Assembly (NCBI GenBank): GCA_040902335.1
Contig: JBBDXL010000179.1
Coordinates: 4,775 to 68,774, forward strand
Direction: 5' to 3'
DNA length: 64,000 bases
Source of the DNA: Burkholderiales bacterium
GTDB taxonomy: Bacteria; Pseudomonadota; Gammaproteobacteria; Burkholderiales; SG8-39
The notes beneath the pieces were generated by a model. That model had not been told where the DNA came from. It saw only the letters and a list, made by a program, of their open reading frames with translations, and made no database searches. Shown here piece after piece: positions 1 to 64,000 of this stretch. Each line of letters begins with the position of its first letter. The stretch's first letter is position 1. Position numbers and translations under genes: made by a program.

Positions 1-800
1 AGCGCCGCCGCCAGCGGCGCGCCGCGGCGCTCGGCGAGCACCATCAGGAAATGCCCGGGCAGCGCCGCGCCGACGCGCAGAAAGAACTCCAGGTTGAGGT
101 ACGGCGGCATCCCGTGCTGGGCGTAGGTGTTGGCGTAGCAGCGGTGGAAAAACGCCCAGTCGCGCTCGCCGATCTGCGCGCCGCGCAGCCAGCGCAGCTG
201 CACGCCCGCCTCCTGCACGCGGCGGCGCTCCTGGCGGATCATCTTGCGCCGCCGGTGGGACAGGCGCGCCAGGAACGCTTCGAAGTCGGCGTAGCCCGCA
301 TTGCGCCAGTGGAACTGCACCGTGCGCCTGAGCAGCATGCCCGCCGCCTGCAGCTCGCGCGCCTCGTGCTCCGGGGCGAACAGCACGTGCAGCGAGGAAA
401 AATCGCGCGCCGCGGCGAGCGCGGCCGCGGCGAGCGCGCCGCGCGCGCGCGCGTCGGCGGCGAGCAGGCGCGGCCCGCTCACCGGCGTGAACGGCACTGC
501 GCACACCAGCTTCGGGTAGTACTCGAGCCCGTGCTGCGCGTAGGCGTCCGCCCAGGCCCAGTCGAACACGTACTCGCCGCGCGAATGCGACTTCACGTAC
601 AGCGGAGCCGCGCCCGCCAGGACGCCGTCGCGCTCGAGCAGCAGGAACTGCGGCTGCCAGCCGGTTCTCGCGCTGGCGCAGCCGCTGTCCGCGAGCGCGC
701 CGAGGAACTCGTGGCGCAGGAACGGGTTGGCGCCGGCAAGCGCGTTCCACTGCGCCGCGGGCACCGCGGCGAGCGAATCGGCGACGCGCAGTCGTTCCAA
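1..800 (-). CDS. GNAT/FemAB-like acyltransferase family protein (DUF482/COG3146-like); 5' end at 800, 3' end runs off the window
   Basis: My reverse translation from TTG at 800 reads LERLRVADSLAAVPAAQWNALAGANPFLRHEFLGALADSGCAS...PLYVKSHSRGEYVFDWAWADAYAQHGLEYYPKLV...RRRKMIRQERRRV. It is absent from the ORF track because it stays open to the window edge. The 51..1229 + ORF is its antisense shadow. Confidence 0.7.
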   Translation of the reverse strand, partial: MERLRVADSLAAVPAAQWNALAGANPFLRHEFLGALADSGCASARTGWQPQFLLLERDGVLAGAAPLYVKSHSRGEYVFDWAWADAYAQHGLEYYPKLVCAVPFTPVSGPRLLAADARARGALAAAALAAARDFSSLHVLFAPEHEARELQAAGMLLRRTVQFHWRNAGYADFEAFLARLSHRRRKMIRQERRRVQEAGVQLRWLRGAQIGERDWAFFHRCYANTYAQHGMPPYLNLEFFLRVGAALPGHFLMVLAERRGAPLAAA

Positions 801-806
801 CGCGGG

Positions 807-1187
807 CTACTTCTCGAGCGCGGCGCGCGAGGCGTCCAGGCCCTTGCGGGCGCGGTCGATGCCCGGATCGAGGGCGAGCGTCCGCTCGAAGCGCGCGATG
901 GCCGCCTCGTGCCGGCCGAGGCGCTGCAGCAGGTAGGCGACGTTGAAGTGCGAGCGCGCATCCTGCGGCTCGAGCGCCAGCACGCGCTCGAACGCCGCGA
1001 TCGCCTGTTCGCACTCGCCGCGCGCCGCGAGCAGGAAGCCGATGCCGCTCCACGCCGGCGCGTGCCGCGGGTCGGCGGCGACGGCACCGCGGAACGCGGC
1101 GAGCGCGCGCGCCGGGCGCCGGGCGCGCGTCAGCACCCGGCCGGCGCCGAACCACAGCCGCGCGCGCAGCGAACCGGTCGTGGCCAT
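807..1187 (-). CDS. TPR-repeat protein
   Basis: 126-aa ORF with tandem TPR-like repeats (AWSGIGFLLAARGECEQAIAAFERVLALEPQDARSHFNVAYLLQRLGRHEAAIARFERTLALDP). Confidence 0.7.
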   Translation of the reverse strand: MATTGSLRARLWFGAGRVLTRARRPARALAAFRGAVAADPRHAPAWSGIGFLLAARGECEQAIAAFERVLALEPQDARSHFNVAYLLQRLGRHEAAIARFERTLALDPGIDRARKGLDASRAALEK

Positions 1188-1210
1188 GCGCCCATTATAG
1201 AATCCCCGCG

Positions 1211-3742
<2,532 letters not shown>

Positions 3743-3753
3743 CACCGCGCGCC

Positions 3754-4734
<981 letters not shown>

Positions 4735-4789
4735 TTATAGATAACAAGGGGCGGCCAGTTTGCTACCATAGCCGAAAGGACCCTCGCCC

Positions 4790-5458
4790 ATGGCGCACCC
4801 GATCTCCTCGGCAGTCCTGCGCACGGTGCCGCTCTTCTCGAGCGTGCCCGAGGAGCAGCTGCGCATGCTCGCCACGGTGGTCACGCGCCGCAGCACGACG
4901 CGCGGCTCGATCATCATGGCCGCGGGCGACCCCACGGATTCGCTGTACATCATCCTGTCGGGCCGCCTCAAGGTGATGATGAGCGACGCCGACGGCAAGG
5001 AAGTCATCCTCAGCATCCTCGGCCCCGGCGAGTTCTTCGGCGAGATGGGTCTCATCGACGACAACCCGCGCTCGGCGAGCGTGGTGGCGATCGAGCCCTG
5101 CGAGCTGCTGGCGATCACGCGCCGCGACTTCAAGAAGTGCATGACGGAAAACGCCGAGATGGCGATGGCGGTGATGCGCGGCCTGGTGCGGCGGCTGCGC
5201 GAGGCCGACCGCAAGATCGGCAGCCTCGCGCTGCTCGACGTCTACGGGCGCGTCGCGCGGCTGCTGCTCGACATGTCCGAGACGGTCGACGGCCAGAAGA
5301 TGGTGACCAAGCGCCTGCCCAAGCAGGACATCGCGAAGATGATCGGCGCCTCGCGCGAGATGGTGAGCCGCGTGATGAAGGACCTGCAGGTCGGCGGCTT
5401 CATCGAGATGCGCGGCTCGACCATCCTGCTGCGCGACAACATCGTGCTGCCGGAGTGA
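4790..5458 (+). CDS. Crp/Fnr-family transcriptional regulator (cNMP-binding domain plus C-terminal HTH)
   Basis: 222 aa. FFGEMGLIDDNPRSASV is cNMP-binding-domain-like and the C-terminal IAKMIGASREMVSRVMKDL is an HTH. Confidence 0.9.
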   Translation: MAHPISSAVLRTVPLFSSVPEEQLRMLATVVTRRSTTRGSIIMAAGDPTDSLYIILSGRLKVMMSDADGKEVILSILGPGEFFGEMGLIDDNPRSASVVAIEPCELLAITRRDFKKCMTENAEMAMAVMRGLVRRLREADRKIGSLALLDVYGRVARLLLDMSETVDGQKMVTKRLPKQDIAKMIGASREMVSRVMKDLQVGGFIEMRGSTILLRDNIVLPE

Positions 5459-5502
5459 GCCGGGCGCGCGTGCGGTAGAATCGGCGGACCCGATGGGCCG
5501 CG

Positions 5503-7779
5503 ATGGCAGCAGCGCAGAAAACCACAGCAGCGCCCCTTCCCGCGAAGCTCGGCAACCTGCTGCGCGAGGCCCGCTGGCTGGTGCTGGCGGGGCTCGCCGG
5601 CTACCTGCTGCTCATCTTCCTGACGTTCGACCGCGCCGACCCGGGCTGGTCGCACAGCGCCGGCGGCACGGCGGCGCATAACGCCGGCGGGCGCGCCGGC
5701 GCCTGGCTCGCCGACCTGCTGCTGTACCTGTTCGGGGTCTCCGCGTACTGGTGGGTGGCGCTGTGCCTGGTGGGCGTGGCCTGGGGCTACCGCGCGCTCG
5801 GGCGCTCGACGCTCGTCGACCGGCGCCCGCTCGCCATCGCGCTGGGCGGCTTCGCCCTGCTGCTGCTCGCCAGCGCCGCGCTCGAGGCGCTGCGCCTGCA
5901 CTCGCTCAGCGCCCAGTTGCCGCTCGCGCCCGGGGGGCTCCTCGGCGACGCCATCGGCGGCGCCGCCGCGAGCGTGCTCGGCTTCACCGGCGCCACGCTG
6001 GTGCTGCTCACCCTCGTGGCGGTGGGCTTCAGCCTGTTCACCGGCGTGTCGTGGCTGGCGGTGGCGGAGCTCGCCGGCGCGCTGCTCGAGCGCGCCGCCG
6101 ATTTCGCGCGGCACGCCTGGGACAGCCGCGCCGACCGGAAGATCGGCAGCATCGCGCGCGAAGAGCGCGAGCTGATGCTCGAGGCCGACCGCAAGCGCGA
6201 GGAGGAGCACCCGCCCCTGGTGATCGCCGCGCCGCCGCCGGAGATCCGCAAATCCGAGCGCGTGCACAAGGAAAAGCAGGCGCCGCTGTTCGAGTCCCTG
6301 CCCGACACGCCGCTGCCGCCGGTGAAGCTGCTCGACGACGGCGGGCACGACGGCGAGCCGCTCAGCGCGGAGTCGCTGGAATTCACCTCGCGCCTGATCG
6401 AGAAGAAGCTCTCCGACTTCGGCGTCTCGGCGAAGGTGCTGGCCGCCTATCCCGGCCCGGTGATCACGCGCTACGAGATCGAGCCCGCCGTCGGCGTGAA
6501 AGGCAGCCAGATCGTCAACCTGGTGAAGGACCTGGCGCGCGCCCTGTCGGTGGTGTCGATCCGCGTGGTCGAGACCATCCCCGGCAAGTCGTGCATGGGC
6601 CTCGAGATCCCGAATCCGCACCGCCAGACCGTGCGCCTGTCGGAGATCCTCGGCTCCGAGGTGTACGCGGACATGCACTCGCCGCTCGCGCTCGCGCTCG
6701 GCAAGGACATCGCCGGCAACCCGGTGGTCGTCGACCTGCAGAAAATGCCGCACCTGCTGGTCGCGGGCACCACCGGCTCGGGCAAGTCGGTGGCCTTGAA
6801 CGCCATGATCCTGTCGTTGCTGTACAAGGCCGAGCCCAAGCAGGTGCGCCTGATCCTCGTCGACCCGAAGATGCTCGAGCTCTCGGTGTACCAGGATATT
6901 CCGCATCTGCTTGCGCCCGTGGTCACCGACATGAAGCAGGCGGCGAACGCGCTCATGTGGTGCGTGGCGGAGATGGAGCGGCGCTACAAGCTCATGTCCT
7001 GGGTGGGCGTGCGCAACCTCTCCGGCTTCAACCACAAGGTGGCCGACGCGCAAAGAGCCGGGCAGCCGCTCGAAGACCCGGCGACGCTCGATTCGGGCGC
7101 GCCGCAGGCGCTCACGCAGCTGCCCTACATCGTCGTCGTCATCGACGAGCTCGCCGACCTGATGATGGTGGTGGGCAAGAAGGTCGAGGAGCTGGTGGCG
7201 CGCCTCGCGCAGAAGGCGCGCGCCTCGGGCATCCATCTCATCGTCGCCACGCAGCGCCCGTCGGTGGACGTGATCACCGGCCTGATCAAGGCCAATATCC
7301 CGACGCGCATCGCTTTCCAGGTGGCGAGCCGCGTCGATTCGCGCACCATCCTCGACCACCAGGGCGCGGAGGCGCTGCTCGGCGCGGGCGACATGCTCTA
7401 CCTGCCGGCGGGCACCGGCCTCGCGCAGCGCGTGCACGGCGCGTTCGTCGGCGATCACGAGGTGCACAAGGTGGTGGACCACCTCAAGTCGCTCGCCTCG
7501 CCCGAGTACCTCGAGCACGTGCTCGATCCCGGCGCCGGCGAGAGCGGCGCCTTCGACGGCGCGAACGGCGAGGGCAGCGAGAAGGACGCGCTCTACGACC
7601 AGGCGGTGGAGATCGTGCTGCGCACGCGCCGGCCGTCGATCTCGCTCGTGCAGCGCCACCTGCGCATCGGCTACAACCGCGCCGCGCGCCTGATCGAGGA
7701 CATGGAGCGCGCGGGGCTGGTGTCGGCGATGCAGTCCAACGGCAACCGCGAGGTGCTGGTGCCCGCGAAGGCGGAGTAG
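5503..7779 (+). CDS. ftsK: DNA translocase FtsK
   Basis: 758 aa. N-terminal TM segments, Walker A GTTGSGKS, ...IDELADLMM..., and a C-terminal gamma wHTH ([24 protein letters not shown]). Confidence 0.95.
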
Positions 7780-7780
7780 G

Positions 7781-8369
7781 GTGCGCGTGCTCCTGCTGGC
7801 GCTCGCGCTCGCGCCCGCGCTCGCGCAAGCGGACCCGATGGAGCGCTTCCGCGAATTCCTGCGCGGCACGCAGAGCGCGCGCGCCACGTTCGAGCAGAAG
7901 GTCTACGACCGCGAGCGGCGCCTGGTGCAGGAATCGAAGGGGACGTTCTCGTTCCTGCGCCCGGGGCGCTTTCGCTGGACTACGGCGCTGCCCTACGAGC
8001 AGCTGATCGTCGGCGACGGCGAGCGCGTCTGGATCCACGACCCGGACCTCAACCAGGTGACGGTGCGCAGGATGGCGCAGGCGCTCGGCTCGACGCCCGC
8101 GGCGCTGCTCGCCGGCGCGGCCGACGTGGAGCGCGCCTTCCAGTTCGCGGATGGCGGGCGCGCCGGGGGCCTCGAATGGCTCGAGGCGACGCCGCGCGAG
8201 AAGGAAGCGGGCTTCGAGCGCATCCGCCTGGGGCTGGGCGCGCAAGGCGTCGAGGCGATGGAACTGCACGATCACTTCGGGCAGACCACGGTGCTGCGCT
8301 TCAGCGCGCTCGAGCGCAACCCGCCGCTCGCGCCGGCCGACTTCCGCTTCGTGCCGCCCAAGGGCGCGG

Positions 8370-8386
<17 letters not shown>
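7781..8386 (+). CDS. lolA: Outer-membrane lipoprotein carrier protein LolA
   Basis: 201 aa with a signal peptide (LLLALALAPALAQA) and LolA-like FxQ...RPGRFRW...DGERVWIHDPDLNQVT. Confidence 0.88.
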
Positions 8387-10945
<2,559 letters not shown>

Positions 10946-10963
10946 TAAAATCCGCCCTGCCGC

Positions 10964-11053
10964 GGAGAGATGGCAGAGTGGTCGATTGCGGCAGACTCGA
11001 AATCTGTTGTACGCGTAAGCGTACCGGGGGTTCGAATCCCTCTCTCTCCGCCA
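10964..11053 (+). tRNA. tRNA-Ser (anticodon CGA), type II with long variable arm, CCA encoded
   Basis: GGAGAGATGGCAGAGTGGTCGATTGCGGCAGACTCGAAATCTGTTGTACGCGTAAGCGTACCGGGGGTTCGAATCCCTCTCTCTCCGCCA. Acceptor stem GGAGAGA/TCTCTCC, anticodon loop CT-CGA-AA, T-loop TTCGAAT. Confidence 0.9.
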
Positions 11054-11057
11054 ACTT

Positions 11058-11513
11058 TCAACTACTTGCGGCTGCATCGCTTCTCGTCACCGAATCGCTG
11101 TTGTGACGAATTTGTGCCGTAAGGCTGAGGCGCGCTGCATGTGCCTTCAGATGCTCGGGGGCGAGGTGCGCATAGCGATTCACCATTTCCAGCGTTTCCC
11201 AACCTCCCAGCTCCTTCAGTACGTAGAGCGGCGTGCCTAGCTGCACGTGCCAGCTCGCCCAGGTGTGGCGCAGATCGTGCCAGCGGAAATTCTCAATGCC
11301 CGTCCGCTCGCACGCCGCCTTCCACTCCTGCTGAGCCCCGTAGCAGTGCCAGGAATCGATCTGGCCGCCATCCGGGCCGACGAAAACGCACCGCAGGTGC
11401 TTCCCGAGCTGCTTGCGAATCACCGCGACCGCGTCATCGTTGAGCGGTAAGCCGATTGCCCTGCGCGCCTTCGCCTGGTCTTTCCGCTTCCCCTCGCGTG
11501 ACGGGGTCGCCAC
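11058..11513 (-). pseudogene. Tyrosine recombinase/phage integrase, C-terminal catalytic fragment only
   Basis: The 151-aa ORF holds only the catalytic end (..FRWHDLRHTWASWHVQLGTPLYVLKELGGWETLEMVNRYAHL), with the HxxR and final Tyr motifs. The roughly 200-250 aa of N-terminal arm/core-binding domains of full integrases are missing. Confidence 0.8.
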
Positions 11514-11549
11514 GACAGACCTTTCTCGATGTTAACTCATTGGTTATCT

Positions 11550-11641
11550 TTACATAAACATATAACTCTTGTATCCATAAACACTAGACTCTTGTGATGA
11601 TATGCAATAAACTCTTGTAACCGTAAACATCTAACTCTTGT
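11550..11641 (+). repeat. Four tandem 23-bp direct repeats (consensus approx nnnnATAAACAnnTAnACTCTTGT) ending on the Fic start codon
   Basis: The ACTCTTGT core occurs at 11565, 11588, 11611 and 11634, an exact 23-bp phase. The region is strongly AT-rich against the ~68% GC background. Confidence 0.85.
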
Positions 11642-13193
11642 GCCCAAGCCCAACGTAAAACTTGCTTCTGCCCTGGATGCTCTGAAGGGCCTCCAACACG
11701 GCGGACTCCAGGCCATCGCTGGACCGAAGCTTTCACGGACGGACCGTGAGGCTCTGCTGCGTGCTGGCTTCCTCAAGGAGGTCATCCGCGGCTGGTACAT
11801 CCCCCGCCGTCCAGACGAGGCAGATGGCGACAGCACCCCTTGGTACGCCAGCATGCGCGAGTTCATTGCCGACTACGCGCAAGAGCGATTCGGCGATCGC
11901 TGGCACGTCAATGCGGAGCAATCAGTCTCACTGCGGTCCGGCGAGAGGACCATTCCGAAGCAGACTCAAATCTGGGCAATTGAGGGCACCAACCAGACTG
12001 TGCAGCTGCTCCACGGTTGCTCGCTTTTCATTTACAAGGCTGTGAAGTTACTGCCTTCTTCGCCCGTGCAGGATTGCGGGGGGCTTCGCCTCGTGGAACT
12101 GCCGGCGGCACTTGTGGCTGCGAGCCCGACGCTCTTCGCACAGAATCCCATCGCGGCGCAGATTGCACTTGGTTCGTTGCCGGATGCTTCAGATCTGCTG
12201 CGGATATTGCTCGATGGGCCGCATCCGTCGGTGGCTGGGCGCCTTGCCGGTGGCTTCCGAGCTATTGGCCGAGAGGCGCTTGCCAATGAAATCTTAGGCG
12301 CTATGCGCGGCGCCGGCCATACTGCAAGCGAAGTAAATCCCTTCGAGAAACCTCGCCCGGCTCTATTGCCCGGCGCGCGATCCGAGTCGCCTTACGTGCA
12401 GCGGCTGCGCTTGATGTGGGCAGAAATGAGGGAGCGAGTAATCCCGGCATTCCCGCACGCGCCAGGGGCGCCAAAGGACATTGATGTACTTCTCAAGGAC
12501 GTGGAGGCGCGCTATGTGACCGATGCCTATCACTCGCTTTCCATAGAGGGTTACCGCGTTAGCGCCACCCTTATTGAGAAAATCCGTGATGGAAATTGGA
12601 GTCCAGATGACGACGAGAAGGATCGCGCGACCCGCGATGCCATGGCGGCGCGCGGCTATTTCGAGACCCATAACCTTGTCAAGGATGATCTCGTACGCGT
12701 GTTCAAGGGCGAAAACGCGGGCACTGTGTTCCGCAACGCCGTCGCCCGCTGGTATCAGGCGCTGTTCACCCCAAGCGTGCAGGCCGGAATCCTCAAGGCC
12801 TCCGGCCTCGCGGGATACCGCAACGATCAAGTGTTCATCCGCGGCGCGCTGCACGTTCCGCTGTCGAAGGAGGCGGTGCGGGATTGCATGCCTGTTCTAT
12901 TCGAGCTTCTCGAAGCAGAAACCGAACCCCAGGTACGCGCCGTCCTCGGTCATTTCCTTTTTGTCCATATCCATCCCTACATGGACGGAAATGGCCGGCT
13001 CGCGAGATTCTTGATGAATTTGATGCTTGTTCCCGCGGGCCATGTTTGGACGGTAATTCCGGTAGAGAGGCGCAAGGACTACATGGACGCGCTCGAGCAG
13101 GCGAGTTCCTTCGCAAACATCGCGCCCTTCGCCGCTTTCATAGCCGACCTGGCGAAAGCGCAGGCGAAGCAGCCGCTCCCGCGGCCGCGCTGA
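11640..13193 (+). CDS. Fic/DOC-family protein (517 aa) with a long N-terminal extension
   Basis: Fic active-site motif HPYMDGNGRLARFL. An inhibitory-helix-type motif S-x-x-x-E-G (SLSIEG) lies upstream in the same polypeptide. The N-terminal ~270 aa contain a wHTH-like segment (SRTDREALLRAGFLKEVIRGWYI). GTG start. Confidence 0.88.
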   Translation: MPKPNVKLASALDALKGLQHGGLQAIAGPKLSRTDREALLRAGFLKEVIRGWYIPRRPDEADGDSTPWYASMREFIADYAQERFGDRWHVNAEQSVSLRSGERTIPKQTQIWAIEGTNQTVQLLHGCSLFIYKAVKLLPSSPVQDCGGLRLVELPAALVAASPTLFAQNPIAAQIALGSLPDASDLLRILLDGPHPSVAGRLAGGFRAIGREALANEILGAMRGAGHTASEVNPFEKPRPALLPGARSESPYVQRLRLMWAEMRERVIPAFPHAPGAPKDIDVLLKDVEARYVTDAYHSLSIEGYRVSATLIEKIRDGNWSPDDDEKDRATRDAMAARGYFETHNLVKDDLVRVFKGENAGTVFRNAVARWYQALFTPSVQAGILKASGLAGYRNDQVFIRGALHVPLSKEAVRDCMPVLFELLEAETEPQVRAVLGHFLFVHIHPYMDGNGRLARFLMNLMLVPAGHVWTVIPVERRKDYMDALEQASSFANIAPFAAFIADLAKAQAKQPLPRPR

Positions 13194-13261
13194 TCGTGGC
13201 GAACAAGTATTTCAGCTATGCTGCGTTGAGAGGCGCCGGAAAACCGGCTGTTAATCCGCGA

Positions 13262-13290
13262 GAATCGCTGTGCCGAATTTGTGCCGTAAG
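13262..13290 (-). pseudogene. Second, tiny remnant of an integrase 3' end
   Basis: GAATCGCTG-TGCCGAATTTGTGCCGTAAG matches 11092..11123, the 3' end of the integrase fragment (..LTAQIRH..), apart from a 3-nt indel. Confidence 0.5.
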
Positions 13291-13402
13291 TGAGATTGGA
13301 CTGCGCTTTTTGACATTTGAAGCGGAAGACAAGGCAAGCGCTGCGAGCTTGATTACATTACGTTTCTGAATTTGGAGAGTTTGGGCCGCTCTCGCCTCCC
13401 GC

Positions 13403-13462
13403 GACTCGAAATCTGTTGTGCGCGTAAGCGTACCGGGGGTTCGAATCCCTCTCTCTCCGCCA
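13403..13462 (+). repeat. Duplicate of the 3' 60 nt of tRNA-Ser(CGA) (att-type direct repeat)
   Basis: GACTCGAAATCTGTTGTGCGCGTAAGCGTACCGGGGGTTCGAATCCCTCTCTCTCCGCCA has 1 mismatch to 10994..11053. It has no 5' half, so it is not a functional tRNA. Confidence 0.88.
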
Positions 13463-13469
13463 TTCCACC

Positions 13470-14315
13470 ATGCGCGCGAACCTGCTGGGTCGCTCTGTCC
13501 TCCTGACCGGAGCCGCGGGCGGCATCGGCCGCGTGCTCGCGAAGGCGTTCCTGCGGGCCGGCGCATCTCTGGTCGCAGGGGACATCGATGCGAAGGGCCT
13601 CGAGGAACTGCAGCAATCCCTGCGCGATCGCGATCGGTTCGCCAGTCTGGTCCTCGACATCGCCGACCCGGCGGCCTGCGAAGCGGCAGTCAAGGACACG
13701 GCCAAGCGCTTCGGCGCGCTCGACATCCTGATCAACAACGGCGCGCTGGGCATGCAGGTACTGCGCGAGACTTGCATGACCGATCTCGTGCGCATCGACG
13801 AGATCACGCCGGAGTTCTGGAACCGAATGGTCACGGTGAACCTGTCCGGCGCGTGGTACCTCACGCACGCCGCGGTTCCGGGGATGCGCGCGCGCGGCTG
13901 GGGCCGGATCATCAACGTCACGACGAGCTTCTTCACGATGCTGCGCGGGCGCTTCCACCCGTACGGCCCGGCCAAGGCGGCCCTGGAAGCGATGTCGGCC
14001 GGGCACGCGAGTGAATTCGCCGGTACCGGGATCACGGTCAACGTCGTGGTGCCGGGCGGGCCGGCCGATACCCCCATGGTGCCGGCGGCCTCGGGAATAC
14101 GCCGTGAGGACCTGATCCCGCCGGCGAGGATGGCGCCGCCCATGCTGTGGCTGTGCACGGGGGACGCCGACGCCGTCACCGGAAAGCGCTACATTGCGGC
14201 GAAGTGGGACGACGCACTGTCCCCTGAGGCGGCGCGGCGCGCGTCCGAGTCGCCGATCGCGTGGCCCGAGCTCGCCGGTGTGCCCGTATGGCCGGGAGGC
14301 AAGCCGCCCGAATGA
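13470..14315 (+). CDS. SDR-family oxidoreductase
   Basis: 281 aa with TGAAGGIGR Rossmann motif and NNGA motif. It starts 8 nt after the tRNA remnant. Confidence 0.85.
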   Translation: MRANLLGRSVLLTGAAGGIGRVLAKAFLRAGASLVAGDIDAKGLEELQQSLRDRDRFASLVLDIADPAACEAAVKDTAKRFGALDILINNGALGMQVLRETCMTDLVRIDEITPEFWNRMVTVNLSGAWYLTHAAVPGMRARGWGRIINVTTSFFTMLRGRFHPYGPAKAALEAMSAGHASEFAGTGITVNVVVPGGPADTPMVPAASGIRREDLIPPARMAPPMLWLCTGDADAVTGKRYIAAKWDDALSPEAARRASESPIAWPELAGVPVWPGGKPPE

Positions 14316-14338
14316 AGCAAACACAAAGGAGGACGCTG

Positions 14339-14770
14339 ATGAGCCAGAGCAAACCCTTGAGCGGCAAGCGCTGGGGCTTCGTGCACAACCTGGCGAGCGA
14401 GGCCAAGTGGACGCCGGGACTGCGCGAGATCTTCGAGTACCGCGACCTCGGCGTGAAGGACGGCACCCGGGGCGATTACGTCGCGCACGTCATCCGCCAC
14501 AACGCCAAGAAGGTCAAGGACCGCGTGCAGGAGTGGCACGTGCACGACTGCACCTTCCAGTTCGTCTATGTGCTGAACGGCTGGGCGACCTTCGACTACG
14601 AGGGCCAGGGCCGGCACACGATCCGCAAGGGCGACATGATCCTGCAGACGCCCGGCATCGCGCACCGCGAGATCGAATGCTCCGAGGATTTCGAGGTGCT
14701 CGAGATCGTCGCGCCCGCCGATTTCGCCACCCGCACGGTCGAGGCGCCGCGGCAGACCGCCGCCGCGTAG
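14339..14770 (+). CDS. Cupin-domain protein
   Basis: Internal ATG 14339 of ORF 14261..14770 is preceded by AGGAGG. The sequence (WHVHDCTFQFVYVLNGWATFDYEG...GIAHREI) is cupin-like. Confidence 0.75.
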   Translation: MSQSKPLSGKRWGFVHNLASEAKWTPGLREIFEYRDLGVKDGTRGDYVAHVIRHNAKKVKDRVQEWHVHDCTFQFVYVLNGWATFDYEGQGRHTIRKGDMILQTPGIAHREIECSEDFEVLEIVAPADFATRTVEAPRQTAAA

Positions 14771-14776
14771 GCCGGA

Positions 14777-15133
14777 TCAGCCGAGCGGCTTGGCGAGGCT
14801 CACCTCATGCCCGTCCGGATCCGTGAGGTGGAAGTAGCGCTCGCCCCACGGCGCGTCCGCGGGCGCCGCGTGCGGTGCGAGCCCGGCCTGCAGCGCGCGG
14901 CGGTACATCGCGTCGACGTCGTCGACGTGGAAGATCACGCGGCCCCACCATGACCAGCGCTGCTCACGTTCCGCTGCAATGAGGTTGAGATACGACGCGC
15001 CCGCCACGAAGCTCGAGAAGCGGGCGTCGCCGTAGCGCAGGACGAATCCGAGCGCCTGGTAGAACGCGACGGCGCGCGCCATGTCGTGCGTGGCGAGTGT
15101 GACGGCGCTCAAGGATCGGATCAGCGCGCTCAT
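14777..15133 (-). CDS. VOC/glyoxalase-family protein
   Basis: The C-terminal 118 aa of ORF 14777..15427 read MSALIRSLSAVTLATHDMARAVAFYQALGF...YFHLTDPDGHEVSL. Confidence 0.85.
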   Translation of the reverse strand: MSALIRSLSAVTLATHDMARAVAFYQALGFVLRYGDARFSSFVAGASYLNLIAAEREQRWSWWGRVIFHVDDVDAMYRRALQAGLAPHAAPADAPWGERYFHLTDPDGHEVSLAKPLG

Positions 15134-15408
15134 GTGAGCCTTGCGCCGATCTCCTTCTCGTACTCCGGAAAATAACGCGCGATCACGGGCAGCTCGAAGC
15201 TCGCCAGGATCGACGTGTTCGGCTCGCGCTCGAGCAGAAACCGGAAGCTCTCCTCGATGACGCGCTCGGGCGCCACCGCGGCGAGCCCGAGCTTCTCGAG
15301 ATAGCCCTCGGGTATCGTGACTTCGTGCGAGCTCGTCGAGCCCGCGCGCACTTCGACTCGCCAGCGGCGGGCGCCGGCGGGTGCGACCGTGATGGACGGC
15401 GTGCTCAC
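15130..15408 (-). CDS. Small conserved hypothetical protein (~92 aa)
   Basis: From GTG at 15408: VSTPSITVAPAGARRWRVEVRAGSTSSHEVTIPEGYLEKLGLAAVAPERVIEESFRFLLEREPNTSILASFELPVIARYFPEYEKEIGARL. 4-nt overlap with the downstream VOC gene. Its first ~11 codons lie inside the 195-bp repeat. Confidence 0.55.
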   Translation of the reverse strand: MSTPSITVAPAGARRWRVEVRAGSTSSHEVTIPEGYLEKLGLAAVAPERVIEESFRFLLEREPNTSILASFELPVIARYFPEYEKEIGARLT

Positions 15409-15571
15409 CGGCGGAATTCTGCAGCAAAACGGGATTAGCATGGCCGCGTGGAGTCTACGGTCCACAGCCTGTTCCCCACGCTGGTGTGGGAGGCGCGGCT
15501 CGCGCGCGAAGCGTGTGCGCCGCTAAACGACGCCATTCTGCGGCGACTCGCCGCGCTGCGCCGCGGCGCGC
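15377..15571 (+). repeat. Left copy of the ~195-bp direct repeat (partner 33835..34031)
   Basis: By-eye alignment gives roughly 85-90% identity, including GGCGGGTGCGACCGTGATG...GGATTAGCATGGCCGCGTGGAGTCTACGGTCCACAGCCT..TTCCCCAC.CTGGTGTGGGAGGCGCGGCTCGCGCG. Confidence 0.85.
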
Positions 15572-15594
15572 GCGAAGAACAAGGCATGATCTGA
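15448..15594 (+). pseudogene. Truncated 5' copy (48 codons) of the TIGR02466-like 2OG-Fe(II) oxygenase gene at 33907
   Basis: VESTVHSLFPTLVWEARLAREACAPLNDAILRRLAALRRGAREEQGMI* compared with MESTVHSLFPTLVWEARLAREAYAPLNDAILRRLAARRRGA... at 33907. Confidence 0.75.
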
Positions 15595-15721
15595 CGGGGG
15601 CACTTACGTTCCTCCGGAAGCACTGTGCAGGCCCGGCTGTTTCGTGGGGACTGGGCTTCGCGACGCTCGGGCTCGGGGGCATGACTGCCTTACTCTGCGC
15701 CCTGGCGCTGCGCCGTTTTTG

Positions 15722-16465
15722 ATGGATTTCCATCCTTCTCGCTACGTGCGCTTCGTGGCCGGCGGCCGGCAGGTAGGCTGGCTGCGGCCGGAGCTCGCGG
15801 CGCGCCTCGCCGCCTGGCCGGCGGTGTTCGACGCGAACCCCGATGCGGTCACCCTGTTGCAAAAGGACGCGCTGGCGCCGGTCGTCGAGCAGCTGGCACA
15901 GGAAGGCTTCATCCGGGGCTGGCGCAGCGAGCGCTACCGCATTTCGGAGCTCTTCGAGATCGAGCGCGCCGCCGCGCGGCCCTTCGGGCTCACCACCTAC
16001 GCCGTGCACGTCAATGGAATTTCCTTCGATAATAAAAACATGTGGGTCGCGAGGCGCAGCACGGAGAAGCCGATCGACCCGGGCATGCTCGACAACCTGG
16101 TCGGCGGCGGCTTGACGGCGGGACTTTCGGTCGAGGAAGTGCTGGTGAAAGAAGCGTGGGAGGAAGCCGGTATCGGCGCCGAGCTGGCACGCAGCGCGAC
16201 GCGCGGCGGTACCGTGCGCATCCTGCGCGAGGTGCCCGAGGGCGTGCAGTCGGAGGTGATCTACGTCTACGACCTCGCGCTGCCCGACGACTTCGAGCCG
16301 CGGAACCAGGACGGAGAAGTTTCGGAGTTCAGGCAGTTGTCTTTTGAAGCAGTTCTCAACTGCCAGGAATTCACGTTCGAAGCGGCGCTAGTCGCGATGG
16401 ACTATTTCAGCCGACGAAGCGAACCCCCCGGGTCTGGGCGCAGAGTCGTGGATCCGTCGACTTGA
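15722..16465 (+). CDS. NUDIX hydrolase family protein
   Basis: From ATG 15722: MDFHPSRYVRFVAGG... with a Nudix-box-like GGGLTAGLSVEEVLVKEAWEEAGI. Confidence 0.8.
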   Translation: MDFHPSRYVRFVAGGRQVGWLRPELAARLAAWPAVFDANPDAVTLLQKDALAPVVEQLAQEGFIRGWRSERYRISELFEIERAAARPFGLTTYAVHVNGISFDNKNMWVARRSTEKPIDPGMLDNLVGGGLTAGLSVEEVLVKEAWEEAGIGAELARSATRGGTVRILREVPEGVQSEVIYVYDLALPDDFEPRNQDGEVSEFRQLSFEAVLNCQEFTFEAALVAMDYFSRRSEPPGSGRRVVDPST

Positions 16466-17408
16466 CGGTGACCGGCCGGCCGTCCAGGACTTCGCGGCAG
16501 CGCTCGAGCGTCTCCGCTTCCAGGCGCGCCATCGCCTCGTAGCTGTAGAAGCCGAGGTGCGGCGAGAGGATCACGTTGTCCATGGCGTAGAGCGGGCTCA
16601 GGGGATGCCCGGAGCGCGCGAGCGGCTCGCTCGAGAAGACATCGAGCGCTGCGCCCGCGATGCGCCTTTCCTGCAACGCGCGCAGCAGCGCCATCTCGTC
16701 CACGATCGCTCCCCGCGACACATTGACCAGGAACGCCGTCGGCTTCATGCAGCACAGCGCCCCCTCTCCGATCAGATGCCGCGTCTCGGGCGTGAGCACG
16801 CAGTGCACTGAGACGAAATCGCACTCCGCGATCATGGTCCGGAGGTCTGTTCGCAGATCGGCGTGCGCGCTCTGCGACACATGCGGGTCGCAGGCAAGCA
16901 CGCGCATCCGGAAGGCCGCGGCCATGCGCGCGAAGCTTGAGCCGATCCGCCCCAGCCCGACGAGACCGACCGTCTTGCCCGCGAGATCGCTCGCCAGCCA
17001 TTCTCGCGCCGGCCAGATCCAGCCTTCGCGGTCCATCGCGCGCTGGATCGGCTTCAGCTTTTTCGCGAGCGCGATGAGCAGCGCAAAGGCGCCTTCGGCG
17101 ACGGTTTCCTCGGCGTACTCGGGCACGTTGACCACCGGGATGCCGCGGCTGCGCGCGGCCGCGATGTCGATCGCGTCAATGCCGACGCCGTACTTGACGA
17201 TGCCCTTGAGCCTCGCCGCGGCCTCGATGGCGCGACGCGTGACCGGCGTGTAGCACATAAGCAGCAATTCGGCTTCGCGCAATTCGCGCAGCAGCTCGTC
17301 TTCGCTGACGCCGCCAGGCAGAAGCACGAGCTCGTGGCCAGCCGCGCGCAGCGCCGAGTCGACGCGCGGCACCTCGAGCTCGCGGTCGGTGCGAACTATC
17401 CTTGCCAC
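16407..17408 (-). CDS. D-isomer-specific 2-hydroxyacid dehydrogenase family protein
   Basis: 333 aa with [16 protein letters not shown] motif and a C-terminal ...NVILSPHLG catalytic His region. Confidence 0.9.
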
Positions 17409-19714
17409 GGTGCCTTGAGCGCGGCCTTCGCCGCCACCACGCGGCCCGAGACCTCGATCTCGTAGCGGCCGGCAAGAACGCCTTGCGCGGTCTCGGGCTT
17501 CGCCGAGTAAACGAATCCCATCGCCACCATGGTGCCGAGCGAGGCGCTGTAGCCCACCGAGGTCAGCTCGCCCACCGGCTTGTCGTCGCGCAGGATCGGC
17601 TCTCCGCCCCAGGCGAACAGTTCCGTCGCGGGGAAGGTGAACATCAGCAGCCGCTTCGCCAGCCCCGGCTTCGGGGGTTCGCGCTTGTCGCGCCTTACCG
17701 CAAACTCAAGCCCGGCCTCGTAAGGCGTGCAGTCCGGGGACAGCTCGGCGCCGAAGGCGCGCCGGCCGGCCTCGATGCGCAGTGCGTCGAGCGCGTAGTA
17801 GCCGCAATCCTTCAACCCGAGGTCGCTGCCGGCATCCCACAACCGGTCGTAGAGGCTCGCCGCATCCTCCACCGGCACATAGAGCTCCCAGCCCGGTCCG
17901 CCGGCATAGGATGCGGGCACGGCTCGCGCCTCGTCTTTCAATGTCAGTCTTGAAAGCAGAGTGCCGGCGTTCGGCCCGAGCACCGAGATCACCGACCAGG
18001 CGTCGCTCACGTCTTCGACGGTGACGTTTTCGTTGCTCCTTATTTGACGGCGAATCCACGCCGCATCGCGCACCGGCTGCGCCGAGCCCGTGACTATGAA
18101 GAACGCATCGTCGCCCCAGCGCTGCACGGTGACGTCGCTCTCGTAGCCGCCCTTGCGGTTGAGCATCGGTGTATAGGTAAGGCTGCCAATGCGGTTCGCG
18201 CAGACCCGCTCGAGCAGGGTCTGCGCGTCCCGCCCGCGCACGAGAAGCTTGCCGAACGAAGTCTGGTCGAACACGCCCGCCGCCCCGCGCACCGCGCGCT
18301 GCTCGGCAATGCAGGCGTCGAGCCAGTTCGGCCGGCCGAGGGTGTATTGAAGTTTTTCGCCAGTAACGGAAAACCAGTTGGCGCGTTCCCAGCCGAACTT
18401 TGATCCGAACAAGGCGCCTTTCGCCTTCAAGCGCCCGTAGAGCGGCGAGACGCGCAGCGGCCGGCCCGATTCCAGCTCGTGGCGCGGCCAGCGCATCGCG
18501 TAATGCAGGCCGAGCGTCTCCACGGTACGCTCCTTGAGCCATTTCGAATCCGCGGCGAACGCGCCGAAGCGCCGGATATCCACCTCGAACAGGTCCATCG
18601 GTGCCTCGCCGCCCGCGATCCACTCGGCAAGCAGCTTCCCCGCGCCGCCGGCGTTGGCGATCCCCGCGGAGTTGAAGCCGGCGGCGACGAAGTAGCTCCT
18701 GAGCTCCGGTGCCTCGCCCAGGATGAAGTTGCCGTCGGGGGTGAAGCTCTCCGGGCCGTTGAGCAGCAGCTTCACGCCCGCGGTCTCGAGCGCAGGCACG
18801 CGATGCATCGCCGCCTCCATCAACGGCTGGAACTGCTCCCAGTCCTCGGGCAGCAGCTGGAACTCGAACTTCTCCGGTATGCCGCCCATCCCCCAGGGCT
18901 TGGCCACCGGCTCGAAGCCGCCCATGACGAGACCGCCGACCTCCTCCTTGAAATAGATGAAGCCGTCGGGATCGCGCATCACCGGCAGCATCGGATGCAC
19001 GCCCGCGATCGGCCCGGTGACGAGGTAGAAGTGCTCGGCCGAGTGCAGCGGGATGTTGACGCCGCTTTGCGCGCCGAGCGCCCGCGCCCATTGCCCGGCG
19101 CAATTGACCAGTACCGAACATTGAACGTCACCCGCCGTGGTCGCTACACCCGTTAGGGCATTGTTATGCAAACGAACGCCCGTCACGCGCACGCCTTCGT
19201 GGATCTTCACGCCCAGATTGCGCGCCCCCTTGGCGAGGCTTTGCGCCAGGTCCGCCGGGTTTGCCTTGCCGTCGGCGGGAAACCAGAGCGCGCCCTGCAG
19301 GTCGTCGATGCGCAGCAGTGGCCATTTCTCCAGCGCTTCGCGCGGCGTGAGCAGCTCGACCTCGATGCCGAAGCTGCGCGCCATCGCCGCCTGGCGCCGG
19401 AACACGATCCAGCGCTCGGGCGTTCGCGCGACATTCACGCTGCCGCAGCGCTTCCATCCGGTGGCGAGGCCGGTTTCCTGCTCCAACGTCGCGTAAAGCT
19501 GCGTGCCGTACTGGCTCATGCGCGTCATCGAGCGGTTCGGCCGCATCTGGCCGACCAGCCCCGCCGCGTGCCAGGTGGTGCCGCAGGTGAGGCGGCCCTG
19601 GTCGAGGAGGACGATGTCGCGCTTGCCGAGCTTCGCCAGGTGGTAGGCGACGCTTATGCCGACGATGCCGCCGCCGATGACGACGATTGCGGCATGCGAA
19701 GGGAGCCCGGTCAT
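17396..19714 (-). CDS. Dimethylglycine/sarcosine-dehydrogenase-like fusion: FAD-dependent oxidoreductase (DAO) domain plus GcvT-type folate-binding aminomethyltransferase domain
   Basis: From ATG 19714: [31 protein letters not shown]...[12 protein letters not shown] (FAD dinucleotide fold), then ...[13 protein letters not shown]...[10 protein letters not shown]...[11 protein letters not shown] (GcvT-like). The part of track ORF 17396..20113 upstream of 19714 is junk. ATGA overlap with the EamA stop. Confidence 0.88.
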
Positions 19715-20568
19715 GCCTTGAGCGCGATCACGCCGGCCGCGACCGCGAGCGCACCGGCGATGCGGCGTGCGCCGAAGGGTTCCTTCAGCAGCCAGGCGCC
19801 GAGCAGCGCCGCGAAGATCACCGAGGTTTCGCGCAGCGCGGCAATCGCGGCGATCGGCGCGCGCGTCATCGCCCACAGGGCGATGCCGTAGGCCACCACC
19901 GAGCCGGCGCCACCCACGAGACCGCGCACCCAGTAGCGGCCCGCGTAATGCAAAAGCTCGCCGCGGCGCCCCCAGGCGACCATCAGCACGTAGGGAAAGC
20001 CGTCGAGAAAAAAGATCCACAGCGCGTAGCTCTCCGCACGACCCGAGAGCCTGACGCCGGCGCCGTCCACGAGGGTATAGGTAGCGATGATGACGGCATT
20101 CGCGAGCGCCCAAGCGGTCGCGCGGCGGTTATGCAGCCACGAGCCACCGCCGGCGAAGCTGATGCCGATGACGCCGGCGCTGATGAGCATGATCCCCGCC
20201 CACATCCACGCACCCGGGATCTCGCCCAGCATCAGCACCCCGAAACCGGCCACCAGAAGCGGGGCGATGCCGCGCATCAGAGGATAGCCGTGCGAGAGAT
20301 CTCCGGCGCGGTAGGTCGCCACCAGCGCGACGAAATAGCCGATATGGATCGCCACCGACGCCGCGAGGTAGGGCCAGCTCTCCGGCGCCGGGAGCGGAAC
20401 GAAAAGCAGAAACGGGACTGCAACCAGGGCGCCGCCGCCCACCACGCCGGCGAGGTCGAGCGCCGGGTCGCTGCTGCCCTTGATCATCGCGTTCCACGCT
20501 GCGTGGAGCAGCGCGGCGCCGAGCACGGCGAGCGTGACCGGAGCCGACAGCCCGGCCGCTTCGCTCAT
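19711..20568 (-). CDS. EamA/DMT-family transporter
   Basis: 285 aa, about 10 hydrophobic segments, two EamA repeats. Confidence 0.85.
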
Positions 20569-21875
20569 GCAGCGATCGCGGCCTCGACGATGTCGAGCGC
20601 GCGGTCGAGCTCTTCTTCCCGGATGATGAGCGGGGGCGCGAGCACCAGCACGCGACCCTGCCCGACCTTGAACGAGAGCCCCTGCGAGAGGCAGCGGTAC
20701 ATGACCTCCTCGGCCAGCGCCGCGTCGTTCAGCTCGATCCCGAGCAGCAGGCCGATGCCGCGCACGTCGGCGACTGCAGGATGCCTCATCTCCCGTAACC
20801 GGGCGAGGGCTCGTTCACCGAGGCGCGTTGCGCGTGCAAGCAGATCCTCGGATTCGACGACCTCGAGCGCGGCAAGTGCCGCGGCGCAGCCGACCGGGCT
20901 CTTCTCGTGCGTGTAGTGGCCGAGCGCGCGCTCGCCCGCGATATCGAGGCCGGCGCGCGCGACGAGCGCCGCCATCGGAAACACGCCCCCGCCGAGGCCT
21001 TTCCCCAGCACCACCATGTCGGGAACGATGCCGTAGCGCTCGAAAGCGAACATCGTTCCGGTACGGCCAAGGCCCACCGCGATCTCGTCGAGGACGAGAA
21101 GCGCGCCGTGACGGTCGCAGGCCGCGCGCAGCTTCTCGTAGTAATCGGGCGGCGGCACCTGCACGTCGGTCGAGCGCACCGTTTCCACCACCACCGCCGC
21201 GACGTCCTCCTCCTTGCCGAGCACGTACTCGACGTAGTCGGCGCAGCGCGCGTTGCAGGCGCCGTTGCAGCCGAAATGGCAGTTGCGCGGATCGCAGGGC
21301 TGCACGTGCTCGGTGCCGGACAGGAGCGGCCCGATGTCGCGGCGAAACAGAGCTTCACCGCCGAGCGAGATCGCGTCCAGGGAGGCGCCGTGGAACGAGT
21401 CCCACATCGAAAGCGTCTTGTGCCGGCCGGTGGCGAGGCGCGCGAGCTTGAGCGCCATGCCGATCGCCTCGGTGCCGCCGGGCGCGAATAGGACCTTCCC
21501 CAGATCGCCGGGCGCAAGGCGTGCGAGCCTGCGCGCAAGGGCGACGGCGGTCTCGTTGGTGTAGCGGCGCGGCGAGAAGGGAAGCGTATCGAGCGCGCGC
21601 TTCACCGCTTCGATCACGCGCGGATGGCCGTGGCCGACCTGGTGCACGCTGTTGCCGTGGAAATCCATCACCCGGCGGCCTTCCAGGTCCTCGAGCCAGA
21701 TTCCCGAGGCCGACTTGAGCGCGCTCAGGCAGGGCGTGGACAGCGACTGGTGCAGGAAATAGCGCGCGTCCTCGGCGAGCAGCGCCCGGGTGGCGGGACC
21801 GAGCTTGTCCGCTTGCCATTGTCCGCGCCGCGGCGAAAGATTGACGTCGCCCTCCGCGGACCGGTCCCTAGGCAT
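20565..21875 (-). CDS. Class-III (omega) PLP aminotransferase-fold enzyme; position suggests a PbfA-type enzyme
   Basis: 436 aa: ...DFHGNSVHQVGHGHPRV..., DEIAVGLGRTGTMFAFE.., GKGLGGG.FPMAA. It sits between phnX and the exporter in the AEP locus. The PbfA assignment is inference from context only. Confidence 0.85.
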   Translation of the reverse strand: MPRDRSAEGDVNLSPRRGQWQADKLGPATRALLAEDARYFLHQSLSTPCLSALKSASGIWLEDLEGRRVMDFHGNSVHQVGHGHPRVIEAVKRALDTLPFSPRRYTNETAVALARRLARLAPGDLGKVLFAPGGTEAIGMALKLARLATGRHKTLSMWDSFHGASLDAISLGGEALFRRDIGPLLSGTEHVQPCDPRNCHFGCNGACNARCADYVEYVLGKEEDVAAVVVETVRSTDVQVPPPDYYEKLRAACDRHGALLVLDEIAVGLGRTGTMFAFERYGIVPDMVVLGKGLGGGVFPMAALVARAGLDIAGERALGHYTHEKSPVGCAAALAALEVVESEDLLARATRLGERALARLREMRHPAVADVRGIGLLLGIELNDAALAEEVMYRCLSQGLSFKVGQGRVLVLAPPLIIREEELDRALDIVEAAIAA

Positions 21876-22242
21876 GCTTTTGGTTGGCCGTGCCGTTGAC
21901 GAATTCCTCGCGCAGGCGCGTCGGCGCGAGCGCCCCCGCCTGCTCGAGGATCGGGTAGGCGACCGAGCAGATGTGCGAGTTGATGCGCTTGAAGTCGTTG
22001 ATGATGTCGAGGTGAAGGGAGCTCGTCTCGATCGACTGCACCGTCTGCCAGGCGAGGCGGTTCAGGTGCGCGTCGCCGTACTGGCGCTCGAGGTTGCGGA
22101 ACTCGACCTTGGTCCCGAGCAGCATCTGCGCGCTCTTCAGGTCGCCGTTGAGGAATACGTTCAGCCCCAGGCGCAGGTTTGCGACCAGGCGCCCCCAAAC
22201 GAGCAGCGCGATTCCCGAGAGGATGCTGACCAGCGTGTGCAT
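21868..22242 (-). pseudogene. Na/Pi-cotransporter (YjbB/NptA-like) C-terminal PhoU-like fragment, 124 aa
   Basis: ..SIETSSLHLDIINDFKRINSHICSVAYPILE.. is the characteristic C-terminal region of ~550-aa Na/Pi cotransporter family proteins. The whole membrane domain is absent. It may still be translated as a stand-alone PhoU-like protein. Confidence 0.55.
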
Positions 22243-22261
22243 CAGGTTCTTGCCTTTGGCG

Positions 22262-23092
22262 TCAGGCCGCTTCCCCGCGTCGGATGCGCGCCTGAATGTC
22301 GTCGATGCAGGGCATGATATCCGCGATGGTATCCACTACATAGTGTGCACCGCATTGCCCCATGCGTGTGCGGGCGCGCTCGCGCTTCACCCGCTGCTCG
22401 GCTTCCGCTAACGCCTGCCACTGCTTGAGCGTCAATCCCACCTCGTTGCCGCTGACCGCGAGCCCGATGGTCCACATTCCGGCGTTCAGGCCCTCCTCGA
22501 CGCCGGGAACGGTGTCGTCGATCTTGACGCAGGCCTGCACCGTGCTCACGCGGAGATTGATCACGTTCTGCAGGCACATATAGGGATAGGGGCGCCCGGC
22601 GGGCACGTCGGCCGCGCAGACCGTGGCGTCCGGCTGGTAGCCCTGGCGCTTCGCGTCTGCGAGATTGATCTTCATCATTTCGGTGAGATAGCCGGTGGTC
22701 GAGCCGATCTTGATGCCGCGCGCGCGCAGCTCCGCGACCGCCTCCAGCGTGCCCGGAATGAGGGCCGAATAGTTGGACAGGCACTCGAGCTGCAGCGGCA
22801 CGAAATCGGCGAACATCGCGCTCACGTCGTCGTCGTCAGGTGTCCGCCCGTGCGCCTCCTGCCAGCGCCGGCGCACCGAGTCGAGCTCGGTGATGCGCTG
22901 GATGTGCACGCGCTTGTGCGCTCCCATGGGCGCGCGCGCCTCCTCGATGGTGATCGGCACCTGCTTGCGCCGGAATACCTCCACGAACACCACTGCCGGC
23001 GCCATGCAGCCGAAGTCCATGGTGGTTCCGGCCCAGTCGAGCAGCACCGCCTCGATCGGCCCGCGGTAGCTGCGCTTATAGCTGAAGTTCAT
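22262..23092 (-). CDS. phnX: Phosphonoacetaldehyde hydrolase (phosphonatase)
   Basis: 276 aa. AVLLDWAGTTMDFGCMAP is the HAD motif I with the phosphonatase-type context. Strong SD GGGGAGGG. Confidence 0.92.
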   Translation of the reverse strand: MNFSYKRSYRGPIEAVLLDWAGTTMDFGCMAPAVVFVEVFRRKQVPITIEEARAPMGAHKRVHIQRITELDSVRRRWQEAHGRTPDDDDVSAMFADFVPLQLECLSNYSALIPGTLEAVAELRARGIKIGSTTGYLTEMMKINLADAKRQGYQPDATVCAADVPAGRPYPYMCLQNVINLRVSTVQACVKIDDTVPGVEEGLNAGMWTIGLAVSGNEVGLTLKQWQALAEAEQRVKRERARTRMGQCGAHYVVDTIADIMPCIDDIQARIRRGEAA

Positions 23093-23155
23093 TCACCCTC
23101 CCCCGCGAGTTAAGTGTATCGTATGTCGCTTGTGGTCCACCAAGGGGAGGGAGTC

Positions 23156-24178
23156 ATGAATAGCTTTCGTTTTGCCCTTATCGCGGCCGCTCTGCTGGCC
23201 GCCGCAGGCACCGGGACGGCGCACGCGAAGACCGACCTGCTCGTCTACACGGCGGTCGAGGCGGACGAGCTCGCCAAGTTCAAGGGCGCGTTCGAAAAGG
23301 CGAACCCCGATATCGAGATCAAATGGGTGCGTGACTCGACCGGCATCGTCACCGCCAAGTTGCTTGCAGAGAAAGCCAACCCGCAGGCCGACATCGTCTG
23401 GGGTCACGCGGCAACGAGCTTGCTGCAGTTGGTGGCCGAGGGTTATTTCCAGCCTTACGCGCCGAAGGGCGTGGAAAAGCTCAGTCCCAAGTTCGTGGAT
23501 CAGCAGCACAAGCCGCCGCTGTGGGTAGGCCAGCGCGCCTATGCCGCGTCGGTGTGCTACAACACCGTCGAGGGCAAGAAGAAGAATCTGCCGGTCCCGA
23601 CATCGTGGCAGGATTTGACGAAGCCCGTTTACAAGGGCAGCGTCGTCATGCCCAATCCGAATTCCTCGGGTACCGGCTTCCTCGACGTCTCGAGCTGGAT
23701 ACAGATCTGGGGTGAGCAGAAGGCCTGGAAGTTCATGGACGGATTGCATGAAAACATCGCGTGGTACACGCACTCCGGATCGAAGCCCTGCAAGCAGGCG
23801 GCGGCGGGCGAGATTCCGATCGGCGTGTCGTTCGATTATCGCGTGGTGAAGTCGATCGAGGAGGGGGCCCCGCTGAAGCTCATCCTCCCGAAGGAAGGCC
23901 TCGGCTGGGAGCTGGAAGCTTTTGCCATCGTCAAGAACACGAACAAGCTCGACGCAGCGCGCAGGCTCGCGGACTGGACGATCACGCCCGAGGCGATGAA
24001 GCTTCATGCCCCCGGTTACTCGATGGTCGCGCTTCCCGGTGTGCCCAACCCGCTCAAGGATTTCCCGAAGCTCGAGGACAAGATGATCAACAACGACTTC
24101 GCGTGGGCCGGCACCAACCGCGAGCGCATCCTGAAGGAGTGGCAGAGGCGCTACGACGCGAAGTCGGAGAAGAAGTAA
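23156..24178 (+). CDS. 2-aminoethylphosphonate-type ABC transporter, periplasmic substrate-binding protein (PhnS2-like)
   Basis: From ATG 23156: MNSFRFALIAAALLAAAGTGTAHA signal peptide, then a Fe3+/AEP-family SBP fold. SD GGGGAGGGAG. Confidence 0.88.
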   Translation: MNSFRFALIAAALLAAAGTGTAHAKTDLLVYTAVEADELAKFKGAFEKANPDIEIKWVRDSTGIVTAKLLAEKANPQADIVWGHAATSLLQLVAEGYFQPYAPKGVEKLSPKFVDQQHKPPLWVGQRAYAASVCYNTVEGKKKNLPVPTSWQDLTKPVYKGSVVMPNPNSSGTGFLDVSSWIQIWGEQKAWKFMDGLHENIAWYTHSGSKPCKQAAAGEIPIGVSFDYRVVKSIEEGAPLKLILPKEGLGWELEAFAIVKNTNKLDAARRLADWTITPEAMKLHAPGYSMVALPGVPNPLKDFPKLEDKMINNDFAWAGTNRERILKEWQRRYDAKSEKK

Positions 24179-24222
24179 CGCGGCCGATACGGTTCGGCGG
24201 GGCCCTTGTTTCCAGCGGCGCC

Positions 24223-25326
24223 ATGGTCATTGAACGCGACACGTCGCCGGGAGCGCCGTACCTGCGGATCGCGGGCCTCACGAAGACGTTCGGCGCCTTC
24301 ACGGCGCTGAAGGACATCTCGCTCGAGGTCTATCAGAGCGAATTCATCTGTTGCCTCGGGCCGTCGGGCTGCGGCAAGACCACATTGCTGCGCTGTATCG
24401 CCGGGCTCGACATCCAGACGAGCGGCCGCGTCGAGCAGGCGGGCCGGGACGTCTCGGGGCTGCCGCCCTCGGAGCGCGATTTCGGCATCGTGTTCCAGTC
24501 CTACGCCTTGTTTCCGAACTTGAGCGTCTTCAAGAACATTGCCTACGGGCTCGAGAACCGCAGGCTCGGCAAGGCCGAGGTCAGGCGGCGGGTGAGAGAG
24601 TTGCTGGAGCTGGTCGGTATGCCGGAGGAGGTGCAGAAGTACCCGGCGCAGCTCTCCGGTGGACAGCAGCAGCGCGTGGCGCTCGTGCGCGCGCTCGCGC
24701 TCTCGCCGGGGCTGCTGTTGCTCGACGAGCCGTTGTCGGCGCTGGATGCGCGGGTGCGGGTGCACCTGCGCCACGAGGTGCGAGGGCTGCAAAGGCGCCT
24801 TGGCGTGACCACGATCATGGTCACCCATGACCAGGAAGAGGCGCTGACGATGGCCGACCGCATCGTGGTGATGAACCGGGGTGTGATCGAGCAGGTCGGT
24901 AGCCCGATCGAGATCTACCGCGAACCGGCGACCGCGTTCGTGGCTGATTTCGTCGGCACGATGAATTTCATGCCTGCCGTCGTTGCCGGCCCGAACAGGG
25001 TCCGGCTGGGCCGGATCGAGCTCGAATGTGCAGGCGGCCTCGACGGGGCGATCCCGGGGGCGCGGGTCACGCTCGCCCTGCGCCCGGAGGACGTGGCCGT
25101 GCGCAACGTGGCGAGCGACGGGGTCAACGGCTTCGCGGCAAGGATCGTGGACATGGAATTTCTCGGCTCCTTCTACCGCGTCCAACTCGCGGCCGACGAC
25201 ATCGACAAGAGCCGAATCACGGCCGATCTCTCGATCAACGATGTGCGCGATCTGTCGCTCGCGCGGGACATGACCATCGCGGTCGCCCTGCCGCGGGAAC
25301 GGATTCGCGTTTTCGCCGGCGGCTAG
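24223..25326 (+). CDS. AEP-type ABC transporter ATP-binding protein (PhnT2-like)
   Basis: From ATG 24223: Walker A GPSGCGKTT, signature LSGGQQQRVAL, Walker B LLLLDEP. Confidence 0.9.
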   Translation: MVIERDTSPGAPYLRIAGLTKTFGAFTALKDISLEVYQSEFICCLGPSGCGKTTLLRCIAGLDIQTSGRVEQAGRDVSGLPPSERDFGIVFQSYALFPNLSVFKNIAYGLENRRLGKAEVRRRVRELLELVGMPEEVQKYPAQLSGGQQQRVALVRALALSPGLLLLDEPLSALDARVRVHLRHEVRGLQRRLGVTTIMVTHDQEEALTMADRIVVMNRGVIEQVGSPIEIYREPATAFVADFVGTMNFMPAVVAGPNRVRLGRIELECAGGLDGAIPGARVTLALRPEDVAVRNVASDGVNGFAARIVDMEFLGSFYRVQLAADDIDKSRITADLSINDVRDLSLARDMTIAVALPRERIRVFAGG

Positions 25327-25337
25327 GCGCCGCACGC

Positions 25338-27044
25338 ATGGCCAACGCCACAGCCGCTCGAGCCGTTCTACCCAGGATTCGCGCCTCCCTGAGCCTCGAC
25401 GACTGGGTCATGCGCGCGGCCGTGGTGGTCCTCGGCCTGTGGCTGCTGGCCGCAGTCATCGTGCCCCTCTACGTGCTGCTGTCCAAGAGTTTTCAGGCGA
25501 AGGGCGGCAGCTTCATCGGTCTTGCGAACTACGTCGAGTATTTCTCCACGCCGGCGCTGTTTTACTCCATCTACAACAGCCTGACGATCGCCGTCATCAG
25601 TACGGTGATCACGATCGCACTGGCGTTCGTTTTCGCCTATGCCCTGACCCGCAGCTGCATGCCGGGCAAGGCGTTCTTCCGCGGCGCCGCCTTCGTCCCG
25701 ATCCTCGCGCCCTCGCTGCTCCCGGGGATCTCCTTCGTCTATCTCTTCGGCAATCAGGGCATGATCAAGGAGCTGCTGATGGGGCACTCGATCTACGGTC
25801 CCATCGGCATCGTCATGGGCGAGGTGTTCTGGACCTTTCCGCATGCGCTGATCATCATCACCACGGCGCTGTCGCTCTCCGATTCCCGGTTGTACGAGGC
25901 GGCCGTGGCTTTGCGCGCGAGCAGGCTTCGGGCCTTCTTCACGGTGACTTTGCCGGGGGCCAAGTACGGTCTGCTCAGCGCCTGCTCGGTGGTGTTCACG
26001 CTGGTGATCACCGACTTCGGCGTGCCGAAGGTGATCGGCGGCCAGTACAACGTGCTCGCCGTCGACGTCTACAAGCAGGTGATCGGCCAGCAAAACTTCG
26101 AGATGGGAGCGGTCGTGGGCATGGTGCTGCTGCTGCCGGCCGTCATCGCCTTCATCGCCGACCGGCTGGTGCAGCGCAAGCAGATTGCGCTGCTATCCGC
26201 GCGCGCCGTGCCCTACGAGCCAAAGCCGAACAAGGCGCTCGACAGCTCCATGTTCATCTTCTGCACCGTCGTCAGCATCCTGATCCTCGGCATCCTCGCG
26301 GCCGCGGCCTTTGCCTCGCTGGTCAAGCTCTGGCCGTACAACCTGACGCTCTCGCTCAAGCACTACCAGTTCGACTTGATGGACGGCGGCAGCTGGGGTG
26401 CGTACTACAACAGTCTCAAGATGGCGCTCTGGACGGCGGTGGTGGGAACGGCCGTGATCTTCAGCGGCGCCTATCTCGTCGAGAAGACCAAGGGGTTCGG
26501 CCGTACACGGTCGTTCGTGCAGTTCATGGCGATCATACCGCTCGCCGTGCCCGGCATCGTGCTCGGACTTTCCTACATCTTCTTCTTCAACGATCCGGCG
26601 AACCCCTTTCACTTCATCTACGGAACGATGGCGATCCTCGTGATCTGCACCATCGTGCACTTCTATACCGTCGCCCATCTCACGGCGGTCACGGCATTGA
26701 AGCAGCTGGATCCGGAGTTCGAGGCGGTCTCGGCCTCGCTCAAGGTGCCGTTCTACAAGACCTTCGCCCGCGTCACCGTGCCCGTGTGCGTACCGGCGAT
26801 CCTGAGCATCTCCATCTATCTGTTCCTCAACGCCATGACCACGGTGTCGGCCGTGGTCTTTCTGTACTCGCCGGACACGGCGCTCGCCTCGGTAGCCGTG
26901 CTGAACATGGACGACGCGGGCGACATCGCCCCGGCGGCGGCCATGGCGATGATGATCGTCTATACCTCGGCCGGCGTGCGTGTGCTGCACGCGCTCGCCA
27001 CGCGCGGCATCGCCCGCAGGACGCAGCGCTGGCGCACGCGCTAG
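25338..27044 (+). CDS. AEP-type ABC transporter fused double permease (PhnU2-like)
   Basis: From ATG 25338: 568 aa with two tandem permease modules, about 12 TM segments. Confidence 0.88.
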
Positions 27045-27063
27045 CTTCAGGGAGCCCCGTGAA

Positions 27064-28203
27064 ATGAAACAACCCATCCTGCTCACCCCCGGCCCGCTCA
27101 CCACCTCGAGCGCGACCAAGCTCGCCATGATGCGCGACTGGGGCTCGCGCGATTCGGGCTTCATCGAGCTCAACCGTCTGGTCCGCGACATGCTGTTGGA
27201 TGTCGTTCATGGAAAGGAAATTCACGTCTGCGTGCCGCTCCAGGGCAGCGGCACCTTCGCCGTCGAGGCGGCGCTCGGCACGCTGGTGCCGCGCGAGGGC
27301 CATGTGCTGGTGCCGCTCAACGGCGCCTACTGCAGGCGCATCGCGCGCATCTGCGCCATCCTCGGCCGGCGCACCACTACTCTCGATTTTCAGGAGGATG
27401 AACCTGTGAAAGCCGCGGACATCGACGCCATCCTGTCCCGCGACCCCTCGATCACGCACGTTGCCCTGGTGCACTGCGAGACCAGCACCGGGGTTCTCAA
27501 TCCTCTAGAAGAGATCGCCGAAAGTGTCGCCCGCCACAAACGCAGCTTGATCGTCGACGCCATGAGCTCGTTCGCGGCGCTCGAGATCGACGCGCGCAAG
27601 ACCCCGTTCGACGCGCTGGTGGCGGCCTCCGGCAAATGCCTCGAAGGCCCGCCGGGAATGGGCTTCGCGCTTGCCCGCCGCGCGGCGCTCGAGAAATGCG
27701 CCGGAAATTCGCCCTCGCTGGTGCTCGACCTCCACGACCAGTGGGTCAACATGGAGAAGACCGCGCAGTGGCGCTTTACGCCGCCGACCGTGGTGCTCGC
27801 CGCGCTGCACGCCGCGCTCGAGCAGTTCGTCGCCGAAGGCGGCCAGCCCGCGCGCCTCGCGCGCTACCGCAGGAACTGCGAGGTGCTGATCGAGGGCATG
27901 ACGCGTCTCGGCTTCAAGCCGTTCCTCGAGCCGCGCCACCAGGCGCCGGTCATCGTGACGTTCCACGCCCCCGCCGATCCGAGCTACGATTTCCAGCGCT
28001 TCTACGACCGCGTGCGCGAGAAGGGCTTCGTGCTCTACCCCGGAAAGCTCACCCAGGTCGACACGCTGCGCGTGGGCTGCATCGGCGCGATCGACGAGAA
28101 CGTCCTGCGCGCCGCGGTGCACGCGATCGCCGACACGCTCGCCGAGCAGGGCATCCGGCTCCATGAATCTGGTTCTGTTCGATCTCGACAATACGCTCCT
28201 TAG
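27064..28203 (+). CDS. phnW: 2-aminoethylphosphonate--pyruvate transaminase
   Basis: From ATG 27064: [15 protein letters not shown]... class-V aminotransferase with the characteristic PhnW N-terminus (..MRDWGSRD..) and ..[13 protein letters not shown] (PLP Lys). Confidence 0.92.
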
Positions 28204-28819
28204 CGGCGACACCGATTTCGAGTGGCTCGCTTTCCTTGTCGAGCAAGGGGTTCTTTCCAGTTCCGACCAGGAAGCAAATGCCGAAATGGATCACCGCTAC
28301 CGCAGCGGCGACGCCGGCGCGCTCGAGTATGTACGCTTCTACCTGGGCTTCTATGCGCCCCACGGCATGGCTGCGCTCCTCGCCTGGCGCGACAAGTTCT
28401 TCCGCACCAGAATCGAGCGGCGAATTTCGCGCGCGGCGCGAGCGCTGGTGGAGTCGCATCGCAACGACCTCGTCGCGATCGTCACCGCGACCAACCGCTT
28501 CCTCACCGAGCCGATCGCCGCGGCGTTCGGCGTCGAGCACCTCATCGCCACCGAGCCCGAGATGGTCGCGGGCCGGTTCACGGGCGAGGTCGCCGGGACG
28601 CCGTGCATGCGCGAGGGCAAGATCGAGCGGCTCGAAGCGTGGCTTGCCTCCCGCGGCAGCTCGCTCGCCGATTACGCCGAGACCTGGTTCTACAGCGATT
28701 CGATCAACGACCTGCCGCTGCTCGAGCGCGTGACGCACCCGGTGGCCGTGGATGCCGACTCAAAGCTCGAGCGGCTCGCGCGCGAGCGGGGGTGGACGAT
28801 ATTGCACCTGCCCCGCTGA
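28163..28819 (+). CDS. HAD-IB family hydrolase/phosphatase (SerB-like)
   Basis: 218 aa with motif [10 protein letters not shown] and C-terminal ..[11 protein letters not shown]. 41-nt overlap with phnW. Confidence 0.85.
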
Positions 28820-29115
28820 CGGCCGGGGGGCGCTGCCGAGCCAAGTGCTCGACGATTTCGAGGAACGCGCTGACGAGCCGCGCGAGTGGCCGCAAAACGC
28901 GGTCCTTCCCCTCATGTACCATCCCATCGCCGACATCGCGCCCTACATTGGCGGCGTGCCGGCGGGCAATCGAGCCCTTTGACGTAAGGAGCATTGCGAT
29001 CGGGCTGCGCTTCGCCTCGGCCTGGAATTCAGCCCTTCGCTTCTTGACGCTTTCTGGAACCCGGAGCGAGACAGCCATGGTCTCGCGTTTGTATCACAAT
29101 TGAGATAGATCGATT

Positions 29116-30483
29116 ATGAGTGAAACGGAAGCTGGGCCGAGGGGAATGCTTCAGCCCGAGCAGCTGCGTACGCTGGTCGGGAAAGGCGAGATCGAAACCG
29201 TCGTCGTCGGCTTCACCGACCACTACGGCCGCCTGCTGGGCAAGCGCTTCGACGCCGAGTTTTTCGTCGAGGAGATCTGCAGCCAGGGGGCGCACGCCTG
29301 CGACTATCTGCTGACGGTCGACATGGAGATGGATCCGGTGCCGGGGTATCGCTTCGCCAACTGGGAGCTCGGCTACGGCGACTTTCATCTGGTGCCCGAC
29401 CTGGGCACGCTGCGCCTCGCGAGCTGGCTCGACAAAAGCGCGCTGGTGCTCTGCGACGTGAAAAGTGAAAAGATGCACGAGTATGTGGCCGTGGCGCCGC
29501 GCTCGATCCTGCGCCGGCAAATCGACGCCGCAAGCGCGCGGGGATACACAGCCTTCGCCGCCTCCGAGCTCGAGCACTACCTCTTCCGCACGAGCTACCG
29601 CGAGGCGGCCCAGCGCGACTACCGTGACCTCGAGCCCGCGGGCTGGTACCTGGAGGACTATCATATCCTGCAGGGCACGCGCACCGAAAGCTTCCACGCC
29701 GCGGCGCGCCGCCACCTGAAGCTCTCGGGCGTGCCGGTCGAGAACTCGAAAGGAGAATGGGGCGCGGGGCAGCACGAGCTGAACGTGCGCTATGCCAGCG
29801 TCCTGGAAATGGCCGACCGCCACGTGGTGTTCAAGCAATGCCTCAAGGAGCTCGCGGAGGCGGCAGGCATGAGCCTCACCTTCATGGCCAAGTTCGCCTC
29901 CGACCGGGCAGGCTCGAGCTGCCACATCCACTTCAGCCTCCGGCGCGATGGGAAGAACGTCTTTGAGAAAGGCGGCGACCTTTTCCGCTGGTTCCTCGCG
30001 GGCTGGATGGCACACGTGCCCGACGTCATGGTGTTCTACGCGCCGACCGTCAATTCGTACAAGCGCTACGTGGACGCCTCCTGGGCGCCGACGCGGCTCG
30101 CCTGGAGCTACGACAACCGCACGGCGGGCTTCCGCGTCGTGGGCGACGGCCCGGGCCTGCGCATCGAATGCCGCATTCCCGGCGCCGACTGCAATCCCTA
30201 CCTCGCTTTCTCCGCCGCGCTCGCCTCGGGCCTTGACGGCATCGCCGGCCGGCTCGAGCCGCCCGCATGCTTCGTCGGCGACGTCTACGCGGCGAAAAGC
30301 CTGCCGCGGGTGCCGCATACGCTCAGCGAAGCAGCAGATCTTTTTTCAAACAGTGATTTTACGAAGCGCGCGTTCGGCGCGGAGGTGGTGGAGCACTACA
30401 CGCATTTCTTTCGCACCGAAGCAGCCGCCTTCGACAAGGCGGTCACCGATTGGGAGCGCAAGCGCTACTTCGAAAGAATATGA
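29116..30483 (+). CDS. Glutamine-synthetase-family enzyme, gamma-glutamyl-amine synthetase type (PuuA/GlnA3/GlnA4-like)
   Basis: 455 aa: ..EWGAGQHELNVRY.. and ..NSYKRY..WAPT...WSYDNRTAGFRV.. GS catalytic motifs. No AT-adenylylation context. Confidence 0.88.
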   Translation: MSETEAGPRGMLQPEQLRTLVGKGEIETVVVGFTDHYGRLLGKRFDAEFFVEEICSQGAHACDYLLTVDMEMDPVPGYRFANWELGYGDFHLVPDLGTLRLASWLDKSALVLCDVKSEKMHEYVAVAPRSILRRQIDAASARGYTAFAASELEHYLFRTSYREAAQRDYRDLEPAGWYLEDYHILQGTRTESFHAAARRHLKLSGVPVENSKGEWGAGQHELNVRYASVLEMADRHVVFKQCLKELAEAAGMSLTFMAKFASDRAGSSCHIHFSLRRDGKNVFEKGGDLFRWFLAGWMAHVPDVMVFYAPTVNSYKRYVDASWAPTRLAWSYDNRTAGFRVVGDGPGLRIECRIPGADCNPYLAFSAALASGLDGIAGRLEPPACFVGDVYAAKSLPRVPHTLSEAADLFSNSDFTKRAFGAEVVEHYTHFFRTEAAAFDKAVTDWERKRYFERI

Positions 30484-31253
30484 GACTCGAACACAAGGTT
30501 GCCCTGATCACCGGCGCCGGCAGCGGCATCGGCCGGCAGACCGCACTGCTTTTTGCCAAGGAAGGCGCGGCGGTGCTCGCGGTCGACGTGAACGAGCAGG
30601 CCGCCGCCGAAACCGTCGTGCTGATCAGGCAGGCGGGCGGCCGCGCCGTCGCCTGCCACGCCGACGTGTCGAAAGCGCGCGACTGCCAGCAGATGGTCGC
30701 CGCGGTCGAGAAGGAGTTCGGCCGGCTCGACGTGCTGTTCAACAACGCCGGCATCATGCACGCCACGGACGACGACGCCGTCTCCACCGACGAGAGCGTC
30801 TGGGACCTGACGCTCGACATCAACGCCAAGGGCGTCTTCCTCGGCTGCAAGTACGGCATCCCGGCGCTGCGCCGCGCAGGCGGCGGCTCGGTCATCAACA
30901 CCGCTTCGTTCGTGGCGCGGCTCGGCGCCGCCACGCCGCAAATCGCCTACACCGCGAGCAAGGGCGCCGTGCTCGCGATGACCCGCGAGCTCGCGGTCGT
31001 CCACGCCCGCCAGGGCATCCGCGTCAACGCGCTCTGCCCGGGGCCGCTGCGCACCGAGCTTCTCATGAGCTACCTCGACACCGAAGAGAAGCGCCAGCGG
31101 CGCCTGGTGCACGTGCCGATGGGGCGCTTCGGCGAGGCGCAGGAAATCGCCTACGCCGCCCTCTACCTCGCCTCCGACGAATCCTCCTTCGTCACCGGCA
31201 CCGAGTTCCTGGTCGACGGCGGCCTCACCGCGGCCTACGTCACGCCGGAATGA
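30480..31253 (+). CDS. SDR-family dehydrogenase
   Basis: From ATG 30480 (ATGA overlap with the GS-like stop): MRLEHKVALITGAGSGIGR..., NNAG, YTASKGAV catalytic YxxxK. Confidence 0.9.
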   Translation: MRLEHKVALITGAGSGIGRQTALLFAKEGAAVLAVDVNEQAAAETVVLIRQAGGRAVACHADVSKARDCQQMVAAVEKEFGRLDVLFNNAGIMHATDDDAVSTDESVWDLTLDINAKGVFLGCKYGIPALRRAGGGSVINTASFVARLGAATPQIAYTASKGAVLAMTRELAVVHARQGIRVNALCPGPLRTELLMSYLDTEEKRQRRLVHVPMGRFGEAQEIAYAALYLASDESSFVTGTEFLVDGGLTAAYVTPE

Positions 31254-31518
31254 GATATCTCGAAGACTTTGCGGTGGGTCAGACCTTCGGCTCCGGCCGG
31301 CTGCGCGTCGACAAACAGCGGGTCATGGCCTTCGCCGCCGAATTCGCCCCGGCGACGAGTTGCACCTCGACATCGAAGTGATGGAGGTGCGGCCGTCGAA
31401 GTCGCGCCCGGAGCAGGGCTTGATCAAGGTCAAGACCACGACGCTCAATCAGGACGGCGAGGCGGTACAGGTCACCATCGGGAATCTGGTCGTGCCATGC
31501 CGCCCGGTGAAAGAATGA
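31250..31518 (+). pseudogene. MaoC-like (R)-hydratase/dehydratase gene with internal deletion and frameshift
   Basis: The N-terminal MRYLEDFAVGQTFGSGRLRVDKQRVMAFAAEF.. runs into a stop at 31381. The C-terminal ..GDELHLDIEVMEVRPSKSRPEQGLIKVKTTTLNQDGEAVQVTIGNLVVPCRPVKE* continues in another frame. The central hot-dog core (I estimate ~70 aa) is missing. ATGA overlaps are kept at both ends. Confidence 0.7.
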
Positions 31519-32882
31519 TCAGCCCGGTCGACGGCTCGGTTTATGTACAGCGCGAGCCGCCCTCCGACGCGGCGATCGAAGCTGCGCTCGCCAAAGCGGC
31601 AGATTCTCAACAAATTTGGAAACGAGTGCCGGTCGCCGAGCGCGCCGCGATCTGCTGCCGCATGGCCGACTGGTGCGTCGAGCGGGCCGACGAGCTTGGC
31701 AGAGAACTGACCTGGCAGATCGGCCGGCCGATCGCGCACAGCCCCCTGGAGCTGCGCCGCGGTTTCCATGAGCGCGCTCAGCACATGTGCGCCATCGCCG
31801 AAGAGGCGTTGGGAGATCTGAATTCAGAGCCCAAACCCGGATTTCGCCGCTTCATCCGCCGCGAGCCGCTCGGCGTGGTGCTGGTGCTCGCGCCCTGGAA
31901 TTACCCCTGGCTCACTTCAGTCAATGCGGTGGTGCCCGCGCTGCTAGCCGGCAACACGGTGCTCCTGAAGATGGCGGCGCAGACACCCCTTGTCGCCGAG
32001 CGCTACCGCCAGGCTTTCGACGCCGCCGGGCTGCCGGAAGGCGCATTCCAGTTCCTGCATCTCGATCACGCTCAGGTGGCGCGCGTCATCGCAGACTCCC
32101 GCATCGGCTTTGTTGCCTTTACCGGCTCGGTCGGCGGCGGGCATGCCGTGCAGCGCGCCGCGGCCGGGCGCTTCATCGCCACCGGGCTCGAGCTCGGCGG
32201 CAAGGATCCCGCCTACGTCCGGGCCGACGCGCCGCTCGAGGCGACCGTCGAAAACCTGGTCGATGGCGCCTACTTCAACTCAGGGCAGTCCTGTTGTGCG
32301 GTGGAACGCATTTACGTCCACAAGAATGTTCTTAAGAACTTCGTGGAAGGCTTCGTCGAGCTCACCAGGCAGTACCGGCTCGGCAATCCGCTCGATCCGC
32401 AAACCACGCTCGGGCCGCTGGTGCGCAAGGAAGCCGCCGACAACGTGCGCGCGCAGATCCGCGACGCGCTGGACAAAGGGGCCAGGGCGCTTCTCGACAC
32501 GAGAGGCGATAAAGCGGGCACCCCGTATCTTCCCCCGCAGGTGCTGGTCGATGTCCATCACGGCATGGCGGTGATGGCCGATGAGACCTTCGGGCCGGTG
32601 GTCGGTATCCAGCGCGTCGAGAACGACGAGGAAGCGATCGCGCTCATGAACGACAGCCGCTACGGGTTGACGGCCTCGATCTGGACCTGCAACGTCGAGG
32701 CCGCCATCCGGATCGGCGATCGCGTCGAGACCGGCACCTGGTTCATGAATCGCTGCGACTACCTCGATCCTGCGCTCGCCTGGACCGGAGTCAAAGACTC
32801 GGGGCGCGGCTGCACGCTTTCCCGGCTGGGGCTCGAAACTTTCACCCGACCGAAGTCGTTTCACCTGCGGCTGAGCCTGTGA
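31515..32882 (+). CDS. NAD(P)-dependent aldehyde dehydrogenase
   Basis: From ATG 31515: MISPVDGSVYVQ... with ..LELGGKDPAYV.. and ..FNSGQSCCAVERIYV.. (catalytic Glu and Cys motifs). Confidence 0.9.
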   Translation: MISPVDGSVYVQREPPSDAAIEAALAKAADSQQIWKRVPVAERAAICCRMADWCVERADELGRELTWQIGRPIAHSPLELRRGFHERAQHMCAIAEEALGDLNSEPKPGFRRFIRREPLGVVLVLAPWNYPWLTSVNAVVPALLAGNTVLLKMAAQTPLVAERYRQAFDAAGLPEGAFQFLHLDHAQVARVIADSRIGFVAFTGSVGGGHAVQRAAAGRFIATGLELGGKDPAYVRADAPLEATVENLVDGAYFNSGQSCCAVERIYVHKNVLKNFVEGFVELTRQYRLGNPLDPQTTLGPLVRKEAADNVRAQIRDALDKGARALLDTRGDKAGTPYLPPQVLVDVHHGMAVMADETFGPVVGIQRVENDEEAIALMNDSRYGLTASIWTCNVEAAIRIGDRVETGTWFMNRCDYLDPALAWTGVKDSGRGCTLSRLGLETFTRPKSFHLRLSL

Positions 32883-32903
32883 TAGATTGCCTGCGCCCTA
32901 ACG

Positions 32904-33045
32904 CCTCGCGTGGGAGAGACCGACTCCGGCCGGCGCCGAAGGGGTAACGCGCCCCGCAAAACTCTCAGGCAATAGGACCGCGCGAGGCTGGGCACTCTGG
33001 AGAGAAGGCCCGAGCGGCCTCGCCGAAGGCTACAAGCTGAAAAAA
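32904..33045 (+). promoter_or_regulatory. Glycine riboswitch: one complete aptamer (32904..32987) followed by a partial second aptamer (about 32991..33045)
   Basis: Aptamer 1 has P1 CCTCGCG/CGCGAGG, GGGAGAG, GCGCCGAAGGGG-TAACGCG-CCCC, and AAACTCTCAGGCAATAGGAC. The second unit has CACTCTGGAGAG, hairpin AGGCC-CGAG-CGGCCT and CGCCGAAGG but lacks the 3' CTCAGGCA..GGAC half. The ATG of the downstream gene is at 33053. Confidence 0.78.
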
Positions 33046-33052
33046 CCGGGCT

Positions 33053-33763
33053 ATGCACATCGGCCTGCTTGAATGCGATAACGTCGCCGGACGCTTTTCC
33101 CATATCGAGGGCGGCTATCGCGAGATGTTCGCCGCGCTGCTGCCCGGCGCGCGATTCAGCTATTACGAGGCGTGGAAGAACGAGCTGCCCGCGAGCGCGG
33201 ACGCCTGCGGCGCATGGGTGTGCAGCGGATCGCAGTATTCGGTCTACGACAAGATGGAATGGGTCGGCGCCCTGTCGCGGCTCGTGCAGACGTTGCATGA
33301 AGAAAAGCGACCCTACGTCGGCATCTGCTTCGGCCACCAGATGCTGGCGCAGGCGCTGGGCGGCGAGGTGGCGCGCGCCGCGCGGGGATGGGGAGTGGGC
33401 GTCCACGACGTGCAGGTCCTGCGGCAGGAACCGTGGATGCAGCCGCCCCAATCACATTTCCGCATCCATCACATGCACGCGGATCAGGTGCAGCGGCTGC
33501 CGCCGGACAGCGTGGTGCTTGGAAGCAGCGCCCACTGCGAGGTGGCGATGTTCCGCGTCGGCGACTCGATGCTCGGCATCGAAGGGCATCCGGAATTCAC
33601 CGCGGCATTCAGCGAGGCGCTGATCCGGGCCCGCGCCGACCGTATCGGCGTCGAGCGCGTGCAGGCCGGGCTCGCCAGCCTTGGCCAGCCAACGGACGGC
33701 GCCGTTGTCGGGCGATGGATCGCGCAGTTCCTGGAACGGAAGGATGCGGGATCGTCGGTCTGA
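33053..33763 (+). CDS. Class-I glutamine amidotransferase-like protein (GATase1; gamma-glutamyl hydrolase candidate)
   Basis: 236 aa: ..PYVGICFGHQMLAQALGG.. (nucleophile Cys elbow) and ..GIEGHPEF.. (His/Glu). Confidence 0.85.
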   Translation: MHIGLLECDNVAGRFSHIEGGYREMFAALLPGARFSYYEAWKNELPASADACGAWVCSGSQYSVYDKMEWVGALSRLVQTLHEEKRPYVGICFGHQMLAQALGGEVARAARGWGVGVHDVQVLRQEPWMQPPQSHFRIHHMHADQVQRLPPDSVVLGSSAHCEVAMFRVGDSMLGIEGHPEFTAAFSEALIRARADRIGVERVQAGLASLGQPTDGAVVGRWIAQFLERKDAGSSV

Positions 33764-33798
33764 TGCGGCGCCGATTCAGGCGGTGGCTGCGGCGAGAG

Positions 33799-33867
33799 CT
33801 ACGCGGTCGAATTCACGGTGCGCAATCCGGCGAGGGCGGGTGCGACCGTGATGAAGCGGGCGCTCAT
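33799..33867 (-). pseudogene. 22-codon remnant of the small hypothetical gene found intact at 15130..15408
   Basis: MSARFITVAPALAGLRTVNSTA* compared with VSTPSITVAPAGARRWRV... at 15408. It lies partly in the right copy of the direct repeat. Confidence 0.6.
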
Positions 33868-34031
33868 CGGCGGGATTTTGCGGCAAAACCGGATTAGCAT
33901 GGCCGCGTGGAGTCTACGGTCCACAGCCTCTTCCCCACACTGGTGTGGGAGGCGCGGCTCGCGCGTGAAGCGTATGCGCCGCTGAACGACGCCATTTTAC
34001 GCCGGCTCGCCGCGCGGCGCCGCGGCGCGCC
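33835..34031 (+). repeat. Right copy of the ~195-bp direct repeat (partner 15377..15571)
   Basis: See the left copy. Same orientation, 18.46 kb apart. Confidence 0.85.
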
Positions 34032-34536
34032 GGACCCGCCGGCGGGCGCCGGCTGGCAGTCGGGCGTGGCGCTCCACCGCCACGAGGAGCTCGCGCCGCT
34101 CCTCGCCGCGATCGACCGGCTGGCGAAAGGGGTGCTCGAGTTCCTGCGCATCGGCGAGTGCGAGGCGCCGCGCATCACCGGCTGCTGGGCGAACGTGAAC
34201 GCGCCCGGCGCCGCGCACCGCATGCACGCGCACCCGAACAACTTCCTCTCGGGGGTGTACTACGTGCGGGTGCCGGCGGGGGCGGACACCATCAATTTTC
34301 ACGACCCGCGGCCGCAGGCGGCGGTGCTGCGACCGCCCGTCACCGAGCTCGCCGCCCAGAACACCGACCAGGTGGTGGTGCGCGTCGCCGAGGGCACGCT
34401 GCTCCTGTTCCCGGCCTGGCTCGCGCATTCGGTGGATGCCAACGCGAGCGGCGAGACGCGCGTCAGCGTCAGCTTCAACCTGATGTTCCCGCGCTTTGCC
34501 GAGACCCTCGCGCAGCCGCTGTGGGGTGAGGACTAG
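33907..34536 (+). CDS. TIGR02466-like putative 2OG-Fe(II) oxygenase family protein
   Basis: 209 aa, GTG start. ..GCWANVNAPGAAHRMHAHPNNFLSGVYYV...LFPAWLAHSV...SFNL is typical of this family. Confidence 0.78.
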   Translation: MESTVHSLFPTLVWEARLAREAYAPLNDAILRRLAARRRGAPDPPAGAGWQSGVALHRHEELAPLLAAIDRLAKGVLEFLRIGECEAPRITGCWANVNAPGAAHRMHAHPNNFLSGVYYVRVPAGADTINFHDPRPQAAVLRPPVTELAAQNTDQVVVRVAEGTLLLFPAWLAHSVDANASGETRVSVSFNLMFPRFAETLAQPLWGED

Positions 34537-34682
34537 GGGCACCCGCGCGCGTTTGCTGCACCGCTCGTCCGGGGCGCGTGCGCCATTCGTCAGCTTCCGG
34601 CGCAAGATTCTGTAGCGGCACGGCATTCGTTCCTCGCCCCGCACGCCCCGGCGCGCGACGCTGGCGGCGCAGGAGGTGGCAC

Positions 34683-35003
34683 ATGAACGCGCTACAGCAC
34701 AGTACCGAGTTCATCGGGCTGGAGTCCGATCTGGCCGCGCGCCTAGAGGCGCTGTTCCAGCGCTGCCCGGCGCTGCACGGCTTCTCGGTGCAGCCCGGCT
34801 CGAGCGTGACGCGCGAGCGGGTAGTCCTGGACCTGCAGCCCGATCTGTATCTCGCCGACGTTGTCTGGCACCAGCCGCTGAACGGCGAGCAGGCCGCGAC
34901 GCTGGTCGGCGAGATCTCGCAGGCGCTGCTCGAGCTGGTGGACGAGCAGCCGGACGCGATCGAGCTGCTGCGCGGCCGCACCTTCGCCAGTGTCCTGCAT
35001 TGA
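34683..35003 (+). CDS. Hypothetical protein (106 aa, acidic)
   Basis: Internal ATG 34683 of ORF 34578..35003 is preceded by AGGAGG. Codon usage is consistent with neighbouring genes. I recognised no domain. Confidence 0.5.
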   Translation: MNALQHSTEFIGLESDLAARLEALFQRCPALHGFSVQPGSSVTRERVVLDLQPDLYLADVVWHQPLNGEQAATLVGEISQALLELVDEQPDAIELLRGRTFASVLH

Positions 35004-35012
35004 GGAGGGCAT

Positions 35013-35600
35013 ATGCTGAAACATGCACTCGTCGCGATTGTGCTGATCCTGGGCGCCAGCACGTCCGACGCGCAGGACCTGGGCAAGCCGCTCGTCCTGG
35101 TGGCCAAGCCGGAGCTGCAGGGCCCGTACAACCACACGGCGCTGCTCGTCGTGCCGATGGACGGCCGGCACATCGGCTTCATCCTCAACCGCGCCACCGA
35201 GGTGACGCTCGGGTCGCTGTTTCCCGAGCACGCGCCCTCGGCCAAGGTCGCCGACCCGATCTTCTTCGGCGGTCCCGAGCGCGTCAACGCGATCTTCGCC
35301 ATCGTGGCGCGCAATCCAGGTGCGCCGTCGGTGCGCCTGTTCGGCGATCTGCACGTCACCGCGCAGGCGGAAGTGGTCGACCGCATCATCGAGCAAACGC
35401 CGAATGACGCGCGCTACTTTGCCGGGTTCGTCGGCTGGAGCCCGGGCGAGCTCGCCGCCGAGCTCGAGGCCGGCTACTGGTACACGGCCGACCCCGACGC
35501 GGCCCTGGTTTTCAGCGACGACACCGGTACCATGTGGGAGGCGCTGATCAAGCGCCTGGGCAAGCGCCCGGCGCCGGCCAAGGGCATGCAGGAGGCATAG
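35013..35600 (+). CDS. YqgE/AlgH (UPF0301/DUF179) family protein with an N-terminal signal-peptide-like segment
   Basis: ..GFILNR...FFGGP...YFAGFVGWSPGELAAELEAGYWY.. is AlgH-like. The N-terminus MLKHALVAIVLILGASTSDAQ looks like a Sec signal peptide. Confidence 0.82.
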   Translation: MLKHALVAIVLILGASTSDAQDLGKPLVLVAKPELQGPYNHTALLVVPMDGRHIGFILNRATEVTLGSLFPEHAPSAKVADPIFFGGPERVNAIFAIVARNPGAPSVRLFGDLHVTAQAEVVDRIIEQTPNDARYFAGFVGWSPGELAAELEAGYWYTADPDAALVFSDDTGTMWEALIKRLGKRPAPAKGMQEA

Positions 35601-35636
35601 CGCGGCCCCGCGGTAAACTTCTCCCCTGGAAGTTCG

Positions 35637-35662
35637 AGCGCCCCTCACGGGGCGCTTTTTTT
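35637..35662 (+). terminator. Rho-independent terminator
   Basis: AGCGCCCC-TCAC-GGGGCGCT stem-loop followed by a T7 run, 37 nt after the AlgH-like stop. Confidence 0.85.
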
Positions 35663-35670
35663 CGTTTACC

Positions 35671-38001
35671 GTGGACGCCGAGATGAACGCACCCGAAATC
35701 CAGTTCGACCCCGAAGCCGCGCGCTTCGGCGCCTCGCGCACGCAAAAGCGCCTCGAAGACGACCGGCTGCTCGTCGGCAAGGGGCTCTACAGCGACGACC
35801 GGCGCTTCGACAACGAGGCGGCGCTGGTTGTCGTGCGCTCGCCCCACGCGCACGCGAAGATCCAGTCCGTGGAGCTCGCCGCGGTGCGCGCCGCACCGGG
35901 CGTGATCGCCGCCTGGACGCTCGCCGAGCTCGACGCCGACGGCGTGAAGCACATCCCGGTGCCGCCGCTTTTCAAGCGCGCCGACGGCCAGCCGATGTCC
36001 GCACCGCTGCGTACGCCGCTCGCCGGCGAGCGCGCGCTCTACGTCGGGCATCCGGTGGTGGCGGTGGTGGCGCAGACGCGCGTGCAGGCGCAGGACGCCG
36101 CCGAGCTCGCCGAGATCGAGTACGAAGACCTGCCCTGCGTGGTCGAACCGCGCGCGGCGGTGAAGCCGGGCGCGCCGCAGCTGTGGCCCGACGCGCCCGG
36201 CAACGTCGCCGCCGAGACGCGCTACGGCAAGGCGGACGAGACCGCGGCGGCGTTCGAGCGCGCCGCGCACGTCACCCGTATCGAGCTGCACAACCAGCGC
36301 CTGATTGCGGTGGCGATGGAGCCGCGCTGCTCGATTGGCGTGCACGAGAAGGGCCGCACCACGGTATACACGCAATGCCAGCAGCCCACCGGCGCGCGCG
36401 ATCTGCTGGCCGCGGCGCTGGGTGGCAAGCCCGCGGACTTCCGCATCGTCAACGGCGACATCGGCGGCGGCTTCGGCATGAAGACCGGGCTGACGCCCGA
36501 AGAGGTGCTGGTGGCCTATGCGGCGAAGAAGCTCGGGCGGCCGGTGCGCTGGCGCGGCGAGCGCAGCGAAGAGTTCCTCGCCGCGCACATGGGTCGCGAC
36601 ATGCACTTCCAGGCCGCGCTCGCGCTCGATGCGCACGGGCGCATCCTCGCGCTGCGCATTCACTCGCTCGGCAACATGGGCGCCGTGCCGGTGGGCTCCT
36701 CGGCCATTATCCCGCTCATGCTGATGGCCAAGGTGGCGACGTCCGTCTACCGCGTCCCAGTAGTGGACTACCACTTGCAGGGCGTACTCACCAACACCAT
36801 GGCTACGGGCGCGTACCGCGGTGCGGGCCGCCCCGAGGGCAACTTCCTCATCGAACGCCTGGTGGAGAAGGCCGGTCGGGAGATGGGCATCGACCCGGTG
36901 AGCATGCGCCGGCGCAACCTGCTGCAGCCGGCGGACTTCCCCTACACGACGCACGCGGGCGAGATCTACGACACGGGCGACTTCCCGCGCATGCTCGACG
37001 GGCTGCTGGAAGTCGCGGACTGGAAAGGCTATGCGGCGCGCGCCGAGCAATCGGAGCGGCGCGGCAAGCTGCGCGGCCGCGGTCTCTCGGCCTACCTCGA
37101 ATGGACCGGCGCACTGCCCACCGAGACCGTCGACATCGAGGTCGATGCCGAAGGGCAGGTCACGGTGTTCTCCGGGACGCAGGCCATGGGGCAAGGGCTC
37201 GAGACCACGTACGTGCAGCTCATCACCGAGGTGCTGCAGATCCCTGCCGGGGCGGTGACGATCGTGCAGGGCGACACCGACCGCGCCAACGGCGTCGGCA
37301 GCGTCGGTTCGCGCTCGGCGTTCGTCGGCGGCTCGGCGGTGGTGGCGGCGGGGCGCACGCTCATCGTTCGCGGCAAGGAGCTCGCCGCCGACGCGCTGGA
37401 GACGGCGGCTGCGGACATCGAGCTCCGCGACGGGCGCTTCGTCGTCGCCGGCACGGACAAGTCCGTAGGCCTGGCGCAACTTGCCGCGCGCCAGCCGGAA
37501 AGGCGCGTGCGCGTTTCGGCGACGCAGACGCCCTCGACGCCGTCGTGGCCGAACGGCGCCCAGGCCTGCGAGGTGGAGATCGATCCCGAGACGGGCGAGG
37601 TGGCGCTCGCGCGCCTCTCGAGCCTCGATGACATCGGCCGCATCATCAACCACGCCATCGTCGAAGGCCAGATCCAGGGCGGCATGGCGCAGGGCGTGGG
37701 ACAGGCGCTCTACGAGCAGGCGGTGTACGACCCGGAGTCGGGGCAGCTGCTGTCGGGCTCGCTCATGGACTACTGCGTGCCGCGCGCCGACCAGTTCCCG
37801 CCGATGACGAACGCCTTCGACGAGAGCGTGCCTTGCACGACCAACCTCCTCGGGGTGAAGGGCTGCGGCGAGATCGGCACCATCGGCGCGGTGCCCGCGG
37901 TGGTACACGCAGTGCTCGACGCGCTTTCCGGCTTCGGCGTTACGCATCTGGAGATGCCGCTCACGCCGGAGAAGGTCTGGCGCGCGATGCGCCGCAGCTG
38001 A
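35671..38001 (+). CDS. Xanthine-dehydrogenase/CO-dehydrogenase-family molybdopterin-binding large subunit (CoxL-like)
   Basis: 776 aa: ..HAHAKI.., ..GGGFG.K.., ..TGAYRGAGRPEG.., ..GQGLETT.., ..LGVKGCGEIG... The start is GTG 35671 or ATG 35683. Confidence 0.9.
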   Translation: MDAEMNAPEIQFDPEAARFGASRTQKRLEDDRLLVGKGLYSDDRRFDNEAALVVVRSPHAHAKIQSVELAAVRAAPGVIAAWTLAELDADGVKHIPVPPLFKRADGQPMSAPLRTPLAGERALYVGHPVVAVVAQTRVQAQDAAELAEIEYEDLPCVVEPRAAVKPGAPQLWPDAPGNVAAETRYGKADETAAAFERAAHVTRIELHNQRLIAVAMEPRCSIGVHEKGRTTVYTQCQQPTGARDLLAAALGGKPADFRIVNGDIGGGFGMKTGLTPEEVLVAYAAKKLGRPVRWRGERSEEFLAAHMGRDMHFQAALALDAHGRILALRIHSLGNMGAVPVGSSAIIPLMLMAKVATSVYRVPVVDYHLQGVLTNTMATGAYRGAGRPEGNFLIERLVEKAGREMGIDPVSMRRRNLLQPADFPYTTHAGEIYDTGDFPRMLDGLLEVADWKGYAARAEQSERRGKLRGRGLSAYLEWTGALPTETVDIEVDAEGQVTVFSGTQAMGQGLETTYVQLITEVLQIPAGAVTIVQGDTDRANGVGSVGSRSAFVGGSAVVAAGRTLIVRGKELAADALETAAADIELRDGRFVVAGTDKSVGLAQLAARQPERRVRVSATQTPSTPSWPNGAQACEVEIDPETGEVALARLSSLDDIGRIINHAIVEGQIQGGMAQGVGQALYEQAVYDPESGQLLSGSLMDYCVPRADQFPPMTNAFDESVPCTTNLLGVKGCGEIGTIGAVPAVVHAVLDALSGFGVTHLEMPLTPEKVWRAMRRS

Positions 38002-38006
38002 TTCCG

Positions 38007-38683
38007 ATGCGCGACGGGGCGAGCCGCGTTCTCGGTTACGCCGTCCTCGCGTCGTTCCTGCTGCACGCGCTGTTGTTCCTTGTCCTGCCCGCGGCGCGCG
38101 AGTTCACCGCGCCGGTGCCGCCCGAGGCGGAGCCGCTCGTCGCGCGCGTCGAGCAGCTCGAGCCGCCGCCTGCGCCTGCGCCCGCCGTCGTACCCGAAGA
38201 ACGTAAGCCGGCACCCCAAGCGCCCGTGCGCGTCGTCAAGCCGGCACCTGCGCCGGCGCCCGTTGCCGAACCTGTAGCGGAGCCCGCACCCCCTAAACCC
38301 GATCCCGTCGCGCTGGCGCCGCAGCCTTCGCCCGCGCAACCGGCGCCGGCGCCGACCGCGCCCGCACCCGCGCCGCCGCCTGCCCTCGATCCGCGCATCC
38401 GCAGCGACTACGCACAGCGCATCAACGAAGCGGCCGAGCGCGACAAAGTCTATCCGCGCGTCGCCATCGACAACAACTGGCAGGGCGAGGTCGGCCTGGT
38501 GATGGCGATCGGGAGCGACGGCCGCATCGCGTCGCTGCGCGTCACGAAGAGCTCGGGCCACCGCGTGCTCGACGACCAGGCGCTCGAGATGTTCGCGCGC
38601 GCCAAGCCGCGCGTGCGCATGCCCGCGGCGCTGCGCGGCCGGGAGTTCGAGCTGGAGCTGCGCGCGGTGTTTCGCCTCGAGCG

Positions 38684-38687
<4 letters not shown>
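38007..38687 (+). CDS. tonB: Energy transducer TonB
   Basis: From ATG 38007: N-terminal TM segment, Pro/Ala-rich spacer, and C-terminal TonB domain (..YPRVAIDNNWQGEVGLVMAIGSDGRIASLRVTKSSGHRVLDDQALE..). Confidence 0.85.
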
Positions 38688-39751
<1,064 letters not shown>

Positions 39752-39792
39752 GAAGGCCTGTATTGTACGGCAACGAGGAACAATAATCGTTC

Positions 39793-41445
39793 TTGTTAGA
39801 ATGCCGAGTGCTTTCTATTCAATCGGTTAGGCGCGGAGGGCAGATCCTCGCGATCGCGGTGGCCTTGCTGCTCGCGCTGCCGATGCTGATCGTCGCCGCG
39901 AGCGTGCTGCAGCCGGCGGGCGAAGCGTGGCGCCACATCGCGGACACGCTGCTCGCCCGCTACACGCTTAATACGGCGCTGCTCGTCGCGCTGGTGGCCT
40001 GCGGGGTGATGTCGATCGGCGTGATCTCCGCGTGGCTCGTCGCGACCTACCGCTTTCCCGGCGTGCGCGTGCTCGAGTGGGCGCTGGTGCTGCCGCTCGC
40101 GGTGCCCGCGTACGTCATGGCGTACGCCTACACCGACTGGCTGCAATTCACGGGCCCCGTGCAGGGCGCGCTGCGCGCGCTCACCGGCTGGGGCGCGCGC
40201 GAGTACTGGTTCCCGGAGATCCGCTCCCTTGGCGGCGCGGCCGTCGTGCTCTCGCTCGCGCTCTACCCCTACGTGTATCTCATCGCGCGCGCCGCATTCC
40301 GCGACCTGCCGAGAAGCGCCATCGAGGCCGGGCGACTGGCCGGCTACTCCGCCTGGGGCAGCTTCGGGCGCGTCGCGCTGCCGCTGGCGCGGCCCGCGGT
40401 GGCCGCCGGCACCGCGCTCGCGCTGATGGAGACCCTCGCCGACTTCGGCACGGTGTCGTACTTCGCGCTGGAAGTGTTCACCACCGGGATCTTCAAGGCC
40501 TGGTTCGGCATGGGCGACGCCACGGCCGCCTCGCAGCTCGCCACTTGCCTGCTGGGCTTCGTGGTCCTGGTGGTCGCGCTCGAGCGGGTCACGCGCGGGC
40601 GCGCCGCCTTTCATGCCACGGCGCCCGCCAAGCCCGTCCCGGCGCAGCGCCTGCGCGGCGCTCGCGCGGCGCTCGCCAGCCTTGCCTGTGCGCTTCCCGT
40701 CCTGATGGGGTTCGTGCTGCCCGCCGGGATCCTCGTCGGGCTCGCGGCCTCGAGTCCGGAGGCCCGCGCCGAGGCGCGGCTGCTCGCGCTCGTCGGCAAC
40801 AGCTTCACGCTCGCCGGGGTGACCGCGCTCGCCGCGGTGCTGCTCGCCGTGGCGCTGGCCTACGCCGCGCGGCTCTCGAAGAGCCGCGTTGCCGCCGCCG
40901 CGAACCGGGTCGCGGCGCTCGGCTACGCCGTCCCCGGTGCGGTGATCGCCGTGGGCGTGCTGGTGCCGCTCGGCCGCCTGGACAACTGGCTCGCCGGCGC
41001 GCTCGAGGACCTGACCGGGGCGCGGGTGGGGCTGCTGTTCACGGGCACCATCGCCGCGCTCGTCTACGCGCTGCTGGTGCGCTTTCTGGCGGTGGCCCTG
41101 CAGACCACGGAAGCGGGGCTCGCGCGCATCACGCCGAGCATGGAAGACGCCGCGCGCAGCCTCGGCGCCTCGCCCGCGGCGGCGCTCGCGCGCGTGCACG
41201 CGCCGCTGCTCGCGCCCAGCCTCGCCACCGCGGCGCTGCTCGTGTTCGTGGACGTGATGAAGGAGCTGCCCGCGACGTTCGCGCTGCGGCCCTTCAATTT
41301 CGACACCTTGGCCGTGGAAGCCTACCACCTGGCGCAGGACGAGCGGCTCGCGGAAGCCGCCGTGCCATCGCTGGTGATCGTCGCCGTGGGCTTGGTGCCG
41401 CTCGCGGCGCTCGCGCGGCGCTACTTCCAGGCGACGCGGTCGTAG
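39793..41445 (+). CDS. fbpB: Fe(3+) ABC transporter permease (fused double permease)
   Basis: 550-aa two-module permease (..EAGRLAGYSAWGSFGRVALPLARPA.. and ..EDAARSLGASPAAALARVHAPLL..). The start is TTG 39793 or GTG 39808. It lies on the opposite strand to fbpA and fbpC. Confidence 0.88.
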   Translation: MLECRVLSIQSVRRGGQILAIAVALLLALPMLIVAASVLQPAGEAWRHIADTLLARYTLNTALLVALVACGVMSIGVISAWLVATYRFPGVRVLEWALVLPLAVPAYVMAYAYTDWLQFTGPVQGALRALTGWGAREYWFPEIRSLGGAAVVLSLALYPYVYLIARAAFRDLPRSAIEAGRLAGYSAWGSFGRVALPLARPAVAAGTALALMETLADFGTVSYFALEVFTTGIFKAWFGMGDATAASQLATCLLGFVVLVVALERVTRGRAAFHATAPAKPVPAQRLRGARAALASLACALPVLMGFVLPAGILVGLAASSPEARAEARLLALVGNSFTLAGVTALAAVLLAVALAYAARLSKSRVAAAANRVAALGYAVPGAVIAVGVLVPLGRLDNWLAGALEDLTGARVGLLFTGTIAALVYALLVRFLAVALQTTEAGLARITPSMEDAARSLGASPAAALARVHAPLLAPSLATAALLVFVDVMKELPATFALRPFNFDTLAVEAYHLAQDERLAEAAVPSLVIVAVGLVPLAALARRYFQATRS

Positions 41446-42443
41446 AGCTTCTGCGCGGCGGGCTGGTTGCGCCCGAGCACCGCGACGTTGATCGGGTCGT
41501 ACTTGAACGCGCCCAGCTGCGCCAGCACCGGGTTGTCGACGCGCACGCCCGGCACCACCGGCCACTCGTTGTTGCCGTCGGCGAAATAGCGCTGCGCCGC
41601 GTCGCTCGCCAGGTACTCGAGGAACTTCACCGCGGCGGCGCGGTGCGGCGCGTGCTTCAACACGCCGGCGCCGGAGACGTTGACGTGCGCGCCTCGGCCC
41701 GCCTGATTGGGAAATACGATGCCGACCTTCTCGGCGACCGTGCGCTCGTCGGCCTTCGCCGAGCGCGCGAGGCGCGCGTAGTAGTAATGGTTGCTGATCG
41801 CCACGTCGCACTCGCCCGCGGCCACGGCCTTCAGCTGGTCGGTGTCGCCGCCCTTCGGCTCGCGCGCCATGTTGGCGCGCACGGCCTTCGCCCAGCCTTC
41901 CGCTTGCGCTTCGCCCAGCTGCTCGATGAGCGAGCCCATGAGCGACAGGTTGTAGATATTCGAGGACGAGCGCACGCAGATGCGGCCTTTCCACTTCGGC
42001 TCGGCAAGCGACTCGTACGTCGGCACCTCCGCGGGCTGCACGCGGTCCCTGGCATAGGCGATGACCCGCGCGCGCATGGAAAACCCGTACCAGTGCCCGC
42101 CCGGCTCGCGGAAGCTCGCCGGAATGCGCGCATCGAGCACCGCCGACTTGACCGGCTGGAACAGCCCCATCTGCTCGGCACGCCACAGGCGGCCCGCGTC
42201 CACCGTGATCAGGACGTCGGCGGGGCTGCGCTCGCCCTCGCTCCTGATGCGCGCGATCAGGGCGTCCTCGCCCGCTTCGATGCGGTTGATGCTGATGCCG
42301 GTCTGCCGGGTGAAGCCGGCGTACAGGGCCTCGTCGGTCTGATAGTGGCGGGAAGAGTAGAGGTTGAGAACGTCGTCCTGGGCAAGGACGGGAGCCGAGA
42401 ATGCCAGGGCGGAAATGAGAATAAAAGTTTTAAGAACAGACAT
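41421..42443 (-). CDS. fbpA: Fe(3+) ABC transporter periplasmic substrate-binding protein
   Basis: From ATG 42443: MSVLKTFILISALAFSAPVLA signal peptide, then DDVLNLYSSRHYQTDEALY... (FbpA/HitA-like). The track ORF start at 42500 is the TTG of the -35 box. Confidence 0.9.
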   Translation of the reverse strand: MSVLKTFILISALAFSAPVLAQDDVLNLYSSRHYQTDEALYAGFTRQTGISINRIEAGEDALIARIRSEGERSPADVLITVDAGRLWRAEQMGLFQPVKSAVLDARIPASFREPGGHWYGFSMRARVIAYARDRVQPAEVPTYESLAEPKWKGRICVRSSSNIYNLSLMGSLIEQLGEAQAEGWAKAVRANMAREPKGGDTDQLKAVAAGECDVAISNHYYYARLARSAKADERTVAEKVGIVFPNQAGRGAHVNVSGAGVLKHAPHRAAAVKFLEYLASDAAQRYFADGNNEWPVVPGVRVDNPVLAQLGAFKYDPINVAVLGRNQPAAQKLYDRVAWK

Positions 42444-42467
42444 TTGGGCCTCGCATGGGAACAAGGC

Positions 42468-42520
42468 GCAAATGATAATGGCTCTCATCAAAAGAGTCAA
42501 CGGTAATGAGAACTCTTATT
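42468..42520 (-). promoter_or_regulatory. fbpA promoter (TTGACT-N17-TATCAT) overlapped by two Fur-box-like sites
   Basis: On the minus strand the -35 TTGACT is at 42500..42495 and the -10 TATCAT at 42477..42472. GCAAATGATAATGGCTCTC (42468..42486) matches 13/19 to GATAATGATAATCATTATC. GGTAATGAGAACTCTTATT (42502..42520) matches 12/19 on the reverse complement. Confidence 0.55.
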
Positions 42521-42525
42521 GAAAA

Positions 42526-43011
42526 CTATAGCCGGGCTGGCCGAATGCGCCGCGCGCCATCGAAGCGCCGCATCCAGTAGGTGCCATCGATCGGCTCGAC
42601 GCGCACCGGCGCGCCGGTCTTCGGCGCGTGCACGAAGCGCCCGTCGCCGAGGTAGATGCCGACGTGCGAGAAGGGGCGGTTGAGCGTGTTGTAGAAGACG
42701 AGGTCCCCCGCGCGCAGTTCCGATAGACTGACGCGCACCCCGAACTCGCTCTGCGCGCGGGCGTTGTGCGGCAGCTCGATGCCGTAGGCCTCGCGGAACA
42801 CATGCGCCACCAGGCCGCTGCAATCGAAGCCCGACTCGGGCGACTTGCCCCCGTAACGGTAGTCCACCCCGAGCGAGAGCAGCGTCTGCAGCAGCGCCTC
42901 GGCGCGCTGCTCGCTCATCGGCCCGGTGTCGGCCGGGGGCAGCTTCGGGGGCAAGCTCGTGCACCCCAACGGAACCGCTAAAAACAATAAATACATGTGC
43001 TTGCGAATCAT
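42526..43011 (-). CDS. NlpC/P60 (C40) family peptidoglycan endopeptidase lipoprotein
   Basis: 161 aa with lipobox LAVPLGC, ..GFDCSGLVAHVF.. catalytic Cys and ..SHVGIYLGDGRFVHAP.. His. Confidence 0.9.
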   Translation of the reverse strand: MIRKHMYLLFLAVPLGCTSLPPKLPPADTGPMSEQRAEALLQTLLSLGVDYRYGGKSPESGFDCSGLVAHVFREAYGIELPHNARAQSEFGVRVSLSELRAGDLVFYNTLNRPFSHVGIYLGDGRFVHAPKTGAPVRVEPIDGTYWMRRFDGARRIRPARL

Positions 43012-43039
43012 ACCTAAAGTAATCTAGTCCAGCCCGGTA

Positions 43040-43789
43040 ATGAAAGCAACTACTTACATTTCGCTGCTCCTTTGCTGCTGCGTGGCCTGGGCGCAGGCGA
43101 GCCTCGAGGTGATCGAGCTGCGCCACGCCACTGCCGAGCAGGTGCTGCCGGCGCTACGGCCGCTGCTCGAGCCCGGGGGAGTGCTGACCGGACAGCGCAG
43201 CCAGCTCATCGTGCGCACGAGCGCGCGCAACCTGGCGGAGCTGCGCCGGGCGCTGGAAATCCTCGATGCGCCGGCGCGGCGGCTGGTGATCTCGGTGAGA
43301 TTCGACAGCGCCGGCTCGTCGGCGGAATCGGCAATCGAGGCGGGCGGGCGCATCTCGAGCCGCGGATCGCGCATCGATGCCCGTGTCACGGAGTCCCGAT
43401 CGGCCGCGACCGAGCGCGTGGACCAGCGCCTGCAGGTCCTTGAAGGCGGGCGCGCAGTCATCGCCGAGGGTACGAGCCGGCCCCTGCAATTGCGCGACGG
43501 CGTCCTGGTTCAGGACATCGTCACCGGCTTCGAGGTGGTGCCCAGGGTTGTGGGCGACACCGTGATGCTCGAAGTCGCGCCGCAGCGCCAATCCCCGGGC
43601 GTCGCGCCGGGCACCGTGCAGACCCTGGGCAGCGCCAGCACGATCCGCGCGCGCTTGGGCGAGTGGGTGGAGCTCGCCGGCGGCGACGAACGCGCGGCCC
43701 GCGACGAGCGCGGCATCCTTTCCCGCTCGCGCGGCGGCAGCAGCGGCGCCCGGCGCATCTGGGTGAAAGTGGACGAGGTCCGTCCCTGA
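43040..43789 (+). CDS. Short secretin-like protein (signal peptide plus Secretin_N/NolW-like domain plus partial secretin core)
   Basis: 249 aa with signal peptide MKATTYISLLLCCCVAWAQA. LEVIELRHATAEQVLPALRPLL...LIVRTSARNLAELRRALEILD is NolW-like. ..VLEGGRAVIAEG...FEVVPRVVGDTVMLEV...ARLGEWVELAGG resembles only the first part of a secretin C-domain. Confidence 0.65.
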   Translation: MKATTYISLLLCCCVAWAQASLEVIELRHATAEQVLPALRPLLEPGGVLTGQRSQLIVRTSARNLAELRRALEILDAPARRLVISVRFDSAGSSAESAIEAGGRISSRGSRIDARVTESRSAATERVDQRLQVLEGGRAVIAEGTSRPLQLRDGVLVQDIVTGFEVVPRVVGDTVMLEVAPQRQSPGVAPGTVQTLGSASTIRARLGEWVELAGGDERAARDERGILSRSRGGSSGARRIWVKVDEVRP

Positions 43790-43809
43790 GCACGGCGGCG
43801 GCGCGAGCG

Positions 43810-45720
43810 ATGCAGCGGCTGTTCGCCGAGGGCGGACCGCTCGCAGCGCAGATTCCGGGATATCGCTTGCGTGCGCAGCAACTCGAGCTTGCGCGCGCCA
43901 TGCTCGAGGCCATCGAGCGCGACGCGCCTTTCGTTGCCGAGGCCGGCACCGGCACGGGCAAGACGCTCGCCTACCTCGTGCCGGCGCTCCTCGCCGGCGG
44001 CAAGGTGATCGTGTCGACGGGCACCAAGACGCTTCAGGACCAGCTGCACGACCGCGATCTGCCCGCGGTGCGCAAAGCGCTCGCGAGCGGCGCGGTCACC
44101 GCGCTGCTCAAAGGGCGCGCCAACTATGTGTGCCTGCACCGCCTGGAGCGTGCGACGCTCGCGGCGCGCCTCGGCAGCCGCGAGGAGGCGGCGCAACTGC
44201 GGCGGATCGAGCGCTTCGCCGCGGCGAGCGCGAGCGGCGACCGCGCCGAGCTGCCCGACGTGCCCGAGGACGCACCCGCGTGGCAGCACGCCACCTCGAC
44301 GCGAGAGAACTGCCTCGGCCAGGAATGCCCGCGCTACCAGGACTGCTTCGTGATGAAGGCGCGCCGCGCCGCCCTCGCCGCCGACGTCGTGGTCGTGAAC
44401 CACCATCTCTTCTTCGCCGACGTGGTGCTGCGCGACGAGGGCGTCGCCGAGCTGCTGCCGGCCTGCAATACCATCGTCCTGGACGAAGCACACCAGCTTC
44501 CGGACACGGCGCGCCTGTTCTTCGGCGAGATTCTGGCGAGCGGCCGGCTCACGGAGCTCGCGCGCGACGCGCGGCTCGAGCTCGTCGCCGCGGGCGGCGC
44601 CGCGCCCGAGCTCGAGCGCCCCGCCGCGCGCCTGGATAAAGCGGCACGCGACCTGCGGCTCGCTTTCGCCGAGGAGCCGGTACGCATGGCGTGGTCGCAG
44701 GCCGCGGCGCGGCCGGGGTTCGCCGGCGCCCTGGCGGAGCTCGGCGATGCACTCGCGGCGCTCGCCGCGGCGCTCGCCGCGCAGGCCGAGCGGAGCGAAG
44801 GCCTCAAGTCCTGCGCGCAGCGCGCCGCCGCAGCGCAGGAGCTGCTGGCCCGGCTCGCCGGCGCGCAGGACGAGAAACGGGTGCGCTGGGTGGAGGTGTT
44901 CCCGCACGCGGTACAGCTGCACCTCACCCCCCTTTCCTGCGCCGAGCTGTTCCAGCGCCAGCTCGAGGAGGCGCCGCGCGCCTGGATCTTCACCTCGGCG
45001 ACGCTCGCCATCGGCGGCGACTTCTCGCACTACCAGCGCGAGATGGGGCTGGAGGCGGCGACGGCGCGCAGCTGGCCGAGCCCTTACGACTTCGCCAGCC
45101 AAGCACTGCTCTATGTGCCTATGGCGATGCCCGATGACCCGAACGATCCCGGGTTCACCGAGGCGGTGGTGAACGCCGCGCTGCCGGTGATCGAGGCGAG
45201 CCGCGGGCGCGCGTTCCTGCTCTTCACGACGCTGCGCGCGCTGCGCCGCGCGCACCAGCTGCTGCGCGACGAGCTGCCGTATCCGCTCCTCGTACAGGGC
45301 ACCGGCTCGAGGAGCGAGCTGCTCGAGCGCTTCCGGCGCCTGGGCAATGCCGTTCTGCTCGGCAGTGCTTCGTTCCGCGAGGGCGTGGACGTGCGCGGCG
45401 AGGCGCTGTCCGTGGTGGTGATCGACAAGCTGCCCTTCGCACCGCCCGACGACCCGGTGCTCGCGGCGCGGATCGACGCGCTGCGCGCCGCCGGCGGCAA
45501 CCCGTTCACCGAGTTCCAGCTGCCGCAGGCGATCCTGCAGCTCAAGCAGGGTGCGGGGCGCCTCATCCGCGATGAAACGGACCGCGGCGTGCTCATGCTG
45601 TGCGATCCGCGCCTGTACTCGCGCCCCTACGGGCGGCTGGTGCGCGAGAGCCTGCCGCCGATGAAACCGACGCGCGAGCTGGCGGAAGTGCGCGCGTTTC
45701 TCGCTAGAATCGGCGCATGA
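43810..45720 (+). CDS. yoaA: DinG-family ATP-dependent DNA helicase, YoaA type
   Basis: From ATG 43810 (636 aa): ..AQIPGYRLRAQQLELARAM...VAEAGTGTGKTLAYLVPAL..., DEAH box (LDEAHQL), and four Cys of an Fe-S cluster (C..C..C..C between LKGRANYVCLHRL and CPRYQDCF). Confidence 0.88.
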   Translation: MQRLFAEGGPLAAQIPGYRLRAQQLELARAMLEAIERDAPFVAEAGTGTGKTLAYLVPALLAGGKVIVSTGTKTLQDQLHDRDLPAVRKALASGAVTALLKGRANYVCLHRLERATLAARLGSREEAAQLRRIERFAAASASGDRAELPDVPEDAPAWQHATSTRENCLGQECPRYQDCFVMKARRAALAADVVVVNHHLFFADVVLRDEGVAELLPACNTIVLDEAHQLPDTARLFFGEILASGRLTELARDARLELVAAGGAAPELERPAARLDKAARDLRLAFAEEPVRMAWSQAAARPGFAGALAELGDALAALAAALAAQAERSEGLKSCAQRAAAAQELLARLAGAQDEKRVRWVEVFPHAVQLHLTPLSCAELFQRQLEEAPRAWIFTSATLAIGGDFSHYQREMGLEAATARSWPSPYDFASQALLYVPMAMPDDPNDPGFTEAVVNAALPVIEASRGRAFLLFTTLRALRRAHQLLRDELPYPLLVQGTGSRSELLERFRRLGNAVLLGSASFREGVDVRGEALSVVVIDKLPFAPPDDPVLAARIDALRAAGGNPFTEFQLPQAILQLKQGAGRLIRDETDRGVLMLCDPRLYSRPYGRLVRESLPPMKPTRELAEVRAFLARIGA

Positions 45721-46682
45721 AGATCCTCATCACGGGCGGCGGCGGTTTCCTCGGCTTCAGGCTCGCCAGGGCGCTCGTCGCCCGCGGGCAACTGGGCGGC
45801 AAGCCAATCACTTCGATCACCTTGCTCGATGGCGCCTTTCCGGACGCGGCGGCGAAGGAGCCGCGCCTGAATGTGGTCACGGGGGACATCTCGGACGCGA
45901 GGACGCTGGCGCAAGTCTGCCCGCCGGACACCGACGCCGTGTTCCACCTCGCGGCGGTGGTGAGCGGCGCGGCCGAGGCCAACTTCGATCTCGGCATGCG
46001 CGTGAACCTCAAGGGTACGGAGCTGCTGCTGGCGCAGATGCGCAAGTGCGCCAAGCCGCCGCGGCTGGTCTACACCAGCTCGGTGGCGGCGTTCGGCGGC
46101 GAGCTGCCGGCGGTGCTGGACGATTCGACCATCGCCAACCCGCAGACCTCCTACGGCACGCAGAAAGTGATCGGCGAGTACCTCGTGAGCGACTATTCCA
46201 GGAAGGGCTTCATCGACGGACGGTCTCTGCGGCTGCCCACCATCGTGGTGCGCGCGGGCAAGCCGAACGCGGCCGCGTCCTCGTTCGCGAGCGGCATGCT
46301 GCGCGAGCCGCTGAACGGCGTCGTCTCCGAATGCCCGGTGGGGCCGGACACCGGCGTATGGATGCTCTCGCCGGGGCGCGTGGTCGAGGCTTTCCTGCAC
46401 GCCTGGGAACTCCCGGCCGCGGCCTGGGGCACGCAGCGCTGGCTGAACCTGCCCGGCATCACGGCGAGCGTCGCGCAGATGATCGAGGCGCTGAAGAAGG
46501 TGGCGGGCCCCAAGGTTGCGGCGCTGGTGTCCTACGAGCCGGACGCCCGCATCCAGGCCATCGTGGAGACCTGGCCGGTGAACTTCAGGACGCCGCGCGC
46601 GCTGGCGATGGGCTTCGCCCCGGATCGCGACGTCGAGTCGATCATCCGCGACTACGTCGCGGACGAAGGCCTCGGGATCTGA
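45717..46682 (+). CDS. NAD-dependent epimerase/dehydratase (extended SDR) family protein
   Basis: 321 aa: MKILITGGGGFLG.., ..YGTQK.. catalytic YxxxK. ATGA overlap with the yoaA stop. Confidence 0.85.
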   Translation: MKILITGGGGFLGFRLARALVARGQLGGKPITSITLLDGAFPDAAAKEPRLNVVTGDISDARTLAQVCPPDTDAVFHLAAVVSGAAEANFDLGMRVNLKGTELLLAQMRKCAKPPRLVYTSSVAAFGGELPAVLDDSTIANPQTSYGTQKVIGEYLVSDYSRKGFIDGRSLRLPTIVVRAGKPNAAASSFASGMLREPLNGVVSECPVGPDTGVWMLSPGRVVEAFLHAWELPAAAWGTQRWLNLPGITASVAQMIEALKKVAGPKVAALVSYEPDARIQAIVETWPVNFRTPRALAMGFAPDRDVESIIRDYVADEGLGI

Positions 46683-47489
46683 TCACCAATCCGGGTCCCA
46701 GATACGCCACCACGAGACGTCGCGCTTCACCGGGCCCTTGAAGTAGGGGCTGTCGGGGAAGTTGCGGCGCATGACGCGTTCGGCGTCGGCGCGCAGGTCC
46801 TCGACGCCCAGCGCCTCGTAGGCGCGCATCATGATGAACAGCGCCTCTTCGGTGGCCGGCGCCTGCGGGTAGTCGGCCAATGCGGTCTGCGCGCGATTGG
46901 CGGCGGCGAGCCAGGCGCCGCGCTTCATGTAGAAGCGCGCCACGTGCACCTCGTGCCGCGCGAGCGAATTCACCAGGTAGCGCATGCGCGCCGCCGAGTC
47001 CTCGGCGTACTTCGAGCCCGGAAAGCGGGTCACCACCTCGCGGAACGCGGCGAAGGCCTCGCGCGCCGCCTTCGGGTCGCGCTCGGCGAGGTCCGGGTCG
47101 GAAAGGATGGCGAACAGGCCCGAGTTCTCGGTGAAGTTGATCAGTCCCTTCAGGTAGTACGCGTAGTCGAGCACCTCATGGTTGGGATAGAGCTTGATGA
47201 AGCGGTCGACGGCGGCGATGGCCGCGGCGCGCTCGTCGAACTTCCAGTGCGCGTAGGCGACGTCGAGCTGCGCCTGCTGCGCGAAGCGCCCGTACGGAAA
47301 GCGCGCCTCGAGCTTCTCCAGGTACTTGATGGCCTTCGCCCAGTCGCGCTCCTTCATGGCGCCGCGCGCCTCGCCGTGCAGGCGCTCGACCGACCAGCCG
47401 GCAGTCTCGTCGGGCGCTTCCTGCGTGCCGCTGCAGCCGGCGAGCGCCAGCGCGGCGGCGGCGGCGAGAGCAAGTACACTTGTTCGCAT
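46683..47489 (-). CDS. bamD: Outer membrane protein assembly factor BamD
   Basis: 268 aa with lipobox LALAGC and TPR-like repeats (..AIKYLEKLEARFPYGRFAQQAQLDVAYAHWK..). Confidence 0.92.
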   Translation of the reverse strand: MRTSVLALAAAAALALAGCSGTQEAPDETAGWSVERLHGEARGAMKERDWAKAIKYLEKLEARFPYGRFAQQAQLDVAYAHWKFDERAAAIAAVDRFIKLYPNHEVLDYAYYLKGLINFTENSGLFAILSDPDLAERDPKAAREAFAAFREVVTRFPGSKYAEDSAARMRYLVNSLARHEVHVARFYMKRGAWLAAANRAQTALADYPQAPATEEALFIMMRAYEALGVEDLRADAERVMRRNFPDSPYFKGPVKRDVSWWRIWDPDW

Positions 47490-47550
47490 GGGGCGCGATT
47501 ATACGGACGCGGACGACCACGCCGGCTGGGACGCGAGCTTCGTCGCGCCG

Positions 47551-48450
47551 ATGAGCGCCGAGGCGCCGCGCGCGCTGGCCGGACTGCGCTTGGACCAGGC
47601 GCTGGCGCGCATGTTCCCGCAGTACTCGCGGAGCCGCCTGCAGGCCTGGCTCGCCGCGGGCCACATCACCGTCGACGGCGCGGGCGCCGCGGCCCGCACC
47701 CTGGTGCGCGGCGGCGAGCGCGTGGCGCTCGCGCCGCCTGCGGCGCCCGATGCGGCGCCGCGCGCGCAGCGCATGCCCCTCAAAGTGGTCTACGAGGACG
47801 ACGAGCTGGCGGTCATCGACAAGCCGGCCGGGCTGGTAGTGCACCCGGGCGCCGGCCAGCCGGACCGCACGCTCATGAACGCGCTGCTCGCGCACGCGCC
47901 GCAGCTCGCCGGCGTGCCGCGCGCCGGCATCGTGCACCGCCTCGACAAGGACACCACCGGGCTCATCGTGGTGGCGAAGACGCTCGAGGCGCAGACCAGC
48001 CTCGTGCGGCAGCTCGGCGAGCGCAGCATGCGCCGCGTGTACTGGGCGGTGGTGCAGGGCGACCCGCCGGCGAGCGGCGTCATCGATGCGCCGGTGGGGC
48101 GCGATGCGCGCGCGCGCACGCGCATGGCGGTCACGCGCCGCGGCAAGGACGCGGTGACGCGCTACCGCGTGCTCGAGCGCTACGGGCGCGCGGCGCTGGT
48201 CGAATGCCGCCTGGAAACCGGGCGCACGCACCAGATCCGCGTGCATTTCCAGCACATCCGCCACCCGATCGTCGGCGAGGCGACCTACCGTCGCGGCACG
48301 CGCCACGGGATCGCGTTCACGCGCCAGGCGCTGCACGCGGTCGAGCTCTCGCTGACGCATCCGCGAACCGGCAAGCCGATGACCTGGCGCACCGAGCCGC
48401 CCGCCGACTTCCGCGGCCTGCTCAAGCGCTTGCGCGATGATCGTCCCTGA
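47551..48450 (+). CDS. rluD: 23S rRNA pseudouridine synthase RluD
   Basis: S4 domain (LRLDQALARMFPQYSRSRLQAWL..) followed by ..GIVHRLDKDTTGLIVVAKT.. catalytic Asp motif. I prefer the start at ATG 47551. The alternative ATG 47488 would overlap the bamD start codon. Confidence 0.88.
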   Translation: MSAEAPRALAGLRLDQALARMFPQYSRSRLQAWLAAGHITVDGAGAAARTLVRGGERVALAPPAAPDAAPRAQRMPLKVVYEDDELAVIDKPAGLVVHPGAGQPDRTLMNALLAHAPQLAGVPRAGIVHRLDKDTTGLIVVAKTLEAQTSLVRQLGERSMRRVYWAVVQGDPPASGVIDAPVGRDARARTRMAVTRRGKDAVTRYRVLERYGRAALVECRLETGRTHQIRVHFQHIRHPIVGEATYRRGTRHGIAFTRQALHAVELSLTHPRTGKPMTWRTEPPADFRGLLKRLRDDRP

Positions 48451-49078
48451 TTGGCCGGCAGCGCAACGCGTGCGCGCGCTCCTCACCACGCGCGGCGAGG
48501 GTGACCCGCCGCTGCCCGCCGCGCCCGTGTGGCTCAGGCAGGTGCACGGCAGGCGCGTCGTCGACGCGGAGCGGGCAGGCGAGCGGCCGCAGGCGGATGC
48601 GTCGGTGGCGAGGCGAGCGCACGTGGTCTGCGCGGTGCAGGCGGCGGACTGCATGCCGGTGCTCTTCGCCGACGAGGACGGATCGGTGGTCGGCGCCGCG
48701 CACGCGGGCTGGCGCGGGCTCGCCGCCGGGGTGATCGAGGCGACCGTGGACGAGATGCGCGTCCCGGCCCGCACGCTCATGGCCTGGCTCGGGCCCGCCA
48801 TCGGGCCGGCGCACTACGAGGTGGGCGCCGAAGTGCGCGACGCGTTCCTCGCGCGCGATGCCCGTGCCGCGGCTGCATTCGTCCCCAATCGCCCCGGGCA
48901 CTGGCTGCTCGACCTTTACGCCGTGGCGCGCCAGCGGCTCGCCGCGCGCGGCGTGAGCCGCGTCTACGGCGGGGGCTTCTGCACCTACAGCGACGCGGCT
49001 CGCTTTCCCTCGTGGCGGCGCGATCGCACGCGCGAGCGCATCGCCGCGTTCGTGTGGTTAGAATCGCGCTCCCCATGA
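48437..49078 (+). CDS. pgeF: Peptidoglycan editing factor PgeF (YfiH/laccase-domain protein)
   Basis: 213 aa: ..QVHG..., ..ADCMPVLF.., ..AHAGWRGLAAGV.. are the conserved His/Cys/His motifs. Confidence 0.9.
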   Translation: MIVPDWPAAQRVRALLTTRGEGDPPLPAAPVWLRQVHGRRVVDAERAGERPQADASVARRAHVVCAVQAADCMPVLFADEDGSVVGAAHAGWRGLAAGVIEATVDEMRVPARTLMAWLGPAIGPAHYEVGAEVRDAFLARDARAAAAFVPNRPGHWLLDLYAVARQRLAARGVSRVYGGGFCTYSDAARFPSWRRDRTRERIAAFVWLESRSP

Positions 49079-49836
49079 CCCTCACCTGGATCGTGCTGGC
49101 GTGCCTGGCGGGCGGCGTGCTCTCAGTCGGCGCCGCCGCGTTCGCGCTGGTGCTGCGCGCGACTTGGGTGCCGATGCTCGTGTCCTTCGCCATCGGCACG
49201 CTGCTCGGCGCGGCCTTCCTCGAGGTCGTCCCGCACGCCTTCGAGGCCGGGGACGCGCACCAGGCGGCGGCCGCGATCCTCGCCGGCATCCTGGGCTTCT
49301 TCCTGCTGGAGAAGCTCCTGCTGTGGCGGCACTCGCACGAGCACGGCGAGGAGGGCGGGCCCACGCACCATCAGGAGCACGCGCGTGCCGGCACGCTCAT
49401 CCTGATCGGCGACACGGTGCACAACTTCATCGACGGCGTGCTCATCGCGGCGGCCTTCCTGCAGAGCCCTGAGCTCGGGCTGGTGACCGCGATCGCCATC
49501 GTCGCGCACGAGATCCCGCAGGAGGTGGGCGATTTCCTCGTGCTGCTGCACTCGGGCTATTCGAAGGCGAGGGCCTTCGCCCTGAACGTCGTGTCCTCGA
49601 TGGGCAGCGTGGTAGGCGGCGTGCTGGGCTACTTCGCGCTGCAGCGGTTCGAGGACTGGGAGCCTGCGCTCCTCGGGATCGTCGCGGCGAGCATGATCTA
49701 CGTGGCGGTGGCTGACCTGATCCCGGGCCTGCACAAGCGGCCCGAACTGCGGGCGACCGCGCAGCAGGCACTGCTGATCACCGCCGGAGTGGCGGTGATC
49801 GGTCTGGTTCGCATGCTGGTGGCGGACGCGCACTAG
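49075..49836 (+). CDS. ZIP-family metal (zinc/iron) permease
   Basis: From ATG 49075 (ATGA overlap with the pgeF stop): a His-rich loop HSHEHGEEGGPTHHQEH, ..HNFIDGV.. and ..HEIPQEVGDF.. ZIP signatures. Confidence 0.9.
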   Translation: MTLTWIVLACLAGGVLSVGAAAFALVLRATWVPMLVSFAIGTLLGAAFLEVVPHAFEAGDAHQAAAAILAGILGFFLLEKLLLWRHSHEHGEEGGPTHHQEHARAGTLILIGDTVHNFIDGVLIAAAFLQSPELGLVTAIAIVAHEIPQEVGDFLVLLHSGYSKARAFALNVVSSMGSVVGGVLGYFALQRFEDWEPALLGIVAASMIYVAVADLIPGLHKRPELRATAQQALLITAGVAVIGLVRMLVADAH

Positions 49837-49865
49837 CGTACGGTGGGCCAACGGCCCACCCTACG
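49837..49865 (+). terminator. Hairpin after the ZIP gene (weak terminator candidate)
   Basis: CGTA-C-GGTGGGCC-AAC-GGCCCACC-C-TACG. The downstream tract is only partly T-rich (GTGTTTG). It argues that phaC starts downstream of 49843. Confidence 0.4.
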
Positions 49866-51633
49866 GCGGGTGTTTGACCGGCCCCGTTTGTGCGGCGCAA
49901 AATACCCGCCCTTGAGTTCGCCCCAGCCACAGTCAGCCGCCGCCTTCCTCGCCGCCATCGCCCAGTCCGGCAATGACGCGGCGCAGAACTGGCTGCGCCT
50001 CGCCGCCAGCGCGCCCGCCCCGGGCACTCCGGCCGGCTACCTCGCGCGCCTGGCCGCGGACGGCGAGCGCGCCGGCGCGCTGCAGGCGCAGTACCTGGAC
50101 AAGCAGAGAAAGCTCTGGCAGGCGCTCGCCGCCGGCATGCGCGAGGCGGGCGTGCGCGCCGCGCCCGGCGACCGGCGCTTCGCGGCGCGCGAGTGGCGCG
50201 AGGACCCCTATTACAGCTACCTGCAGCAGTCCTATCTGCTCGCCGCCGAGTACCTGGAGCAGCTGGTCGAGGCCTCGGCGCTCGAAGGCCAGGCCAAGGA
50301 GCGGCTGCGCTTCAGCGTGCGCCAGTGGGTGGACGCGGTCAGTCCGGCGAACTTCGCCGCCACCAATCCCGAGGTGCTGCGCCTCGCGCGGGAAACGCGC
50401 GGCGAGAGCCTAACGCGCGGCCTCGCGCACCTGATCGCCGACGCGGGCCGCGGCCGCATCGGCCAGAGCGACGAGTCGGCGTTCGAGGTCGGCCGCAACC
50501 TCGCTGTCACGCCGGGCACGGTGATCCACGAGAACGAGCTGATGCAGCTCATCCAGTACGCGCCGTCGAGCGCCGAGGTGGCGCGGCGCCCGCTGGTGAT
50601 GGTGCCGCCCTGCATCAACAAGTACTACATCCTCGACCTGCAGCCCGAGAACTCGTTCGTACGCTACGCCGTGGCCGAGGGCCACACGGTGTTCATGGTG
50701 TCCTGGAGGAACGTCGGGCCCGAGCAGGGCGGCTACGGCTGGGACGACTACCTGGAAATGGGCGTGCTCGAAGCGCTGCGCGCCGCGCGCGCGATCACGA
50801 AGTCGGACCGCGTGAACGCGCTCGGCTTTTGCGTAGGCGGCACGCTGCTCGGCGCCGCGCTCGCGGTGCTGGCGGCGAAGGGCGAGGACCTGGTGGAGAG
50901 CGCCACCTACCTCACCACCATGCTCGATTTTTCCGACACCGGCCAGATCGGCCTGTTCGTGGACGAGACGAGCGTCGCGGCGCGCGAAGCGACGCTCGGG
51001 CGCGGCGGCATCCTGCCCGGCGCAGAGCTGGCGACGGTGTTCTCCGCGCTCCGCGCCAACGACCTCATCTGGCCCTACGTGGTGAACAACTACCTGAAGG
51101 GCGGCACGCCGCCGGCGTTCGACCTCCTGTACTGGAACGCCGACAGCACCAACCTGCCCGGGCCGATGGTCTGCTGGTACCTGCGCCACACGTACCTGGA
51201 GAACGCGCTGCGCACGCCGGGCGCGGTCACGAACCTCGGCGTGCAGGTGGATCTGGGCAAGGTGGACCGGCCGAGCTTCATCGTCGCCACGCGCGAGGAT
51301 CACATCGTGCCCTGGCGCTCGGCCTACCGCTCCGTGCAGCTCCTCGGCGGCGAGAAGACGTTCGTGCTCGGCGCCGCCGGCCACGTCGCCGGCGTCATCA
51401 ACCCGGCGGCGAAGAAGCGCCGCAGCTACTGGGCGGGCGCACCGTATCCCGCGGACCCGCAGGCGTGGCTCGCGCGTGCGGCCGAGCGCCCGGGGAGCTG
51501 GTGGCCGCAATGGGCCGCGTGGCTCGGCAGCTACCAGGGCGGCAAGCGCAAGGCGCCGCGCAAGCCGGGCAATGCCCGCTTCCGGGCGATCGAGCCGGCG
51601 CCCGGCCGCTACGTGAAGCAGAAGGCAAACTAG
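49843..51633 (+). CDS. phaC: Class I poly(R)-hydroxyalkanoate synthase
   Basis: ..RRFAAREWREDPYYSYLQQSYLL.., ..PPCINKYYILDLQPENSFV.., lipase-box GFCVGG, ..DHIVPW.., C-terminal ..AIEPAPGRYVKQKA. The start is uncertain: in-frame GTG 49843, GTG 49870 or TTG 49912. Confidence 0.92.
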   Translation: MGQRPTLRRVFDRPRLCGAKYPPLSSPQPQSAAAFLAAIAQSGNDAAQNWLRLAASAPAPGTPAGYLARLAADGERAGALQAQYLDKQRKLWQALAAGMREAGVRAAPGDRRFAAREWREDPYYSYLQQSYLLAAEYLEQLVEASALEGQAKERLRFSVRQWVDAVSPANFAATNPEVLRLARETRGESLTRGLAHLIADAGRGRIGQSDESAFEVGRNLAVTPGTVIHENELMQLIQYAPSSAEVARRPLVMVPPCINKYYILDLQPENSFVRYAVAEGHTVFMVSWRNVGPEQGGYGWDDYLEMGVLEALRAARAITKSDRVNALGFCVGGTLLGAALAVLAAKGEDLVESATYLTTMLDFSDTGQIGLFVDETSVAAREATLGRGGILPGAELATVFSALRANDLIWPYVVNNYLKGGTPPAFDLLYWNADSTNLPGPMVCWYLRHTYLENALRTPGAVTNLGVQVDLGKVDRPSFIVATREDHIVPWRSAYRSVQLLGGEKTFVLGAAGHVAGVINPAAKKRRSYWAGAPYPADPQAWLARAAERPGSWWPQWAAWLGSYQGGKRKAPRKPGNARFRAIEPAPGRYVKQKAN

Positions 51634-51651
51634 GAAAACGAGGAGCAAGCC

Positions 51652-52827
51652 ATGGAAGACATCGTCATCGTCGGCGCAGCCCGCAGCGCCATCGGCAAGT
51701 TCGGGGGCACGCTGGCGAAGACGCCCGCGTCGGACCTCGGCGCGCACATCATGCGCAAGCTGCTCGAGCGCTCCGGCGTGCGTCCCGAGCAGGTCTCCGA
51801 GGTGATCCTCGGCCAGGTGCTCGCCGCGGGCGTCGGCCAGAACCCGGCGCGCCAGGCGGCGATCAAGGCGGGACTACCGGACATGATCCCGGCCATGACC
51901 ATCAACAAGGTGTGCGGCTCGGGGCTGAAGGCGGTGATGCTCGCCGCGCAATCGGTGGCCAACGGCGACTCCGACCTGGTGGTCGCGGGCGGCCAGGAGA
52001 ACATGAGCATCGCGCCGCACGTGCTGAACGGCTCGCGCGACGGCTTTCGCATGGGCGACGCGAAGATAATCGACTCGATGATCGTCGACGGCCTGTGGGA
52101 CGCGTTCAACCAGTACCACATGGGCGTCACCGCGGAGAACGTGGCCAAGGAATACGCCGTGACGCGCGAGGAGCAGGACGAGTTCGCGGTCAAGAGCCAG
52201 AACAAGACCGAGGCCGCGCAGAAGGCGGGGCGCTTCAAGGACGAGATCATCCCCTTCGAGATCCCGTCGAGGAAGGGGCCGGTGGTGTTCGCCGACGACG
52301 AGTACCCGCGCCACGGTGCGACGCTCGAGGCGATGAAGGGCCTGAAGCCGGCTTTCGACAACAACGGCACGGTGACCGCGGCGAACGCCTCGGGCATCAA
52401 CGACGGCGCCGCCATGGTGCTGGTGACGAGCGCGCGCAAGGCCAGGGAGCTCGGCTTGAAGCCGATCGCGCGCATCAAGGCCTTTGCCTCGGCGGGCGTC
52501 GATCCGAAGTACATGGGCATGGGCCCGGTGCCCGCCTCCAAGCGCTGCCTGGCGCGCGCCGGCTGGGAGCCGAAGGACCTCGAGCTGATGGAGATCAACG
52601 AGGCCTTTGCCTCGCAGGCTATCGCCGTCAACCGGCAGATGGGCTGGGATACCTCCAGGGTGAACGTCAACGGCGGCGCCATCGCGCTCGGGCATCCGAT
52701 CGGCGCCTCGGGCTGTCGCATCCTGGTGACGCTCCTGCACGAGATGCAAAAGCGCGACGCGAAGAAGGGCCTGGCGTCGCTGTGCATCGGCGGCGGCATG
52801 GGCGTGGCGCTGGCGGTGGAGCGATGA
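51652..52827 (+). CDS. phaA: Acetyl-CoA acetyltransferase (beta-ketothiolase)
   Basis: 391 aa: ..[11 protein letters not shown].. active-site Cys, ..[17 protein letters not shown].., ..CIGGGMG.. Confidence 0.93.
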
Positions 52828-53615
52828 GCGCGGTGCTGGAGCGGGAGAACGCCGCCGGGGAGCAGGGGCGGCCGGCGACGACGCGCGTCGCGTTCGTCTC
52901 CGGCGGCATGGGCGGCATCGGCACGGCGATCTGCCGGCGCCTGGGCGCCGCGGGGCACACGGTGGTCGCGGGCTGCCTGCCGGACTACGACAAGAAGGCC
53001 GAGTGGCTGGCGGCGATGCGCAGTGAAGGCTGGCGCGTGCACGCCGCCGAGGGCGACGTCGCAGAATTCGAGAGCTGCGCGGAAATGTTCTACCACGTGC
53101 GCTCGGTGGTGGGCCCGGTGGAGATCCTCGTCAACAACGCCGGCATCACGCGCGACAGCATCTTCAAGCGCATGACCGAGCAGGACTGGATGGCGGTGAT
53201 CAACACCAATCTCAACAGCGTGTTCAACGTCACGCGCCAGGTGATCGACGGCATGAGCGAGCGCGGCTGGGGGCGCATCGTCAACATCTCCTCGGTGAAC
53301 GCCATCAAGGGGCAGTTCGGGCAGACCAACTACTCGGCGGCGAAGGCCGGCATGGCGGGCTTCTCCAAGGCGCTGGCGCAGGAGGTGGTGAGGAAGGGCG
53401 TCACCGTGAACACCGTCTCGCCGGGCTACGTCGAGACCGACCTGGTGAAGGCGATTCGCCCGGAGATCCGCGAGAGAATCGTCGCCTCGATCCCGATGGG
53501 GCGCCTGGCGCAGCCCGCAGAAGTCGCCGCGGTGGTGGCGTTCCTCGTCTCCGAGGACGCGGGCTACATCACCGGCGCCAACATCTCGGTGAACGGCGGC
53601 ATGCACATGATGTAG
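52824..53615 (+). CDS. phaB: Acetoacetyl-CoA reductase paralogue 1 (with a ~17-aa N-terminal extension)
   Basis: From ATG 52824 (ATGA overlap with the phaA stop): ..[15 protein letters not shown].., NNAGITRD, ..[12 protein letters not shown].., ..[12 protein letters not shown]. Confidence 0.88.
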
Positions 53616-53645
53616 TAGACTCGTTTCGGAGGAGGAGGGGACAAC

Positions 53646-54392
53646 ATGGCGCAGCAGCGGATCGCCGTCGTCACCGGCGGCATGGGCGGTTTGGGCGAGT
53701 CGATCTCGACCAAGATGGCCGACGCCGGCTACAAGGTGGTAGTGACCTACTCGCCGTCCAACACCAAGTACAAGGCCTGGCTCGACGAGATGAAGTCGCA
53801 GGGCTACGGCTTCGGCGGCTACCCGGTGGACGTGGCGAATTTCGACGACTGCGCCGCGAAGACGCAGAGAATCATCGCCGAAGTCGGTGCCGTCGACATC
53901 CTCGTCAACAACGCCGGCATCACGCGCGACATGACGTTCAAGAAGATGGGCAAGGCGGACTGGGACGCCGTCATGCGCACCAACCTCGATTCGTGCTTCA
54001 ACATGACCAAGCAGGTGATGGACGGCATGACCGAGCGGGGCTGGGGAAGGGTGATCAACGTGTCGTCGGTCAATGGGCAGAAAGGCGCCTTCGGCCAGAC
54101 CAACTACTCGGCGGCGAAGGCCGGCATCCACGGCTTCACCAAGGCGCTGGCGCTGGAAGTGGCGAAGAAGAACGTCACCATCAACACCATCTCCCCGGGC
54201 TACATCGGCACCAAGATGGTGACCGCGATTCCCAAGGAGATCCTCGATTCGAAAATCCTGCCGCAGATTCCCGTCGGGCGGCTCGGCAAGCCCGACGAAG
54301 TGGCGGGACTGATCATCTATCTGTGCTCGGAAGAGGCCGCGTTCGTGACCGGGGCGAACATCTCGATCAACGGCGGCCAGCACATGTATTAA
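53646..54392 (+). CDS. phaB: Acetoacetyl-CoA reductase paralogue 2
   Basis: 248 aa: MAQQRIAVVTGGMGGLG.., NNAGITRD, ..[12 protein letters not shown].., ..GANISINGGQHMY. Confidence 0.92.
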   Translation: MAQQRIAVVTGGMGGLGESISTKMADAGYKVVVTYSPSNTKYKAWLDEMKSQGYGFGGYPVDVANFDDCAAKTQRIIAEVGAVDILVNNAGITRDMTFKKMGKADWDAVMRTNLDSCFNMTKQVMDGMTERGWGRVINVSSVNGQKGAFGQTNYSAAKAGIHGFTKALALEVAKKNVTINTISPGYIGTKMVTAIPKEILDSKILPQIPVGRLGKPDEVAGLIIYLCSEEAAFVTGANISINGGQHMY

Positions 54393-54408
54393 GGAGTAGA
54401 CTTTCCCC

Positions 54409-55008
54409 ATGGCCGCCAACCCCGACGACGCGAAATCCGGCAGCCCCTCGCGGCTGATCAAGAAGTACCCCAACCGGCGCCTGTATGACACCAAGACCTC
54501 GAGCTACATCACGCTCGCGGACGTGAAGCAGATGGTCCTCAAGCAGGAGGAGTTCCGCGTCGTCGACGCGAAGTCGGGCGACGACCTGACGCGCCCGATC
54601 CTGCTGCAGATCATCCTCGAGGAGGAATCGGGCACGGTGCCGATGTTCTCCTCCGACCTGCTGTCGCAGATGATCCGCTCCTACGGCGGCGCCATGCAGG
54701 GCTTCATGGGCTCGTACCTGGAGAAGAACCTCGAGGCCTTCCAGCAGATGCAGAAGGCGCTGCAGGACCAGTCGCATAAGATCTACGGCGACAATTCGCG
54801 CGCCTCGCAGGACCTGTGGGCGCAGTTCATGAACCTGCAGGGTCCGGCGATGCAGAGCCTGATGCAGGCCTACATCGAGCAGAGCCAGAAGGTGTTCTCG
54901 CAGTTCCAGGACCAGATGCAGAACCAGGCGCGCAACATGTTCGCGGGCTTCTCCCTCCCGGGCTTCCCGGCGCAGCCGCAGAGCAAGTCCGAGCCCGAAA
55001 AGAAGTAG
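54409..55008 (+). CDS. phaR: Polyhydroxyalkanoate synthesis repressor PhaR
   Basis: 199 aa. IKKYPNRRLYDTKTSSYITLADVKQMV is the hallmark PhaR N-terminus. Confidence 0.92.
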   Translation: MAANPDDAKSGSPSRLIKKYPNRRLYDTKTSSYITLADVKQMVLKQEEFRVVDAKSGDDLTRPILLQIILEEESGTVPMFSSDLLSQMIRSYGGAMQGFMGSYLEKNLEAFQQMQKALQDQSHKIYGDNSRASQDLWAQFMNLQGPAMQSLMQAYIEQSQKVFSQFQDQMQNQARNMFAGFSLPGFPAQPQSKSEPEKK

Positions 55009-55060
55009 GGGTTCCCACGGCAGCTCGTGCCGTCCTCAGGGCCGGCTTCGGGAGACTCAC

Positions 55061-56245
55061 ATGAGCACACGCGAAGTAGTGGTATTGGGCGGCGCACGCA
55101 CGGCGATCGGCGACTACGGCGGCTCGCTCAGGGATTTCCCGCCGACGAAGCTCGGGGCGATCGCGATCAAGGAGGCGCTTGCGCGCGCCAAGGTGGATCC
55201 GGCCACGGTGGGGCACGTGGTAATGGGCAGCGTGATCCACGGCGAGGCACGCGACATGTACCTGTCGCGCGTCGCCGCGATCGACGCCGGCCTGCCGGTG
55301 GGCACGCCGTGCCTGACGGTGAACCGGCTCTGCGGCAGCGGGCTGCAGGCGATCGTCTCGGCGGCGCAGCACATCTTGCTCGGCGACACCGATACCGTGG
55401 TGGGCGGCGGCGCCGAGAGCATGAGCCGCGCGGCCTACTTCCTGCCCACGGGCCGCTGGGGGCAGAGAATGGGCGACACCTACGCCATCGACGCCATGAC
55501 CGGCGCGCTGCACGATCCCTTCGGCCACGGCCACATGGGCGTCACCGCCGAGAACGTCGCCGCCAAATACGGCTTCACGCGCGAGCAGCAGGACGCCTTC
55601 GCCGTGGAGTCGCACAGGCGCGCGGCGAATGCGCTGGAGAAGGGCTACTTCAAGGAGCAGATCGTCTCCATCGAAGTGAAATCCAGGAAGGGCGTCGAGC
55701 AGGTGACGCGCGACGAGCACGTGCGCCCGGGCGCGACGATGGAAGACCTGGCGAAGCTGAAAGCCGTGTTCAAGAAGGACGGCACCGTGACCGCGGGCAA
55801 CGCTTCCGGCATCAACGACGCGGGCGCGGCCATCGTCCTGATGGAGGCGGGCGCGGCGGCGAAGCAGGGCTTGAAGCCGCGCGCGCGGCTCGTCGCGTAC
55901 GCGCACGCCGGCGTGGAGCCCCAGCTGATGGGCCTCGGTCCGATCCCGGCGGTGAAGCGCGTGTTCGAAAAATCGGGCCTCAAGCCCGCCGACATGGACG
56001 TCGTCGAATCGAACGAGGCGTTCGCCGCGCAGGCGATGGCGGTGACCAAGGACCTCGGCCTCGACCCGGCGAAGGTGAACCCGAACGGCGGTGCCGTGGC
56101 GCTCGGCCACCCGATCGGCGCTACCGGCGCAATACTGACGGTGAAGGCCCTGTACGAGCTGGAGCGCACGCAGAAGCGCTACGCGCTGGTCACCATGTGC
56201 ATCGGCGGCGGGCAGGGGATCGCGGCGATCTTCGAGCGCATTTAA
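55061..56245 (+). CDS. Second acetyl-CoA C-acyltransferase (BktB-like thiolase)
   Basis: 394 aa: ..NRLCGSGLQAI.., ..[17 protein letters not shown].., ..CIGGGQG.. Confidence 0.9.
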   Translation: MSTREVVVLGGARTAIGDYGGSLRDFPPTKLGAIAIKEALARAKVDPATVGHVVMGSVIHGEARDMYLSRVAAIDAGLPVGTPCLTVNRLCGSGLQAIVSAAQHILLGDTDTVVGGGAESMSRAAYFLPTGRWGQRMGDTYAIDAMTGALHDPFGHGHMGVTAENVAAKYGFTREQQDAFAVESHRRAANALEKGYFKEQIVSIEVKSRKGVEQVTRDEHVRPGATMEDLAKLKAVFKKDGTVTAGNASGINDAGAAIVLMEAGAAAKQGLKPRARLVAYAHAGVEPQLMGLGPIPAVKRVFEKSGLKPADMDVVESNEAFAAQAMAVTKDLGLDPAKVNPNGGAVALGHPIGATGAILTVKALYELERTQKRYALVTMCIGGGQGIAAIFERI

Positions 56246-56313
56246 ATGCGGACAGTCCCCGTTTAGGGGCTGGCGTGCGGATTACTGCGGTGCCTTGGTT
56301 TGTTTTTCTATGA

Positions 56314-56360
56314 TCTCGCCTTTTCCGGCCGGAAGATTCACCCGGCCGGAAAAGGCGAGA
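56314..56360. repeat. Perfect 19-bp inverted repeat with a 9-nt loop
   Basis: TCTCGCCTTTTCCGGCCGG-aagattcac-CCGGCCGGAAAAGGCGAGA lies between the thiolase and patatin genes. It has no canonical downstream U-tract on either strand. Confidence 0.85.
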
Positions 56361-56388
56361 CGTATTTGAAAGGCCAAATCCCCGCGAT

Positions 56389-57285
56389 ATGCAAAAACCG
56401 CGACGACCCAAGATCGGCCTCGCCCTCGGCGCCGGCGGCGCGCGCGGCTGGGCGCACATCGGCGCCATTCACGCGCTGAACGAACAGGGCATCCGGCCCG
56501 ACATCGTCTGCGGCACCTCGATGGGCTCGCTGGTGGGCGCGGCCTATGCCGCGGGCGAGCTCGAGCGCCTGGAGGAGTGGGCGCTGACGCTCGGCTGGCG
56601 CGATGTCTTCGGCCTCATGGATTTCACCTGGCACGGCGGTCTCATCCGCGGCAAGAGGCTGTTCGAGTTCATGCGCGCGCGCTTCGGGCTGCAGGACATC
56701 GGTGCGCTGCCGCTGCCCTACGGCGCGGTGGCTACCGAGCTCGCCACGGGGCGCGAGGTGTGGCTGCGCGAGGGGCACGTGCTCGATGCCGTGCGCGCCT
56801 CCATCGCCATCCCGGGCGTGTTCGCGCCGGTACTGCGTAACGGCGAGCTGCTGGTCGACGGCGCGCTCGTCAACCCGGTGCCGGTCTCCATGTGCCGCGC
56901 GCTCGGCGCCGATCTCGTCATCGCCGTCGATCTCGGCTGGGCGAAGCTCGGCTATTACCGCGAGCGCGCGCGCGAGCGGGCAGACGAAGCGGAGCCCGGC
57001 AAGGCGGCCTGGTGGAGCCGGTTCCTGCCGGCGCGGGGGGCGGAGATCGCGGACGAGAGCCCCGACATGCCTTCGGCGCTCGCCGTGTTCTTCTCCAGCT
57101 TCGACATCATGCAGGTGCGCGTCGGCCGCAGCCGTTTGGCGGGCGAGCCCGCCGACGCGCTCATCACGCCGATCCTGCCGGATTTCGCCATGATGGACTT
57201 CCACCGCGCGCGCGAGGCGATCGACGAAGGCAAGGCCGCGGCCGAGCGCGCGCGCCCGGTGCTCGAGCACCTGATCGGCGCGTAG
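56389..57285 (+). CDS. Patatin-like phospholipase (RssA-like)
   Basis: 298 aa: GLALGAGGARG oxyanion motif, GTSMGS nucleophile elbow, ..DGALVNPVP.. catalytic Asp. Confidence 0.9.
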   Translation: MQKPRRPKIGLALGAGGARGWAHIGAIHALNEQGIRPDIVCGTSMGSLVGAAYAAGELERLEEWALTLGWRDVFGLMDFTWHGGLIRGKRLFEFMRARFGLQDIGALPLPYGAVATELATGREVWLREGHVLDAVRASIAIPGVFAPVLRNGELLVDGALVNPVPVSMCRALGADLVIAVDLGWAKLGYYRERARERADEAEPGKAAWWSRFLPARGAEIADESPDMPSALAVFFSSFDIMQVRVGRSRLAGEPADALITPILPDFAMMDFHRAREAIDEGKAAAERARPVLEHLIGA

Positions 57286-57306
57286 TCGGGGACAGACGTC
57301 ATTTGT

Positions 57307-57843
57307 GTGGCGGGGGTCGCCGCCTTCGGCGAGGTGCTGCCCTGGGCGGAAACCGCGGGCGTGGTGCTGATCAGCGCCGGCATCCTCGCCTTCGCCACGC
57401 ATCGTTCGCCCGACCCGGTTGCACTGCGCAAGTCGCTCGCCTTCGCGCTCGGCAACGCCTGCGTCATCGCCGCCTACACGCTGATCGACGCCAAGGGGGC
57501 GCGCGTCTCGGGCGCGCCGGTCGCCTACGCGATGGGGTTCTTCGTCGCCAACGGCCTCGTGATGTTCGCCATCGGCTGTCTGCAGCGCGGCGCCGCGGCG
57601 CCGCGCCACATCCTGCGCCGCTGGCGCCTGACCTTCGTCGGCGGCGCCTGCGCCGCGCTCGCCTATGCCATCGCGCTCTGGGCGATGACCCTCGCGCCGG
57701 TGGCGCTGGTCGCGGTGCTGCGCGAGACCTCGGTGGTCTTTGCCGCCGCGCTCGGCGCGCTGTTTCTCAGGGAACCGTTCACCGCGCGGCGGGTGGCGGC
57801 GACGCTGGTAGTGCTCGCCGGGCTGGTGGCGCTGCGGTTCTAG
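57307..57843 (+). pseudogene. 5'-truncated EamA/DMT transporter gene (178 codons; paralogue of 19711..20568)
   Basis: It aligns by eye with residues ~105-285 of the 285-aa EamA protein (..ALWAMTLAPVALVAVLRETSVVFAAALGALFLREPF.. versus ..[36 protein letters not shown]..). The first EamA repeat is missing and a stop lies immediately upstream. GTG start. It may still be expressed as a half-transporter. Confidence 0.6.
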
Positions 57844-58460
57844 CCCGCTACCAGCGCGTCGTTCACCACGCGCACCTTGTCGCCCGCGCGCCAGGTCGGC
57901 GCCTGCTCCTGCGACAACGTGCGCAGCGTGCCGTCCTCCATGCGCACGGTGATGTCGTAGCGCTTGGTGGTGCGTGCGCTCTTCTCGACCTGGTGGCCGA
58001 TAATCGCCCCGCCGGCCGCGCCGATCACGCGCGCCACCTTCTTCCTGCTGCCGGAGCCCACTTGGTTGCCGATCACGGCGCCGGCGATGCCGCCGGCCAC
58101 GGCGCCCGCCCCGGTGGCCTCGCCCTTGACGTCCACTTCCTGCACCGCCTCGACCACGCCGCACTCCGGACACTTGGGCATGACAGCGGGCGCGGGCGCG
58201 ACTTTCGGTGCCGCTGCCACCTGCGCAGGCTTGGGCGCCGCCGCCTTCGGCCGCGCCGGCTTCGCCTCCGCCGCCTTCGGCGGCGCAACTTTCGCTTCCG
58301 CGGCCTTGGGGGCGTCCGCAAGCCCCTCCGTCTTCGCCGAGCCGCTCGTCCCCGGCAGCACGCCGGTGAATGCCGCTACGCCGACGCCGGCAAGGACGAT
58401 AACCGCGACCGACGCCGCCGCGACCAGCGGATGGATGCGTGATTTCGCATCGCTTTGCAT
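57840..58460 (-). CDS. Glycine-zipper 2TM domain membrane protein with a Pro/Ala/Lys-rich linker
   Basis: 206 aa with an N-terminal TM segment, PKAAEAK-type low-complexity repeats, and GAVAGGIAGAVIGNQVGSG...IGAAGGAIIGH glycine zippers. Confidence 0.8.
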   Translation of the reverse strand: MQSDAKSRIHPLVAAASVAVIVLAGVGVAAFTGVLPGTSGSAKTEGLADAPKAAEAKVAPPKAAEAKPARPKAAAPKPAQVAAAPKVAPAPAVMPKCPECGVVEAVQEVDVKGEATGAGAVAGGIAGAVIGNQVGSGSRKKVARVIGAAGGAIIGHQVEKSARTTKRYDITVRMEDGTLRTLSQEQAPTWRAGDKVRVVNDALVAG

Positions 58461-58517
58461 GACTTGCTCCCGATCAACGTGACATCCCCCTACTAACGCG
58501 CAGCATACACCGCGCGT

Positions 58518-59990
58518 TTACGCCTCGGGCCGCATGTGCGGGAATAAAATCACATCCCGGATCGACGGGCTGTCGGTGAGGAGCATCACCAGGCGGTCCA
58601 CGCCCAGCCCCGCGCCCGCCGTGGGCGGCAGTCCCACCTCGAGCGCGCGGATGTAGTCGGCGTCGTAGTACATGGCCTCGGGGTCCCCCGCGTCCTTGCG
58701 CGCCGCCTGCTCGCGGAAGCGCTCGGCCTGGTCCTCGGGGTCGTTCAGCTCGGAGAAACCGTTGGCGATCTCCTTCGTGTCGACGAACAGCTCGAAGCGG
58801 TCGGTGAGCCCAGGGTCGGAATCCTTGCTGCGCGCGAGCGGCGAGACCTCCGCCGGGAAGTCGAGCACGAAGGTCGGCTCGACGAGGTGCTTCTCCGCCA
58901 CCGCCTCGAACAGCATCAATTGGAGGGCGCCCCAGCCCCGGTCGTCCTTGTGCTCCACGCCGAGCTCCTTCAACTTCCCCGAGAGGAACTTGCGATCGCG
59001 CAGGTCGCCGTCGACGCCTTGGCGGCGCAGGGCCTCCGGGATGGACAGGCGCGCGAACGGCCGGCCGAAGTCGATGCTGCGCCCCTGGTAGGCGACGCGC
59101 GCCTCGCCGCGCGCGGCGAGCGCGGCGTTCCGCACCAGCGTCTCGGTGAGCCCGATCATGTACTCGAAGTCCTGGTAGGCGCAGTACCACTCGAGCATGG
59201 TGAACTCGGGGTTGTGGCGCGTGGAGATGCCCTCGTTCCTGAAGTTGCGGTTGATCTCGAACACGCGCTCGATGCCGCCCACCACCAGGCGCTTCAGGTA
59301 CAGCTCGGGCGCGACCCTGAGGTAGAGGTCCATGTCGAGCGCGTTGTGGTGCGTGCGGAAAGGCCGCGCCACCGCGCCGCCGGGGATCGGCTGCATCATC
59401 GGCGTCTCGACTTCCAGGTAGTGCTCGGCGATCAGCGTGTCGCGCAGCGACTGCACGATCTTCGAGCGCGCGGCGAACACGTTCCGCGACTCCGGGTTGA
59501 CGATCAGGTCGACGTAGCGCTGGCGGTAGCGCAGCTCCTGGTCGGCGAGGCCGTGGAACTTCTCGGGCAGCGGGCGCAGCGCCTTCACCAGCAGCCGCAG
59601 CGTGCTTGCGTTGACGGTGAGCTCGCCCTTGTTGGTCTTGAACAGCGCCCCTTCCACGCCGACGATGTCGCCGAGGTCCCAGTGCTTGAAGGCCTCGTGC
59701 TGGGCTTCGCCGGCGACGTCGTTCGCCACGTACACCTGGATGCGGCCGCTGCCGTCCTGCAGGGTGGCGAAGCTCACCTTGCCCATGACGCGCTTCAGCA
59801 TCATGCGGCCGGCGATCCTGACCGTCACGCCTTCCTTCTCCAGCGCCGCCTTTTCGAGGGCACCGTACCTTAGCGCAAGCTCCCCCGCGTGATGCGCGGG
59901 GCGCCAGTCGTTGGGGAACGCCTCGCCCTTCGCGCGCAGCGCCTTCAGCTTCTCGCGGCGCTCCTCGACGAGCTTGTTTTCTTCTTCCAT
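58518..59990 (-). CDS. lysS: Lysyl-tRNA synthetase (class II)
   Basis: From ATG 59990: [19 protein letters not shown]..., OB-fold, then the class-II core (..[18 protein letters not shown].., ..[11 protein letters not shown]..). 1-nt overlap with the prfB stop (TGATG). Confidence 0.95.
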
Positions 59991-61094
59991 CACACCCCCT
60001 GTTTGAGGCTCGCCTCGATGAAGTCGTCGAGCTCGCCGTCGAGCACCGCCTGCGTATGGCCTTTCTCCACGCCGGTGCGCAGGTCCTTGATGCGCGACTG
60101 GTCGAGGACGTAGCTGCGGATCTGGTGGCCCCAGCCGATGTCGGTCTTCGAGTCTTCCAGCTTCTGGCGCTCGGCCTCTTTCTTGCGCATCTCCAGCTCG
60201 AACAGCTTGGATTTGAGCATGGCGAGCGCCTCCGCGCGGTTCCTGTGCTGCGAGCGGTCGTTCTGGCACTGCACCACGATGCCGGTGGGCAGGTGCGTCA
60301 TGCGGATCGCCGAGTCGGTCTTGTTGACGTGCTGGCCGCCGGCGCCCGAGGCGCGGTAGGTATCGACGCGGATGTCCGCGGGGTTGAGCTCGACTTCCAC
60401 CGTTTCGTCCACCTCGGGGTAGACGAAGACGCTGGCGAACGAGGTATGGCGCCGGGCATTGGCGTCGAAAGGGGACTTGCGCACCAGTCGGTGCACGCCG
60501 GTCTCGGTCCTGAGCGTACCGAAGGCGTACGCGCCGTTGACTTTCAGCGAGGCGCTCTTGATGCCCGCCACCTCGCCCTCGGTCTGCTCGAGGATCTCCA
60601 CCTTGTAGCCCTTGCGGTCGCAGAACTTGAGGTACATGCGCTCGAGCATCGAGGCCCAGTCCTGCGCCTCGGTGCCGCCCGAGCCCGCCTGGATGTCGAT
60701 GAAGCAGGCGTTGGGGTCGAGGGGATTGCTGAACATGCGCCGGAACTCGAGTTGCTGCACCTGCTTTTCCAGCCCCGCCGCGTCCTTTTCCACGCCCTCG
60801 AGCGTCGCCTCGTCGTTTTCCGACCGGCCGAGCTGGAACAGCTCGGCGGCGTCGGCGAGGCCGCGGTCGATCCCGGTGATCGATTCGACGGTGGCCGCCA
60901 GGTTCTTCTTTTCGCGCCCCAGCTCCTGGGCGCGCTTCGGGTCGGACCAGACCTTCGGGTCCTCGAGCAGCTTGTTGACCTCTACGAGGCGCTCTTCCTT
61001 GGCGTCGAAGTCAAAGGTACCTCCTCAGCTCCGCGGACCGTGCTTTCAGGTCTTTGAGCTTGTCGGCGAGGGCGTTGAGGCGTTCGGCTTCCAT
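59990..61094 (-). CDS. prfB: Peptide chain release factor 2, two frames joined by a programmed +1 frameshift
   Basis: Frame 0 (61094..61014) reads [27 protein letters not shown], then an in-frame TGA at 61013..61011. The +1 frame from 61012 reads [25 protein letters not shown]... and continues into track ORF 59990..60793 (..[16 protein letters not shown].. GGQ motif). Total 367 aa. Confidence 0.95.
61010..61027 (-). promoter_or_regulatory. RF2 autoregulatory +1 frameshift site
   Basis: The minus strand reads GAGGAGGTACCTTTGAC: an SD-like AGGAGG, a 3-nt spacer, and the slippery CTT TGA C. Confidence 0.9.
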
Positions 61095-61105
61095 GCGGGG
61101 CGGGA

Positions 61106-61210
61106 TTATAGCGGGGGGAGGAGGTCTTGCTGCTGAACGCTGCGGGCGGTGTGGCCGGGGAGCTCGGACTGCAGCTCCGACGGCAGGGACTCGTCAAGCA
61201 GGATGCGCAT
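61106..61210 (-). pseudogene. N-terminal 34-codon remnant of a DUF5615/PIN-like (Mut7-C-type) toxin gene
   Basis: My translation is MRILLDESLPSELQSELPGHTARSVQQQDLLPPL*. The MRILLDE.LP... start is typical of the toxin partner of DUF433 antitoxins, which is normally >100 aa. It overlaps the DUF433 gene end by 17 nt. Confidence 0.5.
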
Positions 61211-61412
61211 CCGGCGCGAGCGCCTCGCGCGCCTGCTCGAGCGCGGCGACCGCCTGCTCGCGCGTCACGGCAGGGAAGGACTTCAGGAAGTCGTCGAGCG
61301 AATCGCCGGCTTCAAGATAGTCGAAAAGGTTCTTTACCGGGACGCGCGTGCCGTAGAAGACGGGAACGCCGCCCTGGATGTCTGGGTCGCTGTGGATGAC
61401 GGGAAGCGCCAT
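61194..61412 (-). CDS. DUF433-domain protein (antitoxin-like)
   Basis: From ATG 61412: MALPVIHSDPDIQGGVPVFYGTRVPVKNLFDYLEAGDSLDDFLKSFPAVTREQAVAALE. Confidence 0.8.
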   Translation of the reverse strand: MALPVIHSDPDIQGGVPVFYGTRVPVKNLFDYLEAGDSLDDFLKSFPAVTREQAVAALEQAREALAPDAHPA

Positions 61413-61510
61413 GTCGTCGTTCCGCCGATGTCTCAAGCGCGCATGATACTCCCAGCGAACTTATAGCCTGAGCCGGGAGCGGCGGTAGGACTCAGGCGGG
61501 GCGAATCTAC

Positions 61511-61647
61511 CGGGGATCTACTTCCGGCGAGCCCAGCGCGGCTCGCGCCCGGGCGATTGCATCCGCCGCCGAAGTGAGCTTGGAGCGGCCTTCCTCGATG
61601 TCCTTGATCCGCCGCTCGACCTCGGCCGCCCAGGCTTCCTCGATCTC
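61511..61647 (-). pseudogene. Deletion-derivative copy of the ParE/antitoxin module at 62758..63171 (antitoxin 3' half only, toxin excised)
   Basis: 61511..61529 equals 62758..62776 (19/19). 61534..61647 equals 63058..63171 (112/114). The ~281 bp carrying the toxin ORF are absent, and there is no start codon for the antitoxin remnant (..EIEEAWAAEVERRIKDIEEGRSKLTSAADAIARARAAL..). Confidence 0.8.
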
Positions 61648-61737
61648 ACGCTCGGCGGTACGCGGCCCGCGTGGCGTGAGCCGGGTTTACATTTTACTCA
61701 ACGCCGGGCACTGCCAGCCCGTCCGTTCGACCTAAAG

Positions 61738-61971
61738 TTAGCCGACTGCGTGCTGCAGGGATCGAACAGCGATCAAGTCGCGATCGTCTACGTGGCGTAT
61801 ATCGTCCGAACGCAGTGTGACAAGGGCTTGAGTTCGGCCCGAGGCTGCGACGAATTCAACTTCGAAATGGTCAGGATCGTGGGCTTCGACAATCGCGCCT
61901 AGATCACCGACGCGCAGACCCGCCTCCGGCACATCACGCTTGAGCACAACTGTATCGAGAAGCTTGAACAT
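61738..61971 (-). CDS. DUF4926-domain protein
   Basis: 77 aa: MFKLLDTVVLKRDVPEAGLRVGDLGAIVEAHDPDHFEVEFVAASGRTQALVTL. Confidence 0.8.
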   Translation of the reverse strand: MFKLLDTVVLKRDVPEAGLRVGDLGAIVEAHDPDHFEVEFVAASGRTQALVTLRSDDIRHVDDRDLIAVRSLQHAVG

Positions 61972-61974
61972 AAA

Positions 61975-62307
61975 TCACCTCGGAAAGGCGGTGACAAATC
62001 GGGGTGAGTCTTCGTTCGCCCGAATGATCCAAACGGTCTTGACATCAGCCGAACGTCCCGACGGCCCTGTCAGAATACCACCGACCTCGAATATCCGGCC
62101 AAATGCGCTCGGTTTGCCTGGCGCAGCCGGACTGGAACGTGCCAGTGCCAACAGATCGTCGCGCAACAATTCCCAGTGATCCGTGGAGTAGCCAAGAGTA
62201 ACGAAGAATGCGGCCTTGAACCGCCCCACTGGATGAGCTTCCGACAAAAGGTAGTCGCGCACCTTCGCTATGTCGATTACTGCACGGTCCGGATTCGGGA
62301 GGCTCAA
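61975..62307 (-). CDS. DUF6883-like protein (usual upstream partner of DUF4926 genes)
   Basis: 110 aa: ..KVRDYLLSEAHPVGRFKAAFFVTLGYSTDHWELLRDDL... 3-nt gap to the DUF4926 gene. Confidence 0.7.
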   Translation of the reverse strand: MSLPNPDRAVIDIAKVRDYLLSEAHPVGRFKAAFFVTLGYSTDHWELLRDDLLALARSSPAAPGKPSAFGRIFEVGGILTGPSGRSADVKTVWIIRANEDSPRFVTAFPR

Positions 62308-62331
62308 GTCAGGACTCGAATGGCTGCGACA

Positions 62332-62709
62332 TCATTTCTGCGGCTCAAATAATTCGACGCAGTTGCCCGCAGGATCGTCCAGCAGAATCTGTTTGCCACC
62401 TCTTCCGACGACAATGTCGTTGCGGAAGTGCGCTCCAGTATCGCGAAGCGATTTGACGAAGCTCTCAAGGTCGTCAACTTCGAGCTGAATACGGTTCCAG
62501 CCGCCGGGTTGAGGCTTGCTCCCTTCCGCCATAGCCTGTCCTGCGCCACCGGCGCCTGGGACGTTTAGGAGCAGTCGCAGTTCGCCTCTGGAAAGCATTG
62601 CGAATCCCGGCGCAGGCTTCATCCCCAGGCTGAATCCAAGATGCTTCGTGTAAAACGACACTGCCTTGTCCACGTCGTCCACGATGTAGCGAACGCTTAC
62701 CGTAGCCAT
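62332..62709 (-). CDS. VOC/glyoxalase-family protein
   Basis: From ATG 62709: MATVSVRYIVDDVDKAVSFYTKHLGF...DDPAGNCVELFE. Confidence 0.8.
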   Translation of the reverse strand: MATVSVRYIVDDVDKAVSFYTKHLGFSLGMKPAPGFAMLSRGELRLLLNVPGAGGAGQAMAEGSKPQPGGWNRIQLEVDDLESFVKSLRDTGAHFRNDIVVGRGGKQILLDDPAGNCVELFEPQK

Positions 62710-62764
62710 GATCTTGCTCTCCTTCGACCGCACTCATCCAAGGTCGACAAACGCTATCGGGGAT

Positions 62765-63055
62765 CTACTTCCGGCGGGCCCAATACTCCGGCCTTCTTGC
62801 ATGGTGGGCAAGGGCAACCACCCGCAGTTCCTCGCCCCGTACGTAATAAACGACGCTAAAGGGAAATCTTCTTAGGGGCAGGCGGCGCCGCTTTCTCCAA
62901 GGAGCACCTAGTTGCGGATGTGCGCAAAGCAGCGCGAGCGCCCTCTCGAACTCCGTGATGAAGGCGGTCCCGAGGTCGGCGCCGCCTTCCCGGGCATAGT
63001 AGAGGGCTCCTTCGGTCAGCTCCCGATCTGCTTCGGGGCCGACCGACGGATTCAT
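62765..63055 (-). CDS. ParE/RelE-family type II toxin
   Basis: From ATG 63055: MNPSVGPEADRELTEGALYYAREGGADLGTAFITEFERALALLCAHPQLGAP...FPFSVVYYVRGEELRVVALAHHARRPEYW. ATGA overlap with the antitoxin stop. Confidence 0.8.
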   Translation of the reverse strand: MNPSVGPEADRELTEGALYYAREGGADLGTAFITEFERALALLCAHPQLGAPWRKRRRLPLRRFPFSVVYYVRGEELRVVALAHHARRPEYWARRK

Positions 63056-63276
63056 TTCAGCGCGGCTCGCGCCCGGGCGATTGCTTCCGCCGCCGAAGTG
63101 AGCTTGGAGCGGCCTTCCTCGATGTCCTTGATCCGCCGCTCGACCTCGGCCGCCCAAGCTTCCTCGATCTCCGAATCCTCGAACAGGCTCGCGATAAGTC
63201 GATCCGCGAGCTGGGCGCGCTCCTCGGCCGTGAGCTTCAGCGCTTCCTCTTCGATCAACTTCAGTTGGCTGGACAT
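63052..63276 (-). CDS. Addiction-module antitoxin (TIGR02574-like)
   Basis: 74 aa: ..LKLTAEERAQLADRLIASL....EIEEAWAAEVERRIKDIEEGRSKL. Confidence 0.8.
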   Translation of the reverse strand: MSSQLKLIEEEALKLTAEERAQLADRLIASLFEDSEIEEAWAAEVERRIKDIEEGRSKLTSAAEAIARARAALK

Positions 63277-63283
63277 GATTGGG

Positions 63284-63499
63284 TTACCCCCGCCTGGGGG
63301 AGATCATACGCCTGCCGGTTCGCGGTCCGATCCGCCAAAACGCGGGCGCGCCGCGCTCAGCACGGGCCGGTTGCAGCAGCTGACTGCCGATCACGGCCGA
63401 CGAGATCACCAGATTGTCGTCACGCAGCAGGCTGATGATAGTGCGCGCGCGCGCGGTGTTCGGGAGGGCGAGCAGGAGGAGGAGGAAGAGCAGCCTCAC
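63284..63499 (-). CDS. Small hypothetical protein with a signal-peptide-like N-terminus
   Basis: From GTG 63499 (GTGA overlap with the DUF1272 stop): VRLLFLLLLLALPNTARARTIISLLRDDNLVISSAVIGSQLL... Support is weak. Confidence 0.3.
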   Translation of the reverse strand: MRLLFLLLLLALPNTARARTIISLLRDDNLVISSAVIGSQLLQPARAERGAPAFWRIGPRTGRRMISPRRG

Positions 63500-63744
63500 G
63501 CCGCCCTCTTGCAGCCGTCGGGCTTGTGGATGCGCTCGGTCGAGGCGGGGTACGTGGTCAGCTTTTCCCCGGGTCTTCTCGGGCGCTGCAGCAGCTCGCC
63601 GCCGCAGTTCGGGCATGTGCATTTCAGGATTTGCGTGACGCAGTTGCGGCAGAAGGTGCATTCGAAGGAACAGATGAAGGCGTCCGTCGAATCGGGCGGG
63701 AGGTCGAGGTTGCAGCATTCGCAGGAGGGGCGGAGTTGGAGCAT
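63496..63744 (-). CDS. DUF1272-domain Cys-rich (zinc-ribbon-like) protein
   Basis: 82 aa: MLQLRPSCECCNLDLPPDSTDAFICSFECTFCRNCVTQILKCTCPNCGGELLQRPRRP. Confidence 0.8.
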   Translation of the reverse strand: MLQLRPSCECCNLDLPPDSTDAFICSFECTFCRNCVTQILKCTCPNCGGELLQRPRRPGEKLTTYPASTERIHKPDGCKRAA

Positions 63745-63836
63745 GCGGGTTTCCGTAACAATCAGTATGCGTTAGGTCGAGGTGTCCACATTATTGGCTG
63801 AGGTTCTGCGTGCTCCTGCGAGCTGCAGTTAGGGGT

Positions 63837-64000
63837 TCACAAATCGTGTGGCCCATAGAGCTGCTCGATCGTCTTGAGTGTGTTCTCAAACAGACGGCGT
63901 GCTTCCTCTCTCTCAACACTGCGCCGAGCATGAAGAACGGCGGATAGGTCGGCGTAAAGAGCGGTTAATTGTTGACGAAGCTTACCGGACGACACCCTGT
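63837..64000 (-). CDS. Partial hypothetical ORF (C-terminal 53 codons), 5' end off-window
   Basis: My translation is ..SGKLRQQLTALYADLSAVLHARRSVEREEARRLFENTLKTIEQLYGPHDL*. GC is lower than the chromosome background. I recognised no domain. Confidence 0.35.
   Translation of the reverse strand, partial: RVSSGKLRQQLTALYADLSAVLHARRSVEREEARRLFENTLKTIEQLYGPHDL

Follow-up and report, generated by a model that had tools for sequence, protein, structure and literature searches.

Tight monomer binding in tandem and singlet glycine riboswitches depends on A-minor contacts that run from the P3 bulges of one unit to the top of P1 of the other (PMC5066625). In type-1 singlets with a ghost aptamer (Ruff et al. 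2016, PMC5066625; Torgerson et al. 2018, PMC6239177), one 5' aptamer of the ligand-competent type is followed by a non-binding vestige of aptamer 2, and the P0 helix is kept. The ghost is a stem-loop that keeps the P1 helix and no other aptamer element; it docks to the aptamer and overlaps the expression platform. Without the ghost P1, a type-1 singlet binds glycine more than 400-fold more weakly (PMC5066625). Crum et al. 2019 (PMC6944388) proposed a model of tandem degradation in which one aptamer is lost by gradual decay that preserves the regions of tertiary contact; aptamer 1 is the unit kept in GCV-context singlets. On the metabolic side, a GS-like ligase, a short-chain dehydrogenase (SDR), an aldehyde dehydrogenase (ALDH) and an amidohydrolase make up the ethanolamine gamma-glutamylation route that was proposed for S. 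coelicolor SCO1610-1615 with GlnA4 (PMC6529630), and a gamma-glutamylation cluster of Phaeobacter, MED193_10026-10056, was found to be induced (PMC10132767). The last step of this route is predicted to release glutamate and glycine (PMC6529630, PMC10132767). No riboswitch has been reported for either cluster, and our literature search found no paper that ties a glycine riboswitch to gamma-glutamylation clusters.

The locus described here, in a 64,000-nucleotide stretch of DNA from a Burkholderiales bacterium (the window), joins these two subjects (Table 1). Like the ghost-bearing singlets it has one 5' aptamer of the ligand-competent type, a non-binding vestige of aptamer 2 and P0, but the P1' stem of the vestige has been lost and there is no platform. 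As in the model of Crum et al., one aptamer is lost and aptamer 1 is kept; the loss, however, would be due to one truncating rearrangement that changed the regulated gene too. We give a probability of roughly 0.6 to the statement, taken as a whole, that a tandem leader was truncated by a recent rearrangement, was joined to a gene for a class-I glutamine amidotransferase-like protein (GATase) and is now a passive promoter and 5' UTR rather than a glycine switch. The origin of the element, taken alone, is firmer: comparison with its relatives indicates that it is almost certainly a truncated gcv-type tandem.

Table 1. Coordinates of the features at and around the riboswitch remnant (positions in the window)
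Feature	Position	Strand	Basis or remark
Aminoethylphosphonate-type (2-aminoethylphosphonate) ABC permease	25026-27044	+	
PhnW-type transaminase	26980-28203	+	
HAD-IB hydrolase	28163-28819	+	
GS-like ligase, Gln-synt_C	29116-30483	+	Pfam
SDR, adh_short	30450-31253	+	Pfam
ALDH, 455 aa, third gene of the GS-like/SDR/ALDH/GATase operon	31515-32882	+	Pfam Aldedh, E 8e-118; stop codon 32880-32882
TGaTAGATT, putative promoter -10	32880-32888	+	hexamer TAGATT 32883-32888
ALDH-GATase spacer, 170 nt	32883-33052	+	
Block homologous to the 5' 54% of gcvHPT-type tandem leaders	32883-33029	+	nhmmer, pairwise identity, alignment
P0 5' strand GCCC, leader-linker helix	32895-32898	+	pairs with GGGC 32990-32993
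Glycine aptamer 1, complete	32901-32990	+	RF00504, 65.6 bits
P1 of aptamer 1	32904-32911 CCTCGCG(T) / 32980-32987 (G)CGCGAGG	+	pairs checked
GGGAGAG of aptamer 1	32912-32918	+	seen in sequence
P2 of aptamer 1	32920-32933	+	pairs checked
CGCCGAAGG of aptamer 1	32934-32942	+	seen in sequence
P3 of aptamer 1	32935-32970	+	pairs checked
P3b hairpin GGGG-TAACGCG-CCCC of aptamer 1		+	seen in sequence
CTCTCAGGCAATAGGAC of aptamer 1	32962-32978	+	seen in sequence
CACTCTGGAGAG of second unit	32993-33004	+	seen in sequence
Truncated aptamer 2	32994-33029	+	identical to the 5' part of aptamer 2 in complete tandems except for the P2' loop
P1' 5' strand CUCUGG	32995-33000	+	second unit
P2' hairpin GGCC-CGAGC-GGCC	33007-33019	+	second unit
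CGCCGAAGG of second unit	33021-33029	+	seen in sequence
Filler CTACAAGCTGAAAAAACCGGGCT	33030-33052	+	23 nt, 48% G+C, A6 tract
Stand-alone class-I GATase-like gene, 236 aa	33053-33763	+	Pfam GATase / Peptidase_C26

Aptamer 1 is complete. The match to RF00504 (Rfam) covers the full model (1-94) on the plus strand with E 2e-11 and a score that is well above the gathering score of 32; it is the sole riboswitch match within the 64-kb window. The conserved core, GGAGAG / CGCCGAAGG / CUCAGGCA..GGAC, is present together with helices P1, P2 and P3, which pair as in RF00504 with one A-C mismatch in P2 (32923/32930). An earlier, sequence-only reading of this DNA had listed the hallmark elements of aptamer 1 and had named the covariance-model search as a check; the elements are all present, and the search bore the assignment out. 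The leader-linker helix P0 of the tandems (the kink-turn region) is also found by base pairing: GCCC/GGGC occurs in the sequence and in the predicted minimum free energy (MFE) fold, and it is invariant across the tandem family. Aptamer 1 scores between 62.8 and 72.1 bits in this family (Rfam), a range that includes the window, and at columns of 95% conservation or more the window allele shows no private substitution, against 0 to 4 in family members. Single-sequence folding gave z-scores of -0.27 and -1.11, which carry little information for so G+C-rich an RNA, and RNAalifold on the close tandem family found too little sequence variation for covariation.

The second unit is a different matter. 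It has CUCUGGAGAG, the P2' hairpin and CGCCGAAGG, and retains only these elements, the P1' 5' strand and GGAGAG among them; P3', CUCAGGCAAACGGAC and the P1' 3' strand CAGAG are missing. No CTCAGGCA..GGAC occurs between this unit and the ATG at 33053. A permissive Rfam scan of 301 nt (32850-33150) gave no RF00504 match to the second unit even at E<=10, so that it is not aptamer-like to the covariance model, and the window does not hold two complete aptamers. That the second unit is cut short before the start codon had already been seen from the letters, and this description holds. The same reading had offered, as one of two explanations, a singlet with a ghost aptamer. A single complete aptamer before a degenerate second unit, with the P0 leader-linker pairing kept, is what a canonical type-1 singlet with a 3' ghost would look like at first sight, but here the definition of the ghost is inverted: the P1' helix cannot form, and GGAGAG, P2' and CGCCGAAGG, which a ghost should lack, are unchanged from the tandem. 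When CACUCUGGA, the P1' strand, was searched for a partner within 33005-33120, the best duplex had -6.9 kcal/mol against a mean of -8.0 kcal/mol for shuffled sequences, and 76% of the shuffles did at least as well. Hence there is no 3' P1-like stem-loop for A-minor docking, and no expression platform overlaps a ghost stem. We consider a ghost-bearing singlet very improbable.

In one complete tandem (L092), the P1' 5' strand can pair with CAGAG, with the Shine-Dalgarno (SD) region and with codons 3-5 of gcvH. Of the predicted partners of CUCUGG, the best is a GCCAGAG that is conserved in these codons (CTG CCA GAG) of L092 and other tandem loci, at -10.3 kcal/mol versus -7.0 kcal/mol for the SD region. 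The native OFF state of the tandem leaders may, by this folding model, sequester the early coding region besides the SD.

The source of the truncated element can be traced through its relatives. Metagenome contigs were scanned for the 3' end of aptamer 1 plus linker, AGGAC-N8-14-GGGCACTCTGGAGAG, which yielded 42 loci, 38 of them glycine riboswitches; about 14 of these loci are 92-96% identical to window 32883-33029 in pairwise comparison. An nhmmer profile built from 13 tandem leaders has 276 positions, from the -10 element to gcvH codon 10. Positions 2-149 of this profile match the same block with E 5e-41, and the match ends exactly at CGCCGAAGG. Past this point the complete tandems continue with the P3' hairpin, AAUYUCUCAGGCAAACGGAC, the P1' 3' strand CAGAG, a platform ending in GCCAGGAGGCGCC and a GTG start; aptamer 2 was detected at 50-53 bits in three tandem loci (Rfam). 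The genes 3' of the tandems are gcvH, then gcvP and gcvT (Pfam GCV_H, GDC-P and GCV_T; gene table of L133). The window thus shares the -10, leader, P0, P1, aptamer 1, linker GGGCACUCUGGAGAG, P2' and CGCCGAAGG with the gcvHPT tandem leaders (L133, L092, L096, L131 and others), and in both the element comes directly after an orthologous ALDH gene. Unlike them, it is without profile positions 150-276, that is, P3', CUCAGGCAAACGGAC, CAGAG, the platform with the SD AGGAGG and gcvHPT, and it has the GATase gene where its relatives have gcvHPT. The second explanation offered from the sequence, a decayed tandem left by a rearrangement, was right in the tandem and the rearrangement; decay does not describe a block of 147 nt that is truncated but still 92-96% identical to its relatives, with no private changes at conserved columns.

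Synteny suggests where the two halves come from. An ALDH orthologue with 75-89% amino acid identity lies directly upstream of the tandem in L091, L092, L096, L101, L103, L107, L117, L122, L127, L131 and L133, and in L095 it lies upstream with a PIN gene between, which makes at least 12 related betaproteobacterial loci. By this comparison, the position directly after ALDH is the ancestral or normal one for the family. The intercistronic position had been called atypical; the site is in fact usual for this gcvHPT leader, which carries a putative conserved promoter there, and only the downstream gene is out of the ordinary. The closest ALDH homologues (82-84%) share one neighbourhood, with the Lhr helicase on one side and BamE-like, GreA and CarB on the other. 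Between these flanks L133 has GS-SDR-..-ALDH-RS-gcvHPT with a tandem riboswitch of 248 nt (L133:4132-13905), and L134-136 and L139 have GS-SDR-..-ALDH-GATase (L134:5457-10081). The window proteins are about as close to one cassette type as to the other (GS 85-87%, SDR 84-87%, ALDH 82-84%). L133-L139 show only these two parental arrangements, and no further hybrid was found among the closest ALDH homologues. The window, in a different chromosomal context, combines a left part of the gcv type with a right part of the GATase type in the order ALDH, 147 nt of riboswitch, 23-nt filler, GATase.

The ALDH-GATase pair itself is conserved across Beta- and Gammaproteobacteria and Acidimicrobiia. The two genes abut in every relative checked, and in the closest the stop codon of ALDH and the start codon of the GATase overlap or touch (TAATG, TGATG); L134, L135, L136, L137 and L139 have the GATase after ALDH without a spacer. 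A motif search of 80 representative genome loci, which reached 6 kb to each side of a GATase homologue, found no glycine aptamer, and the Rfam covariance model found none at five loci of GATase relatives (L001-L005). Covariation was sought through riboswitches upstream of GATase homologues, of which the same 80 loci had none. Comparison of the ALDH gene with GATase-type and gcv-type relatives (60-nt and 150-nt windows, 25 informative sites) gave no clear recombination breakpoint. The event could have been a replacement of gcvHPT by the GATase gene or the insertion of a leader fragment into the ALDH-GATase overlap.

The ALDH operon locus appears to be an insertion hotspot. PIN or MazE-PIN toxin-antitoxin genes are inserted variously (L095:3290-3685 on the minus strand, L135:7345-7991, L136:7048-7694 and L139:350-754); in L095 the insertion separates ALDH from the riboswitch, and in L135 and L136 it separates SDR from ALDH. 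In L091, L101 and L133 the inserted gene encodes a trypsin-PDZ protease and runs in the opposite direction.

Ten independently assembled metagenome contigs (JGI, ENA and Logan; several samples) encode an identical GATase. Each of the ten that reaches the spacer has the same 170 nt including the 23-nt filler, at 97-99.6% identity and with SNPs of its own. No GATase relative between 70% and 100% identity was found among 5.8 billion clusters. Because ten contigs carry the same spacer, we regard the junction as real and as specific to one species-level lineage. The source organism is apparently uncultured, and a metagenome assembly could mis-join the two related types of cassette; that the riboswitch-GATase junction is such an artefact is nevertheless hardly credible, given the same junction and filler in ten contigs from different samples, sources and assemblers. 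The number of segregating sites, 3 of 170 in the RNA versus 9 of 881 at four-fold sites, does not differ significantly (p = 0.42), in a comparison of very low power. Two of the three RNA sites are non-conservative. At 32967 the window has A; nine other contigs (among L081-L090) cover the site, and 8 of them have G. A32967 lies in CUCAGGCA, and all 36 family members share it; the A32967G allele reads CUCGGG, and the change lowers the score from 65.6 to 58.8 bits, a cost of 6.8. This adenine is presumably in the internal P3 bubble that, in crystal structures, forms the glycine pocket. Contig L083 has A32985C instead, which breaks the P1 pair U32906-A32985. The population alleles score 58.8 and 60.6 bits against RF00504.

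The filler stands in place of the remainder of aptamer 2, the expression platform and gcvHPT. A search for its source found nothing convincing in any locus; the one 10-mer that it has in common with the P3' loop of L103 is not significant (fraction of shuffles at or above the observed value, 0.15). Scattered 11-mers that resemble the filler elsewhere were dismissed as chance. The start codon of the GATase is the same as in the orthologues whose start overlaps the ALDH stop, and no SD sequence precedes the ATG at 33053. The window likewise has no SD-sequestering stem and no platform overlapping a P1' 3' strand. The failure to see a terminator or an SD-sequestering stem by eye was reproduced, neither being found by a consensus scan or in the predicted folds. 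Positions 33040-33046 are predicted to be unpaired, with the A6 tract open, in all three folding states tested. For the start region (-13..+3), the predicted unpaired fraction is 0.68 with aptamer 1 formed, 0.63 with a competing helix formed and 0.67 without constraint. This competing helix of 14 bp, 32979-32993 / 33008-33025, has -75.3 kcal/mol versus -78.1 kcal/mol for the MFE fold and competes with P1 and P0. It could in principle act as a switch, as judged by the folding model. The complementarity between P1 and the second unit on which it depends is inherited, as it is present in intact tandems too.

The promoter may have been inherited as well. Family members keep TAGATT (TAGTAT in two loci) and, 17-18 nt before it, TTGC(A/G)N regardless of the upstream gene, from which we infer that the two hexamers form the sigma-70 promoter for the gcv operon. 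This putative promoter was missed by the consensus scan, which flagged no terminator-like or sigma-70 consensus site in the 170-nt spacer. In the ALDH-linked loci (e.g., L092, L117, L131 and L133) the -35, TTGCGG, is within the last ALDH codons, His-Leu-Arg, about 20-45 nt before the riboswitch. The spacing from -35 to -10 is 6 nt shorter in the window (32860-32888) and in L096, and in both the -10 looks extended because the ALDH stop codon gives a TG one base before TAGATT. The L096 junction is identical to that of the window (ctgtga before TAGATT; ctgtgaTAGATT; ctg tga before TAGATTGCC).

These observations are best accommodated by a truncated relic. The block 32883-33029 corresponds to the 5' 147 nt of a tandem leader: it holds the -10, the P0 5' strand, aptamer 1, the linker and 36 nt from the start of aptamer 2. 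After the same ALDH gene in sister Betaproteobacteria, such a leader would control gcvH-gcvP-gcvT. A rearrangement would have stripped the leader of the 3' third of aptamer 2 and of its SD-containing platform, along with the gcv genes, and would have joined the retained leader through the 23-nt filler to the native ATG of the GATase; as the event is proposed to be recent, the retained part would still be intact. The remnant is probably passive and may provide a promoter (-10 TAGATT with TG) and a 5' UTR or spacer for the GATase, which would be translated from an unstructured A-rich stretch in place of stop-start coupling. It is most likely not a working glycine switch because both A-minor contacts between the aptamers require P1 or P3 of aptamer 2, which have been lost, and because no helix couples aptamer folding to the start site. 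A residual response to glycine is accordingly unlikely, if well short of implausible. Among the points against a relic is that the retained part is as intact as in functional family members (no private changes, 65.6 bits). In the flanking genes the window is about 20% away from even its nearest sampled relatives, and at that distance an element so well preserved must either have been rearranged very recently or have stayed under selection. Were any date on this long branch open to the rearrangement, such preservation would be unlikely under neutrality and would favour ongoing constraint.

The main alternative is that aptamer 1 has been co-opted as a singlet that binds glycine without a ghost and controls the GATase through competition of the helix 32979-32993/33008-33025 with P1 and P0. 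According to the folding model, formation of P1 would free 33011-33026 to pair with codons 2-6 (33055-33071) and would lower initiation, giving product feedback by glycine. Aptamer 1 is intact, the alternative helix comes close in energy to the MFE fold, a longer hairpin is predicted around the AUG once the aptamer has formed, and the 7-mer GCCUCGC occurs in both P1 and the second unit. The element is, moreover, fixed in ten contigs from several samples, and the GATase, the predicted gamma-glutamylglycine hydrolase, is a plausible glycine-sensing target because the last step of the pathway is predicted to release glycine. Against this, both docking partners (P1' and P3') are absent, and deletions of this kind reduce binding more than 400-fold; the predicted accessibility of -13..+3 hardly differs between states; the complementarity that would drive the switch did not evolve here; and the commonest allele mutates an invariant nucleotide while another breaks P1. 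On balance, we think such co-option doubtful. Slightly more doubtful still is the corresponding evolutionary scenario, in which one rearrangement rewired aptamer 1 of a gcv leader onto a hydrolase gene and produced a newborn, ghost-less singlet with glycine feedback through P1 and anti-P1 pairing in the modelled fold.

Under the truncated-relic reading, the locus gives nucleotide-level breakpoints for a tandem riboswitch that loses an aptamer and changes its downstream gene in a single rearrangement. A truncating rearrangement is a route other than the one proposed so far, gradual decay from tandem to singlet. The locus also calls for caution in annotation, as a covariance-model match well above threshold does not by itself imply a working switch or a regulated downstream gene. 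If the remnant does respond to glycine, aptamer 1 can work without a ghost aptamer and would be a natural minimal glycine sensor; if the newborn-switch scenario is true, it would be a natural example of a riboswitch that changed both its target gene and its architecture in a single step.

The flanking genes agree with the earlier identification of an ALDH and a GATase1 gene (Pfam). In the PDB the GATase is most similar to gamma-glutamyl peptidase 1 (E 7e-20), and by sequence similarity its product is probably the gamma-glutamyl-amide hydrolase of the pathway. The GS-like ligase, SDR, ALDH and gamma-glutamyl amidohydrolase thus occur together, as in a gamma-glutamylation operon, and their order is conserved across phyla. 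The S. coelicolor and Phaeobacter clusters have the same enzyme set (ligase, short-chain dehydrogenase, aldehyde dehydrogenase and amidohydrolase/GATase), with glutamate and glycine as predicted products; unlike them, the window operon has a riboswitch remnant and adjoins a 2-aminoethylphosphonate-type ABC transporter and PhnW. By analogy with the published clusters, and because relatives link the operon to gcvHPT and a glycine riboswitch, we infer that the substrate of the window operon is ethanolamine and the product glycine. The riboswitch-gcvHPT unit behind ALDH in sister Betaproteobacteria, where the gcv operon is physically joined to the GS-like/SDR/ALDH operon, supports glycine as the product of the pathway and is independent genomic support for a route that ends in this amino acid.

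The neighbourhood in the window is one of small-amine and glycine-derivative catabolism. A 910-aa protein with DAO, FAO_M, GCV_T and GCV_T_C domains, resembling sarcosine/dimethylglycine dehydrogenases, is encoded at 17396-20128 on the minus strand, beside a class-III aminotransferase (20565-22061), a HAD hydrolase (22262-23092) and the aminoethylphosphonate-type ABC transporter. This DAO-GCV_T fusion protein is the sole related match in the 64-kb window, from which gcvH and gcvP are absent. A tRNA of 87 nt with a long variable arm lies at 10964-11050 on the plus strand (RF00005, 57.7 bits). Finally, about 200 nt at 33830-34030, which take in some 45 codons at the start of a 2OG-Fe(II) oxygenase gene (33907-34536) and the sequence before it, are duplicated at 15370-15571 with about 90% identity. 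The copy ends in a stop and is therefore a truncated duplicate, a further sign of segmental rearrangement in this genome.
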